Below, piece by piece: positions 1 through 64,000 of a DNA stretch of 64,000 bases; positions within the stretch are counted from its first letter, which is position 1; each line of letters opens with the position of its first letter. The translations under genes were made by a program, and so were the position numbers. The notes under the pieces were generated by a model. The model worked only from the letters and a program-made list of their open reading frames with translations. It searched no databases and was not told where the DNA came from. The DNA is from Pelomyxa schiedti (taxonomy: Eukaryota; Protista; Evosea), in the NCBI GenBank assembly GCA_020536535.1, contig JAHLWZ010000828.1:34799-98798 (forward strand), given 5' to 3'.

Positions 1-280
1 AAGAAAACCAATGAGGCAATATCTTTGTTGTGTTGGTAAATTCAGTCATTTTCGACATTTCCAGAAAATATTATAGTAGAACACACATTGAGGAAAGCAG
101 CCCCCGCTGCTATCGCGACAGTACCAGACAAGCACAAATACACATTCACCAGGTGCCGCGACACCCTCTTGTCTCTATGCAATAAGATCAAAAAAAAAAA
201 AAAAAAGCAATTAGGGACACGCACAAGTCACCAGTCTCGAACAACGCTGACGTGTTCACCTTACGAAATATATTCTCCAT
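1..280 (-). CDS. TMBIM6: Bax inhibitor-1 family protein, 5' part (runs off window start)
   Basis: Spliced N-terminus MENIFRKVNTSALFETGDL|DKRVSRHLVNVYLCLSGTVAIAAGAAFLN resembles the BI-1 N-terminus and first TM helix (human MNIFDRKINFDALL...QQHLKKVY, recalled); ATG at 280. Confidence 0.7.
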
Positions 281-389
281 TGTCCTTACGCGTCTCTTTA
301 CCGTTGGATAAAAAAAACAAAATTGGTTTGACGGGTTGGCTTTTTCTTTTATATCCTTGTCAGCAGAATCTAACCTAGCCTCTCTTACG

Positions 390-1132
390 ATGTCTTATCA
401 ACCCTCTCGTATGTCAGCAGGAGATGTTCCGACAAATAGTAGGTAACAAAAATTTCCGTTGTACCTTGTAAGGCTGTGAGACAAAAAAAAAACGGACAAG
501 CAACAAACAGTGAAAGAGTTCGTGGACGCAGTGCTTGACACGCGCCCAGAGGATAAAAGAGCCGAGTGGGTAGCCACTCTGGAACGTGAGGAATACCGCA
601 ACGTTCAGGACTTGCTCGATGCACCCTCTTCATCCTGGGATGCCTTGGCCCTGCCCCTCGCCATTAAGGACGCCCTACGCAATGAGCTTAAACACAACCC
701 CGGTACATTCTCTCCCACATTCTCCTTCTCCTCCCACCCATACCTCCACTGCACACAGGAAGACCCAAGGTCTATCCCAGCGATCCCCCTCCACCCCTCG
801 TGGCGGTTCCTGATCCCGACACGCTCGCGGGGATGAAGGCGGAGGTCACCACCAGAACAACACCGGAAGCAGCGCACAGATGCTCAAGCTCGCGCCACGT
901 GCGCGTCCGCTACTGTGGGTACCAGGCGTGGTTCTACGGCTGCGCCTTCTGCTTCCTGTTCCCACCCCTGGCCTTCATGCCCTTGTGCGTGGACGGCCTC
1001 AAGGACGAGCGCGAGGTGTGCGAGGACTGCGGCCGCACGACTCTCTGGCGGCACTCGTGCAGCGGCCGGGTCGTTGGCGGGTGGCAACCAGAGCGCCCCT
1101 GCCACGGCTTATGTTCCTGTCACATCGACTGA
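390..1132 (+). CDS. LITAF-like zinc-ribbon membrane protein with N-terminal SAM-like helical domain (3 exons)
   Basis: ATG 390; introns 439-510 and ~703-759 keep the frame; C-terminal YCGYQAWFYGCAFCFLFPPLAFMPLCVDGLKDEREVCEDCG has the LITAF hydrophobic hairpin, P-x-C-x-D-x-x-K-D and CxxC. Confidence 0.65.
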
Positions 1133-1327
1133 CGGCGTGTGCCTGTGGTGCATGCTGTTTCGTTTCACTTCTGTACAGACACAACGCGAACGAGTTGTTA
1201 TTTTTTTTTGTTTCTCACAGCTTTCAGTGCCCCGGGTTGCGGTACGGCGCAGCAGAACAAGGCACTCCTCTTTGTGTCTGGAGTGGGCACCTCCTGAGAT
1301 TCCAGAGTTTTTAAATCTCGTCATCAA

Positions 1328-4300
1328 ATGTCGGGTGGTTGGTGGGGAGGCACATCGGCTCCCAGCGGATACAACACGTGGACACCAACAACAGCAGATC
1401 AAGTTTATCAGCCCAATCAGTTCTACCCCGTGACCCAAACACCCCAACAACTACACACGCCTCTAGCCAATGACAGCAACAGCAACCAGTACGCCTACGC
1501 ATACCCCCAACAGCAGCAGCAACAGCAACAACCAATCTACACTCCTGTAATGCAACAGCCGGGGGCACCCCAAGACTACCCGCAGTTGCAATCGCAGGCC
1601 TACAATTCATCGCCGCCATATCTACAACCTGGTGTTTCTCAGTGTGTTGGACCACCCCCACCCCCACCTTCGTATGACGAGGCAGTGGCTTCCCTGGCTT
1701 CCAGTTCTGTTTCTCTTTCTCTTTCTAGCTCTTGTTGTTCTTCATTACTGAGCTCATCCTCTTGTATGGGCACTCCGGCTGCTTACCAGACACCACAGTG
1801 TTTACCAGCAACACAGACACCAACTTATGGGACCCAACAAGAAATTCAGGGTGGTTACCAAATCACACAGTCCTCATTACCAAGCTATTTATCATCTCAA
1901 CCCCCATCACAAATTCCCCAAAATATTACAGGAACTCCACAACGCAGCACAATGCACTACAATCAAATGTCACTTACACAGTCCTCACAATACATATCTC
2001 CAACGTATCAGACAATACAACAGCAGCCACAGCCTTCATATACGCCTGTTGCGAGTAACTCTGTTTCGAATTCTCAATATTCTACACCTTCTCCCGATCC
2101 GGGATATCCATCCCTCCAACCTTCCCAACCACCTTCTTATACTGATTCCTTGAGAACGGGAATCGTTTTGGGAAACGGTTGTATGCATTTCCCTCACATA
2201 GATTTCTTTGTGGATTCGATCGGCTTTAGTAAGTACACATGATTTTAATTCTTTCCAACTCTGGTTAGCACAAGGCAACAACTTTATGCCTGAGCACATC
2301 ACTTTGATGAAGGCTGGTACTCGTGTGGATCTTTATAGTAGGAACAAGAAGATTAGTTCTTCAATAATGTCTTTGAGAGCTAATAGCTGGTTCATCGACT
2401 GTGCAACAACTTCAAGTAATCTGCTTTTTCCCTTTATCGCACTCATGTTTCTCAGTTGCTATAACGTCAATTAAGGAATTGCGGAAAGGACAGAAAACAA
2501 CTGCCTTTATCAACAACAGGAACAATACAGTACTTAAATACATGTCTCGCCTCACATAACATTCGCACAGACTGCGTCATGCTCTTTCTCTCTTGTGTAC
2601 TGCGAGTGGAATAAACTGTTAACACTTGATGTAGTTGTTCCATCAGAAAGTGACTTTACAGCCTGGACTAGTGGAATCATTCATTTAGTAACTTCCCTAA
2701 GTGGGGAGAGCTCTGAGTATGTCACTTGGTAAAGAGGTACACTTACTCAAAGGTAGTTTTCACCGTCTAGAATGGGATCAGGCCACACAACCAGTAAATG
2801 CATCTCAGTTAAGAACAATCCTCATGAATTTGAACTTCAACATTTCTGTTGCAGAATTCAGAGACCAAATAACAGTATCTAGCCCCTTATCTTTTGAAAA
2901 CTTTTTTCCCATACCTTTCTCTAGACCTTGGGTTTATCAGCTGATGGACCTTACACGTTCACTAATTTAACTGCTTTGATCTCGTCACTGAAGTATGTCC
3001 CATTCGTTATTTTCCCTTCTTTTTTCTTTCTTTTTTTTTTCCCCTAGGCTGCGGTCTGAGATCTCTGCACTTTTCAACACATACTCTAATGGTAAAAAGA
3101 CCCTAAATTACGATGAACTGTCGCTGTTCTTCACAAGGGAGCAACAGGTTTTTACATACATTTTCTGTAACTATGACTCATTCCTCAGAGTTCTCTCACC
3201 ATGCAAGAATTTCAAAGAATTCTTTCTCAATACGAACCTTCAACAGTATCACCTAATCTCTTAATTGGCAGTAACCTTTTCAGAGTAGGGAGCTCTCTAT
3301 TCAAGGCTTTGACGCAATGATGACCAGTAACTCCAATGAAGTTTTCGATACAACTAAAACTATGTATTGGAGCCATTTTTATCATTATTTCTCTAACATC
3401 CAGCAGACAATATATGCCTGAGGATTGCCCTCTTTCATATTATTGGATAGCCAGTTCACATAATACATATTTGGAGGGACACCAGCTCCAAGGAGAAGTG
3501 AGTACAAAGTCAATTTACCATAAACTGTAACATATTGTCTTAGTCCTCACTGGAAGCCTATCTTCGGGTATTAAAGTCAGGATGCCGATGTATTGAAAGT
3601 ATTTCTGAACACCTTCTTCCTGTGATTAAAAGTATGAAATCCTGCAGTTGATACCTGGGACGGCGAAGATGGTGAACCAGTCACCTACCATGGATATACA
3701 TTGACTACTAAAGTTAAATTCCTCGATATCATGGTAGCCCTCCGCGATTACGCTTTCCTTTTCACTCAGTAGTCCAGAACCATCCCTACTACCAACTAAT
3801 GAACTCTCCAAGGTGCCCTCTTATTATCTCACTGGAGAATCATTGCTCACTTCCCCAACAAAGGAAAATGGCACAGTATTGGAACGACAATATTGGAGGT
3901 ATTTGCATTCTTTGTATTGCGTCTAACAGTCAACGCAGCTGTCACAGCTACGCCGATACACCTCACCCAAAATGAATTATGTCAGTGCCTTCCAACTCTC
4001 AAAGAATTGAAAGGCAAAATCTTACTTAAAGTAAGCTGTACTCTCTTTGCTGGTAGTTTAACAACTGTATAGGCCAATGTAAGAAACGAGTCACTCTCTG
4101 CCTCAGTTATGTCAGTTTCCAGTGAATTATCATCCTTGACGTATCTAAAAATTGCCAATAAATCAGATATCCCACAAGATCAAAGTAAACCTTCATTTTT
4201 GTTGTGCTTACTGCTGAAGTATTTAAGCCTCTATGAAAATGATGAATGCCTACGAAATTCTTAATCTTAGTGAGACTGCCACTCAAAACCAGGCTACAAA

Positions 4301-5193
4301 CATCCTTTCAAATTTCAATATGCTACACATGACACGAATTTACCCAAAAGGGACAAGAGTTGGTGAGAGCAAACCTACATTCTTTTATCTTATTGTAATG
4401 GGATAGATTCATCAAATTTTGATCCCACACCGTTCTGGGGTCTTGGATGTCAAGTAGTAGCTTTGGTTACAAAGCAATCTTGATCAACCAGGGAAACTAA
4501 TAAGAGACTAGAACTATCAAACATCATCCGAACCTATATGGATTAATACAGGACGATTCAGAGAAAATGGAAAATGTGGCTACGTTCTAAAACCAGTGCA
4601 CCTCAGAGTTTCTCAGGAACCCCAAAATAAAGTTCGCAGGTTATCCATAACAGTATGCTTCCGGAAGTACTTCTTTTATGTCTCCCAAGCCATCATTTAG
4701 ATTATAAGTACGAGACAAATCCCTCTAAACAAAACTGTGGGAGCAACTATGTTTGTCACACTCAAAGTTCATGAGGAACTTCCAATTGGTGCTTCTTCAC
4801 AGACTGTATCTGAGTATAGAACAAGAAGCATTGGTACCCCCGTTTCCCGCGTTCAACTACTTATTAGAAGATAGAAAACAACCTAAATCCGGTGTGGAAC
4901 GAAACAGCAAATTTCGGCATCCAGTGCAGCAGCACAGCCGTACTCATAATCAGACTGGATAAAAACGATCGTATTGGGAAATCAAGGTTCCTTACCTTTC
5001 TTTGCTCCATGCCATTCACCCTTCTTGAAGGATTGGACACTACGTTGTCCCCGTGGAATGTGCGCTCTTTTTCTCCTCTTCCATTCTAAAAACAAACTCA
5101 GGTATCAGAAGTGGAGTCCGTTTCGTTCCTCTCTTGGACGACCTATCGTCTCCGATTCCTTTTGCGAATTTGCTATGCCGCTTCCAACTCTGA
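1328..5193 (+). CDS. PLC: Phosphoinositide-specific phospholipase C (low-complexity N-term, PH, EF-hand, X, Y, C2)
   Basis: X box [56 protein letters not shown]; Y box [17 protein letters not shown]...GCQVVALNYQT; C2 NPVWNE; both catalytic His present; stop TGA 5191-5193. Confidence 0.93.
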
Positions 5194-5215
5194 ATAAAGA
5201 AATCACGTTTGTTCC

Positions 5216-8200
5216 TTATTCTGATATTTCTAGAGGCCAGTGAATGGTAATGAATGGTGCAGGAGGAGAACATTGGTCGGGCTCCAGCACAGAAAGTACA
5301 AAACGAGTGGATTCCTTGGTGCGGTTGCCAAAGTGGGTTGTAGCTACCCCAAAAACAGTGACGGGAGAATTCGGCTGTCGACACCCGAAAAATCTCACAA
5401 TGGCTCGGTATTCTCCTGGTTGAGCTTGCTTGATGGAATACACAATCGGGCCATGGGCCTATTTTAATTTATTTGTTTGCTTTGTGTAGAACTCCAAACC
5501 TTGATTTCTCTTGACATAAGACCCCCTGAACTTGTTATATTCCTCATTGAACAGCAGAGCTCTCCTGAAGGCTCAACTATAACAAGTTCCATATCCCACT
5601 CAATATCAAAAAATATAGCAACCCGAATGTCAAGCTCAAGTAACAACGGGCACGCGATTGCTCGGCTTACTATTTCAAAGTTGGTCGAGGAGGGAGTGGA
5701 GAGAAAACATACCGGAAAAGACCTTTGGTACTTCAGAGGTCAAGGATAGAAGGGAATGCGCCCGAGAAAACTCTGTTACTGCAGCAATCTCAACTTGATT
5801 GTATACTGTATCCCACACAGTGTTAACGATTCTCTGTAATAGTAGAACGGACTTGTCCATGTTAGCCAGGACCTACAAAAAGAAGTAAACAGAGCTTTTA
5901 AGTAATTGAATGCACTTGAACCTGTGCCAGTGGCGAATTGTAGGAAAGAGCAACGCACAGTAAAAGCAATGCTGAGGGATCAGAGATGGCTAGGTCACAT
6001 AGTCTTTCACATACTTCAATAGCCCTGGCTGTCATTCCCCAATGAAGTAGTACAAATGTGGTCATCCAAAGGTAACTGGGACTTTCGCAGTTGCATTCCA
6101 GGATTGTTGAGAGGTGGAGATAAGCTCTCTCAGTGTTTCCAGTTTCAAATATATCACAGGCTTCTACAACAATAGCGTGTGGTGAGAAGCCACACAGAGG
6201 CAGTTGATAAGTGTATGAAATGGGGGTGACTGGCAATAATCTAACCCTGGGGCGTTTTGGTGTCTTCAGAGTCTCCAAATCATTTTCCGCGGGTCTTTCT
6301 GCAGATAGGCTTCTACCAGATCTCTTTCTATGGGGCGGAGACACTGGTATTGTAGTCGAATTGTTACCCTCTGGAGACACTTCTGTACTGGGCCTCATAT
6401 GCCTGGTTTTAGGGTCATAATATGCGGTAGTTGGATCCATGTTCAACAGGTATTTGGAGGTGTCTTCTCTTATTCGCAGCTGTCTAACTGACAAATGTGA
6501 CTCCATGGTTGGCACAAATGGTTTGAAAGGGGCATCAACAGTCATTTTGCATGGAGAAAACCTTTCGTCTAGTTTTGCAGCAGCCATTTCATGCATAAGG
6601 TATCCCCCAGAGCTGTAAAAGCCTTCCCACCAGGTGACATAAGACTGCCACCAGTCACCAATAATGTCCACTTTCTTTTCCTGAATATGGGTTTTTAATG
6701 CTTCCTGCTTCATCACCAAAAGATGGTATTGTGCACGAAGCTCTGGCAGTGAGGAAGGGGGAACCAAGTTATGCTTCACATATTGCTCCAGGGTGTCTAG
6801 AACAAGAAACGAAAGGCCAGCTCGCATCACGCCATACTTGTGTGCAATTGTCTGCATCAAGTGATTGGAAGAACAATTACTGGAGTGGAAGTCTATTTTT
6901 TGTGATCCGTAGAGGAGAGAAATGATGGGAGGCCCCCTTTCAGGGGATTGATTAACAAAAGTGATGGAATTCAACACCTGAGAGCAACAGGTGGTTGTAA
7001 CAGTCACTTCTCGAATTTGTGGGATCCAAGAAGAGATCTTTCCAGTAAAGAGGAGAGGACTTGTGACTGTTTGAGATTTCGGATAAATCTGGACTCGATG
7101 AGGTGGTCCAACAGATAGTGATAAGGTGCAAGTTCTACCAGCAAGTTCTTCAAGCTCAAAAGTGTTGGCACCACTAATGTTAAAGCATGTCCCGCCATTC
7201 GTGGAGGTAATCTTGTGTAAAAAGGAGAAGTTTGCACTTGGCTTGGCAGAAAATGCATGGAGAGGAAAACTGAACGAGGGTCGGTCAGGCAAAACAGCAG
7301 GGACAGACTGAATCCCGTCCGTAAACAGTAATGAAAACCTGGCTTTCTGACTTTGCAGTTCACTGTTGAAAAGGAAGCGGAAGTCAGTGCCTCCAGCAGG
7401 TTGCACTTTCGCAATGAGCTGCATGATACTTGTGGCTGAAGCTCCACAGTCATATAAAACAGGAGGGCGCAAATTTATGTCGAAGAAATATAATGTCACA
7501 GAGGTTCTTTCCAGTATGTGTGCCAGTATTCTTGACAAAACTGCAGCTTCCTTTTCTGCTTCTGGTCCACTGTGGCTGCTTGATGTGTCCCAAAGGAGGA
7601 GGACTGTTTTGTCACCTAACTCCAAAGGAGGTAGTGTGCAGGATGCTAAGCATAACGGATCCACAGAAGCAATAAAAAAGAGTGAGCCATTCTTTCCTAC
7701 TTCTGCAACGATATTGGGGTATTGTAGGTTCAGTTTTATCTCGCCGCATAATTGACTCAGGTTGACACAGGTAAATGTTTCTTGTATTTCATAACGATCT
7801 GAGGTACTTGATGCACCATGGTGTGTTATTGCAGGAGGGAATGATAGAGTTGTGACTTGGCCACAGAATACTGTAAGGTGGAATGAAAAGTACATAACAT
7901 CATTTCTAATTCTACTCCCGAAAGAAATGGGCACAAGAAATCCCTTTTGGGAGATAGTGTCAACAAAGGATACTCGAATGACCTTGCCATTCCCGAGATC
8001 TGGAACCCTCGTCGTGAAAACGTTGCTCTGTTCAGCTCCAATACAAATGAGAATTCAAAGCTAAAAAAGAGAATAGTCCTACCTGGTCATGTGCCTCCAT
8101 AAAAGAAACGTTTCCTCCACGCCTAATCTCTTCATCGAAAACCGAGCGGGATACAGGCTTGGTTGCCAACACAGCTTCCTTCATGTGATCCACATCCAAT

Positions 8201-8531
8201 CCAACAGCTACCACCATTAGTGCAACAAGTAAGTTAACCAACACAGTTATTAGAGGTATCACTATTTACCATATCCACAAACACAAGCCGTTGGAGACAG
8301 TGGGAAAATAAAAGTGCCCTCATCCTCACTCAAACAGTCACCGGCGCTCCCCGGACGCTCGCGCCCATAATCCTCACCCACAGAGCCGCAGTGGCCATCA
8401 CGTCTCCCGAACTGCAGCGTGAAAGTACACCGTGAGGCAGGCCCCACGACGGTCCAGTCAATCGTAACCCCTGTTGGCAAGTGCTCAATCCCCCGGCCGT
8501 CAACGAGGCCAATCGCGCTTGGCTCAAACAT
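5216..8531 (-). CDS. Bacterial-type VIT + vWA + TPR + DUF2135 (YfaP-like) protein
   Basis: VIT-like N-term ([39 protein letters not shown]); v[15 protein letters not shown]...GGTD...LLFTDG; helical TPR-like region; C-term [25 protein letters not shown]...GGLMSR...[19 protein letters not shown] typical of DUF2135. Confidence 0.75.
6393..6491 (-). other. Slu7-like conserved peptide embedded in-frame in the VIT/vWA protein
   Basis: [33 protein letters not shown] versus human SLU7 as recalled, [33 protein letters not shown] (24/33 identical). Confidence 0.85.
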
Positions 8532-8568
8532 TCTAAAATTCGTGTTTGGAAAATTCTTGATTTACACA

Positions 8569-11500
8569 TCATACACTCTTTGTGCTTTTGGGAGTGGCAA
8601 CGCCACTACAGCCCCACAAGCCAAGATTTTTGTGCAGTTTTTGTACAGGTTCCTCCATCTCTGGGAAAACCTTGTGCATGGAATCATACAACGGGCACAC
8701 AACCAATTCGTTGAAGGCGCTCTGTCGCAAAATTAGTACTTTGTAACAAACACTGCATAAATGAGAATGAGCTAACCTGCATCTTCGGAATGTTACAGTC
8801 GTCCCTTTTCATAAACGGGGAAACCGGCAACCCAAAGCCTTGCTCCTTGTCACCTTGCTCAAAGAACTCGTTCACAACGCGATGTGCCCACTGCTCGGAA
8901 GTCTTCCATTCTCGGGCAGAGTTCGCTAAATCTGCGCACTTGATAAAGAGCTTCAGAGCAAGTAGTCTTGATGCATTATCTCCAAACTTCAACGTATTTC
9001 CGGATGCCGTACTTGACTTCCACATGCCTAGGAGCTCGACGTGCCTGGAATTCTTGAGTTCAATAATGAGAATGGGTTATATTTTACCTTGACATATCTG
9101 TAGCTAATACAAGATTGATAACGAGGGTACGGAACTCGCGGAACCTATTGTATTATGACAATGTCAACAAAGATCGCAATGTGATACATTTCTTTCGAAA
9201 AAGATGTTGTAAAATTCAAATCTGGCTGTTCAAGAAGTTGGAAAGCTGTGCAAGCATGGAAGTTCTCCAAAATGGAAATATCGTTATACGTAATACTGAG
9301 TTTTGATCTAGTGGCTTTTGGGAGGTGAATTTATTTTCTTGCAGACAATGGTTCTGCATACCAATCAAGAAATTGTTGTTAACCCCTTTGTGGCTGTTAA
9401 ATTGTGCCGAACTCCGTCATTTTGCTAACCTGGGTGCTGGATATCGTGGATGATAGCCGCAAATAACGCGGAAAAGTGCTCAATGGGAGTTAACTGCAAA
9501 TAACTTCCACATTTAGTCAGAAACCAATTCATTGCCTGAAGTACTTCGCATGCATGGAACTGGCAAGAGGTAAATGAGGGTACGTATTCGGACAACTTTC
9601 AAAGTAGTACCCTATTGTGGTATGGATTGTCGTTGTAAGCCTGGTCAGCCGCAGAGATGTAGTTTGAGAGCTGAGTTACAGAAATTGGCAGACTATGTAA
9701 GACCGCACATGAATGCAATATATACGCAGCTGTTTGCGCCAAGACAGGACCTATGGAGATATGAGACCCTTGAAACCTCCGCATTATTTCATTACCCTCT
9801 ATTCCCAGTGGACAGAAATCCCAGTTATTAATTTGTTGGAGCAAGGTTGGGTCGCATTCTCCATGTTGTCTTCAGATGTCACAAAAAAATAGAGAACATT
9901 TTAACATACGAAAGATTATTCCGCCCGATAAATGGTGTTGGCATTGCAGAAGAGGTATTTTTGGTCAATACTTGATCATACAGGTACTCCTTGATATCAT
10001 TTTCCAGTTCTATAGGACATTGGAGATCAACCGGTGGCCTACGCACTAACCTGATACATGGCTGTAATCTATACTATACATCTTTCGTGAAGTTATAATG
10101 CCAATAGCATATTCTAACTTATGAACTTCCTTGGCAGGTATACCTGACACGACTATTAAAGTGGAGCCAAACATAATAATGCTCATACATTCTCTTAGCG
10201 TAGTCAAAGTCCGAACCACACTTTCTGCAGGCGTGCTCAGTAAATCTCCTACAGATACTTGCTGTCCAAGTACAGATTGAAGTTGTACATTTTCCTGTTG
10301 CAGTTCGTCATTCACTTTGGCCATTCTTTTCTGTGTGTTTGTTAGGGGAATTACAAAGGGAAGTACAATACTAGTCTCCGAAGTAAAAACAGTGCAATAG
10401 ACACCAATATAAGAAATACAACTGCTATAAATAAAACGAAAGGCAGCCAAATGACCATTACTGACTCTGACTTGCTGCATTTGTATTCGACTACAAAACC
10501 AACTCCAGAAGTGGCAAAATCTGTCACAAAAAGAAGCAGAACATGCTTAGAATGTGCTATTACAGGTGCAGCCGAGCTTCCACTTAGTATAGATACCAGT
10601 TCCCCGTAGGTGGCATTTTCATCTGAGAGCCTTATGTTGAGTCCATCACTGCCTTCAATGGAAAAAGTAGTGAAGGTGAAGGTAATGGTGTCGTAATCTC
10701 CTTGTGGTGAAATCAGCCACGCGCAGTACGAATTTGGCGCGTAAGCCATATAGAGTCCTTCAGCTGGATAGTCACTCTGAATAACGCCACTGGGCTCGTG
10801 TAACTCCACAAGGTTACTGCAACCTCGCGAACAGTCATACCAGAACCTCCCCATTTCACAAATACACGCGGTTTCGTAGCAGAAACCATGACCGCTGCAT
10901 TGGTTAGAAAGCCCTTCCACACACGAAACGTTTTCGTATCCACAAGATGTCCAATCTTATGCTATAAGCGGAGGTAATGATAGAGATAACTTGTTACCTT
11001 GGACATGTATTGCAGAAGAGAGAATAACAAGGTCATCATTGGATTCTCCAACTGAGAGCAGTGAGCAAGGAAATTGTCAAAAAGGTGCACACAAGTTTCA
11101 ATCGTGAGAGTGTAGTCTCCAGGGGGGAAGTGGGCCGGAATAACGTGTTTCCCTGACACATTAAAATCGTCGCTCATAGTTCCCTCTAACTCTAAGAGTT
11201 CGGACCAAGAATACAAATACCTGGATAGAATAAGGAGAGAAAAGTGATATAACTTACCTCCAATCCACTTGTCGGTCTCCTTGGCTTATGCTGTACCACG
11301 CCCATAGCGAAGAATAAAATATCTCATAAGAAGTGGCACTGAATAAAGCACAAATCAGAAAATTTCCACAGGATGTCAACTTACGGGAGAAAGTAAGTCA
11401 TGTTCAATCTTTGCTGTGGGCATAGGGTAGTTTCCATTTGGAGCTGCATCCCACACTGGTAACCTGACCAAGGTTCGTTGCATTCACACTGACCAAGCAA

Positions 11501-12185
11501 ATTGTGACAGGTGCCGTGATTTGAACAGTTATTACTGCATCCAGGTGTGTAGCACTCCCAAGTTATAACAAACTCCAAAGTTTGAATATTTACACTGCCA
11601 ACGTTGACTCCAGTCCCGCTTGAAGAATTGTTTGTTTCAAAGGTGAATGCCAACAGCAAGCCAACAGTAGCACGCGTAGTGCATGAAATTCCAACCGAAA
11701 AGAGGGTCTGTAGTTTTGGTACAGTGCCACTGGAAGGCAAACTGACCTCTGTTGAGAAAGAGGCAAGTGTTACTGTATTCGACTGAGACGATATCAGCAC
11801 CTGGGTGTAACGAAACTATGAAGAGAGCGAAAGGAAGGCGTGTTATCTTACCACTAGAAGAGACCACAAGCCGAAATTACCTGATAATAACTGGTGGTTG
11901 AATTTGAGCCATCCCACCACTTGAAAGTGATATCACTGGGATCAGAGAAGTGAGGTGCGTATTGTGTGATATTGCCGGCATCATATTCCACCATCACACT
12001 GCCGCAGTTCAAAACGTCCTGATAGCCCCCGTCCTGAGTCTTCATGTCAAAAAAAAAAAAAGGAAGCAAACTCAACTGGCACCTACCTTTAGTACTTGGA
12101 CCATTGGACACCAGGAACCAGCAGTGAAATGGAGCGAATGCAACATAATAAACACGATAACCGACAACGACGTAATATGCAGCAT
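8569..12185 (-). CDS. Single-pass receptor-type class I cyclic nucleotide phosphodiesterase (signal peptide, EGF, EGF, CUB, TM, coiled coil, PDEase)
   Basis: Hydrophobic leader MLHITSLSVIVFIMLHSLHF; EGF motifs CSNHGTC...CECNEPWSG and CSGHGFC...CICEMG; CUB PSGVIQSD...YAPNSYCAWLI...FVTDFATSGVGF; TM WLPFVLFIAVVFLILVSIALFLL; PDE NPYHNRFHACEV, HDIQHPG, LENFH, LATDMS, KCADLAN, EFFEQGDKE; 5' end uncertain. Confidence 0.85.
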
Positions 12186-12239
12186 GGTTTTGTCACTGTG
12201 GTGGATGGACAGCGGATCTACGCTGTACAAGACTATAAG

Positions 12240-12846
12240 ATGTTACTTCTTTCAGAAAAAGCAGAAGAAAAGAAGGCCCAGATATCAACCAGTTTTCATT
12301 ACGCGTCGTTGGGCGTGCATTTCCGTTTTGATTCTAGGTCTGTGGAAGTGACTGATGTCCCCAAAAAAGACACCACCTTTTCTTTGATGTACAAGGAATT
12401 CCACGATAACGGTACAGCGGAATTGCAGGGAGGTGCATCATCAGAGTGAGTAGCACAATAACGGTTATAACCACCCAGATGAAGCCCCAAGACTGCAGAA
12501 CGCTGAACGAGTGAGATCGTACGAAAGCTTGTTTCTTGGAATGCCGAAGATTCTGATGGTCCGGGTCAAACGGCATGGCAAAGAAACAGTATGCAGGGGA
12601 ATAGTGACATGGTGGCCTACTCAAAGTCTGACCTTTGTAAAAAATGGACTGAGGGTGTTGGCTCACCGTGTTTTTACTTTGAACAGAGACGGAGTACCCA
12701 CTAGTTGGTGCGTGGTGAGTTTTAATAATTTTTTAAATTAATTTCCTAATAGCGATGTTGCCTTGTCTGATCAGTTGCGTTCTGAAGTTGGTCTTGCTTT
12801 GGGAGTTCCTGGCACTTTTGATTTTTTTGAGGGAGCACCTCGATGA
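12240..12846 (+). CDS. Hypothetical multi-exon protein (unresolved model)
   Basis: Several canonical splice signals (gtgagt donors near 12446 and 12715, cctaatag acceptor); candidate exons join only partly, with one junction needing a weak acceptor; no family recognised. Confidence 0.25.
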
Positions 12847-13141
12847 CCATCAGGCACATTGGCGCAATGTGCATTTACATAGATGGGTGGACTTTGTGAA
12901 AGCGTGCAGCGTCCTCATTGTATTGTTTGTGCCCCTACTCTACCTCGAGACCACAGGTTCGCCCATGAAGTGACCTCAGCACAACGGCATGGTACAGTCA
13001 CAACGCTACGTACATTTCGTCTGTATCTGATCACGACCATTCCATTCTTCTCCGTAGTGATGATATCAACACACAAGAAGAATAGCGGAAACAAGTTGGG
13101 CTCGAACTTTTTTCTCCGCCTTTTTGGAACAACAAACCAAA

Positions 13142-15310
13142 ATGAGTGCGGCACAAACTGCCACGCCGACGGAACACAGCGGTTCCCGTAAGTTCACAGT
13201 GCACTTGAGGCTCGGTGTGCCCCCGGAGCTGAGATCCGCGACGCAACAGACCATAAAGGGCCGAATACAAGCCAACGACGCCGCGCAGTTGCTGGTCAAC
13301 GAGGCTTATTCCGCATTAACGGCCCTCACTGTACCTCATCCTACTACACACGCGTCCGGAACTGCGACAACTACAGCGGCTGCGACAAGTACTACTACTA
13401 GTGCAACTACTTCCTCGGTCAGCAGAGCTGCAAATGGCGGTACGCCGTTGTTGCCACAGATAGACGATGAAAGTGCCCGAGAGTCACCAGAGTGGCGTTG
13501 TGTGTTGGACAGAACAGAACTTAATATTCTTGTGGTTGCTTTGACTGGTATCTTTTTCTTTCTTCCCCTCTTGGTGACTAATCATGTTTGACATGATCCT
13601 GCAGCCCATTTGGACTCTGTGAGGGAATTTAAGTTTGTCGCATCCCATAGACCTGACCAGGTCACGGTTCCACCACCAGATGTTACTGAATTTCGTGTTC
13701 CAAACAGAACTGAGGAAACCATTGTGGTAAGGAACTCCTGTGGCAAACTCTTTTCTCACACAACTGGTGATTTTACTGAAGAAATGGGATTTACTGAAAC
13801 AAATATTCGCGCATTTCATACCGCCAGAAGGATACCCACTGATTCCCCTCTCAAAATGCATTGCCCTAGTATTTCCAACACCAAAAAGAGACAAAAGCAA
13901 GGCTCTTAATGGTGTCTGGCTAGGCAGCTCCGAAAAATTTGAGAAGTTCTCCATAAATAACCCTCTCATCAAACAAGTGAGCAAAGTGGTGAGAAAGCAG
14001 TCAGAAAAAGGGTTGCTGGGCCCTTACACGCAGATGCCAGTTAATGAATGGTACAAAGCCAGCTCTCACTACACATCAGAAGGAAAAACTATGTCTATAA
14101 TATACTGTGCAGTTGTGGTGGGGGAGTCTTGTATGTCCCTACAATAAGTACCATATTGGCCTAATCCTCATTCAGCCAATCGCCTCTACGTGGGAAAAGC
14201 TGAAGGCGCTGGTCTGTTTAGTCGCTGGAAAACTAGTGTCAAAACGGGAACGGCAACACATATTAAAACTATGCACGAAATCGCTGTTGAGGGATATAGA
14301 GCTTCACATGCTAGTAGAAAAGCAGAACAGAAATATCGGGAGGCTTGTGAGCACTTTCAAAGGTGTAAAGTGGCCCTAAATGAAGCCCAAAAAGAGAAAA
14401 AGGCCGCGGAAACTAGAAACGCAGAAGCAAGTACTTTGAAAGCCTGTAAAAAAGCTCTCCGCACAACAGAAGAGAATTTTAACAAGGCAGACAAGGTGAA
14501 ACCAAAAGGAATAATCATTTCCTCATTTCGTATAGGCATTAAGACTTCAAGTTCCCACTATTTTATCCGATTTGACCTTTGTAACGCATGGGCTAAAGGC
14601 CCAAGTTGACCGCCTCTCGGCTGCTCCAGGTACACGTTCTTCACAATACTTTTCGTAACCACACCGCAGGTTCTTTAACGTGTTCCTCTCTTCCCCCACC
14701 TGACATGCCGGTGTCTGAGGCCAAAGTGTTTTTATTTATCGTGGAATGGGTGGAATTCCCAGAGGAGTTATTGGACTTACGTGAGGATCACTGGACCACA
14801 GTACTTGGTGCCTTTGGAGAGCAAGGTCTCAATAAAGCTCGAGCAGCCAAATTGTCGTCACTATGCCTTTGCAGTGAGTGCTGTACTATACTGCAGGGAA
14901 AGAAGATAATTGCAAGCAGGTCGAAACCTGCACCGCCCACTACACTGACACTGAACGTACTAGTAAGCGAGACTACATCCACACCAGCGGCACCCATTCC
15001 AACAGCTCCCGAAACACCAAAACCCACACCAACACCAACACCCACGCCCACGGCAGCAGCAAGTCCTAGTCCAAAGCCGGTTCCTTCCCCAGCCACTGCA
15101 AAAGAAACATTAGTTCCAACGCCAACCCAGCCAGTAACGACCCCTAATGAAGACCCTAAACCACACAAAATCAAAAAAGAACCTAAAGCAAAGAAGGAAC
15201 CCAAGTTGAAAGAAACACCCGCCAAGGAAGCGGAATCTGTGCCAAAACCTAAAGTCACCCCCAAACAAAAAGAACCTCCCACCAAAGGACCCGTAACAGA
15301 AAAGAGCTAA
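13142..15310 (+). CDS. Hypothetical protein with Thr-rich N-term, coiled coil and Pro/Thr/Lys-rich C-term
   Basis: Consecutive + strand ORFs (13124, 13610/13740, 14190, 14606) separated by GT-AG introns; coiled coil RKAEQKYREACE...ENFNKADK; PT repeats; stop at 15310. Confidence 0.6.
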
Positions 15311-15389
15311 CCAAAATTACACAAGAATAACAAATTTGAGAAGATTTTAGTATTCTTTTTAAAAAAAGTAAAGTTTTGCCAATAAGGCT

Positions 15390-16124
15390 CTAGGAAGATA
15401 GGGACAGCATGAATACGTAGCAGCCTAGTCTCGCACCACCGTTGTTGGGGTCAGTCATGGTGGCAGTGACGCGGTAGTTTCCTACGGGATAGGAGAAAGG
15501 TGTGAGTAACTAGAGGAAAGTGAGGCGAGAAGTTCGTACCGTCAGTGAGCCAGTCGAGGATTGGTGGGGGGAGTGGGATGGGTCCCATGGTAGTCGTGGG
15601 AAGGACATAGGTTCCAGCTGGGTATGGGCACACACAAGGGATGTTGTTCTCCACAAGAAGATCAGGGCACGTGTAGTTCTGTGCAATCTTGTCAAGGATG
15701 AGGCACACATCGTCGTATGTGCAGCTGCCAATGTTGTCGACACAGGGAATGCTGTAGGTGAAGAAGAGTTGTGGTGACCAATGTGGGTAGCTCAAAATGG
15801 GAAATTACTTCATCCAGCCAATCACTTGCTTCTCAAGTTTGAGTGCCAGTGTCATGGCGGTGATTTGCTTGGTGAGCTTCACTGTACCAGACACAGTGAC
15901 GTTCTCGCCGAAGGTAATGGGCGAAGGTGATACCTATGGTGAAAAGTGAACAGAGTTACTGAGTAATTGTTGTAACTGGGAGCGAGGGGGTGTCTGGGAA
16001 GTACAGAGAGGGCTGTAATCTGAATGGGATCACTAGTAGAACCACAGTTGCTGTAAGAGAACGGAATAGGATCTGCAGCCAAAACTGCTGCCACCAAGGC
16101 CAGAACCACAACAAAGGATGGCAT
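15390..16124 (-). CDS. GM2A: GM2-activator-like ML-domain lipid transfer protein (secreted/lysosomal)
   Basis: Signal peptide MPSFVVVLALVAAVLA; FSYSNCG...; IPCVDNIGSCTYDDVC...NNIPCVCP...GTY; GNYRVTATM...RLGC. Confidence 0.85.
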
Positions 16125-16313
16125 CTCCGTTTGCTTTTTTTTTTTTTTTTGTTTCTTTCGTGGTTTTTCGGAATGTTGCTTTGATTTGCCCAAAAAATTC
16201 CTTCATTGTGACAAGGTGCAGGTCTCTCGAAAAAGGTGCAAGGCCGAAAGAATTGTGCAAACAAAAGGGTTTCGCTTTTTCTTTTAGTGTTTCTGCTGTG
16301 CGGAAATGGAGGA

Positions 16314-19300
16314 CTATCGTGATTTGGAGACCTGGAGTCCGGTAACACTTTGCATAGTCGGTGAAGACAGTCCGCAAATTGTGCAAGTTGAAGTTGTGTC
16401 TGAAGTGAGGTTTTTGGGTAAGTAGCTGGCCCGGCAGAATGGGCAAGAGACCGAGGGCGTGTTGCGGTAAATTGGTGTAAATGAGATACAGCAAAGGGAG
16501 AAGGGGTTCCGTTCGTCATAGTTCAGTTTGCTGGCATTAGTACTATTTTGCTCGGCCAAACGAATAATTTTTTGAGCCTAGCATTGTCAGAAAGAAAAAA
16601 AGGCAGGAAGAATAATCACCATTGTAGCAACATCAGGCTTTGGATTGAGCTCCAGTAATCTTTTGGCGAAAGACATTGCTGTACCAAAATTCTTGAGTTG
16701 ATATGCACAATTCATGGCCGAGCGAAGCACGAGGGTAAGGTGGAATAACTACAAGTGTGAGTTCCAAGAAAGAGAGAAAGTTGTAGTACTTGTATGTTGC
16801 AATGTGTGAAGTAGGCCGCGAGTTCAATTTGACGTGCTGCGTCTCCTTTGGCTTGAGCAATTTCTTTCCGTTTAACCTTTCACAATCACTTTTACAAAAC
16901 AAAAAGGAAAGCTTGGTTACCTCCAAAGTTATTCCAATGATGTACTCCCGGCAAATTTCGATCAATTCCTTAAGCTGTTTTTTTTTTTTTTAGAAACAAG
17001 CGCCAGTTGTGGAAGGTTGGTGGCACACTTCATCTACATCTTGTTTCGAATTTACAACAGCTACAAGAATCGATGTAAGTAAGGACTGGAATTGCCCCAA
17101 AGCCTCTGTAAAAATGTCAAACAAACAAACTACATAAGATTTGAGTACCACTGAAGGCTCCCTTTGTGAAACTATTGTAGGCCAATTTCAGCCTCTCCGC
17201 AAGTGGCGCAACACCTCCACTTACACATAGTGCTGGGAGTCCTGTTGAAGCACTTCCTCCTCCATGTGTTGGGTTTAGTTCCGTTGTGTTTCGATGGAGG
17301 GGTGTAGTCATGCCATAGAGTGAGCCAATACCTTACAAAAAATGAGGAAAGGTAATAGACAGGATGAATGCACACCAGGGACAACACAGTGCGAGCCTAT
17401 TGCTGCAAATACAAAGTTCTGTTGGAGAGGTGCGAAATTCACAACTCCAACCTGTTCGGTGAGTAGCTAAATACTTGTGAGGTCTTCTGTTCTCATTGTC
17501 TTTAAAATTACCTTCATTGCGCTACCAAATGACGAACTGGCAGCGTGATCAATCGCTAGGGTGCTATTACGGAGCCAGAATTCTCTAGCCGATATTCCTG
17601 GTGTTGGAGGAGAGTAAAATTTGCCGGAAGGCGTTGCAGCAGTCGTTGTGGTTGGTTGAACGTCTGGAATATCCTCAAGTCCCTCAATAACCCAACCATC
17701 ACCCTCTGATGCAACTGGAGCCACAGTCTGAGCTACCTCTTCCTTGATCTCCGGCGCTTCTTTTACACGTTGAGAACGGGAAAAATTGGTATTTCTTACC
17801 TGCAAGCTCCTCAGGTACAGCGGAGTCGGCCCAGCCGCCTTCTGGTTGGTCCGCCGGGGCAGCAGTGGTTGCCTCTGGGGTGAATTTACTGCTTTCCTCT
17901 GCTGCATGAAGTGCATCTTGCCAACCCTTTGCAAAATTATTATGTTATATAGTAGTTTTTAGTATAAAATACTCTAGATACCTTCGAAACAGTCAGAAGT
18001 GGCCAGTTAGAATCGAAGGAACGCATTACAGGCATTGGTGGCAGTAGAAGTGTGGGGGCGGATGGTGGAGTATATTTGGGAACTGTTGAGGACGACGGAT
18101 ACTTTGAGTCGAGCTCTTCAACAGTGTTGTGGAGGCCATGTATTTGGGCAACAGTCCTAGCAAAGTTGGGCATATTTGCCACGTCTGCAATAACTGTAAG
18201 CCTATCCTGCAAGTCCCCAAGATATAGTGCCGTATGGAATTCCCCTGTATTTATCAACAAAAACTCTACCGGAAGTAGAAAGCTTACCTTCAACATCGTT
18301 ACGTTTCTTTGCAATAGCAAGCATTTTGGAAAGTTTTTCGGTGTTCCCAGTAATTAAATAGAGGAATGCTAGGCGCGAAAAATCTTTTGTGCGCTGGTAT
18401 GCCATCTCCACAACCTAGACAGAAGATAAAAATGATGTGACAGGAAAAAGATTTTGTACCTGATGATTTCCTTGTCGAAGAGCGGCAGCAGCAAGTTTGA
18501 GCCATGACTCCTTATTGTTGAGTGCCTTGGCTGATTCCAGAGCTACGTCAATATTACCACATTCAAGTGCCAGAGTGAATCGAGTAGCATCGTCATGAAC
18601 AAACTGAAGAGCAATCTCAGGGAAGCCTTTGCTCTGCAGGTATCCTAGAATTTTGTTAGTTACGATCTGGTAATACACTGGTAACTCATACAAACACACC
18701 AATTATGGCCTGGCCTAACAAATTGGCAGATTGTATCATAGACATTACATCTGAATATCTGTGCTGGACTAAAGCGAGCTTGAACAAATACTCGGTAGGA
18801 TTAACAGCCACAACCCTATTCTTGCACTCCCTGTCAAGGCAGATAACTTGAAACACTTGTTAGTGATAGCAAGAAATGACTGCCAAGCAACCTTTGTTAC
18901 CACGAATACTGGTTACATAGAGTGGTATATCCAAAGTCCGGACAATCCCGTTGTCTCTGAGGGGCGTCAACAGTATGACTGAAAAGAGGGGAAAACACAC
19001 CCATTTGGAAGTAGGTATTTCAAGTGACTGAGGGTAGAATATAAGAACACCCCATTTTCATCCCATGCACCACTCTTGATGCGAATAATCTCATGTGCAG
19101 CACAAGTTTGCTCAAGATTTCGGGTGGTAATTACAACCACTGTTATTATGAGTGAGCACTATTAAGGAAGATTTGAACTTACTGTCTTTTGTAAGGAATG
19201 CAACGTGGGTGTTCTTTGGTTGACTCCAGACAACTGCACGAACACCATTAATAGTTAGCTCAGCTAGACATTTCCTCTGTTCGACGTCGTAAAGAATGAC

Positions 19301-21230
19301 CTTATCCTCAGCCCTTAGGAGCACGGTTCCTGCCATTGGGCCAGGGAATAGTTGATCAACTGTGGGGCTAACAGCGTTGATGCGTTTCACTTCCACATTT
19401 GTCAAATCCCTGACAACAAGTTGCTGTAGAGAATTTAATACCATAGGAAAGTAAAATCTTGGGCGAAGAAGCTCACCCTTGAAGCTTTATCCAAAGTAAG
19501 CAACCGCTTTCTCCCAATGAAAACAGCTCCTAAAACGTTGGACATCCGCTTTGCTTCAACACCTTCAATGTTTCTCCCATCGCGTGGTATAGTGTAAAGT
19601 TCGTAATAACCACCATCGATTTTCTGTAATGCTTAAATGGGCACGTAAAAAAATTTAAAAAAAAAGCCTCACATAGCAAACAACAACAGACGCATCTGCA
19701 GGGCTGTAAGAAATACTACTTGGTTGAGAAATGATTGGTCCGGCAAGAACATTTCTAGAGGAATTCCTAAGAAAAGACGCGACACTAAGTAAAGAACTCA
19801 CTTTTTGAGGTGAAGCAAGGGAACGTCTCGAGAGACAGTAAAATCGTACAGTCGCAACACTGAGTTTGCTGTGTAGACCAGTTGTGTAGGAGTAGTAGTA
19901 AAGCCAGGCCGCTCACTGGACAACTTGAACATAACCAACCCTATAACCGTTAGTGCCTGTAACACATCTTACAGTGTCCTTCATACCGCTGTCATGCCCT
20001 GCGGCAAGAAGATTTTGTGTTGGGTGGGCAGCCAGAATCCAAAATCTATCTATGTCCCTGAGGTAATATTGGTACAACAACAAAGTCACATGTTTTTTAC
20101 CTCCTTATAGTTTGAAGGCCAATTCTCTTATTTTGATCCCAAATTCGTATTGTCTTATCCTCTGAATTACTGATGACTACTTCATATTTCGGATGAAACA
20201 GTGCACAAGAAACGTTGTTGAAGTGTCCTCGGAAAGTGTCCAGCTCCCAAGCTTTGGTGTCTAGGTAGGAAGAGGAATATTCGTTATGGGATAGATGGAA
20301 AGATTTATAACTTAAACTTACCACTCATCCTCCAAAGTTTGACTTGCCTGTCATCAGCAGCACTGACAATGAACGGGGCAGTGGGGTGGAATGCAGCCCA
20401 GTTCACACCTCTGTCATGGCCTTCGAGAACAAATTTAACCAAGGCATCTGTACCACCAAAGAGATCTGATTGCAATCTTTGGGCCTCAGTTTCAGCAAAG
20501 GCTTTTGGTGCCACAGTTTTTTTACGAAGGCCTATAGAAATAGCATTGAATACCCTTAAAGAACAGAAATAACTAATCACCTGAAATATCCCACACTCGC
20601 ACAGTCTGATCAAGTGAGGCACTTACAACGATATCTTCTCGTGGATGGAAGCTTGCACACATTACGTAGTGGTTGTGACCAGTTAAAACTCCCACACAGG
20701 TCCTCGACTGCCAATTCCAAATACGAATTGTCTGATCATCAGAAGAACTGAGGATCCAAGGTTGCTCACCAGGGTGGAACTGAGAAATAAGAGTCAAATG
20801 ACAAAACCTCGATGTTCATGGAAACCTGTACAGTCCTTATGTAGTCGAGGTGTCCCTGTAAAGTGAAGAGGCACCTATGCTTCTTGTAGTTCCACACCTT
20901 GAGGTGCACATTGTGAATCATACGGCGTAAAAATGTAAAAATCACAAACCTTTATTCTGTTGTCATCTCCACCAGACACGAAAAGTGGTTGCGTACCATG
21001 GAAGTTAATACCACGAACCGGACCTAGACGTGGTTTGTCACGTGAGGAGGTAATTACAACACAATTTACGCACCAATGTGCTCCTCGTACTTTTGCACAA
21101 GGCACTTAATCCTGTAGTCCCAGAGCTGAATAACGCCATTGTGCAAACTGGCCAAGATCCACGGTCGCGTGTTGTGGAATGACAGACCCTTCACACGATT
21201 GGACTTTGTTTCGAACTTTGTGTGATGCAT
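16314..21230 (-). CDS. COPA: Coatomer subunit alpha
   Basis: [37 protein letters not shown]; [15 protein letters not shown]; [15 protein letters not shown]; [15 protein letters not shown]; C-term [19 protein letters not shown]...CPFC. Confidence 0.97.
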
Positions 21231-21471
21231 TGGCAGATGACGATGGCGTCAAACGATGGTGTTTTTTGTTTCTTTTTGCAAATCTCGAGTTTTTTTTTCT
21301 TCTTTATCGTTTCTCCAGCACAATCACCCGGCTCATTTTTCTCTGCTCAGCGTTTATTTTTGGCATCATTTCAGTTGCTGGGGGTGCAAACGGACTAGGG
21401 GCTAGTGTTGTGGCAACAAAAGGCATTTTTGTTTAAGGCCATTTACTTTGGGCATTGTGGATGTCGAAATA

Positions 21472-22339
21472 CTAAGTGAACTTGACCATTTCAACATCAA
21501 AAATTAGTGGCTGGTTTGGTGGAATTCTGTGTAGTGATTGAGCTCAAAGAGTAGAAGCACGGAAGCTTACGCTGGAGGAGACCCAGTGGCACCATAGGCA
21601 TATTCCGGCTTTATGTAGAAGGTGGCTTTCTCACCAACTTTCATTGTGGCAACTGCCTCGTCCCATCCTGAATTTAGAATTTAGGTATGACTGCATCAAT
21701 GCTCTTGTTTAGTGCAAGAAAGTACCTCTGATTACTTCCCTCTTATTTAGTTGGAAACTCAGTGGTTCTCCCTTAGACTGATCGAATACTTTGCCGCTTG
21801 GGAACTGTATGGGGAGGCATGTTAGTTTGATTTCTTGTTGGTGATGCACTGTTTGTTTGTCGGTAGTTGGCATTGTTTTCATGGAACGTGGGGGTTCTTA
21901 CATAGCCCTTGTAGTTGACAAACACAGTGGCCTTCTTTCGCGGAAGTTTCCCCGTTCCCGGTGTGGTAATAATTTTATGGTATCCCTAGCATAGGGTCAT
22001 TTCACAAACTCCCAGGAACCGCACCCTCCCCCCGTCTCTTCTGCTGTTCTATTCTATTGACTTTCTCAACACGTTGACACAGAGACATGAATGCCTCGTT
22101 CTAATGTCACACCTTGGGGGCGGCTGCCGCAAGAAGTTGACATGTGGGCTTATGCACTGCCCAGTGCGCTCTCTGGTGTTCCTTCCCACAATACGCGATT
22201 CCGTGGCACGCACTGCAGTTCTATTTCGATTTCCAACGTGGCGTAAGCACGACGGCTGGTTCGAAAAAGGGAAAAAAAAAAACCCCAAACTACACACGAG
22301 AAGCCCTGTCGTCTTATCGCAAACGGCACACTGATTCAT
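21472..22339 (-). CDS. zf-MYND - FKBP-type peptidyl-prolyl isomerase fusion
   Basis: Spliced [14 protein letters not shown]|[27 protein letters not shown] (MYND), then [12 protein letters not shown]...VFVNYKGY|[10 protein letters not shown]...[30 protein letters not shown]...[15 protein letters not shown] (FKBP); the intron linking the two domains is inferred. Confidence 0.8.
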
Positions 22340-22443
22340 TTTTCGTTTCTTCGGGTTTTTTTTTTTTGGCTTTCTGTAACTTTAGTGGTATTGATGGATC
22401 CATCAATTTTTTTAAAAGAAAACTATAAGTCAGACAAAGGGAC

Positions 22444-23907
22444 TTAAAGGGGGTCTTCAGCGGGTACTACTTTCCAAGGCTCGGTTTTGACAGAGTCCGG
22501 TTCGCCAACAAAATCGCACCTCACAAAGTGGTCATCCTCAAATGCACCAGGGCAATAAAAGCCACCTACGGGTTGGTTAGGAGGACATGAAGGAAAAAAG
22601 AAACTAAAAGATACCTGATTCGTTTCGTTTGAGGTGTCCAGTCGAACACGTGGGGCAACGGGGAGGCACTCCGTTGAGAAAATTGTAGGCGACACGTCTC
22701 TGCAATTCAGCCTTGGCCCCAGCCACAACACAGTCATTTTCTCTGCATTCGGTTAGTTATTTGTACTGTCGTGGTAGTTATTTGTTAACTGAAGTTTGGC
22801 TTTCAAATCCTTGACAATAAGGCCCTCCAGAAACTTTCTCTGTTCCTTGGATAGCTTTTGCATGGTGCTCTATTTGCTGTGTGAGTTGTAAAATACAAGA
22901 TCTTACACACAGCAGGTGGCTGGAACTCTCGTTTAGCAGCAGCAGATTTACTACAGTACATGAGTGGAAGGCAAATACGAAATCAAGTTACGTTTTCCCG
23001 CGCTTCGAGGCTGGTTTTCGAACTGAGGACGATGAGGAAGATTCGCTATCAGAAGATGATGAAGAGGACACAGGCTTTCTCGTGCGACGAGTAGTAGGCT
23101 TCTTTTTCGGCTGAAGAGACGTTAATAAAAATCTTGTGCCGCACCACGGTACCTTTGAGCTAGAAGAGGATTCACTGTCTGAAGATGAGTCACTGTCTGA
23201 TGAAGATGAGACAGGCTTCTTCTTTGATGCAGTTCTTTTTGTATGTGAACATTTCTACTACAAGTAAACGAATTCATCATTGAGGAACAGAGGGCTGTTG
23301 TGATACTGTATGGGACTCCGAGTCTGAGTCGGACTCTGAGCTTGACGAGGGGGCTGGGCGGCGGCCCCGCTTCTTCGGGAGTGTCTTCTTGGGTTTCTTG
23401 AGTGGAATTAGGCACAGGTATAAAAGCACCAACAGAAGCTATTACATCGTCAGAATCGCTGCCAGAGCTCTCTTCCTTTCCTTTTCCTTTTTTCGACTTG
23501 CCTCCCATTAAATCGGTGAGCATATCTTGTTCAGACTTCTTGAGCTTCTTGAACCCCTCCAAATCGCCAAGACTGGTAAGTTTCACAGAACGGGCACGCT
23601 TATTGGCACCAAAGAAGCACTTAGCGTGGTACCATCTAGTCAGAAGTCAAATTCAAGATAGGTGGGGGAAAAAAAATACTGGGTCATTTCGCCATCACCA
23701 AAAGGACTGGGACCAACTTTCCCGATCCTAAGGGCACCGGAATCGATTGTTTTCTTGCAATTGGTGTCTTTGCATTTTGCGCGTCCAGTCTGCAACAGTC
23801 GTGAGGGATAAGTACGGGATCTTCGGAGGGTTTTTTTTTAAAATGTGACGATCTGGAATAAGTCGCGGTGTACCACATACCGACGCGTGTTCTACCACAA
23901 AAGGCAT
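22444..23907 (-). CDS. PARP-type zinc finger + PADR1 (Zn3-like) protein without PARP catalytic domain
   Basis: MPFVVEHAS|TGRAKCKDTNCKKTIDSGALRIG...WYHAKCF (zf-PARP); K/S-rich linker; VKDLKAKL..ENDCVVAGAKAELQRRVA...PPRCPTCSTG...FYCPG...RC...W (PADR1); stop at 22444. Confidence 0.75.
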
Positions 23908-24181
23908 TTTGGTTTCTGATTGGTTTGACCAGAAAAATGTTTACGGAAAGCCAAACCTCAGATCTGGGTCAGGATCTTGCACAAATCGCTCTGTCACTTT
24001 GTTGTCACACGTGCACCAACCTTAACGTTACAGAGGAGGGAAAAAGAATTTTGGTTGCCACAACAGATAGAGGAATCACGCCGAAGAGCTGTTGTCCGTT
24101 TTATCGAAAGAACAACGAAAAGAGGCGGAGAGAGAAAAAGCCGAACTACCCGTAACAACAAAAAAAAACCAAAACAAAGTG

Positions 24182-25144
24182 ATGAAGAAACGGGCGTCGT
24201 TCGCCGTCCGCCTACTGGTGTCGTCGGCGCTATTTTTGTTGATGGCCCTCCACGTCGGCCTGGTGGCCGCGTCCTCGTCGTCGTCAGACTCGGACTCTTC
24301 GTCGTCGTTGTCCGAGTCCTCATCGTCGATGTCGTCTTCGTCGGATTCGTCGTCTGGCTCGTCTTCGGCGTCGCGCTCCCTGTCTTCCTCCTCCGACTCG
24401 GTGTCGCGCTCGTCTTCGCGTTCATCGTCGGAATCAGTCTCTACGTCTAGTTCCTCGCGGTCACTCTCTTCCTCAGAGTCCCTGTCATCGTCGGACTCTT
24501 TGTCTGTTTCCAAATCACTGTCTGTATCTGAGTCTGAATCGTCGTCGTCTGATTCACTCTCCTCCTCAGACTCTCTTTCGTCATCACACTCACACTCCCT
24601 GTCAGAGTCAGATTCCCTTTCCTCCTCTCATTCACACTCAATTTCCACCTCCGTGTCAGAGTCTGACTCCACCTCTTCTTCACATTCCACATCCGAATCC
24701 CTCTCAACCTCCAAATCCCACTCCATCTCCACGTCCATCTCCGAGTCCTCCCACTCAATATCCCACTCACTATCCCACTCCGAATCCGAATCCCACTCCC
24801 ACTCCCTTTCTAGATCCACGTCTACCTCCGAATCAGAGTCAGAATCCGAGTCCGAGTCGGAATCCGAATCCGAGTCGGACTCACTGTCTTCATCGCGAGA
24901 TTCCTCCTCCACGTCAGGCCCATCAGGCTCACCAGCATCGCACTCCTCGTCATCCAGCACGTCGTCGTCCTCCAGCTCGAGCAGCTCTGGGCACCATCAC
25001 GAGGCGTGGGTGTGGGCCCTGTTCGGAGTTGGCTGGGGGCTGTTGTTGGCCGGCGTGGTTGTGGCACTGCTGGGGTTCTGCATGGGCCGCGGGGGTGGCT
25101 ACCCGTGGCAGGACAATAGGACTGACTCGCATCTTCGCCCCTGA
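24182..25144 (+). CDS. Intronless Ser-rich type I membrane protein (signal peptide, Ser/His/Glu-rich stalk, TM, short tail)
   Basis: MKKRASFAVRLLVSSALFLLMALHVGLVAA signal; long poly-Ser/SE/SH region; TM WVWALFGVGWGLLLAGVVVALLGFCM. Confidence 0.75.
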   Translation: MKKRASFAVRLLVSSALFLLMALHVGLVAASSSSSDSDSSSSLSESSSSMSSSSDSSSGSSSASRSLSSSSDSVSRSSSRSSSESVSTSSSSRSLSSSESLSSSDSLSVSKSLSVSESESSSSDSLSSSDSLSSSHSHSLSESDSLSSSHSHSISTSVSESDSTSSSHSTSESLSTSKSHSISTSISESSHSISHSLSHSESESHSHSLSRSTSTSESESESESESESESESDSLSSSRDSSSTSGPSGSPASHSSSSSTSSSSSSSSSGHHHEAWVWALFGVGWGLLLAGVVVALLGFCMGRGGGYPWQDNRTDSHLRP

Positions 25145-25277
25145 TGTTTTATCTTGTGCTGTTTATTTTAACATTTTTTTTATAAATAAATCCATCTTTT
25201 TTTCCTTGTCACTTTTACACACTACAAACTAGACAATTCCTTTGTGGGTGGGATTTATCCAGCAAAGAACCTTGTGG

Positions 25278-26799
25278 CTAAAGATGCAGCCCGAATGTAC
25301 CTTAGAAAACCATTAGGATACAAAATTAATCACGACAAGTACTACCATGATATTCCTCTCCTGCACTCAAAATGATCAAGTGGTCATGGTTGTTAAATGT
25401 GTCTGCCAGTCCTGTCATTGGCTCAAAAGCCACTGCACTCTGGCCCCAATTTTGTTTTGACCCTAAAGGTGGTTGACATTTGTACTTGTTGGGAGAATCA
25501 CCAACCTGTGAACAACTGCCACACACGGAAGCTTTGGTCACCCCAAAATGTTATTGTGGTATCTGGAGATTAAGTGAGCAGAGCAAAAAAAATAGATAGA
25601 AACCTGCCAGGGGGTCATAAATGGTGTGCTGTAGTGTATTGCAAACTTGAGCAGACAATTTTGGTTTGTACTCATCATCGTAGTACGTAGGCAGCTCTGA
25701 TGTCCCACCAATTGGGGTCTTCCCGTCAAACAAGTCCCAGGATTCTACCTAATTCTGGTAACAAGAGAAAAATCTAGCTTATGAGACTCACCTGACCTGT
25801 TGGGATTAGGCTGCCGTGTATGGGATCTCCATCACCCATGAGTATGTGGTTCCATTTCGTACATGGGTCTAGTTCAATAACCACTTTGGATACATCGATT
25901 GCCTTTTTCAGTGTTTGTGTTGGTGGTTTGTACTCACAGTTGGCTTACAGGAAAGTAAGGGTGATAACCAAACGACACAGGAAGGGGATCAGCATCCATA
26001 GGGTTGTAGATCTAGATGTGTGAACAGTGGCGTGAAGGGTAAAGTTCCTTACAGTTGCGGAAAGTTGGAACTCTCCAGGTAGAAGGGTGTAGTTTAAATA
26101 AATGTCGACCGGAAAAGGGTATCCCATAGGTTGCTCTTGCCCAGTAAATGAGTACCTGATAGATGTGAGGAGAAAATCAAGGATAAGAATTGAGAACTTG
26201 AGATAGACCCAAGCGCCGGTATCATCGGCATTAGTGGACACCACAGTCAATGTTTTGTTGTTAAGGAACCCATGCAAAGCGCAGCACCTGTCATCGTTGC
26301 ACTCATTCCTTACAAGGTAATATGACTCGTGCTGGAATTCATATGTCCCATTGCTAGTTTTGTGAGGGTCATTGTTGGGGCTTTTTAAAGTGGCACGGCC
26401 TTTCCAGACAAACCAAACCAAACCAAAATTCTGGTAAACACATCATCACAAGCAAGAGAGCATAACCACGCACTCCACTCTATTGGCGAAAGGGGCCAAA
26501 ATAGCGCCCATGTAGTGGTCGTCGCCGACCCTCAGCGCCGTCGCGTTGCCCTCGTGCGTGGCAACGACGTGCTTGACAGTTCCAGCCGCGGTGTCCCACA
26601 GCGCCACGTCCTCGACGACGCCCCCAGACTCCCACACGACCGACACCAACTCCTGTGTCTCCACGTTCCTCATCGTCTTCATCCTCAGCGCGTCGGCACC
26701 GCTCCCCATAACGTCATCGGACACCGAGAACCTAGCACACTCCACTACATCCACAAACAACACCGCGCCTACTACTAAATAGACCGACAGGGGGGTCAT
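25278..26799 (-). CDS. Secreted aldose 1-epimerase (galactose mutarotase-like)
   Basis: Signal peptide; GAILAPFANRV..NGTYEF; ALHGF; GYPFPVDIYLNYTL; VAFEPMTG...FNN...LSAGEEYHGTFGLHL. Confidence 0.8.
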
Positions 26800-26922
26800 T
26801 GTGAAACCCGCCAAAATTTTTAAAAAGATGAAACTATTTAAGGGAAAAATGAAAAAAGTTTGAAACAACTAAAAAAAAACCAAGCACAGAAGAGCCGGCA
26901 GGCAAGCAGCACGGAACTACAA

Positions 26923-26999
26923 GTGCATATCACATGGAGCAGTGCATTTGGAGCGGTGGTGCATTTGGAGCAGAGTGGCTGCAGTTTGGTGCATTTGAA
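26923..26999. repeat. Cluster of imperfect direct repeats (GTGCATTTGGAGC) in the intergenic region
   Basis: gtgcatttggagc at 26942 and 26959; variants gtgcatat...tggagc at 26923 and gtgcatttgaa at 26989. Confidence 0.6.
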
Positions 27000-27086
27000 A
27001 CGACATCAACACCACACCATCAAAACCCAGAAGGGAACCGGGGTTCTCACCGTAACATGGTTTTGAGCACAAGGGTTTTTTATTTT

Positions 27087-29675
27087 TCAAATGGAAGAGG
27101 AACAGAGGGAAGTGATCAGGGACTGGAGGGTAGGAGTGGAACTGCGGAACTCGGGGCTGCGATAGACTTGGTGGAAATGAGTGGATATGAAGTGGAGGGT
27201 AGCGGCCTTGAGGGGTAGGGCATCAGTGTCAATTGCCAATTGGAGCAAGTGCACGGCGTTGACAACGTCAATCTGGTGGGTCAGAATCGAAGCACAGGTG
27301 TCCACCGCCTCGCTCAGCATTAGCTGGTTGCCTTTTTTTTGGTTTTAGTTTCTGGAATTGAGGAATTGATGGTGTACACGCATATAGGACTTCTGTTATG
27401 TTCCCTGCGGTAAGTTTATCTCCAAATGTGCCGGTATAGATGAACTCTAGAATCAACCTGAATGTGTTTGCATGATAGCCCTGAAGTTCAATAGTTGTCT
27501 GCGTTATTTCTAATTTGTTTATTGTTGGATGATGTACAAAGCTTATCTTTATTTAGATCGTTTTGAGGGACAAAAAAAAGGGAGAATCGCGGCACTAACC
27601 ATGCATTCCTGAATTCAGCATAGTTGCAAAATAAGGACAGCGGAACGCCAGGATAGACCTATGGCATTCAAATGATTCACCTTCTACAACAAGCGTCAAA
27701 TCACTGTTCTGTGATGTATGAAGAAGTTTTAGTAAGTCCGACTCAACTGGGTCCATGTTTAACAATATACAACTGGTGGCGAAGGTGTCAGAGATTTCAG
27801 GCAGTATGTATGCAGCACCCGCTTCAGTGAGGAATTGTTTTAGCAAGAGGAATTCAGAGTAAGAAAGCGAAGTGGGGAATCTTCCAGTATATATTGCTTC
27901 TACAAGTTTCTGTGCAGCACTACAGGTAAGTTTACTTCCCATGTCCGCTTCATTGGTACTGCGCAGGGACGCTGTTTGTATGCAGGATCGGGTACAGACA
28001 TGAGGGTTCACAGATGCAGACTTGATGTTGCATGTAGACCGTTTTACAAGGGCTATATACAAAAGAGGACAGCGTGAACCAATAATGGCGCTATGAGCAC
28101 TCACTACTCCATCATTTGTATCCAGTAAAAGATCACAAAATATTTTGCTTTCCAGGAGATTGTACATCCATATGGAGGCGGGCCGGTAGCCGACTTGAAT
28201 AAATGGAATATCTCCTTTTATTAAGTCTGTGAGCTATATTTTGTTGATCTGTCTCAGTAAATCACTACCTGTATCAAGGGAGAAACATTTGATTGTCCCT
28301 GCGGGAAATAGCAAAATGGCAAGGTTTGCACTATTTGTTAGACTAAGTGGTGGCTGTGGCGTATTGTCCACTTGTATCTTGCCCGCCCATGACAAACTAA
28401 CTGTTTTCTTGGCCTTGTAAGAGCTGTAAGTATCTTAGTTACCTATATCAAATGTCCAAATGACTGCAGATGTTGCAGCAATCGACTCGAGAAGAAATAA
28501 CCGAGTTCCAACGACAGTTGTGGCATCAGGTATAAATGGTGGAGGTGCGCTTCCATGACACTTGGGGTTCAGCCACTTATTGTCCCCTGCAAAAGTAAGA
28601 GGCATTTGAAAAAAGTAAACTAATTACGTGGTTGATATTCAAACAACTCGTTTGTTATTACCCCTGACGATTCTATCCCCCCTTAATGAAAGTAAGATGT
28701 ATGGGAAAAGGAAGTCATGAAACCAAAAATCCAGCAGGAGTTGCATGCCACTACAGCCGCGTGGCGGTGGCGACCTGGTGGCAAACTACCAGTAGCTGCA
28801 GAGAAATTAGAGTACAAGGTGAATAAGGAGAGTACGTTTAGGGTTTCGCCATATCATCCGGCCAGTGTCGAATATGTATGTATCGTTGCAGCACAACGGT
28901 GTCCTTTTTCCAAGTCCTCCAAACAACATCAGTTCATTTCCAATAGCCGATACAGTGAAGCCACTGCGAGGGAATGGGGCTTGAGGTGTGGACTCAGTTT
29001 TAAGCCAGCTGCTCCACTCTTTGGGAAACATTTTGTCAAACATAGAAAACACAAAAGGTTATGCCTAACCTGTGTCAAAAATGCAAAAAAGCTGGTCAAA
29101 TCCATCATAGTAGAACAGCTTTGCACCAATAGCCGTCAAACAGAAAGCTCCAGGAATGCATTGAACTTGCGGCAAATTTGCCAAAGGGATATCAGTGTGA
29201 TTCCACTCCAAGGATGCTAAAGTTTCAGTGAGAACATGCCACATAAAAACAAAACCCCCATCAAGGGGCCAACTTCAGTTCAGGCACCACTCACCCAAAT
29301 TTAGAGAGCAGACATCCAACCGCCTCCTATCTCTCAAGTGCATTCCCACAGTATGTGCAACCTTGGGGCTGTCAGCCTCCCTCCCACACACAACCACCGT
29401 CGCTACCCTACAAGAGAAAAAACCAAAAGTGTGAGCCACCCAACTCCACCCTGCAACACCCCCCAAGACAACAAAACAAGGCAAGGTGAGGAGGAGCCAC
29501 ACGAATGAGCAAGCAGAGCATGGGGCTCGTGTCCCTCGTCCCTACGCGCACTAGCACTGGGCGACGAGGACTCGCCCCCAACAACAACCAACCCGCACGC
29601 GCAAGTGGCCTTCACAGTTTCCCACTGCCACGTGGCCCGCACCCCCACACAAAGCGGCTCCTCAGCCCCCTGCAT
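27087..29675 (-). CDS. Kelch-repeat + tandem BTB (+BACK-like) protein, LZTR1-like architecture
   Basis: Kelch PFPRSGFTVSAIGNELMLFGG...NDTYIFDT..W; BTB1 FCDLLL...VSAHSAIIGSRCP; BTB2 SDLTLVVEGESFECHRSILAFRCPYFATML; ILEFIYTG; NAVHLLQLA...LKAATLHFI. Confidence 0.85.
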
Positions 29676-29734
29676 CCGAGTCTCCAGAAAAAACCCAGTA
29701 GATAACAGATCTGTAATTTTCCAAGCCAGGGAGG
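29676..29734. promoter_or_regulatory. Putative bidirectional promoter between Kelch-BTB and SP-RING genes
   Basis: Inferred head-to-head ATGs only 59 nt apart. Confidence 0.35.
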
Positions 29735-31636
29735 ATGAGGCGCGATGGCGATGCGGCGCAGGCGACGGCGACTGTGCCGCGGGGAGAAGGTGCCTCGGTT
29801 TGGTTCGATGTTATTCTCGCCGTAATCACGCGACGTAGGCTCTGCTGCCTTGGATGTCAATCGGCTCCCTGCTGTCTCCGCCGCTCCTTCGAGTGCAACG
29901 CCTCACGCTAGTCTACAGCAACAGCAGCAACAAATTCAACGGCAGCCACAAGCTTCTGGGGGTGATCAATTGCAGGTGGGATGTGATTTAATTCTTAAAG
30001 GCAGCGTTGCGTCGTTAATTTAGTTACATTTATGAAGGAAATTAACTGTTGATAGGGACAGACCAAGGACACGTGTATGGAACCACCCTGCTTGGAGTAT
30101 GAACTACCCTTTTAATTACAATTAACTTACAGTGTCACTTCTAGGCAAGATAGCGATGATCTGATACCTGGTAATTTTTTTTCCCCTAAAAAGAATTCCA
30201 AACCTTTTCTATAACTTATATTCCCTCTTCAGGAGATTTAATAGTCTCACTTATATGTCCAATTACAAAGCAGCTCATTAAAACTCCTGCTAAGGGACCC
30301 GCCTGCAAGCACATACAAACTTTTGACTATGACTCGTGTGTTTCTACTTTTCAAAGCTCATACAAGCTTCTCAGAGGCCCTCCTTTAAAAAAGTTTCCAA
30401 GTCCTGCGAGGTAAAGAAGTATGTCCGCTTTGCAAGAAACCATGTCCAAAGCTTGAGGTCATCAAAGACGAACGATTTAGTCTCATTCTGGCAACAAGAG
30501 AAAAGAAAGGACTAACTTGCACGACTGTAAGATTTTTGGAGAATGGGGAGTGGATGTTTGATGCCACAGACGGAAATCATGATGCAGAGATCATTGACCT
30601 TTGTGAAATTGAATCCACTCAATCCCTGCACAAAACCACCCATACAACCAATGAGGGCAGTTCAATCGATCAAGTGGGGAAACCTTCTTTAAGAAGAGAA
30701 AACATTTGCTCTGCTGTGTCTGCCACTCAACTTCCTGCCTCTAATAACAGAAAGGAAGCTACATCAAAAGAAAATCCAATTGTCATCACAGATACACCAC
30801 CCCAGCACCAAGATACCACTTTTCCAGATATTCTTGTGCGACATCCCATGCCTCAAACTGTCACTGCGAACACTCAAGGAAATGTCCCATTGAAACAAAT
30901 TGCCCCCACTGGCACTGCCCCTAAAGAAAACAATTTAGTGCATAAACCACTCCTTGCAGATGGCAAACTAAATGGAGATCACTCACACGAAAAGCCACAT
31001 CCCCGAAACAGCAAGATTGACTGCGTCAGTGACAAAAAACCTAGATGCACTTGCTGTATGCCAATCACAAAAACTGCCTGTACTCTGTGTCATGTAGATT
31101 TCTATTGTGAGTGTTCTTTTCTCCGGCATGCTCAGGTAACAAAAGTTCCCATCTCAAATCAACCAAAAAAAAAAAAAAAAAAAAAAAAGAAAGGAGCCAA
31201 GCACAAAAAAGCACTGAATCGACCCTTCAGGGACCGCACAATACAGTACTACATCAAATACCACAAGTATTGTGTGTGCTCTGAATGTAAGTGTGGGTAT
31301 GGCAATCCCTTAGCAACAACACCCATCCCTCCTTCCCCAATGGCCTACCCTGTGATTGCTCCAGCACTCCCGAAAGCAACTCCTCCTGTTCCTCCCTCCA
31401 CTGCAATTCCAGATTCCGCACTCATGCCTCCACCTTCAAAAATTCCAAAGACTACCTCAACGGCAGCAGAGAAAGCAACACCCAACAAAACGACTCCTTG
31501 TGCCTTGCCCGCTGCTAGAAGTGTGTCAGCTCTCACTCCAGTCATTTATGGGGACTTTGAACCACCTCCTCGATTTGTTACTGACTTCATGAGTGAAGAC
31601 GAACACCTCCAGCCCCCAGCCTCATTCCTCTCCTAA
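29735..31636 (+). CDS. SP-RING (zf-MIZ) domain protein, putative SUMO E3 ligase
   Basis: Spliced VSLICPITKQLIKTPAKGPACKHIQTFDYDS|FQVLRGKEVCPLCKKP matches SP-RING; Gln-rich N-term, Pro-rich C-term; 3' end may extend to ~31812. Confidence 0.75.
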
Positions 31637-31845
31637 AACACATTTTGCTTTTTTCCAAAAGAAACCAATAGAAACCCACGTCAACTTTTTTTTTGTTCAA
31701 GCAAGTGTAGGAGTAGAAAAATCAAGTTTTTTGGGCTGTAGGACCAAGAAGAGAAGAAAGTTGAGAAAAAGGTGGAAAAAGTCTATCTATCTTTTTTGCC
31801 TTCCAAAAGGTGATCATAGGCAGCAATCATGGAAGCTTAAGGGAA

Positions 31846-32790
31846 TCAGAAGGGGGGGAGGTTGAAGAAGGCAAAATTACCACGAGCTTCATCTCGAACA
31901 TCTTGAATCTTTCTTCCTTTGGTTTCGATTGGTTTGCACACATAGTAATACATCGTTCCGGGGTGCATATCCAAAGTAGAGTCATCGGTCAGATGGCGAA
32001 GTTCCATAGCAACGGGTACTACAGGAACCCCAGCATCACATGCCAACTGACAAGGGTTAGCTGTAATCCAACAGACTAAACACATACCTTGAAAGCTCCG
32101 TCCCTGAATTTGCCAATATGTGGATGATCGTCCTTTTCTGATGCCTCTTGCAAGAAGCGACGTGTTCTGCATGATATCGGTGTACATCAGGAAAACAGAT
32201 ATTAGAGATACCCCTCTGGGAATATGTTCAAAGGAATCCCATTTTTAAGCAATTCTGCACATTTTGCCATAGAAAGCTCGTTCAGTTGTTTGTCTGCCCC
32301 AACGTATACCTTACGAAATAGCAAAGGGGAAATATGAGTGGGTTTGATAGGGAGTAACAAAATTCATACCACGTCCAGAATCAAGCCGGAGAAGTTAAAA
32401 ACAGGAAACCAACGAATTGAGTTCTTAATCATTGCACGCGGTTTGACGCCGAGGTTAAGCAAGTAGCTTCGTGAGGTTGTGTAAGTGCTACTGCAAAAGA
32501 ACTTGATGACAACAAGTCAAGTACCAAAATGCTTGGTCCCACACGGACTGGTGATTGCAAACAATCACGCACGGCACCGGCGAGTCGCTCATGTCGTGAT
32601 CGCTCAGTAGCTTGACAGTCCAAAACCGAGTTACGACAAACTGGCTGAATAACCAGTAGATCCGGTACTCCAGAGATCTCTTCTTGCGATCAAATAACAA
32701 TGTGTACGGTAACACCGCAATCATCGCAATCTGCGTAAGCAACGCGCATCCCACGAAGACGGCACAAAACGCGCAACACATGAGGTTCAT
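31846..32790 (-). CDS. 1-acyl-sn-glycerol-3-phosphate acyltransferase (PlsC/LPAAT family)
   Basis: N-terminal TM; VIVCNHQSVWD (NHxxxxD motif); IFPEG motif near 32220; VPVVPVAM. Confidence 0.85.
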
Positions 32791-33020
32791 TTTTCCTTGA
32801 ATGAATTTCACCTTTTCGTCCTTGACATGGAAGCCGTCGAGATGAAATGACTGGAGCAGTCTCTCCCCAATCAACTGCGGTATTTGAGTGCCAATCTGCT
32901 GTAATAAGTAATCACTGACGGCTGGGTTTGTATGCGACCACAGAGATGAGTTGTGGTCACTGAGGCTTAAATTAGGCCAAATGCAGATAAAAAGGAAAAA
33001 ACAACCGCAAGCAGGCCAAG

Positions 33021-33667
33021 ATGGGAGATACGTCTACCGAGGACGACGCCTCACGAGACTCAGACTCCCACAGCAGCGACGGCGAAAGCGCACCGAGGAC
33101 CCATCGCACGCTCCCAAAGGTCCGAAAACACCGGTCTCGTACGAGGAAGGGCCAGCAGAGTATCCCATTCCCGGTCCCCAAGTCGAAGCAGGAAAAGATT
33201 GCTCTGTACGACCAGAGGGCCAAGGAGATAAAACAACTGCGGGCCACCGTCGAGAGTCTCAGGACCAAGTTGGGTGATCCTGCTCTGCCGATACCCGAAC
33301 GAGCCCAGTGCGTTGCTTTTTCTTTTTGCGGTTTTGTTTTTTTTTTTTTTTTTTTTTGAGTTTTTTATGTGTGATTGTCAATGAGCCTAAGCTTAGAGTC
33401 TCACCATTTGTTTTGTGAAGGAAGAGATATTGGTCAATGAGGGAGCATGAGAGATTCCTCACGTGGTTGGTTGAGCATAAGGCAACCAAAGTGGCCAGCC
33501 TTGATGTATGGTCTCTTTCTGAATTTGTTGGAACAAGGAGTCCAGTGCAGTGTAGAACACATGCTCAAAAGTATTTACCCTTTCACTTTTGGCTCATGGA
33601 CTCAATGTCAGTCAGGTTTTTTGATGCTGTGCATTCTGGTGTTGTAATGGATCCCAAAGATGAATGA
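33021..33667 (+). CDS. SHAQKYF-class Myb-like DNA-binding protein with coiled coil
   Basis: RYWSMREHERFL...SEFVGTRSPVQCRTHAQKY; 3' end uncertain. Confidence 0.75.
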
Positions 33668-33728
33668 CTTGGAACCAAGCTACAACCCTTTGTTGCATAA
33701 ACTAAAAAATTCTTTTTCTGTGCATTTA

Positions 33729-34951
33729 TTAGTACCAAACCTTGGCAAGCTCCTTCCGGAGCAGATTTGGAATGGAGAGATCAGGTGTTGGAGAACCCAG
33801 CATCAGTAGGCAGAAGTTATCTGCTAACGCCTCTTCTGGGTGGTTAATATCTGAATTTCTGTAAGGAGGATGTAGGGAAAAAGGTGGTTTACACTCGGTA
33901 TTCCCAGATAATAGTGTCACATATTCTAAGGATTCACTGGGTTCAAAAAATGTGTTTGTGGGCACCCATTGGTTTGTTGCTTCATTAAACTCTATGTGCA
34001 TTAGCTGGAATTTCAGGTAGGCAAAGAATGAACCCCATCCAGGGTATCTGGTGACAAGTGAAAGGTGAAGAATAAAGGATGGCTACGATACCTCTCTACT
34101 GAAGAGTACATCACAGGCAAGAGGTTTACGGGGTTACCATCTATTTTAGTTGGTAAATACCAGTCGCTGCAAAGGACATCTGGGTTTGATATCCTTCGTG
34201 GGTGCAGATGCGGAGGCAGTGGAACGTCATTGGAGCACTTGACAAACTTTAGGGATGAGTATAAAGTTTTCCTTAAGGCAGGGGTGCTTGTGCTCAAAAT
34301 GTGGAACATTTCATGGAACAAAACTCGGCGATTGACCATTCCTGGTGGAAGTGCAATTATATGCCCTTGTCTACAGTAAGCGGCCCCTGCTTCTTCACGA
34401 CCAGAAGTCTTAGCCTAGCAATGGAGATGATGAGAGTACTGCAGATTTGTGATGGTCCCAACCAAGATTACAACTGGTGGAAATGGAAGAAATATATGAA
34501 GTTCCTGCGCTCTAGAAACAAGAGCAAACACATCAGCTTTGAGTTGAGCCATATCTGCAGAAGTTAGGTGCAAGTAGAATTATCAACTGGCGCAGTAGGA
34601 GTGGTTCCATAAACCTGCGGGACTGAAGTCTATCCCGGACCTTGCAATGAAAGCAAGGTACTGATCTTCCGTGGGCTGCGCATGGATTAATGTTAGAAAA
34701 GTACTTTTTCCGAGCACTAGCGCTACCTCCTTCGCGGACTGCATCTTAGCTTGCCTGTCAAATGGACCCAATGCTCTCACATACGGATCATTGGGATCAG
34801 CCAACAGTGCCCCAGTTTCCTGCTTTGATGCAAACCTGAATGTAGTTGTTTTCGTAACACTTTCCCCTGATGCATCAGATGAGTTTGTCGAATAGCCATG
34901 CCCTCTCCCACTCGGGACCACTTGTTCTACGGTGAAAGAATGAGGGTCCAT
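33729..34951 (-). CDS. Putative zincin-type metallopeptidase, bacterial-like
   Basis: FASKQE...GPFDRQAKM; EAGAAYCRQGHIIALP; VLFHEMFHILS (HExxH at 34301-34315); RISNPD; NHPEEALADNF (third ligand candidate). Confidence 0.65.
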
Positions 34952-35070
34952 CACCTTGTTTTTTTGTTCTGTTTTGTGGACGGCTTTCGTTGAAGAGGAC
35001 GGACACTCTTCGTTTGCCAAAAAGAAAAACCGGCAGGCAAGTGGTGACACTGGCAAATTAATTGCACCAA

Positions 35071-38000
35071 ATGGACGCAGGGGACCAAGAGTGCGTGGAG
35101 TGGTTGACACGCACCATCGGGTCGTTCTTCGCTGCTTCGGACCAAGACGCCGACGCAGTTGCAGGTGACGTAACCACCCGCCACGCAAAGAACCTGCGCG
35201 ACTTTATAACTTTGCCGGCATGTTGCTTGCTCCAAGCATATCTTGTAAAAACAAATGCAACATCAGCAGCCACCAAGGTATTAACTATAAAAAAACCAAA
35301 ACAAAAAAAAAAAAAAAACAGCAAAAAGGACTGCTGTCACTCTCTTCCCTTTGAAACACCCACAATGAAGTAATAACTTTATACATCAGGTGCAACTCAG
35401 TAACAAAATTGTTAATCCCTTGGCTGCAAGTAATAGCAGTAATAGTGATGGGAACTCTTCTGTTGTGGAATCATGGAGAGCATTGGTTTTTGCAAAACCA
35501 AGAGCTGTGAAGTTGTCAGTGGCCAATGTAGATACAGCAGTTGTGAGTGTGACAATTGGTGGGGGGTCATCATTGGCACACTCGTTCAATGGCCTGTTGC
35601 ACAACTTACTGTGCCCTGTCCTCATGCAGTTTGGCATCCACTATTCTTGATGACACCCAAGACTCACTCTTGATGTTGATTCTTAGGGAAGGTGTTGATT
35701 TAGCACCTAGCCTCAAGTCACTGTTAGCCGAGTTAGAATTAGGATTGACACAGCTTCATGCTTCCACTCAAATTGAAGCTGGTTTTCCTCATTTGCGTAA
35801 TGACTATTCTTACCTTCTTCCTCCCTCAAAACAAAAATTAAAAGACCTTCTGAGCATCCAAACTTTATCTGATGAATTTATGTTTTGGAAAAACATGAAA
35901 GAACAAAAGAAACCAGTTTGCCTTATAGTACTCATTTTTTTAATTCCAACTGTTAAAGGAACTAAATGAAAAATATATGCCAATTTTCAAAGAGATCCAG
36001 AAAATATCTGAGTCATTTACTGATATAATGTGTTTTTCTATTGGTTTTTTCTTTTTTTGTTTTACAATTACTTGAAGATCAAAATCACATGCCCAGCTCT
36101 TGCAAATCCTCAATTCAACAAAAACCTGCATTCAAAGATTGTGGTATTTCACTCCTGCTTACTACCAAAATAAAACCAATCCTGTAGGAAGCTCAAACGC
36201 CACAAGTACTCTGAACTGCGAATGTGGCACCTGTTTACCCTCATTGAAAATGAGCTTGTTAGTTTTGTGCAAAGGAAGTTTCCAAAGTCATCCCTGTGGA
36301 GTTCCCATTTTTCTCAAGTTTTTTTTCTTTTTCCAAACTCTTTTGTAACTTTTTACCCAAGGTTTACACCTCACTTATGCACTCCTACTCACTCTTAAAC
36401 CATTGGGCAGACATCAAACTTACCCTTATTAAACCATGGAGAGAAAATGCTGAACATACGTATTTTTTTAGATCCCATCTTTTATTTGGTATTTGTAACA
36501 CTGTTATTTTAGCTGGATGGGCCAAAGTCACCATAATATGTACTTTGATTTGATGCAAGAAAGATTACAAACAGTAATTCCCTCTCTCTTCAACCGCAAC
36601 AATTCAGTGCTTCTTAGATATTAAAAATTCGATCATTGCACCAACAGATTATCACCCTCATACCTCCATCCAATATTCCACCTGGCATATTTTCCCCCTT
36701 TGAGTCCTTCCACCCACTCCACTGCGATCCCATGACCTGCATTAAGTGGCAGGCATGTCCTACAAAATTATTCTTCCATCTCATACATCTTCAGCAAAGT
36801 ACATCAGTATTTTTTATGTCCCTCGAGCATCTTGTTCCTCTGATAGGAAGTGCTTTACATGCCAAGTGGTCCAAATACCCTATGGAACCCATTGCTGTAC
36901 TTCTAGATGTTATTCGTTATAATGATATTCTGTGCAGTACATCATTACTCTCTGCTCTTGGTCTACCCCCATAACTGCAAAAGAGAATTGACCCCATACA
37001 CAGAATCTGAAAGAAGAGTTTTACTATCCAGGGTATGCAAATTCTTATCTGCCCAATATACAGAAATGCAGTCAAAACGAACTCCTAGTGCAGTACAAAT
37101 TCATTGGCTATATTATTCCTTAATAGTTGCATTTAGGCTTCAACCAACATTACTGATCACACAAAGAGCTTACTCTGGGTGAACCAGCTACAATCAATGG
37201 TGCAATTCGTTGAAAACTTTTCTTCAACTCACTTCTTGAAGGTGGACACAGTTCATCTTGGAATGAACCTATTTAGTGACTTAGATTCACTTGCAGAAAT
37301 CTCTTCTCTCCTGCAGGCCCTGGAATCGGAAATGCGGGCCTATTTGAACGAACTATTTGACTCATGGTGTCAGGTTTTGTTTTGTGAAAACTATGCACTG
37401 TCTTACTCTTACAGAAAGTTGAAAATACTCTGGGTCTCAAATGGGCTAGTTTTAGTGGTTCTTTAATAGAGTTTGTTGCTGGCAAAGCCCAAGTGAGATT
37501 GACCCCAGCATTTCAGATTATTGAGGAGGTTTTTTTTTGTTTTTAGTCTTGGTTTTTTCTGATCTGATACAGAGATCTCAGTTTATTTCATTGGGGTTCT
37601 CACTTCCAGAGAATATGAACTCTTTTTTTTCCGAGTTTGAAGACCTACACAGGTCCCTCTAAGGTGGACTTTTTCCAAATTCAATAAATTTCCCTCAGGC
37701 AATGGATACTTCTAAAACAAATCACAAACCACTACAATGCTCTTTTGACCCAAGTGATACTTTGTCAAAAAGCAATGATATCTCCCTTCTTGCAAGCATT
37801 TGAAGAAAAAATCATACTTACATTAAGTGCGCATCACACTTCTCTTTGGAATGATTAAGTAAGCCCTAAGATGTTGAACCTGGCCAATGGTCAAGTTCTA
37901 CAGCTGAAACTCACATTGAAAATCTTCATAACGAAGTCCAATTTGTACACTTTCCTTTAGAAACTATGGTTTACTACCTCCATACAGATTGCTGAGAAAA

Positions 38001-41000
38001 TTAGACATTTACGGAAGGTGCATTATGAAATTTCTGCAAAAGTGAACTTGCTTTTTCACACAGACTTATCTTCACACTGGTCTGAGATTGTTCAAGAAAT
38101 ACACGCACTGGTTGACAATTTAGATACTGAAGGGTAGTATTCATTTTATTATTAAGGTCTAACTGCTGTAGTTATAAAGGATCTGACATGACTAAATTGC
38201 ACTGGGATCATCAAATATACAAAGCTCTGGACTTTCAATACCGAAGATCACTGGAAACATTAATTGATACATTGCCCAACATTAAATGTGATTTGGTGTA
38301 TGAGCACCAGAGGCTTATTTTCAGGTGCGTGGGAGTGGGAGGAACCTTTGTGTTGAAGTTATTCTCATTTTAGACCACCAATTGAAATTTTGAGGACCAC
38401 ATACTATAACAATGTACAAAAATTTATACGATTCCCTTACACATTTTTGGGAATGGGGAACTCAAATCTGATGTATTTAGTGAGTCAAAATAAAACACAT
38501 AAGTTAATGGACTGATCCTTGTTGTAGAGCATTGTGGAAAAGAACCGAGATAACTTGATTTCTGTTTTCAAAAATGCTGAGGAGCTTTTGGCAGCATTGC
38601 ATAAGGAAAAAGAGCAATTTATTGAATGGACTTCTCTGGACCTCCTTGACCTTGATACCCTTGTAGATGAGAATATAAAAAAAGTTGAAGAATGGGAGGT
38701 GAAAACCAACATCTTTAAAATCTTACTTGTAATCTTAATTACTATAGTACAACTTCCGAATTGTGCAAGCAAAGTTGCAACAAGTGGATCACCTTCCAAA
38801 TGAAAAAAAGCTTGGTTGCTTAACTGTTTCCTTTACCCCTGTCAAGGCTACAATTGAGGATCATCTCAACAATTTACTCGATTCTCTAGTTTCATCCCTT
38901 GGAAAGTCAATAAGATTGTCAATTGCAAAGATAGACAATTTCCTGGATACTTCTATCACATTCTTGAGGTATTTCTTCCTCGAAAAGGTTTCTCTGAAAC
39001 AGTTCTTAGTGAGTCACCCTCCACACTGGCACAGATGACTGAAGTGGGTGTAGAATACAACAACATTGCTTTAGAGTACTCAAAGTCTGGTCACATTCTT
39101 CAAGAAATTGACGAAAAGAATAGGTCAAATCTATCGATCTCTTCATCTTGTTTAATTCTGTAGATTATTATGTCACATCAATGGTTCCGGGATAGATCTA
39201 GCAACATTGCAAAATAAATGGGTCAACCTTGAGTATTCACTGAGCATGTACAAGCAAATGACAGATAAAAAATCAGTGATACTGAAGCAAGAGACAGACC
39301 AACATGCAAAAGTCCTACAGACATGTATTACTAAACTGGCAAAAGAATGGGTATTAAAGTTAACAAGCATCCCAAGGAAAACTCATTCCCACACCTAGGC
39401 ATCACACAAACCAAATTATCAGGCAGTGTCCGATAAGAAATCCGCTCTAGCCGCAATGGAAGTCATGCTAAATTTCTCTTCTAAATTCCAAGAGATCCAG
39501 GGGGAAGCAGATATACTTTCATCCGAGAGAAAACAATTCGGAATTATACAAAGACCAATTCCAGGCTTACAAGAGCTAGATCATGATATTACTCAGGTTG
39601 TGTTGGAGGTTTTATGCTTCTGACAGTACACAGCATGCATTATCCTGGAATCTGTACAAAACCTATATGGAAGAAAAAAAGCAAATTGGAAAAAGCCTCT
39701 GGACTAAGTTTAGGATTAAAAGAGGAGAGTTTAGTGATTTTATCAACCGTTGGCAGCACACCACCAAGGTTCAACTTTTTCCCATGGCTAGTCATCTCAA
39801 TCTTGTTAAAGAAAGCCCTGAAACAAAAGCAAGTACATGAATATATAGCTAGCTGGATCCGCCAAGACCTGGAAAAAAGTCAAAACCTTTGCCCTTTGCT
39901 TCAGTAAGTACAAACTTTCTTTAAAAGATTTCCAAAATAGGAAAAATAGAAATGTGCGAGGAGAAGCATTTAGCAGTGAACATTGGCATACCCTCTTCCT
40001 CCTTGTTGACATCCATATTACCGACATTTCACAACTTCAGTTGAAACATTTTCTTTCACACTCTGCCAACATGTTTGCTCATGAGAGACAAATAAAGGAG
40101 GTGTGCTATCTTAAATGAACTAAGATCCTCAACCCCACCCTAGCTCCAAGCCCGAGCCAAAGGTGAGATTGCAATTCGTGAGGCCATAGAAGACTTGAAG
40201 CTGTGGGCTAATTCTACTGTACATATAAATTTTTACTTTTTTTTTTTACCAGTTCTTTAGACTTTCTCAATGTATGAGCATGAAGATGGAGCCCGAACAA
40301 CTCCATTAATTAAAGACTGGAAAGAGTTACTTTCATCAATAGGGGACCACCAGGCTGTGCTTGCCTCACTTAAGGATACACAATATTATAAGGTACTATC
40401 TAATACCGGCTGGTACCTCACACTTCAAAGATTTTTGCTGACCAAGTTCATCAATGGGAAATGAAACTAGGAAACTTAGATCACTACATACACACTTTAA
40501 ATACAGTACAAAGAAAATGGGTATTACTACAACATTTAATCTACTTGGTTGTTTAAATTGTCAGGTCTATTTGAAACCAATTTTTGCCCAAGGAGCACTA
40601 CCACATGAAGAGGACAGATTTAGTTCTATCGATTCCAAGTTCGTTGATATTGTTACCAATCTTGCACTAAACCGACAGGTTTGCCTAAAGTACAATACCA
40701 ACTTCATGAACCAACAATAGGTTATGCAACTTGTTGAAATTCCAGGAATCGGGGAAACTTTGCATGTTCTTGAGGAACAACTTGAAAGGTGGCTTTCCAG
40801 AAAATTATGGTCGTCACTTATAGAGAATACCAAGATGTCAAAATGCCTTATCAAATTACCTTGAGGAAAAGCGATCACTATTTCCACGTTTTTATTTCCT
40901 TGGTGATGATGATCTACTCGAAATATTGGGCCAAGCTAAAAAACCAAGTGTGATTCAGGCACATCTTAAGAAACTTTTTCAGGGGTTGCATCAGGTATTC

Positions 41001-43757
41001 GACCCGCCACCTTTTATTTGTTTGGCTGGATTAAAAAGAAATGCAGGTCAATTTTTCACCTGACAGTAAGGATATAGTTTCAATTGGGAGTGGTGAGGGT
41101 GAAATCGTACCACTTAGAAACCCTGTTGCTGTATCCTTACAAGTAGAAGGATGGCTAAATGCACTCGCTGTTGAAATGGTGAACACACTGAAAGGTCCCA
41201 TTAATAATTATTATTGCCGGAGTAATATAAAATAATAGCCTCCCTCCCAAAGTGTCTCCAGAACTCCAACTTTGATGATTTCCCATGTCAGATTCTCTGC
41301 TTAGCAGATTCAATAAACTTTACTTACCGCTGTGAATCTGCTTTAGAGTCACAAACAAGCTCCAAACCGTAATGCATATTCTGATTTTTCCTGTGAATTG
41401 AGCCTCTAGCAGAACATTACTGGATATTAAAGCAGATCTATATAAAGCCCTGGCAACCTGGACAGTTTACAGCACTGAAACAAAGACTCAACTTTCTAAG
41501 TTGAAGTCCATAATCTTGGACATCATACATAACCGTGATGTGGTGGAGCTCCTTCTTTGTGATAAGGTGTCTTGTCTCCTTTTCCAAGAAGTAATTGACC
41601 TTTCCTTTCAGGTATCCCATATTAGTGAATGGGCTTGGCAAAAGCAACTACGATACTATTTTCAAGAGGGTGTTGCAGCCATTCATATGGGTGAGGGAAT
41701 TTTCTCCTATTCCTATGAGTACCAAGGAAACGCCCCAAAGCTTGTCTACACACCACTCACTGACAAGGCATATTTGACTCTCACTCAGGTAAATTGATTC
41801 AGGAATGCTTTAACTGACTGCAAAAGGGTATTATGCGTGGGTTTGGAGGAAATCCGTATGGTCCTGCTGGCACAGGAAAAACAGAGTCTGTCAAAGCTCT
41901 TGGGCAAGTATGGACTTACCTTTCTTTTCAGCTTTGACATTTGCTAAGATTCTTGGCCGTCACGTATTGGTGTTTAATTGTGATGAAGGCATTGATTTCC
42001 AAAGCATGGGCAGAATGTTTACTGGAATTGTTAAATGTGGGGCCTGGGGTTGCTTTGATGAGTTTAATCGGTTAGATGAAGAAGTTTTGTCAGCAGTATC
42101 CCAACAAATTCAAGTAAATCCTGTGAATTTTTTTTTTTCTCATCAATTATAAATGTAGACAATACAAGGAGCACTGAAGAATGTACTCCCCAATGTGCAA
42201 CTTCTTGATAAAGTTGTTGAAGTAAACCGCACATCAGGTATTAAACTCCCAAAAATCCTCCTATCAGACATTAAAATACATCAGGAATTTTTGTTACTAT
42301 GAACCCTGCAGGAAAGGGTTATGGTGGCCGTTCTAAATTACCAGATAATCTGAAACAACTCTTCAGACCAGTTGCAATGTCAGCACCTGATTTAACCATG
42401 ATAGCTGAAGTATCTCTAAAGATGAAGCAATTCTCAAATAACGCTTCCAGGTCATTTTGCTATCGGAAGGTTTCACTCACGCCAAAGAACTTGGACTCAA
42501 GCTTGTATCAATATTCAGCTTATGCAAGCAACTGCTTTCAGCTCAACAGCACTATGACTGGGGTTTGCGAGCTTTGAAGTCTATTTTAACTATGGGTGGA
42601 AGCCAAGTCCAGGTGATCTCTGGCTTTTCCCTACCTTTTTGTAAACTTTTCCAGGAGGAAAGGAAGAGAAGCAATAAGTGTGCCCTGGACAAAAATATCG
42701 AGCAAGCAATAATAGTTCGAGCTCTGCACCTCAGTACAGCATCAAAACTTGTCCAAGTTGACGCACTGAGATTCCAAGGCTTAATATCTGACGTTTTCCA
42801 AGATAGTCAAATAAACTTGGTTCGTGTACTTATATTCAAGTTAAGTAGCTGATCCCAGGGTAGAGTCTTTCCAGCAATCTCTTTGAAAAAATTCAAGAGT
42901 GCCTTCTTAAGAAACAATTGGCAGTCAGTGAAAAGCAAGTTGGGAAAGTCCTGCAGGTTTTTTTCTTCTTTTTTCCAATGTAACACCTGCATTGGCAGCT
43001 TTGGGAAATTATCAAGCAGAGGATGGGTGTAGTTATTGTTGGTCCATCTGGTTGTGGAAAGTCTACCATCATTAGAGTTTTAAAGTATCCTCTTATATTT
43101 GTGTGAGATAATGGAACATCCACAGGTCATCTATTCAGAAGGCAAACAAATGCACAGTACATCTTTACAAGTTCAACCCAAAGGCTGTTAGCCGCGTTCA
43201 TCTGCTTGGCAATTTGGATCCAGACACTCGTGAATGGACAGATGGAATACTCACTGCTGCTTGTCGAGTCGTAGCAAGAGAGGCTTCTGATGACTTGCAC
43301 TGGATCGTATGTGATGGTGACATAGATCCTGTCTGGATTGAGTCTCTCAACAGTGTGCTCGATGACAATAGGTGACACCTTCTATCCCTCTTCTTACTAA
43401 CCCTCACATCTAGAATGCTGTCTCTACCGAATGGCAGGCACTGATCTCTTTTTCTCCCATTAACTCACAAAACAGGTGAACACATCCACTTTGGCTCTAA
43501 TGTAAACTTCCTGTTTGAAACGGACAGTGTGCATTTTGCCTCACCTGCAACAATCAGCAGGATGGGTATGATTTTTATGTCTGATGAGGATATCGATATT
43601 AAGGTCGAATTTTTACCTATTTGAGCACTGGCTCATTCTTCCTAAGGCTATTGTTTTATCATGGATTTCAAGTCAACCTGTCGAACTCCAGGATAAACTA
43701 CGAGCAATGTTTAAAACATATTTCTATCGGGCACTTGATGCAGTGAGAAAGGTTTCT

Positions 43758-43802
<45 letters not shown>

Positions 43803-46800
43803 AGCCCCGGCACCCCCCCTTATTAACACTACTAGTTCTCATCTGTAGTGGACACGACCCTGGTGGGACTTGTAAAAAATGGGTTATCTCACCTTCATGG
43901 AGCCTCACACAAAGTTGGCCTTTGTCATCTTTTCTGAATTCTAAGCATTGCCAAGATGGAATTTGCCCTTGGGCTTATACGTGGGCTTGGAGGCAATCTC
44001 ACAGAAGAGAAGAGAGCTCAGTTTGGGTCTGAAGTATTTTCTTTCTTTGGGGAGACACCCCTTGATCGAAGGAGGCCCTGGACTGGTGTGGTGGACAAAG
44101 TGACTGGAAAACTTTCTGTACCAAAATCTCTTCACACTCCTACCTGAGTTCTAAGTAGCCTAGATACATTCTCCACCCAACAGTGATGCTCAAAGACTAC
44201 CCACGGACTTATTTGTAGAAACTACAGAGGGTCTAAGTAATGCGGATATGTTACTCCCTTGCTTGCACAACATGGAACCAATTCTTCTGGTGGGGCCAGA
44301 AGGCTGTGGCAAGTCACTGCTTCTTAGGTTTCCTGCATCTTTCCCTCATGAATGTAATAGTTTTCCATAGATATTGTTTTTCTCTATTAAAATCGACTAC
44401 TGTTGCAACTTTACATTGTGGTTCACAGACTACCTCTAGTCATGTAATAATAAAGTTGAATCAACACTGTGTTCTTCAATCCTCCACCAGTGGCCGTGTA
44501 TACAGGTTTGATTTTTTGAATAAGTTTCTCACCATGATAGCTCACATTTTGTTAGGCCAAAGGACTCTGATCGACTGATTCTATATTTGAAGGATATAAA
44601 CCTCCCCACACCCGACAAGTATGACACTATACAACTGGTATGTCAACTATTTGAGTCACTCAAATATGAAAGTTCCAGTTAACAATTATGTAGATTGCTT
44701 TCTTACAACAGATAATAACCTACAACTCCTTTTATGATGAAAAAGGAGAAAAACTATCACTTGAACGCATCTGCATTGGTAATTGACCTTCACTGATATT
44801 TTTTTTTAAAATCCAAATAAGTTTGTTCCATTACACCAAGTGTTGGTCGGTTTTCCCTCAGCACTCGGTTTACAGCAATCACAAAAATATTTTATATTTC
44901 CTACCCAGACAAAGCACAGCTACAACAAGTAGCACATACATATTGAGTCTAACTAACTAGCAATCATAGATATGCTCTACTTACTTGAAATCGGTCACAC
45001 CATCACTCACTGATTCCTTACTCAACCAACAAGAAAATATTCCCCGATTAGCAACAAGTATGGTCACAGTGTTTGAGGAGGCATGCATCCCTCACCACTG
45101 TTATTTCCTAACAAAGGCAGGTTACCCAACGCTTCACCACTGATTTACAACCCCACTATATTTTCACGCCAAGAGGTTCCTCCATCACCCATATTTTCTT
45201 GTCTAACAAGCAGTAGATTTAGTTCAGTGGATATTAGGGTTAGAACATTATTCTGTAAGGGAGAACTTTTTCCATGTTGAGTCCTTCATTTTTTTTGGGC
45301 TTTTCCTCAACTTTGATAGATTTGGAAATATGAAGCGTGCAGGGTATTTAGAGATCGTTTAGTTGCTGAAAGTCACCAACGTGCTTTTGACATGGTGCTA
45401 AATAAAGTATTAAAAAGTGACTGGCAAATGGAAGTTGACATACGGGGTGAATTTTTCACCACTTGGTCTGGTAAGGTTACTCAAGCAAAAGGAAATACTT
45501 TGACAAACAATACAGAACAACCTTCACACTCAACACTGCTTGACAGAACCCCAAGGAAGCAAGTTTTGTCTCGTATAGCCAAAGAACTGTCACTGTTTGA
45601 ACGTGAGATGCGAGATCTAAATATTGTTCTATTCATGGAAATTCTGGATCATATGGCGCGATTGGACAGGTCATTCACTTTTGATTCACTCTCGTTCTAA
45701 TCTTTCATTCAGGGTTTTATCTCTTCCGGGTGGGTCTATTCTACTTGTTGGTAAGAGTGGAGTTGGACGTGGCAGTGCCGTTTCACTTGTGGCCTTCATT
45801 AATCGCTACAGACTCATCACACCCTCCATTTCGCCTCAATATGGTTTAAAACATTTTCACAGTGATATCAAGCAGGTTCCTTCAATCTCCTAATTAAACA
45901 GCAAAGTTACTCCCTTAGGTACTTCAAATTGCTGGAATAGAGGGAGAAAAAGTTGTTTTTCTTCTCGAAGACCATCAACTTGGCGATAAATCTTTCCTTC
46001 CCTGTGTTAACAGCCTTCTATCGTCTGGGGAAGTATGTCAAAATTTTCTCGCACTTCAGATTGAAGTTGATGACAAACAAGATCCCTGGCCTGTACAACA
46101 TAGAGGAAATTGAACCCCTATGTGCCCCACTCAAAGAGAAGTGCGCAGATGCTGGATTTTTTGGCTCTCTTTATCAGTTCTTTATTGAACGAGTGAAAGC
46201 TAATTTGCACATTGCCCTCGTTATGGACGATTCCAATAAAGACTTTTTGCCGAACTGCCAGTCAAATCCATCTCTTTTCACTAAGTGCGTGATTCAATGG
46301 TGGGAACAGTGGGGGCATGATGTGGTAAGCCACCTTCCAATAGAAATGCTGAAGGACGTCCTCCCAGTCAACGATGCCACAAAGTTTATACCCTATTCCA
46401 GTATTCCTTCATTTAATTCCTTTCTTTAGTACAAGCACCCTTTTTGATCAGCTTCTTCAAATTCATAAAAGTATGGAAACACAAGGAGTAACTCCAAGAA
46501 AATTCGTCACTTTTATCTCAACATTCAAGATTGTGTGTACTTAATAACAGATATACTTCCATAACTTGTTGTAGATATACAACGCCAAGTGCCAACAAGC
46601 TAAAAAGGAGAAAAGTAGTTTGTCAGCAGGGCTGACTAAACTAGGTGAAGCTTCAGCAACCGTGAGCACCTTGTCCAAGGATGCTGCTGTCAAACGTGAG
46701 CAACTTCAGTTATCTAAATCTCAAGCCAGTTCTGTGTGTGCTTCTATTTCTAAGATTCTGCTTAATGGATGTAGATGATGATACAAATTAAAGAAAAAAT

Positions 46801-49800
46801 GCAAGTTATGGCAAAACAACAAGAAGAAATGACTGCTCTCAATGGTGTATTAGTGGAGGAACAAACTCGGACATCACAACAAAAAGAATCTGTACAGGGA
46901 AAATTAAGTGAGATTCAGCCTCTTCTGGATGGAGCCCGAAACCTTGTCAAAGGCCTTACCCGCCGAAATATCGAAGAGATGCGTACATTGAGAACTCCTA
47001 GGTCATTTCCCCTCCAACATCCGACTGTAATGTGACATTATCCAGTCAAACAATATGCGATATAATGGAGGGTGTTGTGAGATTAACAGGAGACACTAAC
47101 ACTACATGGCCAGCCATAAAAGCTGTCCTTGGCCGTTCTCAAATAATCAATGAACTTGTTAACTTCGATCCCGAGCAGGTAATGTACCAAGTCCATTTTA
47201 CTTCCCAGTTTCTCAGTTTGAAAAGGTTACTGTTGAGCAGAGGAGAGCTGTAGAAAAACTTCTTCTTGAGCGACAGTATTCATTTGAACCTGTCAATGCA
47301 CGCCACGCATGTCAAGCAGCTCTGCCTCTTGCCCAGGTTCACCACACAACCGTTCTTTCTAGATAATCTTTCTAGTGGGTTACTGCCGTTGTTAAATACT
47401 CTGAAGTCAAACACGCAATAGCACCACTAGAGCGAGACTTTGCGGCAGCTAGTGCCCAATTAGCTGCCACTGAAGAGAAGCTCTCTGTTCTAAAAGCAAC
47501 CATGAATCAGGTACTGTCCCTCCAGTGCTGTATCTCTTTGCTTACAGCTTTTTCCTTTCCAAGTTGGTCACAGATATCGAAACCCTCAAGACACAATACC
47601 AGAAAACAACAGAAGACGCTATGAGGAATCAAATTGCTCTAGAGGGCACAGAAAAGGTGTTGTTTCACTTGTCAACTTCCAGACTAATAGCAAGGCTTAG
47701 ACACTGGCCAAGGCAAAAGCACTTCTAAATAAACTTGGAGTAGAACAGAATAGATGGACAGGCAGGCAACGAGAAATTGAGAAACTTCTATCGATGACGG
47801 CAGTTGGATCACTGCTTGCAGCTGCTTTTGTTACTTACCTTGGCTCTGCAAATGAGGATATGCGAGCAGCAACTACATCCAAGTGGAAAGAGTGTGCTCC
47901 ATCTTTCTCATCTTTTTCCAACTTCTATTGTCTATGGGTAAAACCAGAATTTGTGGACAGAAAGAATGGAGTTTTGTGACGTTCCTGAGCAACGAAACTG
48001 AGCTTGCTGCCATGAGAAAGGATGGCTTACCAAGTGACAGTTTATCTGCGGAAAATGCCCTCATTATAAACTGGACCCCAGTGTATGTGTCACCCAGAAT
48101 TTATCCAAAAAATGACCCGCAGAATAGTGTGCCGTTTATAATAGATCCCTCATCTACTTCTGAGAACTGGCTAATGAATTTTGCGAGCTCAAAAAGTGAA
48201 TATCACCCTGAAGCAGGGGATGAACAAGCAGTAAAAACACGAGTGGAAGTAGTTACGCAAGGTGATCCCAAGCTAGTCAATAAACTTGAATTGGCTGTCC
48301 GGTTTGGAAAAACACTTGTTATACAAGTTGCGTTATTTTATCGTATCTTTGGCTCAAATTATTTAAGGAAGCAGATAAAATTCACCCTGTACTATTTCCG
48401 CTTTTGCGGAAATCGTTTTCTAAGCAGGGGCCCCAGGTGACAATTCAAATAGGTATCTCATTGTGGAGACTATGCTCTGAAAAACACTTTTTAATGGTAT
48501 TAAGGGGATAGACAAGTCACTTATTCAGATGACTTTCGTATGTTCTTACTCACCAGAGATCCCCAACCTGACTTGACTCCTGATGCACGTGCCCTGATTT
48601 GTGAGGTCTTATGTACTCTTTCACTAGAAATACTGAAGGCCTTTCCAGGTAAATTATACTGTAACGAGATCTGGCCTTGAGGGTCAGCTTCTTGGTATTG
48701 CTCTTACTTCAGAGAAACCCTCACTGGAGCAAAAAAGCATCCAAGCCCTCATTGATGAAGACCGAGCAAAACTCGAGATGCTCGCCATTGAAGAAAAACT
48801 GCTAACCGATTTGGGAAATGCCTCAGGAAACATCTTGGAGAATGTGGCATTACAAGACTCACTCAACGAGACAAAGCAGAAAGCTTCAGAAATAGCACTC
48901 ACCCTTTCTAAGAGTGCAACTCTGAAAGTACTGTTCTCCTATTGCAGTCTTTTCCTGTGTCACATTCCTTAGACCCAACTAGACTCTGAGAGGAATTTAT
49001 ACAAACCAATAGCCACTACTGGCAGTAAGCTTTTTTTTATGCTCTCCGAGCTTCACAAGGTATTAATTACTACTGTGGAAATTTTGAAGCCTCACTTTTT
49101 AAAGATCAATAGCATGTATTGTTACTCATTGACAAGTTTTCTACCAATCTTCAAGCGTGCTTTGGGAATTCCAAATGACCAAGCAGAAAACGTGAAACTC
49201 CGAATCAACAGCATTATTGAATGTCTACAAAAGTCTCTTTTTGAATATATTGCTCGGTCTATTTTCAAGGGTGACAGATTGACGTTCTCCATGCATATGG
49301 TGCACATAATGAAACCCGAATTATTTCAACAAAAAGTGCATCTCTTTAAAGAAGACTACAGTGAATTTAACTGAATAACAGGAATGGGAAGTTTTCGTTG
49401 GGCAGACGGCAGAAACTAGCCTCTCATCCCCTAATTTTCCTTCATGGATTACTGCAGGTTCCAAAGATCAAATAACGTTTTTCGCAGAACTAGAGGTATT
49501 AAGAACTGTCACGTCGAGTTTCTTTAACTGGTCTAGACTGTGTTCCCCTCCGTTCTGGCCGCGTTCTCTCTCACGCAAAATACTTTATGGGCAAATTGGA
49601 GCATACATGTGGAATGTGAAATGTCATTTCCTTCACAGATTGTAGCCAAGACAACACCATTCCAACGTTTGCTGCTTATAAAAGCTCTTCGTCCGGACAG
49701 ACTAGAATCTGCGAGTGTGCCTACACACTTATTCGAAAGTCCCGTTAACTTTTTCCAAAAAGTGGCCAATTTTTGTACCGCGGCCTTATCTCTGCCAAGC

Positions 49801-51981
49801 CTCTCTCCCGCTGCTCTCAACTTAGAGAGGCTGCATGCCAATGGAGAAACATCCGCCAAGGAACCAATCCTCCTTATTACAACACTTGGCGCAGATCCCT
49901 CCCAAGATTTGGAGGAGGTTGCCGGAAAACACTCTCCCACAAAAAAATTCACCTCGGTAACTGTTTCGTTTATTTCCACTATTCTCAAGTCTGTTGTAGA
50001 TTCCCATGGGACAGGGACAGCAAGACCGCGCCCTTGCTACACTTGTATCCTCAATGAAAACGGGAGACTGGGTCATACTCAAGAACCTTCACCTTGCAGT
50101 GTCCTGGCTACCTGTACTAGAGCAGGAATTGAAATGTGGGGATGTTCACCCTGACTTTAGGTAGCACCGACTGTGGGGAAACTCTTGAAACTAAATACAA
50201 ATTAGATTGTGGTTAACAACAGAACCTCATGACAAATTTTCTACTATCCTTTTGCAATCATGCATGAAAATCACCTTCGAAGCACCCCCAGGTACACTTT
50301 TATTACCCAAACGATCTTATTTGCATTAGGCATAAAGAAAAATCTTGAGCGAACATATGGTAGTTGGTCTCCAGAGTTCATCCGCCAAGGAAGCATCCTG
50401 CGTGCACAGTGTCTGTTCACACTTGCATGGTAATTTGGACTGAGTTTTATTTTTGCCATAAAGGTTTCAAATTAGGTTCCATGCTATCATACAAGAAAGA
50501 AGAAAGTACATCCCACAAGCTTGGACTAAGTTCTATGAATTCAATGAAGCCGACCTTCGAGCAGCAACAGATGTCATTGACCGACTTGCTCAAAATCAGG
50601 TTTATAGTTATCCTCTTGAGTTTTACTTAGTGCACCAGGATCAATTCATGCAAGAAACAAAGAATTGGGCTTCTGTTCATGGGTTATTAGAAAACGCAGT
50701 TTATGGAGGGAGAGTAGATAATACCTTTGATTTCAAAGTACTACAAAATTACCTTCGTATGTATTTTTGCACAGATTACCTCAGTAGCTCAGGCCCATTG
50801 AAGCCGCTTGCTCCAAATGTACCTTTGCGTTTTCATAGACAATTACTTTTTTGTGAATCTAAGTTCTAATCTCAGGTGAACATTCCACAGTCAGCAAACC
50901 ACGCTGATTACCTTCGTGTTATCAGTGCTCTTCCTGTAGTCGGAGATCCTGTCACATTTTCTCTTCCGCATAATATTGATCGATCTCAGCAAAGAACAAA
51001 CAGCAGTCATGTTTTAAGACAACTCAAAAGCATGGCTTCTGCCTCCGGAGTAACAATGTTATTCTCCACGTGGAAAGATAGGTTGAACCCAATTGTTAAA
51101 CTTTGGCGAACATTGACAAAGGTTTACACCTCTTACTCTTTTCAAGCCTCTCACGTTTGATAGGATTGCAGAGATTTCCTCAATCCTCTTTCCGTTCCCA
51201 GTGACTCCAGTGCTTCCCCTATTGACGCATTTGTCATCATGCAAGCATCTTCCGCCCGTGCTTTATTGCAGCATGTAGATAATGATGTCTCCAACATAAA
51301 TGAGTATATCATGGGACGCATACCACTTTCTGCCGAAATACATGCCCTTGGTACTAGCTTGCTCCTCGATCACGTACCAGAATCCTGGGAATCAAAATGG
51401 GATGGAGGCCCTACTGAAGCAGTCTTGTGGGTACGAGTACTAGTTCAAAAAACATCCGCAATACAAGGGTGGATGAAAAATTGTCTTGCTGGAACGCTAC
51501 TCAGCTGGCCCCTTAACCTCAATGATTTGTTTCATCCCTCAACTTTTGTTGATGCCCTATGCCAACAAACAGCCCGTTCCAGTATGTACATAACCAAAAA
51601 CCTAACCGAGTTAATTCTTCAACAGTGAGACGCACTCTCGATACTCTTACACTTGTGGCAACTTGGACCAAAGTTCCATCCATCTCCACGCCATCAGCCA
51701 CCATCTCAGGGATGCTACTGCAGGGCTGTACCATAGATTCCTCTGGCCGGCTAGTTGATGCAGAGGCCACAGCCCCAGAACTCGTTCCAACTCCGGCCTT
51801 GACCTTATATTGGCTTCCTGCCGAAACTCCATCACCTTATGCCGGGACTATGACCGTTGATGTTCCAGTCTACCTGAATTTGCAGAGAGAGAAGCTGGTT
51901 ATGACCCTATCGCTGCCTTGCACAGGCACGAAGGAGAAATGGTGTATAGCTGGTGTGGCACTTTTCCTCAGTGAGGTGTAG
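35071..51981 (+). CDS. DYNC2H1: Cytoplasmic dynein 2 heavy chain (retrograde IFT motor, DHC1b)
   Basis: [20 protein letters not shown]; [15 protein letters not shown]...[12 protein letters not shown]; [24 protein letters not shown]; [12 protein letters not shown]; GPSGCGKS; GPEGCGKS; GKSGVGR; C-term [13 protein letters not shown]...PC...W..AGVALFL typical of dynein-2. Confidence 0.95.
43434..43475 (+). other. GC-AG intron in dynein heavy chain
   Basis: The conserved peptide [17 protein letters not shown] is restored only if gcaggc...aacag (42 nt, contains in-frame TGA) is removed. Confidence 0.75.
43759..43802. repeat. 44-nt poly-C homopolymer in a dynein intron
   Basis: Direct observation; lies between donor gtttct (~43752) and acceptor actag (~43834). 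Confidence 0.9.
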
Positions 51982-52110
51982 AAATGAGCATGGTGTGGAA
52001 ACCGACACCAACGCGAATGTAAATTCCCCCGTTGTTACATAAGGAAACCAAAGAAATTTTGTGCTTCTTAGGGGATAGATGATTAAAGCAAAGTCTTTTT
52101 TTTCCTACTT

Positions 52111-53995
52111 TTAGAACTCCCAAAGGAAAGGTACTGCTGGGAGCCCTTCTTCATTAAATATGTAGCACATTGGCCACTCAGAAAAGATGTACCTGACACC
52201 TGTGACAGTGTGTGACAGTGTGAAGGAGACCTTCAGTCTGATGGATGTGGGGTTTACCTGTATAAATAGTGAGGATTTGGACACGGAAATTGGGCCAACA
52301 TACATAGTAAATATCGGCTTCATACCAGTCACCATTGGATGCTTGCAGTTCGGCTGTGTACCCACACTGTTTTTTGGATACCCCGTCTGGGCATGTAGGG
52401 TCATTGAATACTAGCCCGGATCCCACGCTATCCTTGGCGTATACAACTAGAACTGACGCATCTGGCCCATCGCTTTCCTTTGTGATGCTGGACACGGTTG
52501 GGCCTTCATAAACAGTTGTTGTGTTTCCGTAAAGGAAGTGCTCCACAGAAAGCGCCAGGCGAAGGCCTACATCCTGTTTATCTGTCGGGTGTATGTCCCC
52601 CTTTTTCGTTGGTGAGAAACTACTGTATGCATACAGCACTTTCGTATTACCTGTGGACTTGTTATGTCTCCTAGGTCCACAGCTGAGGCCATTCCTACGT
52701 AGGGCAAAGAAAGAGCCGCTGTCTGAGCGATTCTTTGGTATGGTAGTGCGTCACCAGGGTCACCCTCAATATATGGAGCAAGTTGAACGAAAAAGAATCC
52801 AAATTGGTCGGGTGTTACACCCCACTTTGCGCGCCAATCATTTATCATTGCTGGGAAACTGTTGGAAGTGAGTCAAGTGGGAAAGAAAAGGTAGTATGCA
52901 ATGTGAAAATGAATGGAGATAGCACCTGCACATGTAGCACTCATAATTCCCAGCATTGGATTCTCCCTGATACCAAACGGCACCCTTGACAGTTAAATCC
53001 AGTATTGGCACAATCATTGCGTTCCACAGTACAGATAGCATATTTGGTGGCGTACTGTCTCCACTGTTGCAGTAACTACATACAGCCAAGGCATCGGGGC
53101 TAGACCAGGCTTCGATATATGTACCACCCCAGTTGTCACTGATTAAGCCAATAGGGATTTGCTGCCGATCGAACAGTTCGCGTCCAAAGAACCAACAAAC
53201 GGCAGAGAAATAGGCCCAGCTTGGACCACCAATGGAACCTAGTGGGAGTGGTAAATGAACAGTACTCTCCATAAGTACGGATACTTGCTGAAGCACTCGT
53301 CCATGGTTGAACAATGCTTGCGAATTCATCAAGAGGCACGGTAGAGTAATTGTTTTGTCCCACAGTGAATACTCTGATCATGGGATAGTTATCAGCAGCA
53401 GCTATCTAGTGCCAGAGCAGTGAACACCATTACTCAAGTTATACTCATTCAGGGCGTTAATGTGTTGGATTCAGATTCACACCTCCGCAGCAGCATTCAT
53501 CGAATCACCCACTGTCATTTGCATGTTACTTTGCCCTCCACAAACATAAACATCCCCAAACAGTACATCTAAATAAACTTGTTAGTTCATGGAAAAAACC
53601 CCTCGCCAATTAGGCAACTACTCTCAAAAACCAAACCCCAAACCCAAACAACAAATCAGGTCTCCAACCAAACCAAACAACGCACCCTCCAAAGTTTGCT
53701 TTGCATTTGCGGTGGTGTCCACAACATACACCTCGTGCGCCACAAACGACGCGTCAACGGGGGGCAGCGTCGCCTTCCACTTGCCCGTCCCCTTGTCCGC
53801 CGTCACCGACGCCACCAGCATCTCGTCAAAGTACACCCTGATGGCCCCGCCCGCCGTCGCCCACCCGTATATCGTGGAGCTCCTCGGCGCCGCCTGCATC
53901 ACCATGTGCGACCCAAACGCGTTGCTGATGATGCTGCCGTAGCACCCACCAACAACAACCAACAACGCCACAACCGCCACACACGCCAGAGCCAT
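52111..53995 (-). CDS. SIAE: Sialate O-acetylesterase (SGNH/SASA) family, secreted
   Basis: Signal peptide; ISNAFGSHMVMQ; GGQSNMQ; FSAVCWFFGR...PIGLISDNWGGTYIEAWS; LWNAMIVP...KGAVWYQGESN; FVQLAP; DIHPTDKQDVGLRL. Confidence 0.93.
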
Positions 53996-54133
53996 GGCAA
54001 CTCCAACCCTTGATTTTCGTTTCTTTGAAACGTCGGTTCGTTGGTTTGACTTGATTCGTTTGTTCCCACAGTGAGGTGGAGTATAAATTACACACAACAG
54101 GGGGGACGTTGGGCGCTGGGGTTGGTGGGTGGT

Positions 54134-55553
54134 CTAGGGAAATGCGTCTTGGTTGCAGATGGGGCATCGGTGGTGGTCAGCGAGCCACTTGGCAACACAC
54201 TCTGTGTGGAAGCTGTGCAGGCAGGGTAGAACGCGAACCTCCTCACCATCCTCAAACTCCTCACAGCAGATGACGCACTTCTCACCTTCACCTCCTTTGT
54301 CCCCTGCTTGGAATGTCTTTGTGGGAAGTCCCTCAATAGCTTCGCGGGGAAGCCCACATGACACTTTGCCCACGGTCTCACCCAGCTCCACCAGTTGCTC
54401 ATATGACATGTTGTCCACATCGGGGTCTCTGGCCCGAATGTATCGCCGACGCGGGCGGCGTGCAATATAAGCTGGTGGAGGGGACGGTGTGTGGTCGCTG
54501 TCACCTTCGTCCTCGTCCCTGGCTATTGGCGGAGGTGGGGGTGTGTATTCTTTGACAACTCCTCTGTCTTGGTTAGGTTGCACCACCAGCAAATCTCGGG
54601 CGACAATTCCCAGTTCCTATATTTGTTGTATTATGAGTATGTTGGGGGTTGCTCACAGTTTATGTCATAGAGAAAGACCAAACCTTAAGAGTTACATCCT
54701 TTTGACTTTCGTTTAGTGGCAGTGGTGGGTGGTTTCGTACAAACTGAAACTGCCGAGAGCCATGCAAGATATGCTTTGATACGTGTTCCACCAGTTCCGA
54801 GTATAATGTGTTGGATGGGAACTGGACCACAGTACGAATACCACCAGGGCACATCAGCTTGATTTCACACATGGTTGGAGTAGTGGAATCTGTTTCAGAG
54901 GAAGCAGAAAGAGGAGGAACGGTACTAGCAGGGGCTTCTTGTATTGGTGGAGCGGTTTCTACGGCTACATGATTGCCCTGTTCCGCAGGTGGAGAAGCTA
55001 CAGAACCACTGACAGTGCCAGTTCCACTGCCAGTAGTCGTAGTAGTAGTAGCAGCAGCAGCTAAAGCCTTTGCTGCACGCTCGGCTTTGTCTCGTTGAAC
55101 TTGCTCGTGCAAAATAGCGCGCTGCCTTGCAGCTGCCTCACGTTCTCTTTTAGCTTCTTCTTCCTCTTTGGCAAGCTGGCGTTTACGGAACGCTTCACGC
55201 TCTTCCTCACGCTTTGAACGTTCCACTTCCCTGATACACATATTTAAGTTAATTAATTAATTAATTTATATCACTACCTTGGATTGACTGCCGCGACTGC
55301 CGGAAGTACAGGCGGAGCTGTCACCACAGGCGCTGTTGCCTTAACTTCCTCTTTGGGAGCAGTAACTACACCAGACATCACCCTATCTGCCATAAGCAAC
55401 CCGGCAAACTACGGTGGTAAAAACGAACCTGTCAATCGCCCTCGCGACATCATTGTGGCACAACTCAAGCGCCCTTTCGCTGGCAGCCGGATCGAAACCC
55501 ATCTCCACCATTTGCACAAGCAACACTGGATCTGCCGTTTCTCCCCCAGACAT
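54134..55553 (-). CDS. UBA - coiled coil - UBX - RING-H2 protein
   Basis: UBA QMVEMGFDPAASERALELCHNDVARAID; coiled coil; UBX CEIKLMCPGG...VQFPSNTLYSEL...FQFVRNHPP...DVTLK|ELGIVARDLLVVQ running in-frame into DNMSYEQLVELGE...CVICCEEF...LPCLHSFHTECVAKWL...CPIC. Confidence 0.85.
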
Positions 55554-55577
55554 GGTACTCCTCCCCCCGGAGTTTAG

Positions 55578-57159
<1,582 letters not shown>

Positions 57160-57228
57160 GACAAGGGTGCATTTGGGGAGTAAGAGGAGGTTCCAAATTT
57201 TTGCACATAAGAGAAATTGTTTTTTGCT

Positions 57229-59036
57229 TCATATTATTGGGTTTAGTGACAACACCAGTTTTTCAAGAGAATGAGACGACACATCGATAAGTAGCACCAT
57301 GTGGGTTTGGGTAAATTCAGGTACTGAGACTATCCAGGTGCCACCTGAACCACATTAGTTTTTAAACACAAGTAAAGGTTGATACATGGGAGTCGCTTAT
57401 TGTCAGAACAAGTTCCCTGGCAACCGGCAAAAAATACATTTGGTGAATGCTCCAGTAGGAAAGGGTCCTGGTCCAGAGGTAAAGACGGACACTGAACTTG
57501 AGTTGAGTGGAAATGGAGGTGAGACAGATAGGAACATAGAAGGGAACAGTCGGCATCATATGGCGCATGTTAATCATTGTCTCCATGACATCTACAGTGC
57601 TGTCAAGGTGAGACCTTTCTTTGAAGGTTGAAACGTTCTGGCCCGATGTTCCATACCACCTGTATAAAAGTTGGTATAGTATTTGAAAAATACAGTCCTA
57701 CCGCTCATTCTCGATGACTAAGGAGTAGGGATTGGCAACGAAATGGACAGTCTCTTTGGCAGTCTTGGGGAACAAGAACCTGCCAGGCATGAATATTAAA
57801 CACTGTGTTCACACTACAGTTTCAAAGGAGGTTGCGGCACAGCTGATAGCGTTGGATCCGCCTGGCCTGGCATTATATCAACGTGTAAGGAAACTCCCAG
57901 ACGGGAAAGGAAGATCTCGAAGTTCCTAAGAGACTTCACATAACCGTCACCAAAATCTCCTTGTATTGCCTGGGGTTTTTTTGTTTTGTTTTAGAACAAG
58001 AAAGTCTAGTCAGTTCCAAACCATTGGATCAATGCAACCTCCAGCTATTATAAGTTTCGAGACTGAAGATGCCATCTCTTGATCCTTGAAAAAGTAGGTA
58101 CAACTGGAAGCAACTTCAACCCATAACGCCACCTCACCTGTGTCGTGCCACATAGCATGTTTATCCATTCTATTAATAGTTCTCTTTCCGGACTCTCTTT
58201 ATCAGATACATATATACCAGAAATTAATAATATGAGATTCCTTTGCCTTGCTATTGGATGTTACCAATAGGCATCGTAGAAAAGCATAATACTTGGTGAG
58301 TAAAGTAAAGGAGCACTGAAAATAGGTGCAGGGCCAGGGAAAAGAATTCGGTGAATAACAAGGCGTTCCTCAATAATTTCACCACAGACTCCCACCACCA
58401 TCCCCGTGAAAAGATCTCCACAGAAACGAAACTCATCAACTCCAGAATCTGGGTTCAAAACACGGCATGGCACCTTACCAGCAGAAGAATACACCAGTTC
58501 CAAACTCCCCGAGTTGTCCTCCAATAGCATAGGTGGTCGCAGAACAACCATTTTTCGTTTGGAGTAGTACGCTTCCAGGTCTTTCTAGGCGAAGAAAAGG
58601 AGAAGTTCAAGTAGCAAGCAAATCACTCACGTCAAGTTGCGAGCAAGACTCGGGGTCGAGTATTGACACTGAACCAATGACCATCACCAACGAGATCTCG
58701 CCCAATCTCTTCTCTTGGGGTTGTCCCCTTCCGTCTCTCCCGTAAACGCGACTGCGAAAAAGCGACCACGCATCAGCAAGCTCCGCACACGGCACGTAAC
58801 CCTCCCCCAATAACACTTTAGATGTGTCGCAATACCGCCGCCAGATCCCCGCCTTGATGCGCTCGTATCGGTCACGTGTCAACGAGGAAAAATCCTATTT
58901 TGAGGGTTTGTGCTGGGCGAACAACAACAACTTGGGAGCACTAGACTGCATCACTTACTACCACCATATCCTATCGTTTGCATACCGCTCCCCATAATCT
59001 CGGGGTTACGGGCTCCAGCTGTTCCTTCTTCGCCAT
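57229..59036 (-). CDS. POLD2: DNA polymerase delta subunit 2 (B subunit)
   Basis: LEDNSGSLEL...LFTGMVVGVCG; DIMPGQADPT..AVPQPPL; ANPY; GTSGQNV; RHMMPTVP; SPNVFFAG; VSVPEFTQTHMVLLID. Confidence 0.85.
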
Positions 59037-59159
59037 CGCTTTCTCAGTTCGGAAATCTGAGTAAGAACATGGGAATTCCTACTTGTATCTCTCTCGACGG
59101 AACAACTAAACAAAACAAAACTTAAAGCACGACGATCGGAGCGGCGAAGGGGCACGAGA
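59037..59159. promoter_or_regulatory. Putative bidirectional promoter between POLD2 and DUF1848
   Basis: Head-to-head ATGs separated by 123 nt; position-based inference only. Confidence 0.45.
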
Positions 59160-60759
59160 ATGAGCCACAAGTGGAACATGAACGACTACTTTAGCAACAG
59201 TAGCACCACAAATAGTAGCGGAGGCGGGGGAGGAGGAAGGGGCTCTTCGTGTGGCGGACGAGGAGGCGGCAAGGGCAAATTGACACCAATCCCCGGCTTG
59301 GTTGCCAAACAGAACCAACAGCAGGCCAATGCTTCCACTTCTGGATCTGGATCTGGCTCCGCTTCTGCCACGGCCACGGCCACGGCCACCACTCCGGCGA
59401 CGGCGACTGGATCTACGGCGGAGACTACGTGTACTTCCGGATCTGCGACAACAAGTACTACTACAAGCAGCACATGTGCTTGCAACACAGCGGCGATTCC
59501 CATGTCTGACGTCCAAGTCATATCTTGCTCACGTAGGACTGACGTACCTGCGTACACTTCTTTCGTGTTGGGGTTTGTTGGCGCTTACGCGGGAGTAGGT
59601 TCTATATGAAGTGGTTGTGTGAAAGACTCAGAGAAGGGTTTGCTGATGTGGAGCATGGCGCCACTGTCACCAGGATAAATCTTTCCCCAGCTGTAGTTAG
59701 ATCCTTCGTCTGGTGTGTGGCTTTTCTGAACAAGCTGGTGAATAAAGAATTCCCTATCATCCAGGTGGTCAAAGGACTATGCGCCGTGGATTGACTGCTA
59801 TAATGACCCAACAACTGGCCCACTTCTTAAACAATACGATGCCCACTGCTTCAACTTCACTGTAAATTCACCCTCAGAACTGGAGCCAGGAATACGTCAC
59901 ACACTTGAACAACGCCTCGAGCAGTTAGCGAAGTTAGTCAGCTTCTATGGGCCTGAGAGGTACAGTTTGTTTTTTTTCCCTTTTTGAAGCATTAATCGCG
60001 GTTAGCATAATTTTACGGTTTGACCCGATTGTACTATATAGGAAAAAGGGAGACAGCACTCGCTATGATAACTTGTCTCATTACCCCCAAGTACCTCAAG
60101 TAAACTATGATCAGCCTAATGTATATATAGATTTGTGCGGCTGCCGGGGCTCTGGGAATTAAATTTATAGTGTTTGCGTTTTGCATCCCTTACAAAACTG
60201 TTGTTCCAAGGGTATAGTCAAATGCTTCATGTTCAGGAAACTAACTTGCCTAGATGGCTTCACTGGGATTTGAGCTTATTGCTCCTTCCATTGTCGAGAA
60301 AAAGCACATCATTTCTTCCATGGCAGAGATTGCAGGATCGCATGGGGTATCCTTCCCTTCCCCCTTTTTTCACTTCCACTCAAAGTCGTACATAGATTTC
60401 TTTGAGAACGTGTTGTGGTCCTGATCTCATTGGGTTCGCAGGGATTACAAAAAGCAGGTATGACATCAAGACCTAATCAACCATACTGAGTATGCTTCCC
60501 AGTTGTGTAAATGGAGACCAAGTTTCTGATGTATTAAAACTGAGAGGAAAAGCGCCGCTGACAACAGAACTGAAAGATCCTCATCAACGAACAGAGTGTG
60601 GTTGTACTAAGTCTACCGATATTGGCAGGTAATATCTGTTTGTCAAACAAATGCACTTTAATTTTCTCAAGTTATGCCTTGGAATTTGCATGTGGGCACA
60701 AATGTTTGTACTGCTATGCCAACCCCCTAAACCGCAACTCCCAAGCAGATTTATTTTAG
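59160..60759 (+). CDS. DUF1848-family protein (radical-SAM-like C-terminal CxxxCxxC) with G/S/T-rich N-terminal extension
   Basis: Spliced VISCSRRTDVPA|FYMKWLCERLREGF; FVWWSKDY; FNFTVN...LEPG; LRFDPIV; KDPHQRTECGCTKSTDIG|SYALEFACGHKCLYCYAN; stop TAG 60757-60759. Confidence 0.88.
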
Positions 60760-60825
60760 TGGGATTTTTCTCACAGACCTTAATAAAAGCTGCTTTGAAA
60801 AAAAAAAAAGAATGTCTTTTGAAGG

Positions 60826-63800
60826 TCATGCAGAAAACAAATACAGAAAAAGGAGAGAAAGGGAGTAGAGGATTGGTGCATAGTTGGTGGCTTGTGTGGA
60901 ACAGCCTGACACGCTCAAGTGTGTTGGTGACGATTGGGACTGTGGGTCGGATTGGGAGAAGAACAGGGACATTGAATGAAGTTGCGACTCAGATTGTGAT
61001 TGGGACCGCGACTGCGGCTGAGAATCCGAGTGCGATTGCGACTGTGACTGGGATTGGGATTGGGAATTGGATTGGGACTGAGAGTGGGAATGGGAGTCCG
61101 AACGTGAATAGGACTGCGACTGCGACTGTGACTGTGACTGTGAATGAGAATACGACTGGAGATTGGAATGGGAGTGTGACGGTGACTGCGACTGCGACTG
61201 TGAATGTGAATGTGAACGTGACTGGGAGTTTGAATGCGACTGGGACTCGGAACCTGAATCTGTGAAGAACGGTTCAATACAGTCGGTCAAGGGTATTATG
61301 GGTAACCTGATTGCTGGAAATCCATTGTTGTGTCAATGACGACCACATAACATGCAGCCCAATCAATGGAATCCAGGTTAAACGAGCTGGATCTGGATCC
61401 TGAATTTACCAGAATATTTGTTGCATTCATGCAAGTGGTTAGGGGTTCATAGTAACAGTCCTGTGAAAGAGTGAAAAGCAGCCTGAAGTTAAACGTAAAT
61501 ACTGAGTCATTTACAAGTCCACAATTGCGAGGATCCGGGGTTACACCATCTTGTTTAGAGTGGGTGAAAATTGGGGTTTTTGACTGTTCATACCACTTCG
61601 GAACCAACCATTCTCCCACTGATACCAATTAGCACCAACAGTCCAAGGTAAATTAAACAAGGTTTGAACTATGTTAGTATAGCCCTCACCTCTTTGTTTC
61701 TGTTCAACATCAATCTTTCTGGAACGACCAGGGAATTACCTGGTAATCTACGGTATGTGACCGCCACCTCTCCACCGGCAACCCTAATACTATTATTCAA
61801 ATTGCCAATTCTCACAAACCTGCATCAACAGCTAGTGATAGGGTAAGAAGCGTATTTGTACTTGGTAAAAATGGGAATAAATACCAGCAAGCCCAAATTC
61901 GCCTATGATGATTGGTTTTCCTTTTGAAAGTTGGGTAGAAAGAACTGAAAGCTTAGGAAAGAAAAACCTGGTTTCTCAGAAAATATCTCGTAAGCTTCCT
62001 GTAAGTATTCTCTACTGTATGCCGTCCGTTCTCGGTTATATAAAGGATACATGTTTACCTTTGTAGAGTGATCTCTCAAGTCATAACTAATTCCTTACTC
62101 CAATAACGTCAAAAACATTATAGACATCATAGACTCTCTTAAGTTGGTCACTATAGAAACTTGGTCCTAAGAATAAATCAGAGGGAAAAAGTATGGTCCC
62201 TATTACTATTTTTCTATACCTGTGTAAGCAAGCCTATTGGAAATTATTGGTTTAGGTTTCGCCCCAATTTCGGATTCCCTGTCACGAATTCGCTTGACAA
62301 CAGTGGAGGCATATTTCTTGTGTATGACTCGCTCAAATGCGTACAAGTCATCCAGAACCCGAGTGTCATTGAAATGATGAATAGTTGGCTTGACTGACCC
62401 AGTACGAATTTCATCAAAGGAGCCATAGGAATATATAAACCACCCTGAGGAAGACCAAGCGGTATTCAATTCGGCTATTGTCTTGTAAGTGCCATGAGGA
62501 GGAGCTTCAAATCCTGTCCAGTCACCAATCCCCTAGTCATTGTTACCTCAGAGGTACCGAAAATAAAATAAGCAGAAACTTGAAGCCAATTTACGAAAGC
62601 TTGGCTTGCTGCTGGACTCCACAGATACTCCCACAAATTGTCACACTAAAATTCGATATTAAGTGGACACAGACTTGTAGATATTTTACCTCTATCTCAT
62701 TATCTGTCCAATAGCCCATGCATTCCGTGCAATCTACGCCAGTCCAACTGTCAATATCTTGTGCTGCAAGGATGGTAAAGTTTTGCCAGCCTTCATCAAA
62801 GGGGTCTACTTCCCGTAAGGGATATTAAGTACAATATGTTGTGTTAACCTGAGAATTGATGACTGCATCCACCTCCAAGTGTGTTCCCTGAACTGTCTGC
62901 CAGAAGCCTTTTTTCCCACCCCCAAGTGGTTGGTTGTTGTTTGTGGTTGTTATATGTTGTCGTTATCACCATGGTGGGTCACAAGGGCTCTCGGAGCCGA
63001 AATCTAGGAATTATCACTGCCATATCACAATCCATCACACTTACCCAACCAAGTAAGAGAGTTTTCTGTGTTAGAATCAACTGATGATTTCACTCCTGAA
63101 TTGAAGTTTAAGTCTACCTTGGCTCGATACTATGGTATCAATGAGACATAGATTTTATTTACTCCATATACCTTTCTTTCATTGGTATAGTCAGCTTGTT
63201 GTTCAGGGGGAATGCTAGCATAATGGTACGGATTTTCATTTTCATCGATTCCACCATACGTACCAGTGGGCCATAAGACAGTACTAAAATTGTGCCCCCT
63301 GCCGGGTACAAGGAACCACCACACCCCATCTATCTATTAATCTGTTAAACAATCGTTATGAATGAGTCGTCGAACCTTCGAAACAGAGTAATTATCCGTC
63401 GCTGTTGGTTTGGGGGAATTTCCAACAATAGGAGGAGGCTACGTGGCGTTAGAAAAAAAAAAGTATTTCCTTGGCGCAAATACATTGTATTTGTCCAACT
63501 TACTGACAAGTTCGTACTCGGTGTCATTAAGTTGATACACAAAAACATCATCAAACCAAATATGTCCTTGACTGAAGAGAATGAGAGGGAAAAATAAAGG
63601 TTGTTATAAAATCACCTGTTATCCAAGTTGAGGGAAATGGAGAAAGTAGAGGCATTTACATCTAATTGTTCCATAATGAAATTGAACTGTATCCTATTGT
63701 TGAAGGTAATTGAAAGACTTGTTGAATTTGCACAAAACCAAACAGTTGAGTTATTTAAGCCGAATCTATCCGAGTCCTTGTTGGTACCGAATTTTACTTG

Positions 63801-64000
63801 GCCTCTCCCAGCTCCTTCGACATTCAATGTCCGAAACCACCCATGTAGGAGATAACGCCTGGATTCTTTGTGAAGTTCACGTTAGCTATACAGAAGAATC
63901 TTTCGGAGATACATACCTCCAACCACACCAGACAGTGCCGAGGTCGAAGAAGTGTACCCAAGCCTATATGTCCATCCATCTCCTTGCACATTATACCCAT
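60826..64000 (-). CDS. Large putative GPI-anchored surface protein with (SQ/SH)n stalk, 5' end outside window
   Basis: Multi-exon; GHIWFDDVFVYQL (CBM-like); many N-x-S/T sites; intron gttacc...cacag links the 61296 ORF to the SQSHS repeat; hydrophobic C-term SVSGCS...YAPILYSLSLLFLYLFSA. Confidence 0.65.
60920..61260 (-). repeat. Hexanucleotide-like low-complexity repeat encoding (Ser-Gln/His)n
   Basis: Repeated gcgact/gtgact/gggatt units on the + strand. Confidence 0.85.

Follow-up and report, generated by a model that had tools for sequence, protein, structure and literature searches.

A Slu7-derived block in the linker of a prokaryote-type VIT-vWA-TPR-DUF2135 protein of Pelomyxa schiedti

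Does a fragment of the splicing factor Slu7 really reside inside a vWA protein of prokaryotic type, and, if so, what could it do there? The question was raised by an initial annotation of a 64,000-nucleotide stretch of Pelomyxa schiedti contig JAHLWZ010000828.1 (hereafter, the window), which had proposed an in-frame chimera of a horizontally acquired scaffold and a captured piece of Slu7, and a possible role as a Slu7 mimic or competitor. The chimera is borne out by Pfam, phmmer, and an RNA contig: a captured fragment of Slu7 is fused, in frame, to a VIT-vWA-TPR-DUF2135 scaffold of prokaryote type. The fragment, moreover, has counterparts from other spliceosomal proteins in the nearest relatives, and this changes the question of its role.

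An intact, transcribed gene with a Slu7-derived block

The gene, from an intron-rich amoeba, is intact, transcribed, and correctly spliced (Table 1). Three assemblies of DNA runs span positions 4900–8900 in one piece with zero differences; the runs come from one sample and are possibly the source of the assembly itself. The RNA contig (run X4) is uninterrupted across 5920–7308, and therefore the Slu7 block is retained in the mRNA. Downstream, the same contig has three tiny introns removed, in frame, leading to an intact DUF2135-type C-terminus. The introns of this gene are very short (41, 43, and 49 nt). As the three DNA assemblies and the RNA contig agree base for base, the junctions, whose reality had been left to checking by the initial annotation, are genuine. 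An artefact or a dead gene, that is, a misassembly, an unannotated intron removing the segment, or a pseudogene, could still be argued from the single origin of the DNA runs, from rare isoforms that can escape assembled RNA contigs, and from the 5' half of the mRNA (7309–8541), which has no RNA coverage. However, the identity of all four assemblies across the junctions, the 678-codon open frame, the in-frame splicing to a conserved C-terminus, the intact MIDAS, and the same architecture in relatives from another organism largely refute this explanation, and we consider it very improbable.

Table 1. Features of the chimeric gene; positions are those of the window.
Feature	Positions	Strand	Basis
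Candidate first VIT-domain exon	8268–8498	minus	tblastn to P0160 and P0046 N-termini; Pfam VIT subthreshold
Further small candidate VIT exons	between ~7935 and 8260	minus	
Large intron-free exon: end of VIT, vWA, linker with Slu7 block, first TPR helices	5920–7934 (upstream end putative)	minus	ORF; RNA contig 5920–7308
vWA domain	7155–7622	minus	conserved columns; pLDDT >90; ITIH1 fold match; MIDAS pattern
Long helix closing in the DWW..WW motif, residues 397–437	6624–6746	minus	alignment, AlphaFold2
Disordered linker with Slu7 block, ORF residues 458–581 (124 residues)	6192–6563	minus	AlphaFold2
Whole Slu7-derived stretch, ~50 residues	6378–6533	minus	corresponds to human SLU7 249–298; Pfam part 6381–6506
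Core Slu7 block, 33 codons	6393–6491	minus	translation; comparison with human SLU7
Pro/Ser/Arg-rich linker tail; KRPR NLS-like motif at 6246–6257	6222–6392	minus	translation, pattern search
Intron GT..AG, 49 nt, cut movable by 2 nt	5871–5919	minus	RNA contig joint, run X4
Exon, end of TPR region	5713–5870	minus	RNA contig, sequence
Intron GT..AG, 43 nt	5670–5712	minus	RNA contig, sequence
Exon, DUF2135 core with EPSGE motif	5499–5669	minus	similarity to P0160 and P0001
Intron GT..AG, 41 nt	5458–5498	minus	RNA contig, sequence
Last coding exon, stop codon 5216–5218	5216–5457	minus	ORF list, RNA contig, sequence

The encoded protein is comprised of an ITIH-like module of a candidate VIT domain and vWA, followed by a long helix, a disordered linker, TPR repeats, and a beta-sandwich of the DUF2135 type. 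A Foldseek search with the AlphaFold2 model gave ITIH1 (PDB 6fpy) as the best structural match (E 1e-14), with the same VIT and vWA fold and a MIDAS. By contrast, ITIH proteins, which are secreted animal proteins, lack the TPR repeats, DUF2135, and the linker cassette, and the sequence identity is ~15%. The MIDAS of the window protein is intact, with DTSSS at residues 116–120 (7575–7589), T183, and D206 in invariant or near-invariant columns. Comparison by tblastn with the VIT regions of a eukaryotic relative (P0160) and a bacterial homologue (P0046) yielded E 0.011, and E 4e-13 for the end of VIT together with vWA; the Pfam VIT score in the window was 13.2 bits, below the cutoff of 26.5. The TPR region forms five confident helices in the model (residues 585–666) and aligns to the TPR region of homologues. 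The exon at 5499–5669 is 52% identical to the C-terminus of P0160 (E 7e-17) and 36% identical to bacterial P0001, which carries PF09906 (E 4e-8); Pfam run on this exon alone produced no DUF2135 match. PADLOC and NCBIfam contained no family for the scaffold, and no signalling or effector domain is recognisable in it.

The DWW..WW helix is the final conserved element of the scaffold ahead of the linker, which is modelled with pLDDT <50 and no secondary structure. The Slu7 block begins 45 residues past this motif and, as the initial annotation had stated, the alignment places a variable low-complexity linker of the bacterial homologues at this point. Minus-strand translation of 6393–6491 exactly reproduces the quoted 33 residues, and the 57 codons directly after them encode the quoted EVSPEGNN and basic stretch with KTPKRPR at the end; both lie in the single open frame of 678 codons (5898–7934, minus strand).

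The Pfam Slu7 profile (PF11708) matches the whole frame at ORF residues 477–518 with E 7.7e-15, a significant match of the kind on which the proposed chimera had been made to depend, and the score of the linker by itself is 58.7 bits (cutoff 27.9); by these scores, the similarity is far above chance. A phmmer search of PDB sequences matched residues 249–298 of human SLU7 (E 3.9e-10) and, weakly, residues 241–277 of yeast Slu7, the two regions to which the block is homologous. Identity of the core to the human protein is 24/33, precisely the count that the initial annotation had given. The block retains the residues common to yeast and human (R.RED, YL, YDPK.R) with a single exception, Ala to Ser, and the conserved central pattern R-I/L-RED..YL......YDPK-S/T-R is present.

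The remainder of Slu7 is missing, as had been claimed. The Pfam alignment covers only profile positions 75–116 (42 of 253). In Slu7, the zinc knuckle anchors the protein on the Prp8 N-terminal domain, and the EIE helix binds Prp18. In the window protein, unlike Slu7, pattern search of the ORF found neither a CX2CX4HX4C zinc knuckle nor the EIE motif of the Prp18-binding helix, the N-terminal region and the rest of the C-terminal region are absent, and the protein that surrounds the block is unrelated. The second conserved C-terminal block of the Slu7 domain was not found by Pfam or by tblastn of the window, tblastn with three Slu7 proteins revealed no second Slu7-like stretch anywhere in the window, and the sequence upstream of the block had no match in PDB or Pfam. 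A fusion of a divergent but true Slu7 paralogue with a vWA protein, which the Pfam score over the gathering threshold might suggest, is therefore refuted by the short coverage of the profile and the lack of the zinc knuckle, the EIE helix, and the second block. By alignment, what is present corresponds to the start of the Slu7 C-terminal region, which packs against the RNase H-like domain of Prp8 in solved spliceosomes (PMC6461851).

The linker tail, described initially as an RS/NLS-like basic stretch, is indeed basic and has the KRPR motif; its origin, however, possibly lies in a MYST acetyltransferase. The only PDB matches of the tail were KAT8 proteins, at a borderline E of 0.4 (a shuffle test was also run), and the tail is perhaps what decay has left of a motif-A block of MYST (KAT8-like) type.

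Homologues and the linkers of the nearest relatives

An exhaustive representative search yielded 1242 homologues, 215 of them at E 1e-10 or better. The best ones include only three of eukaryote type, the others being bacterial-type. None of the best 150 of the 1242 carries the Slu7 motif (0/150); hence, the search for the same chimera in related genomes, as suggested by the initial annotation, produced no orthologue with this block. Word-indexed searches were almost blind for this protein, returning three weak bacterial matches for the whole ORF, three ordinary Slu7 proteins for the Slu7 region, and, for the alignment of this protein with its three closest relatives, no more than P0011 and a single protein of bacterial type. 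The best of the matches to the Slu7 region, P0004, was discarded as coming from an unrelated intron-poor organism. A scan of JGI metagenomes with the four-member alignment gave four loci at 21–25% identity and was uninformative.

The uncharacterised bacterial VIT-vWA-TPR-DUF2135 proteins (e.g. P0001, P0046, and P0065) have the same domain order as the window protein and share with it the MIDAS and the SFLVLD..PP, WW..WW, and EPSGE motifs. They differ in having signal-peptide-like N-termini and low-complexity filler in the linker, whereas the gene of the window protein is interrupted by spliceosomal introns, and the protein itself lacks a signal peptide, carries eukaryotic fragments captured into its linker, and has domains that have diverged too far for Pfam thresholds. 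One bacterial homologue carries an unrelated CarboxypepD_reg domain at the linker position. Judging from the distribution of homologues rather than from a rooted tree, we infer that the scaffold is of bacterial origin.

The three nearest relatives are P. schiedti KAH3756815.1 (P0011) and two paralogues, P0157 and P0008/P0160, of one tiny-intron eukaryote (ENA assembly ERZ21831265). The window and the P. schiedti locus L001 are alike in GC content and in their tiny introns; a search for repeats common to the two detected none. Together with the window protein they form a single clade (SH-aLRT 100) with a common scaffold and tiny introns, although the scaffold identity is only 22–36%, varying with the part that is aligned. 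At the same place in the linker, where bacterial homologues have filler only, each relative carries fragments of other spliceosomal proteins. The linker of P0007/P0157 contains an SNW fragment from SNW1 (26.5 bits, cutoff 25), a weak PDB match to SF3A2 24–66 (E 0.12), and a degenerate Slu7 block (pairwise E 2e-6) that has lost RED and YL. The P0160 linker contains the KH-QUA2 region of SF1 (E 1.9e-23), and the only PDB matches of its residues 728–790, weak ones, were YJU2 proteins (residues 2–24, E 0.5). In P0011, we found a G-patch (26.8 bits, cutoff 22) and an MFAP1 fragment (27.8 bits, cutoff 26.8). The set thus differs between the relatives, and none is an orthologue with a Slu7 block as well preserved as that of the window protein. 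In P0157, tblastn hinted at a longer stretch derived from Slu7; this was rejected, as its far end aligns equally to the start of the scaffold TPR region.

Pfam detected nothing in the weaker linker pieces (YJU2-like, SF3A2-like, ULM-like, and the basic tail of the window protein); the YJU2-like and SF3A2-like pieces and the basic tail gave weak PDB matches. HMM searches see conserved blocks only and are therefore biased toward finding the most conserved piece. As P0160 is a spliced transcript, its cassette is also present in mRNA. In two near-identical alleles of one relative, dN/dS was 0.96 for the linker and 0.30 for the scaffold, the linker value being based on small counts (11.5 non-synonymous and 3.5 synonymous).

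The Slu7 graft is real; its one-off status is not, given the other spliceosomal fragments in the three nearest relatives. For the same reason, the unit to explain is a clade-wide mosaic cassette, and bait or decoy display becomes no less likely than a competitor specific to Slu7. By sequence similarity, the Slu7 block is one tile of a lineage-specific "spliceosome-peptide cassette".

Possible roles of the linker cassette

With a probability of about 45%, the linker is a cassette under selection, a flexible tether, probably in the nucleus, that presents mimics of the segments through which spliceosomal proteins interact. The usual binder of the Slu7 segment would then be captured by the linker, and its sequestration, or a report of the binding, would be the task of the shared vWA/TPR/DUF2135 scaffold. 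We favour displayed mimicry, as a bait or a decoy, over a splicing regulator. In particular, a bait or decoy for foreign spliceosome-targeting factors ranks somewhat above a competitor at the Slu7 site on Prp8, because the fragments derive from factors of all splicing stages, the content of the cassette is exchanged from one paralogue to another, and the linker is evolving rapidly. Several points speak against a selected cassette. No orthologue with the same block was found; the scaffold is devoid of a recognisable signalling or effector domain; several of the fragment matches are weak, and HMM searches favour conserved blocks; the linker dN/dS of about 1 in one relative is explained equally well by neutrality and by diversifying selection; the P0007/P0157 block has lost RED and YL, and hence such blocks can decay; ~50 residues cut from a globular domain may have no binding partner; and the borderline KAT8-like block would be non-spliceosomal.

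Docking at the spliceosome, the idea of the initial annotation, would give the block a more specific role. The Slu7 block, aided by the basic tail, would direct the protein to C*/P spliceosomes and there to the RNase H-like domain of Prp8, where it would compete with Slu7 or tether the vWA/TPR scaffold, tuning the use of 3' splice sites in introns of 40–55 nt. The retention of residues conserved from yeast to human, the contact of the matching part of Slu7 with this Prp8 domain, the KRPR motif and Arg/Ser-rich tail of the linker, the other spliceosome-binding pieces in the relatives, and the very short host introns are all consistent with docking; yeast can do without Slu7 if the branch point lies close to the 3' splice site. 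However, the fragments in the relatives come from E, A, B, C, and C* stage factors, a misfit with one defined regulatory step, and the anchors of real Slu7, the Prp18-binding helix and the zinc knuckle, are missing. With a fast-evolving linker and a role predicted from sequence, we regard docking as unlikely. An alternative without any role is a neutral passenger: exon capture or templated repair would have placed pieces of other genes in an insertion-tolerant linker, where they gradually decay, and the Slu7 block would be merely the youngest or the slowest to do so. This agrees with the hypervariable linker of bacterial homologues, one of which has an unrelated CarboxypepD_reg domain, with the predicted disorder, with the linker dN/dS near 1, and with the degenerate block of P0007/P0157. 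It is at odds with the content of the linkers, as all five fragments above curated or strong thresholds (Slu7, SNW, SF1 KH, G-patch, and MFAP1) and two of the three weak ones are spliceosomal or RNA-processing; since such proteins make up a few percent of a proteome, random capture is not expected to give this theme. Moreover, the frames remain open across 2–4 kb, and in two species the mRNA retains the cassette. We find neutral passage doubtful, with a chance well short of even.

The favoured reading, a displayed bait or decoy, has parallels elsewhere. Plant immune receptors with integrated decoys (NLR-IDs) are known mosaics that contain parts of host machines, and a few animal proteins have bait regions of this sort, such as the bait or "tripwire" linkers of NLRP1 and alpha-2-macroglobulin. 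The likeness to integrated-decoy receptors, an analogy only, is in paralogues with a common scaffold and with host-protein pieces in a region that varies and evolves fast; different host-protein fragments at one position, as in integrated decoys, were found in four members of the clade. The difference is that the inserts of the window protein are mostly short peptides, not whole domains. In the window protein and its relatives, neither Pfam nor PADLOC matched a STAND NTPase (NB-ARC or NACHT), and there was no LRR, thioester, or death-fold domain. Archamoebae might possess an expanded surveillance family with a bacterial-derived, ITIH-like VIT-vWA-TPR-DUF2135 scaffold and, in its disordered linkers, baits copied from core host machines, here the spliceosome, amounting to a previously unknown, NLR-independent form of "integrated decoy" immunity; we offer this as a tentative and rather improbable extension.

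The initial annotation knew of no described example of such a chimera, and the literature that we searched contained none. Searches on integrated decoys in amoebae and on Mastigamoeba vWA proteins gave nothing relevant, and we found the pattern of spliceosomal fragments at a shared linker position across a clade described nowhere. No paper mentioning DUF2135 was found in the searched library, and any function of this family would therefore be new. Integrated-decoy logic may operate here on a wholly different, prokaryotic-type scaffold, in an amoeba, and with a spliceosome theme. If the cassette is functional, it may represent a new class of surveillance proteins in eukaryotes and hint that the spliceosome is a target of amoebal parasites or symbionts, or, alternatively, it may represent a new modulation of the second splicing step in a genome whose introns are extremely short. 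Even as a neutral passenger, the linker is still a rare natural record of repeated fragment capture, datable against the donor genes.

Slu7 block and scaffold of the window protein

The only Pfam family in the 678-codon open frame was Slu7 (PF11708), with a significant match (E 7.7e-15), and the linker alone scored 58.7 bits against this family (cutoff 27.9). Against all PDB sequences, the Slu7 stretch matched human SLU7 249-298 (E 3.9e-10) and, weakly, yeast Slu7 241-277. The initial annotation had described a 33-residue core with 24 residues identical to human SLU7, followed by EVSPEGNN and a basic stretch, with the rest of Slu7 missing, and this was borne out in every detail: the translation reproduces the 33-mer exactly, the 57 codons directly after it encode EVSPEGNN and the basic stretch in the same single frame, and no zinc knuckle, EIE motif or further Slu7-like stretch was found in the frame or in the window. 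The block keeps all residues common to yeast and human Slu7 except for one Ala to Ser change, and is therefore either young or constrained. Membership of the whole protein in the Slu7 family was rejected, as none of the three defining Slu7 features tested was present.

Directly after the block lies a Pro/Ser/Arg-rich tail, for which KAT8 proteins were the only PDB matches. The matched KAT8 region, ca. 131-180, belongs to the acetyl-CoA motif A region of the MYST acetyltransferase, and the pairwise score was 69, compared with 22.4 ± 3.8 for shuffled sequences. By this resemblance, the tail could represent another captured block that has decayed, not an RS domain; the KAT8-like segment, if real, would be a nuclear but non-spliceosomal fragment.

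Among 1.84 billion representatives searched, the window protein had 1242 homologues at E ≤0.001 and 215 at E ≤1e-10, nearly all of the prokaryotic VIT-vWA-TPR-DUF2135 type, and it is a divergent member of this family. The MIDAS residues are retained, with a DTSSS motif and with T183 and D206 in invariant or nearly invariant columns. An AlphaFold2 model with 55 aligned sequences as input was confident for the vWA domain (pLDDT >90), the long helix ending in the DWW..WW motif and the TPR helices. The Slu7 block is predicted to sit in a disordered tether of ~124 residues, since this segment was modelled without secondary structure and at pLDDT <50. Among solved structures, inter-alpha-inhibitor heavy chain 1 matched the scaffold best (E 1e-14). 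The C-terminal module of the eukaryote-type relative P0160 was modelled as four TPRs followed by a confident beta-sandwich in the DUF2135 region (pLDDT 88), which by Foldseek weakly resembles TerD (3ibz, E 1.2e-3).

In bacterial homologues, the position of the Slu7 block is occupied by a low-complexity linker. One of them, P0009, carries an unrelated CarboxypepD_reg domain there, and therefore the linker tolerates insertions in prokaryotes as well. PADLOC and NCBIfam contained no family for the scaffold, and no mention of DUF2135 was found in the literature searched. The top structural cluster match in AlphaFold DB, A0A814SK92 (1243 aa), aligned with the scaffold over its full length, TPR part included, which hints that the prokaryote-type scaffold may exist in further eukaryotes.

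Features of the window protein, its neighbourhood and its homologues
Feature	Location	Match or score
Single open frame	window 5898-7934 (-)	678 codons
Slu7 core block	window 6393-6491 (-); residues 482-514
Slu7 (PF11708) match	residues 477-518	profile 75-116 of 253
KAT8-like tail	window 6246-6380 (-)	phmmer E 0.4
DTSSS motif	residues 116-120
Long helix	residues 397-437
Low-confidence segment	residues 458-581
TPR helices	residues 585-666
Unbroken RNA contig stretch	window 5920-7308
Zero RNA depth	window 7312-8517
Convergent neighbour gene	window 4900-5195 (+)
Upstream neighbour gene	window 8542-8900 (-)	55-nt intron 8722-8776
PI-PLC X-box-like ORF fragment	window 3336-3530 (+)	SSHNTYL
P0009 CarboxypepD_reg	residues 646-719
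P0007 and P0157 alleles	L002:8001-11012 vs L004:727-3735	98%
P0160 and P0008	L005; L003:8001-11976
SNW motif region of SNW1/Prp45	P0007/P0157 linker	26.5 bits, cutoff 25
SF3A2 N-terminus 24-66	P0007/P0157 linker	E 0.12, weak
Degenerate Slu7 block	P0007/P0157 linker	pairwise E 2e-6
Whole SF1-type KH-QUA2 domain	P0160 linker	E 1.9e-23
YJU2 residues 2-24 (only PDB matches)	P0160 residues 728-790	E 0.5, weak
RGG run	P0160 linker
ULM-like KRHKRWDD	P0160 linker	by eye
P0160 C-terminal module	P0160 residues 1060-1353
G-patch	P0011 linker	26.8 bits, cutoff 22
MFAP1 330-353 block	P0011 linker	27.8 bits, cutoff 26.8

DNA and transcript support

Four public runs, all from one sample, hold the region; three behave as DNA and one as RNA. 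In each DNA-type run, window positions 4900-8900 were covered by a single contig with zero differences, although these runs are possibly the source data of the assembly and so not independent of it. The RNA-type run gave one 1970-nt contig that crosses the Slu7 block and omits 49, 43 and 41 nt at minus-strand GT..AG sites beyond its unbroken stretch. Exon joining preserves the frame and yields a C-terminus with a DUF2135-like core exon, 52% identical to the DUF2135 region of a relative (E 7e-17) and 36% to a bacterial one (E 4e-8). Thus, both kinds of contig run across the block without a break and the block is retained in the RNA contig, with which, as an assembled sequence, a rare isoform omitting it would remain compatible. 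The window protein is an expressed display of this Slu7 segment on a flexible linker, and an artefact or pseudogene is highly improbable.

GT..AG introns in the window are 41-55 nt long, and P. schiedti is reported to be intron-rich, with 7.4 introns per gene (PMC8887013). The GC content is 0.442, compared with 0.441 at the P. schiedti locus L001; no repeats common to the two were found. Intron size, GC content and the closest named relative point to a pelomyxid amoeba, probably P. schiedti or a near relative. In its 5' half, the vWA gene had zero RNA depth, probably owing to 3' bias in the library. RNA contigs also marked two neighbours: a convergent gene with GT..AG introns of 44 and 42 nt, which ends beside the vWA gene's 3' end, and a spliced upstream gene. 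A further ORF fragment, with a PI-PLC X-box-like signature, is exon-sized and belongs to a neighbouring gene of eukaryotic type.

Spliceosomal fragments recur in eukaryote-type relatives

Eukaryote-type proteins account for only three of the best 150 of the 1242 homologues. The closest named relative of the window protein comes from P. schiedti, the species of P0011 (KAH3756815.1), which is encoded on a nuclear contig with ordinary eukaryotic genes on either side. P0157 is an allele of P0007, and P0160 is the full-length spliced transcript of P0008. A single ENA assembly, ERZ21831265, contains both P0157 and P0008, on two long contigs, and its eukaryote has introns of 34-43 nt. The window protein and the three eukaryote-type relatives form one clade (SH-aLRT 100), with long branches and attraction possible.

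In every relative, the site between the WW..WW helix and the TPRs contains spliceosomal protein fragments, and the proteins they derive from differ between relatives. All five strongly supported fragments are spliceosomal or related to RNA processing; the weak ones are each insignificant by themselves, and only their theme is consistent. In the degenerate Slu7 block of P0007/P0157, RED and YL are gone, and all cassette pieces of P0160 are kept in the spliced transcript. The window Slu7 case is thus part of a clade repeatedly holding spliceosomal fragments. Between the P0007 and P0157 alleles, the linker accounts for 12 of the 17 amino-acid differences, and dN/dS is 0.96 for the linker compared with 0.30 for the scaffold, from small counts. 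The linkers are therefore fast-evolving, whether by neutral drift or through diversifying selection.

Possible roles of the captured fragments

In genuine Slu7, the block lies after the Prp18-binding helix and starts the C-terminal region, which binds and stabilises the RNase H-like domain of Prp8 in C*/P spliceosomes (PMC6461851). The window protein could accordingly be imagined as a competitor for the Slu7 site or as a spliceosome tether, which we consider quite unlikely. That the captured fragments are neutral passengers of the linker, without function, is also unlikely, if somewhat less so: neutrality is one of the two explanations of fast linker evolution, but recurrent capture of the same theme would be very improbable if insertion were random. 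For the latter reason we infer that the cassette would have been selected as a set of spliceosomal mimics. The reading we prefer, at a probability of about 0.45, is that spliceosomal fragments are displayed as bait or decoys. In its favour, every stage of splicing is represented among the donors, the cassette content turns over, linker evolution is rapid, and the scaffold resembles a binder or sensor, not an enzyme.

Integrated-decoy receptors are similar in concept only, as the window protein has no STAND core. No published description of its architecture was found. The window protein ranks among mosaic proteins with integrated host fragments, a known kind, but has a real chance of being categorically new.
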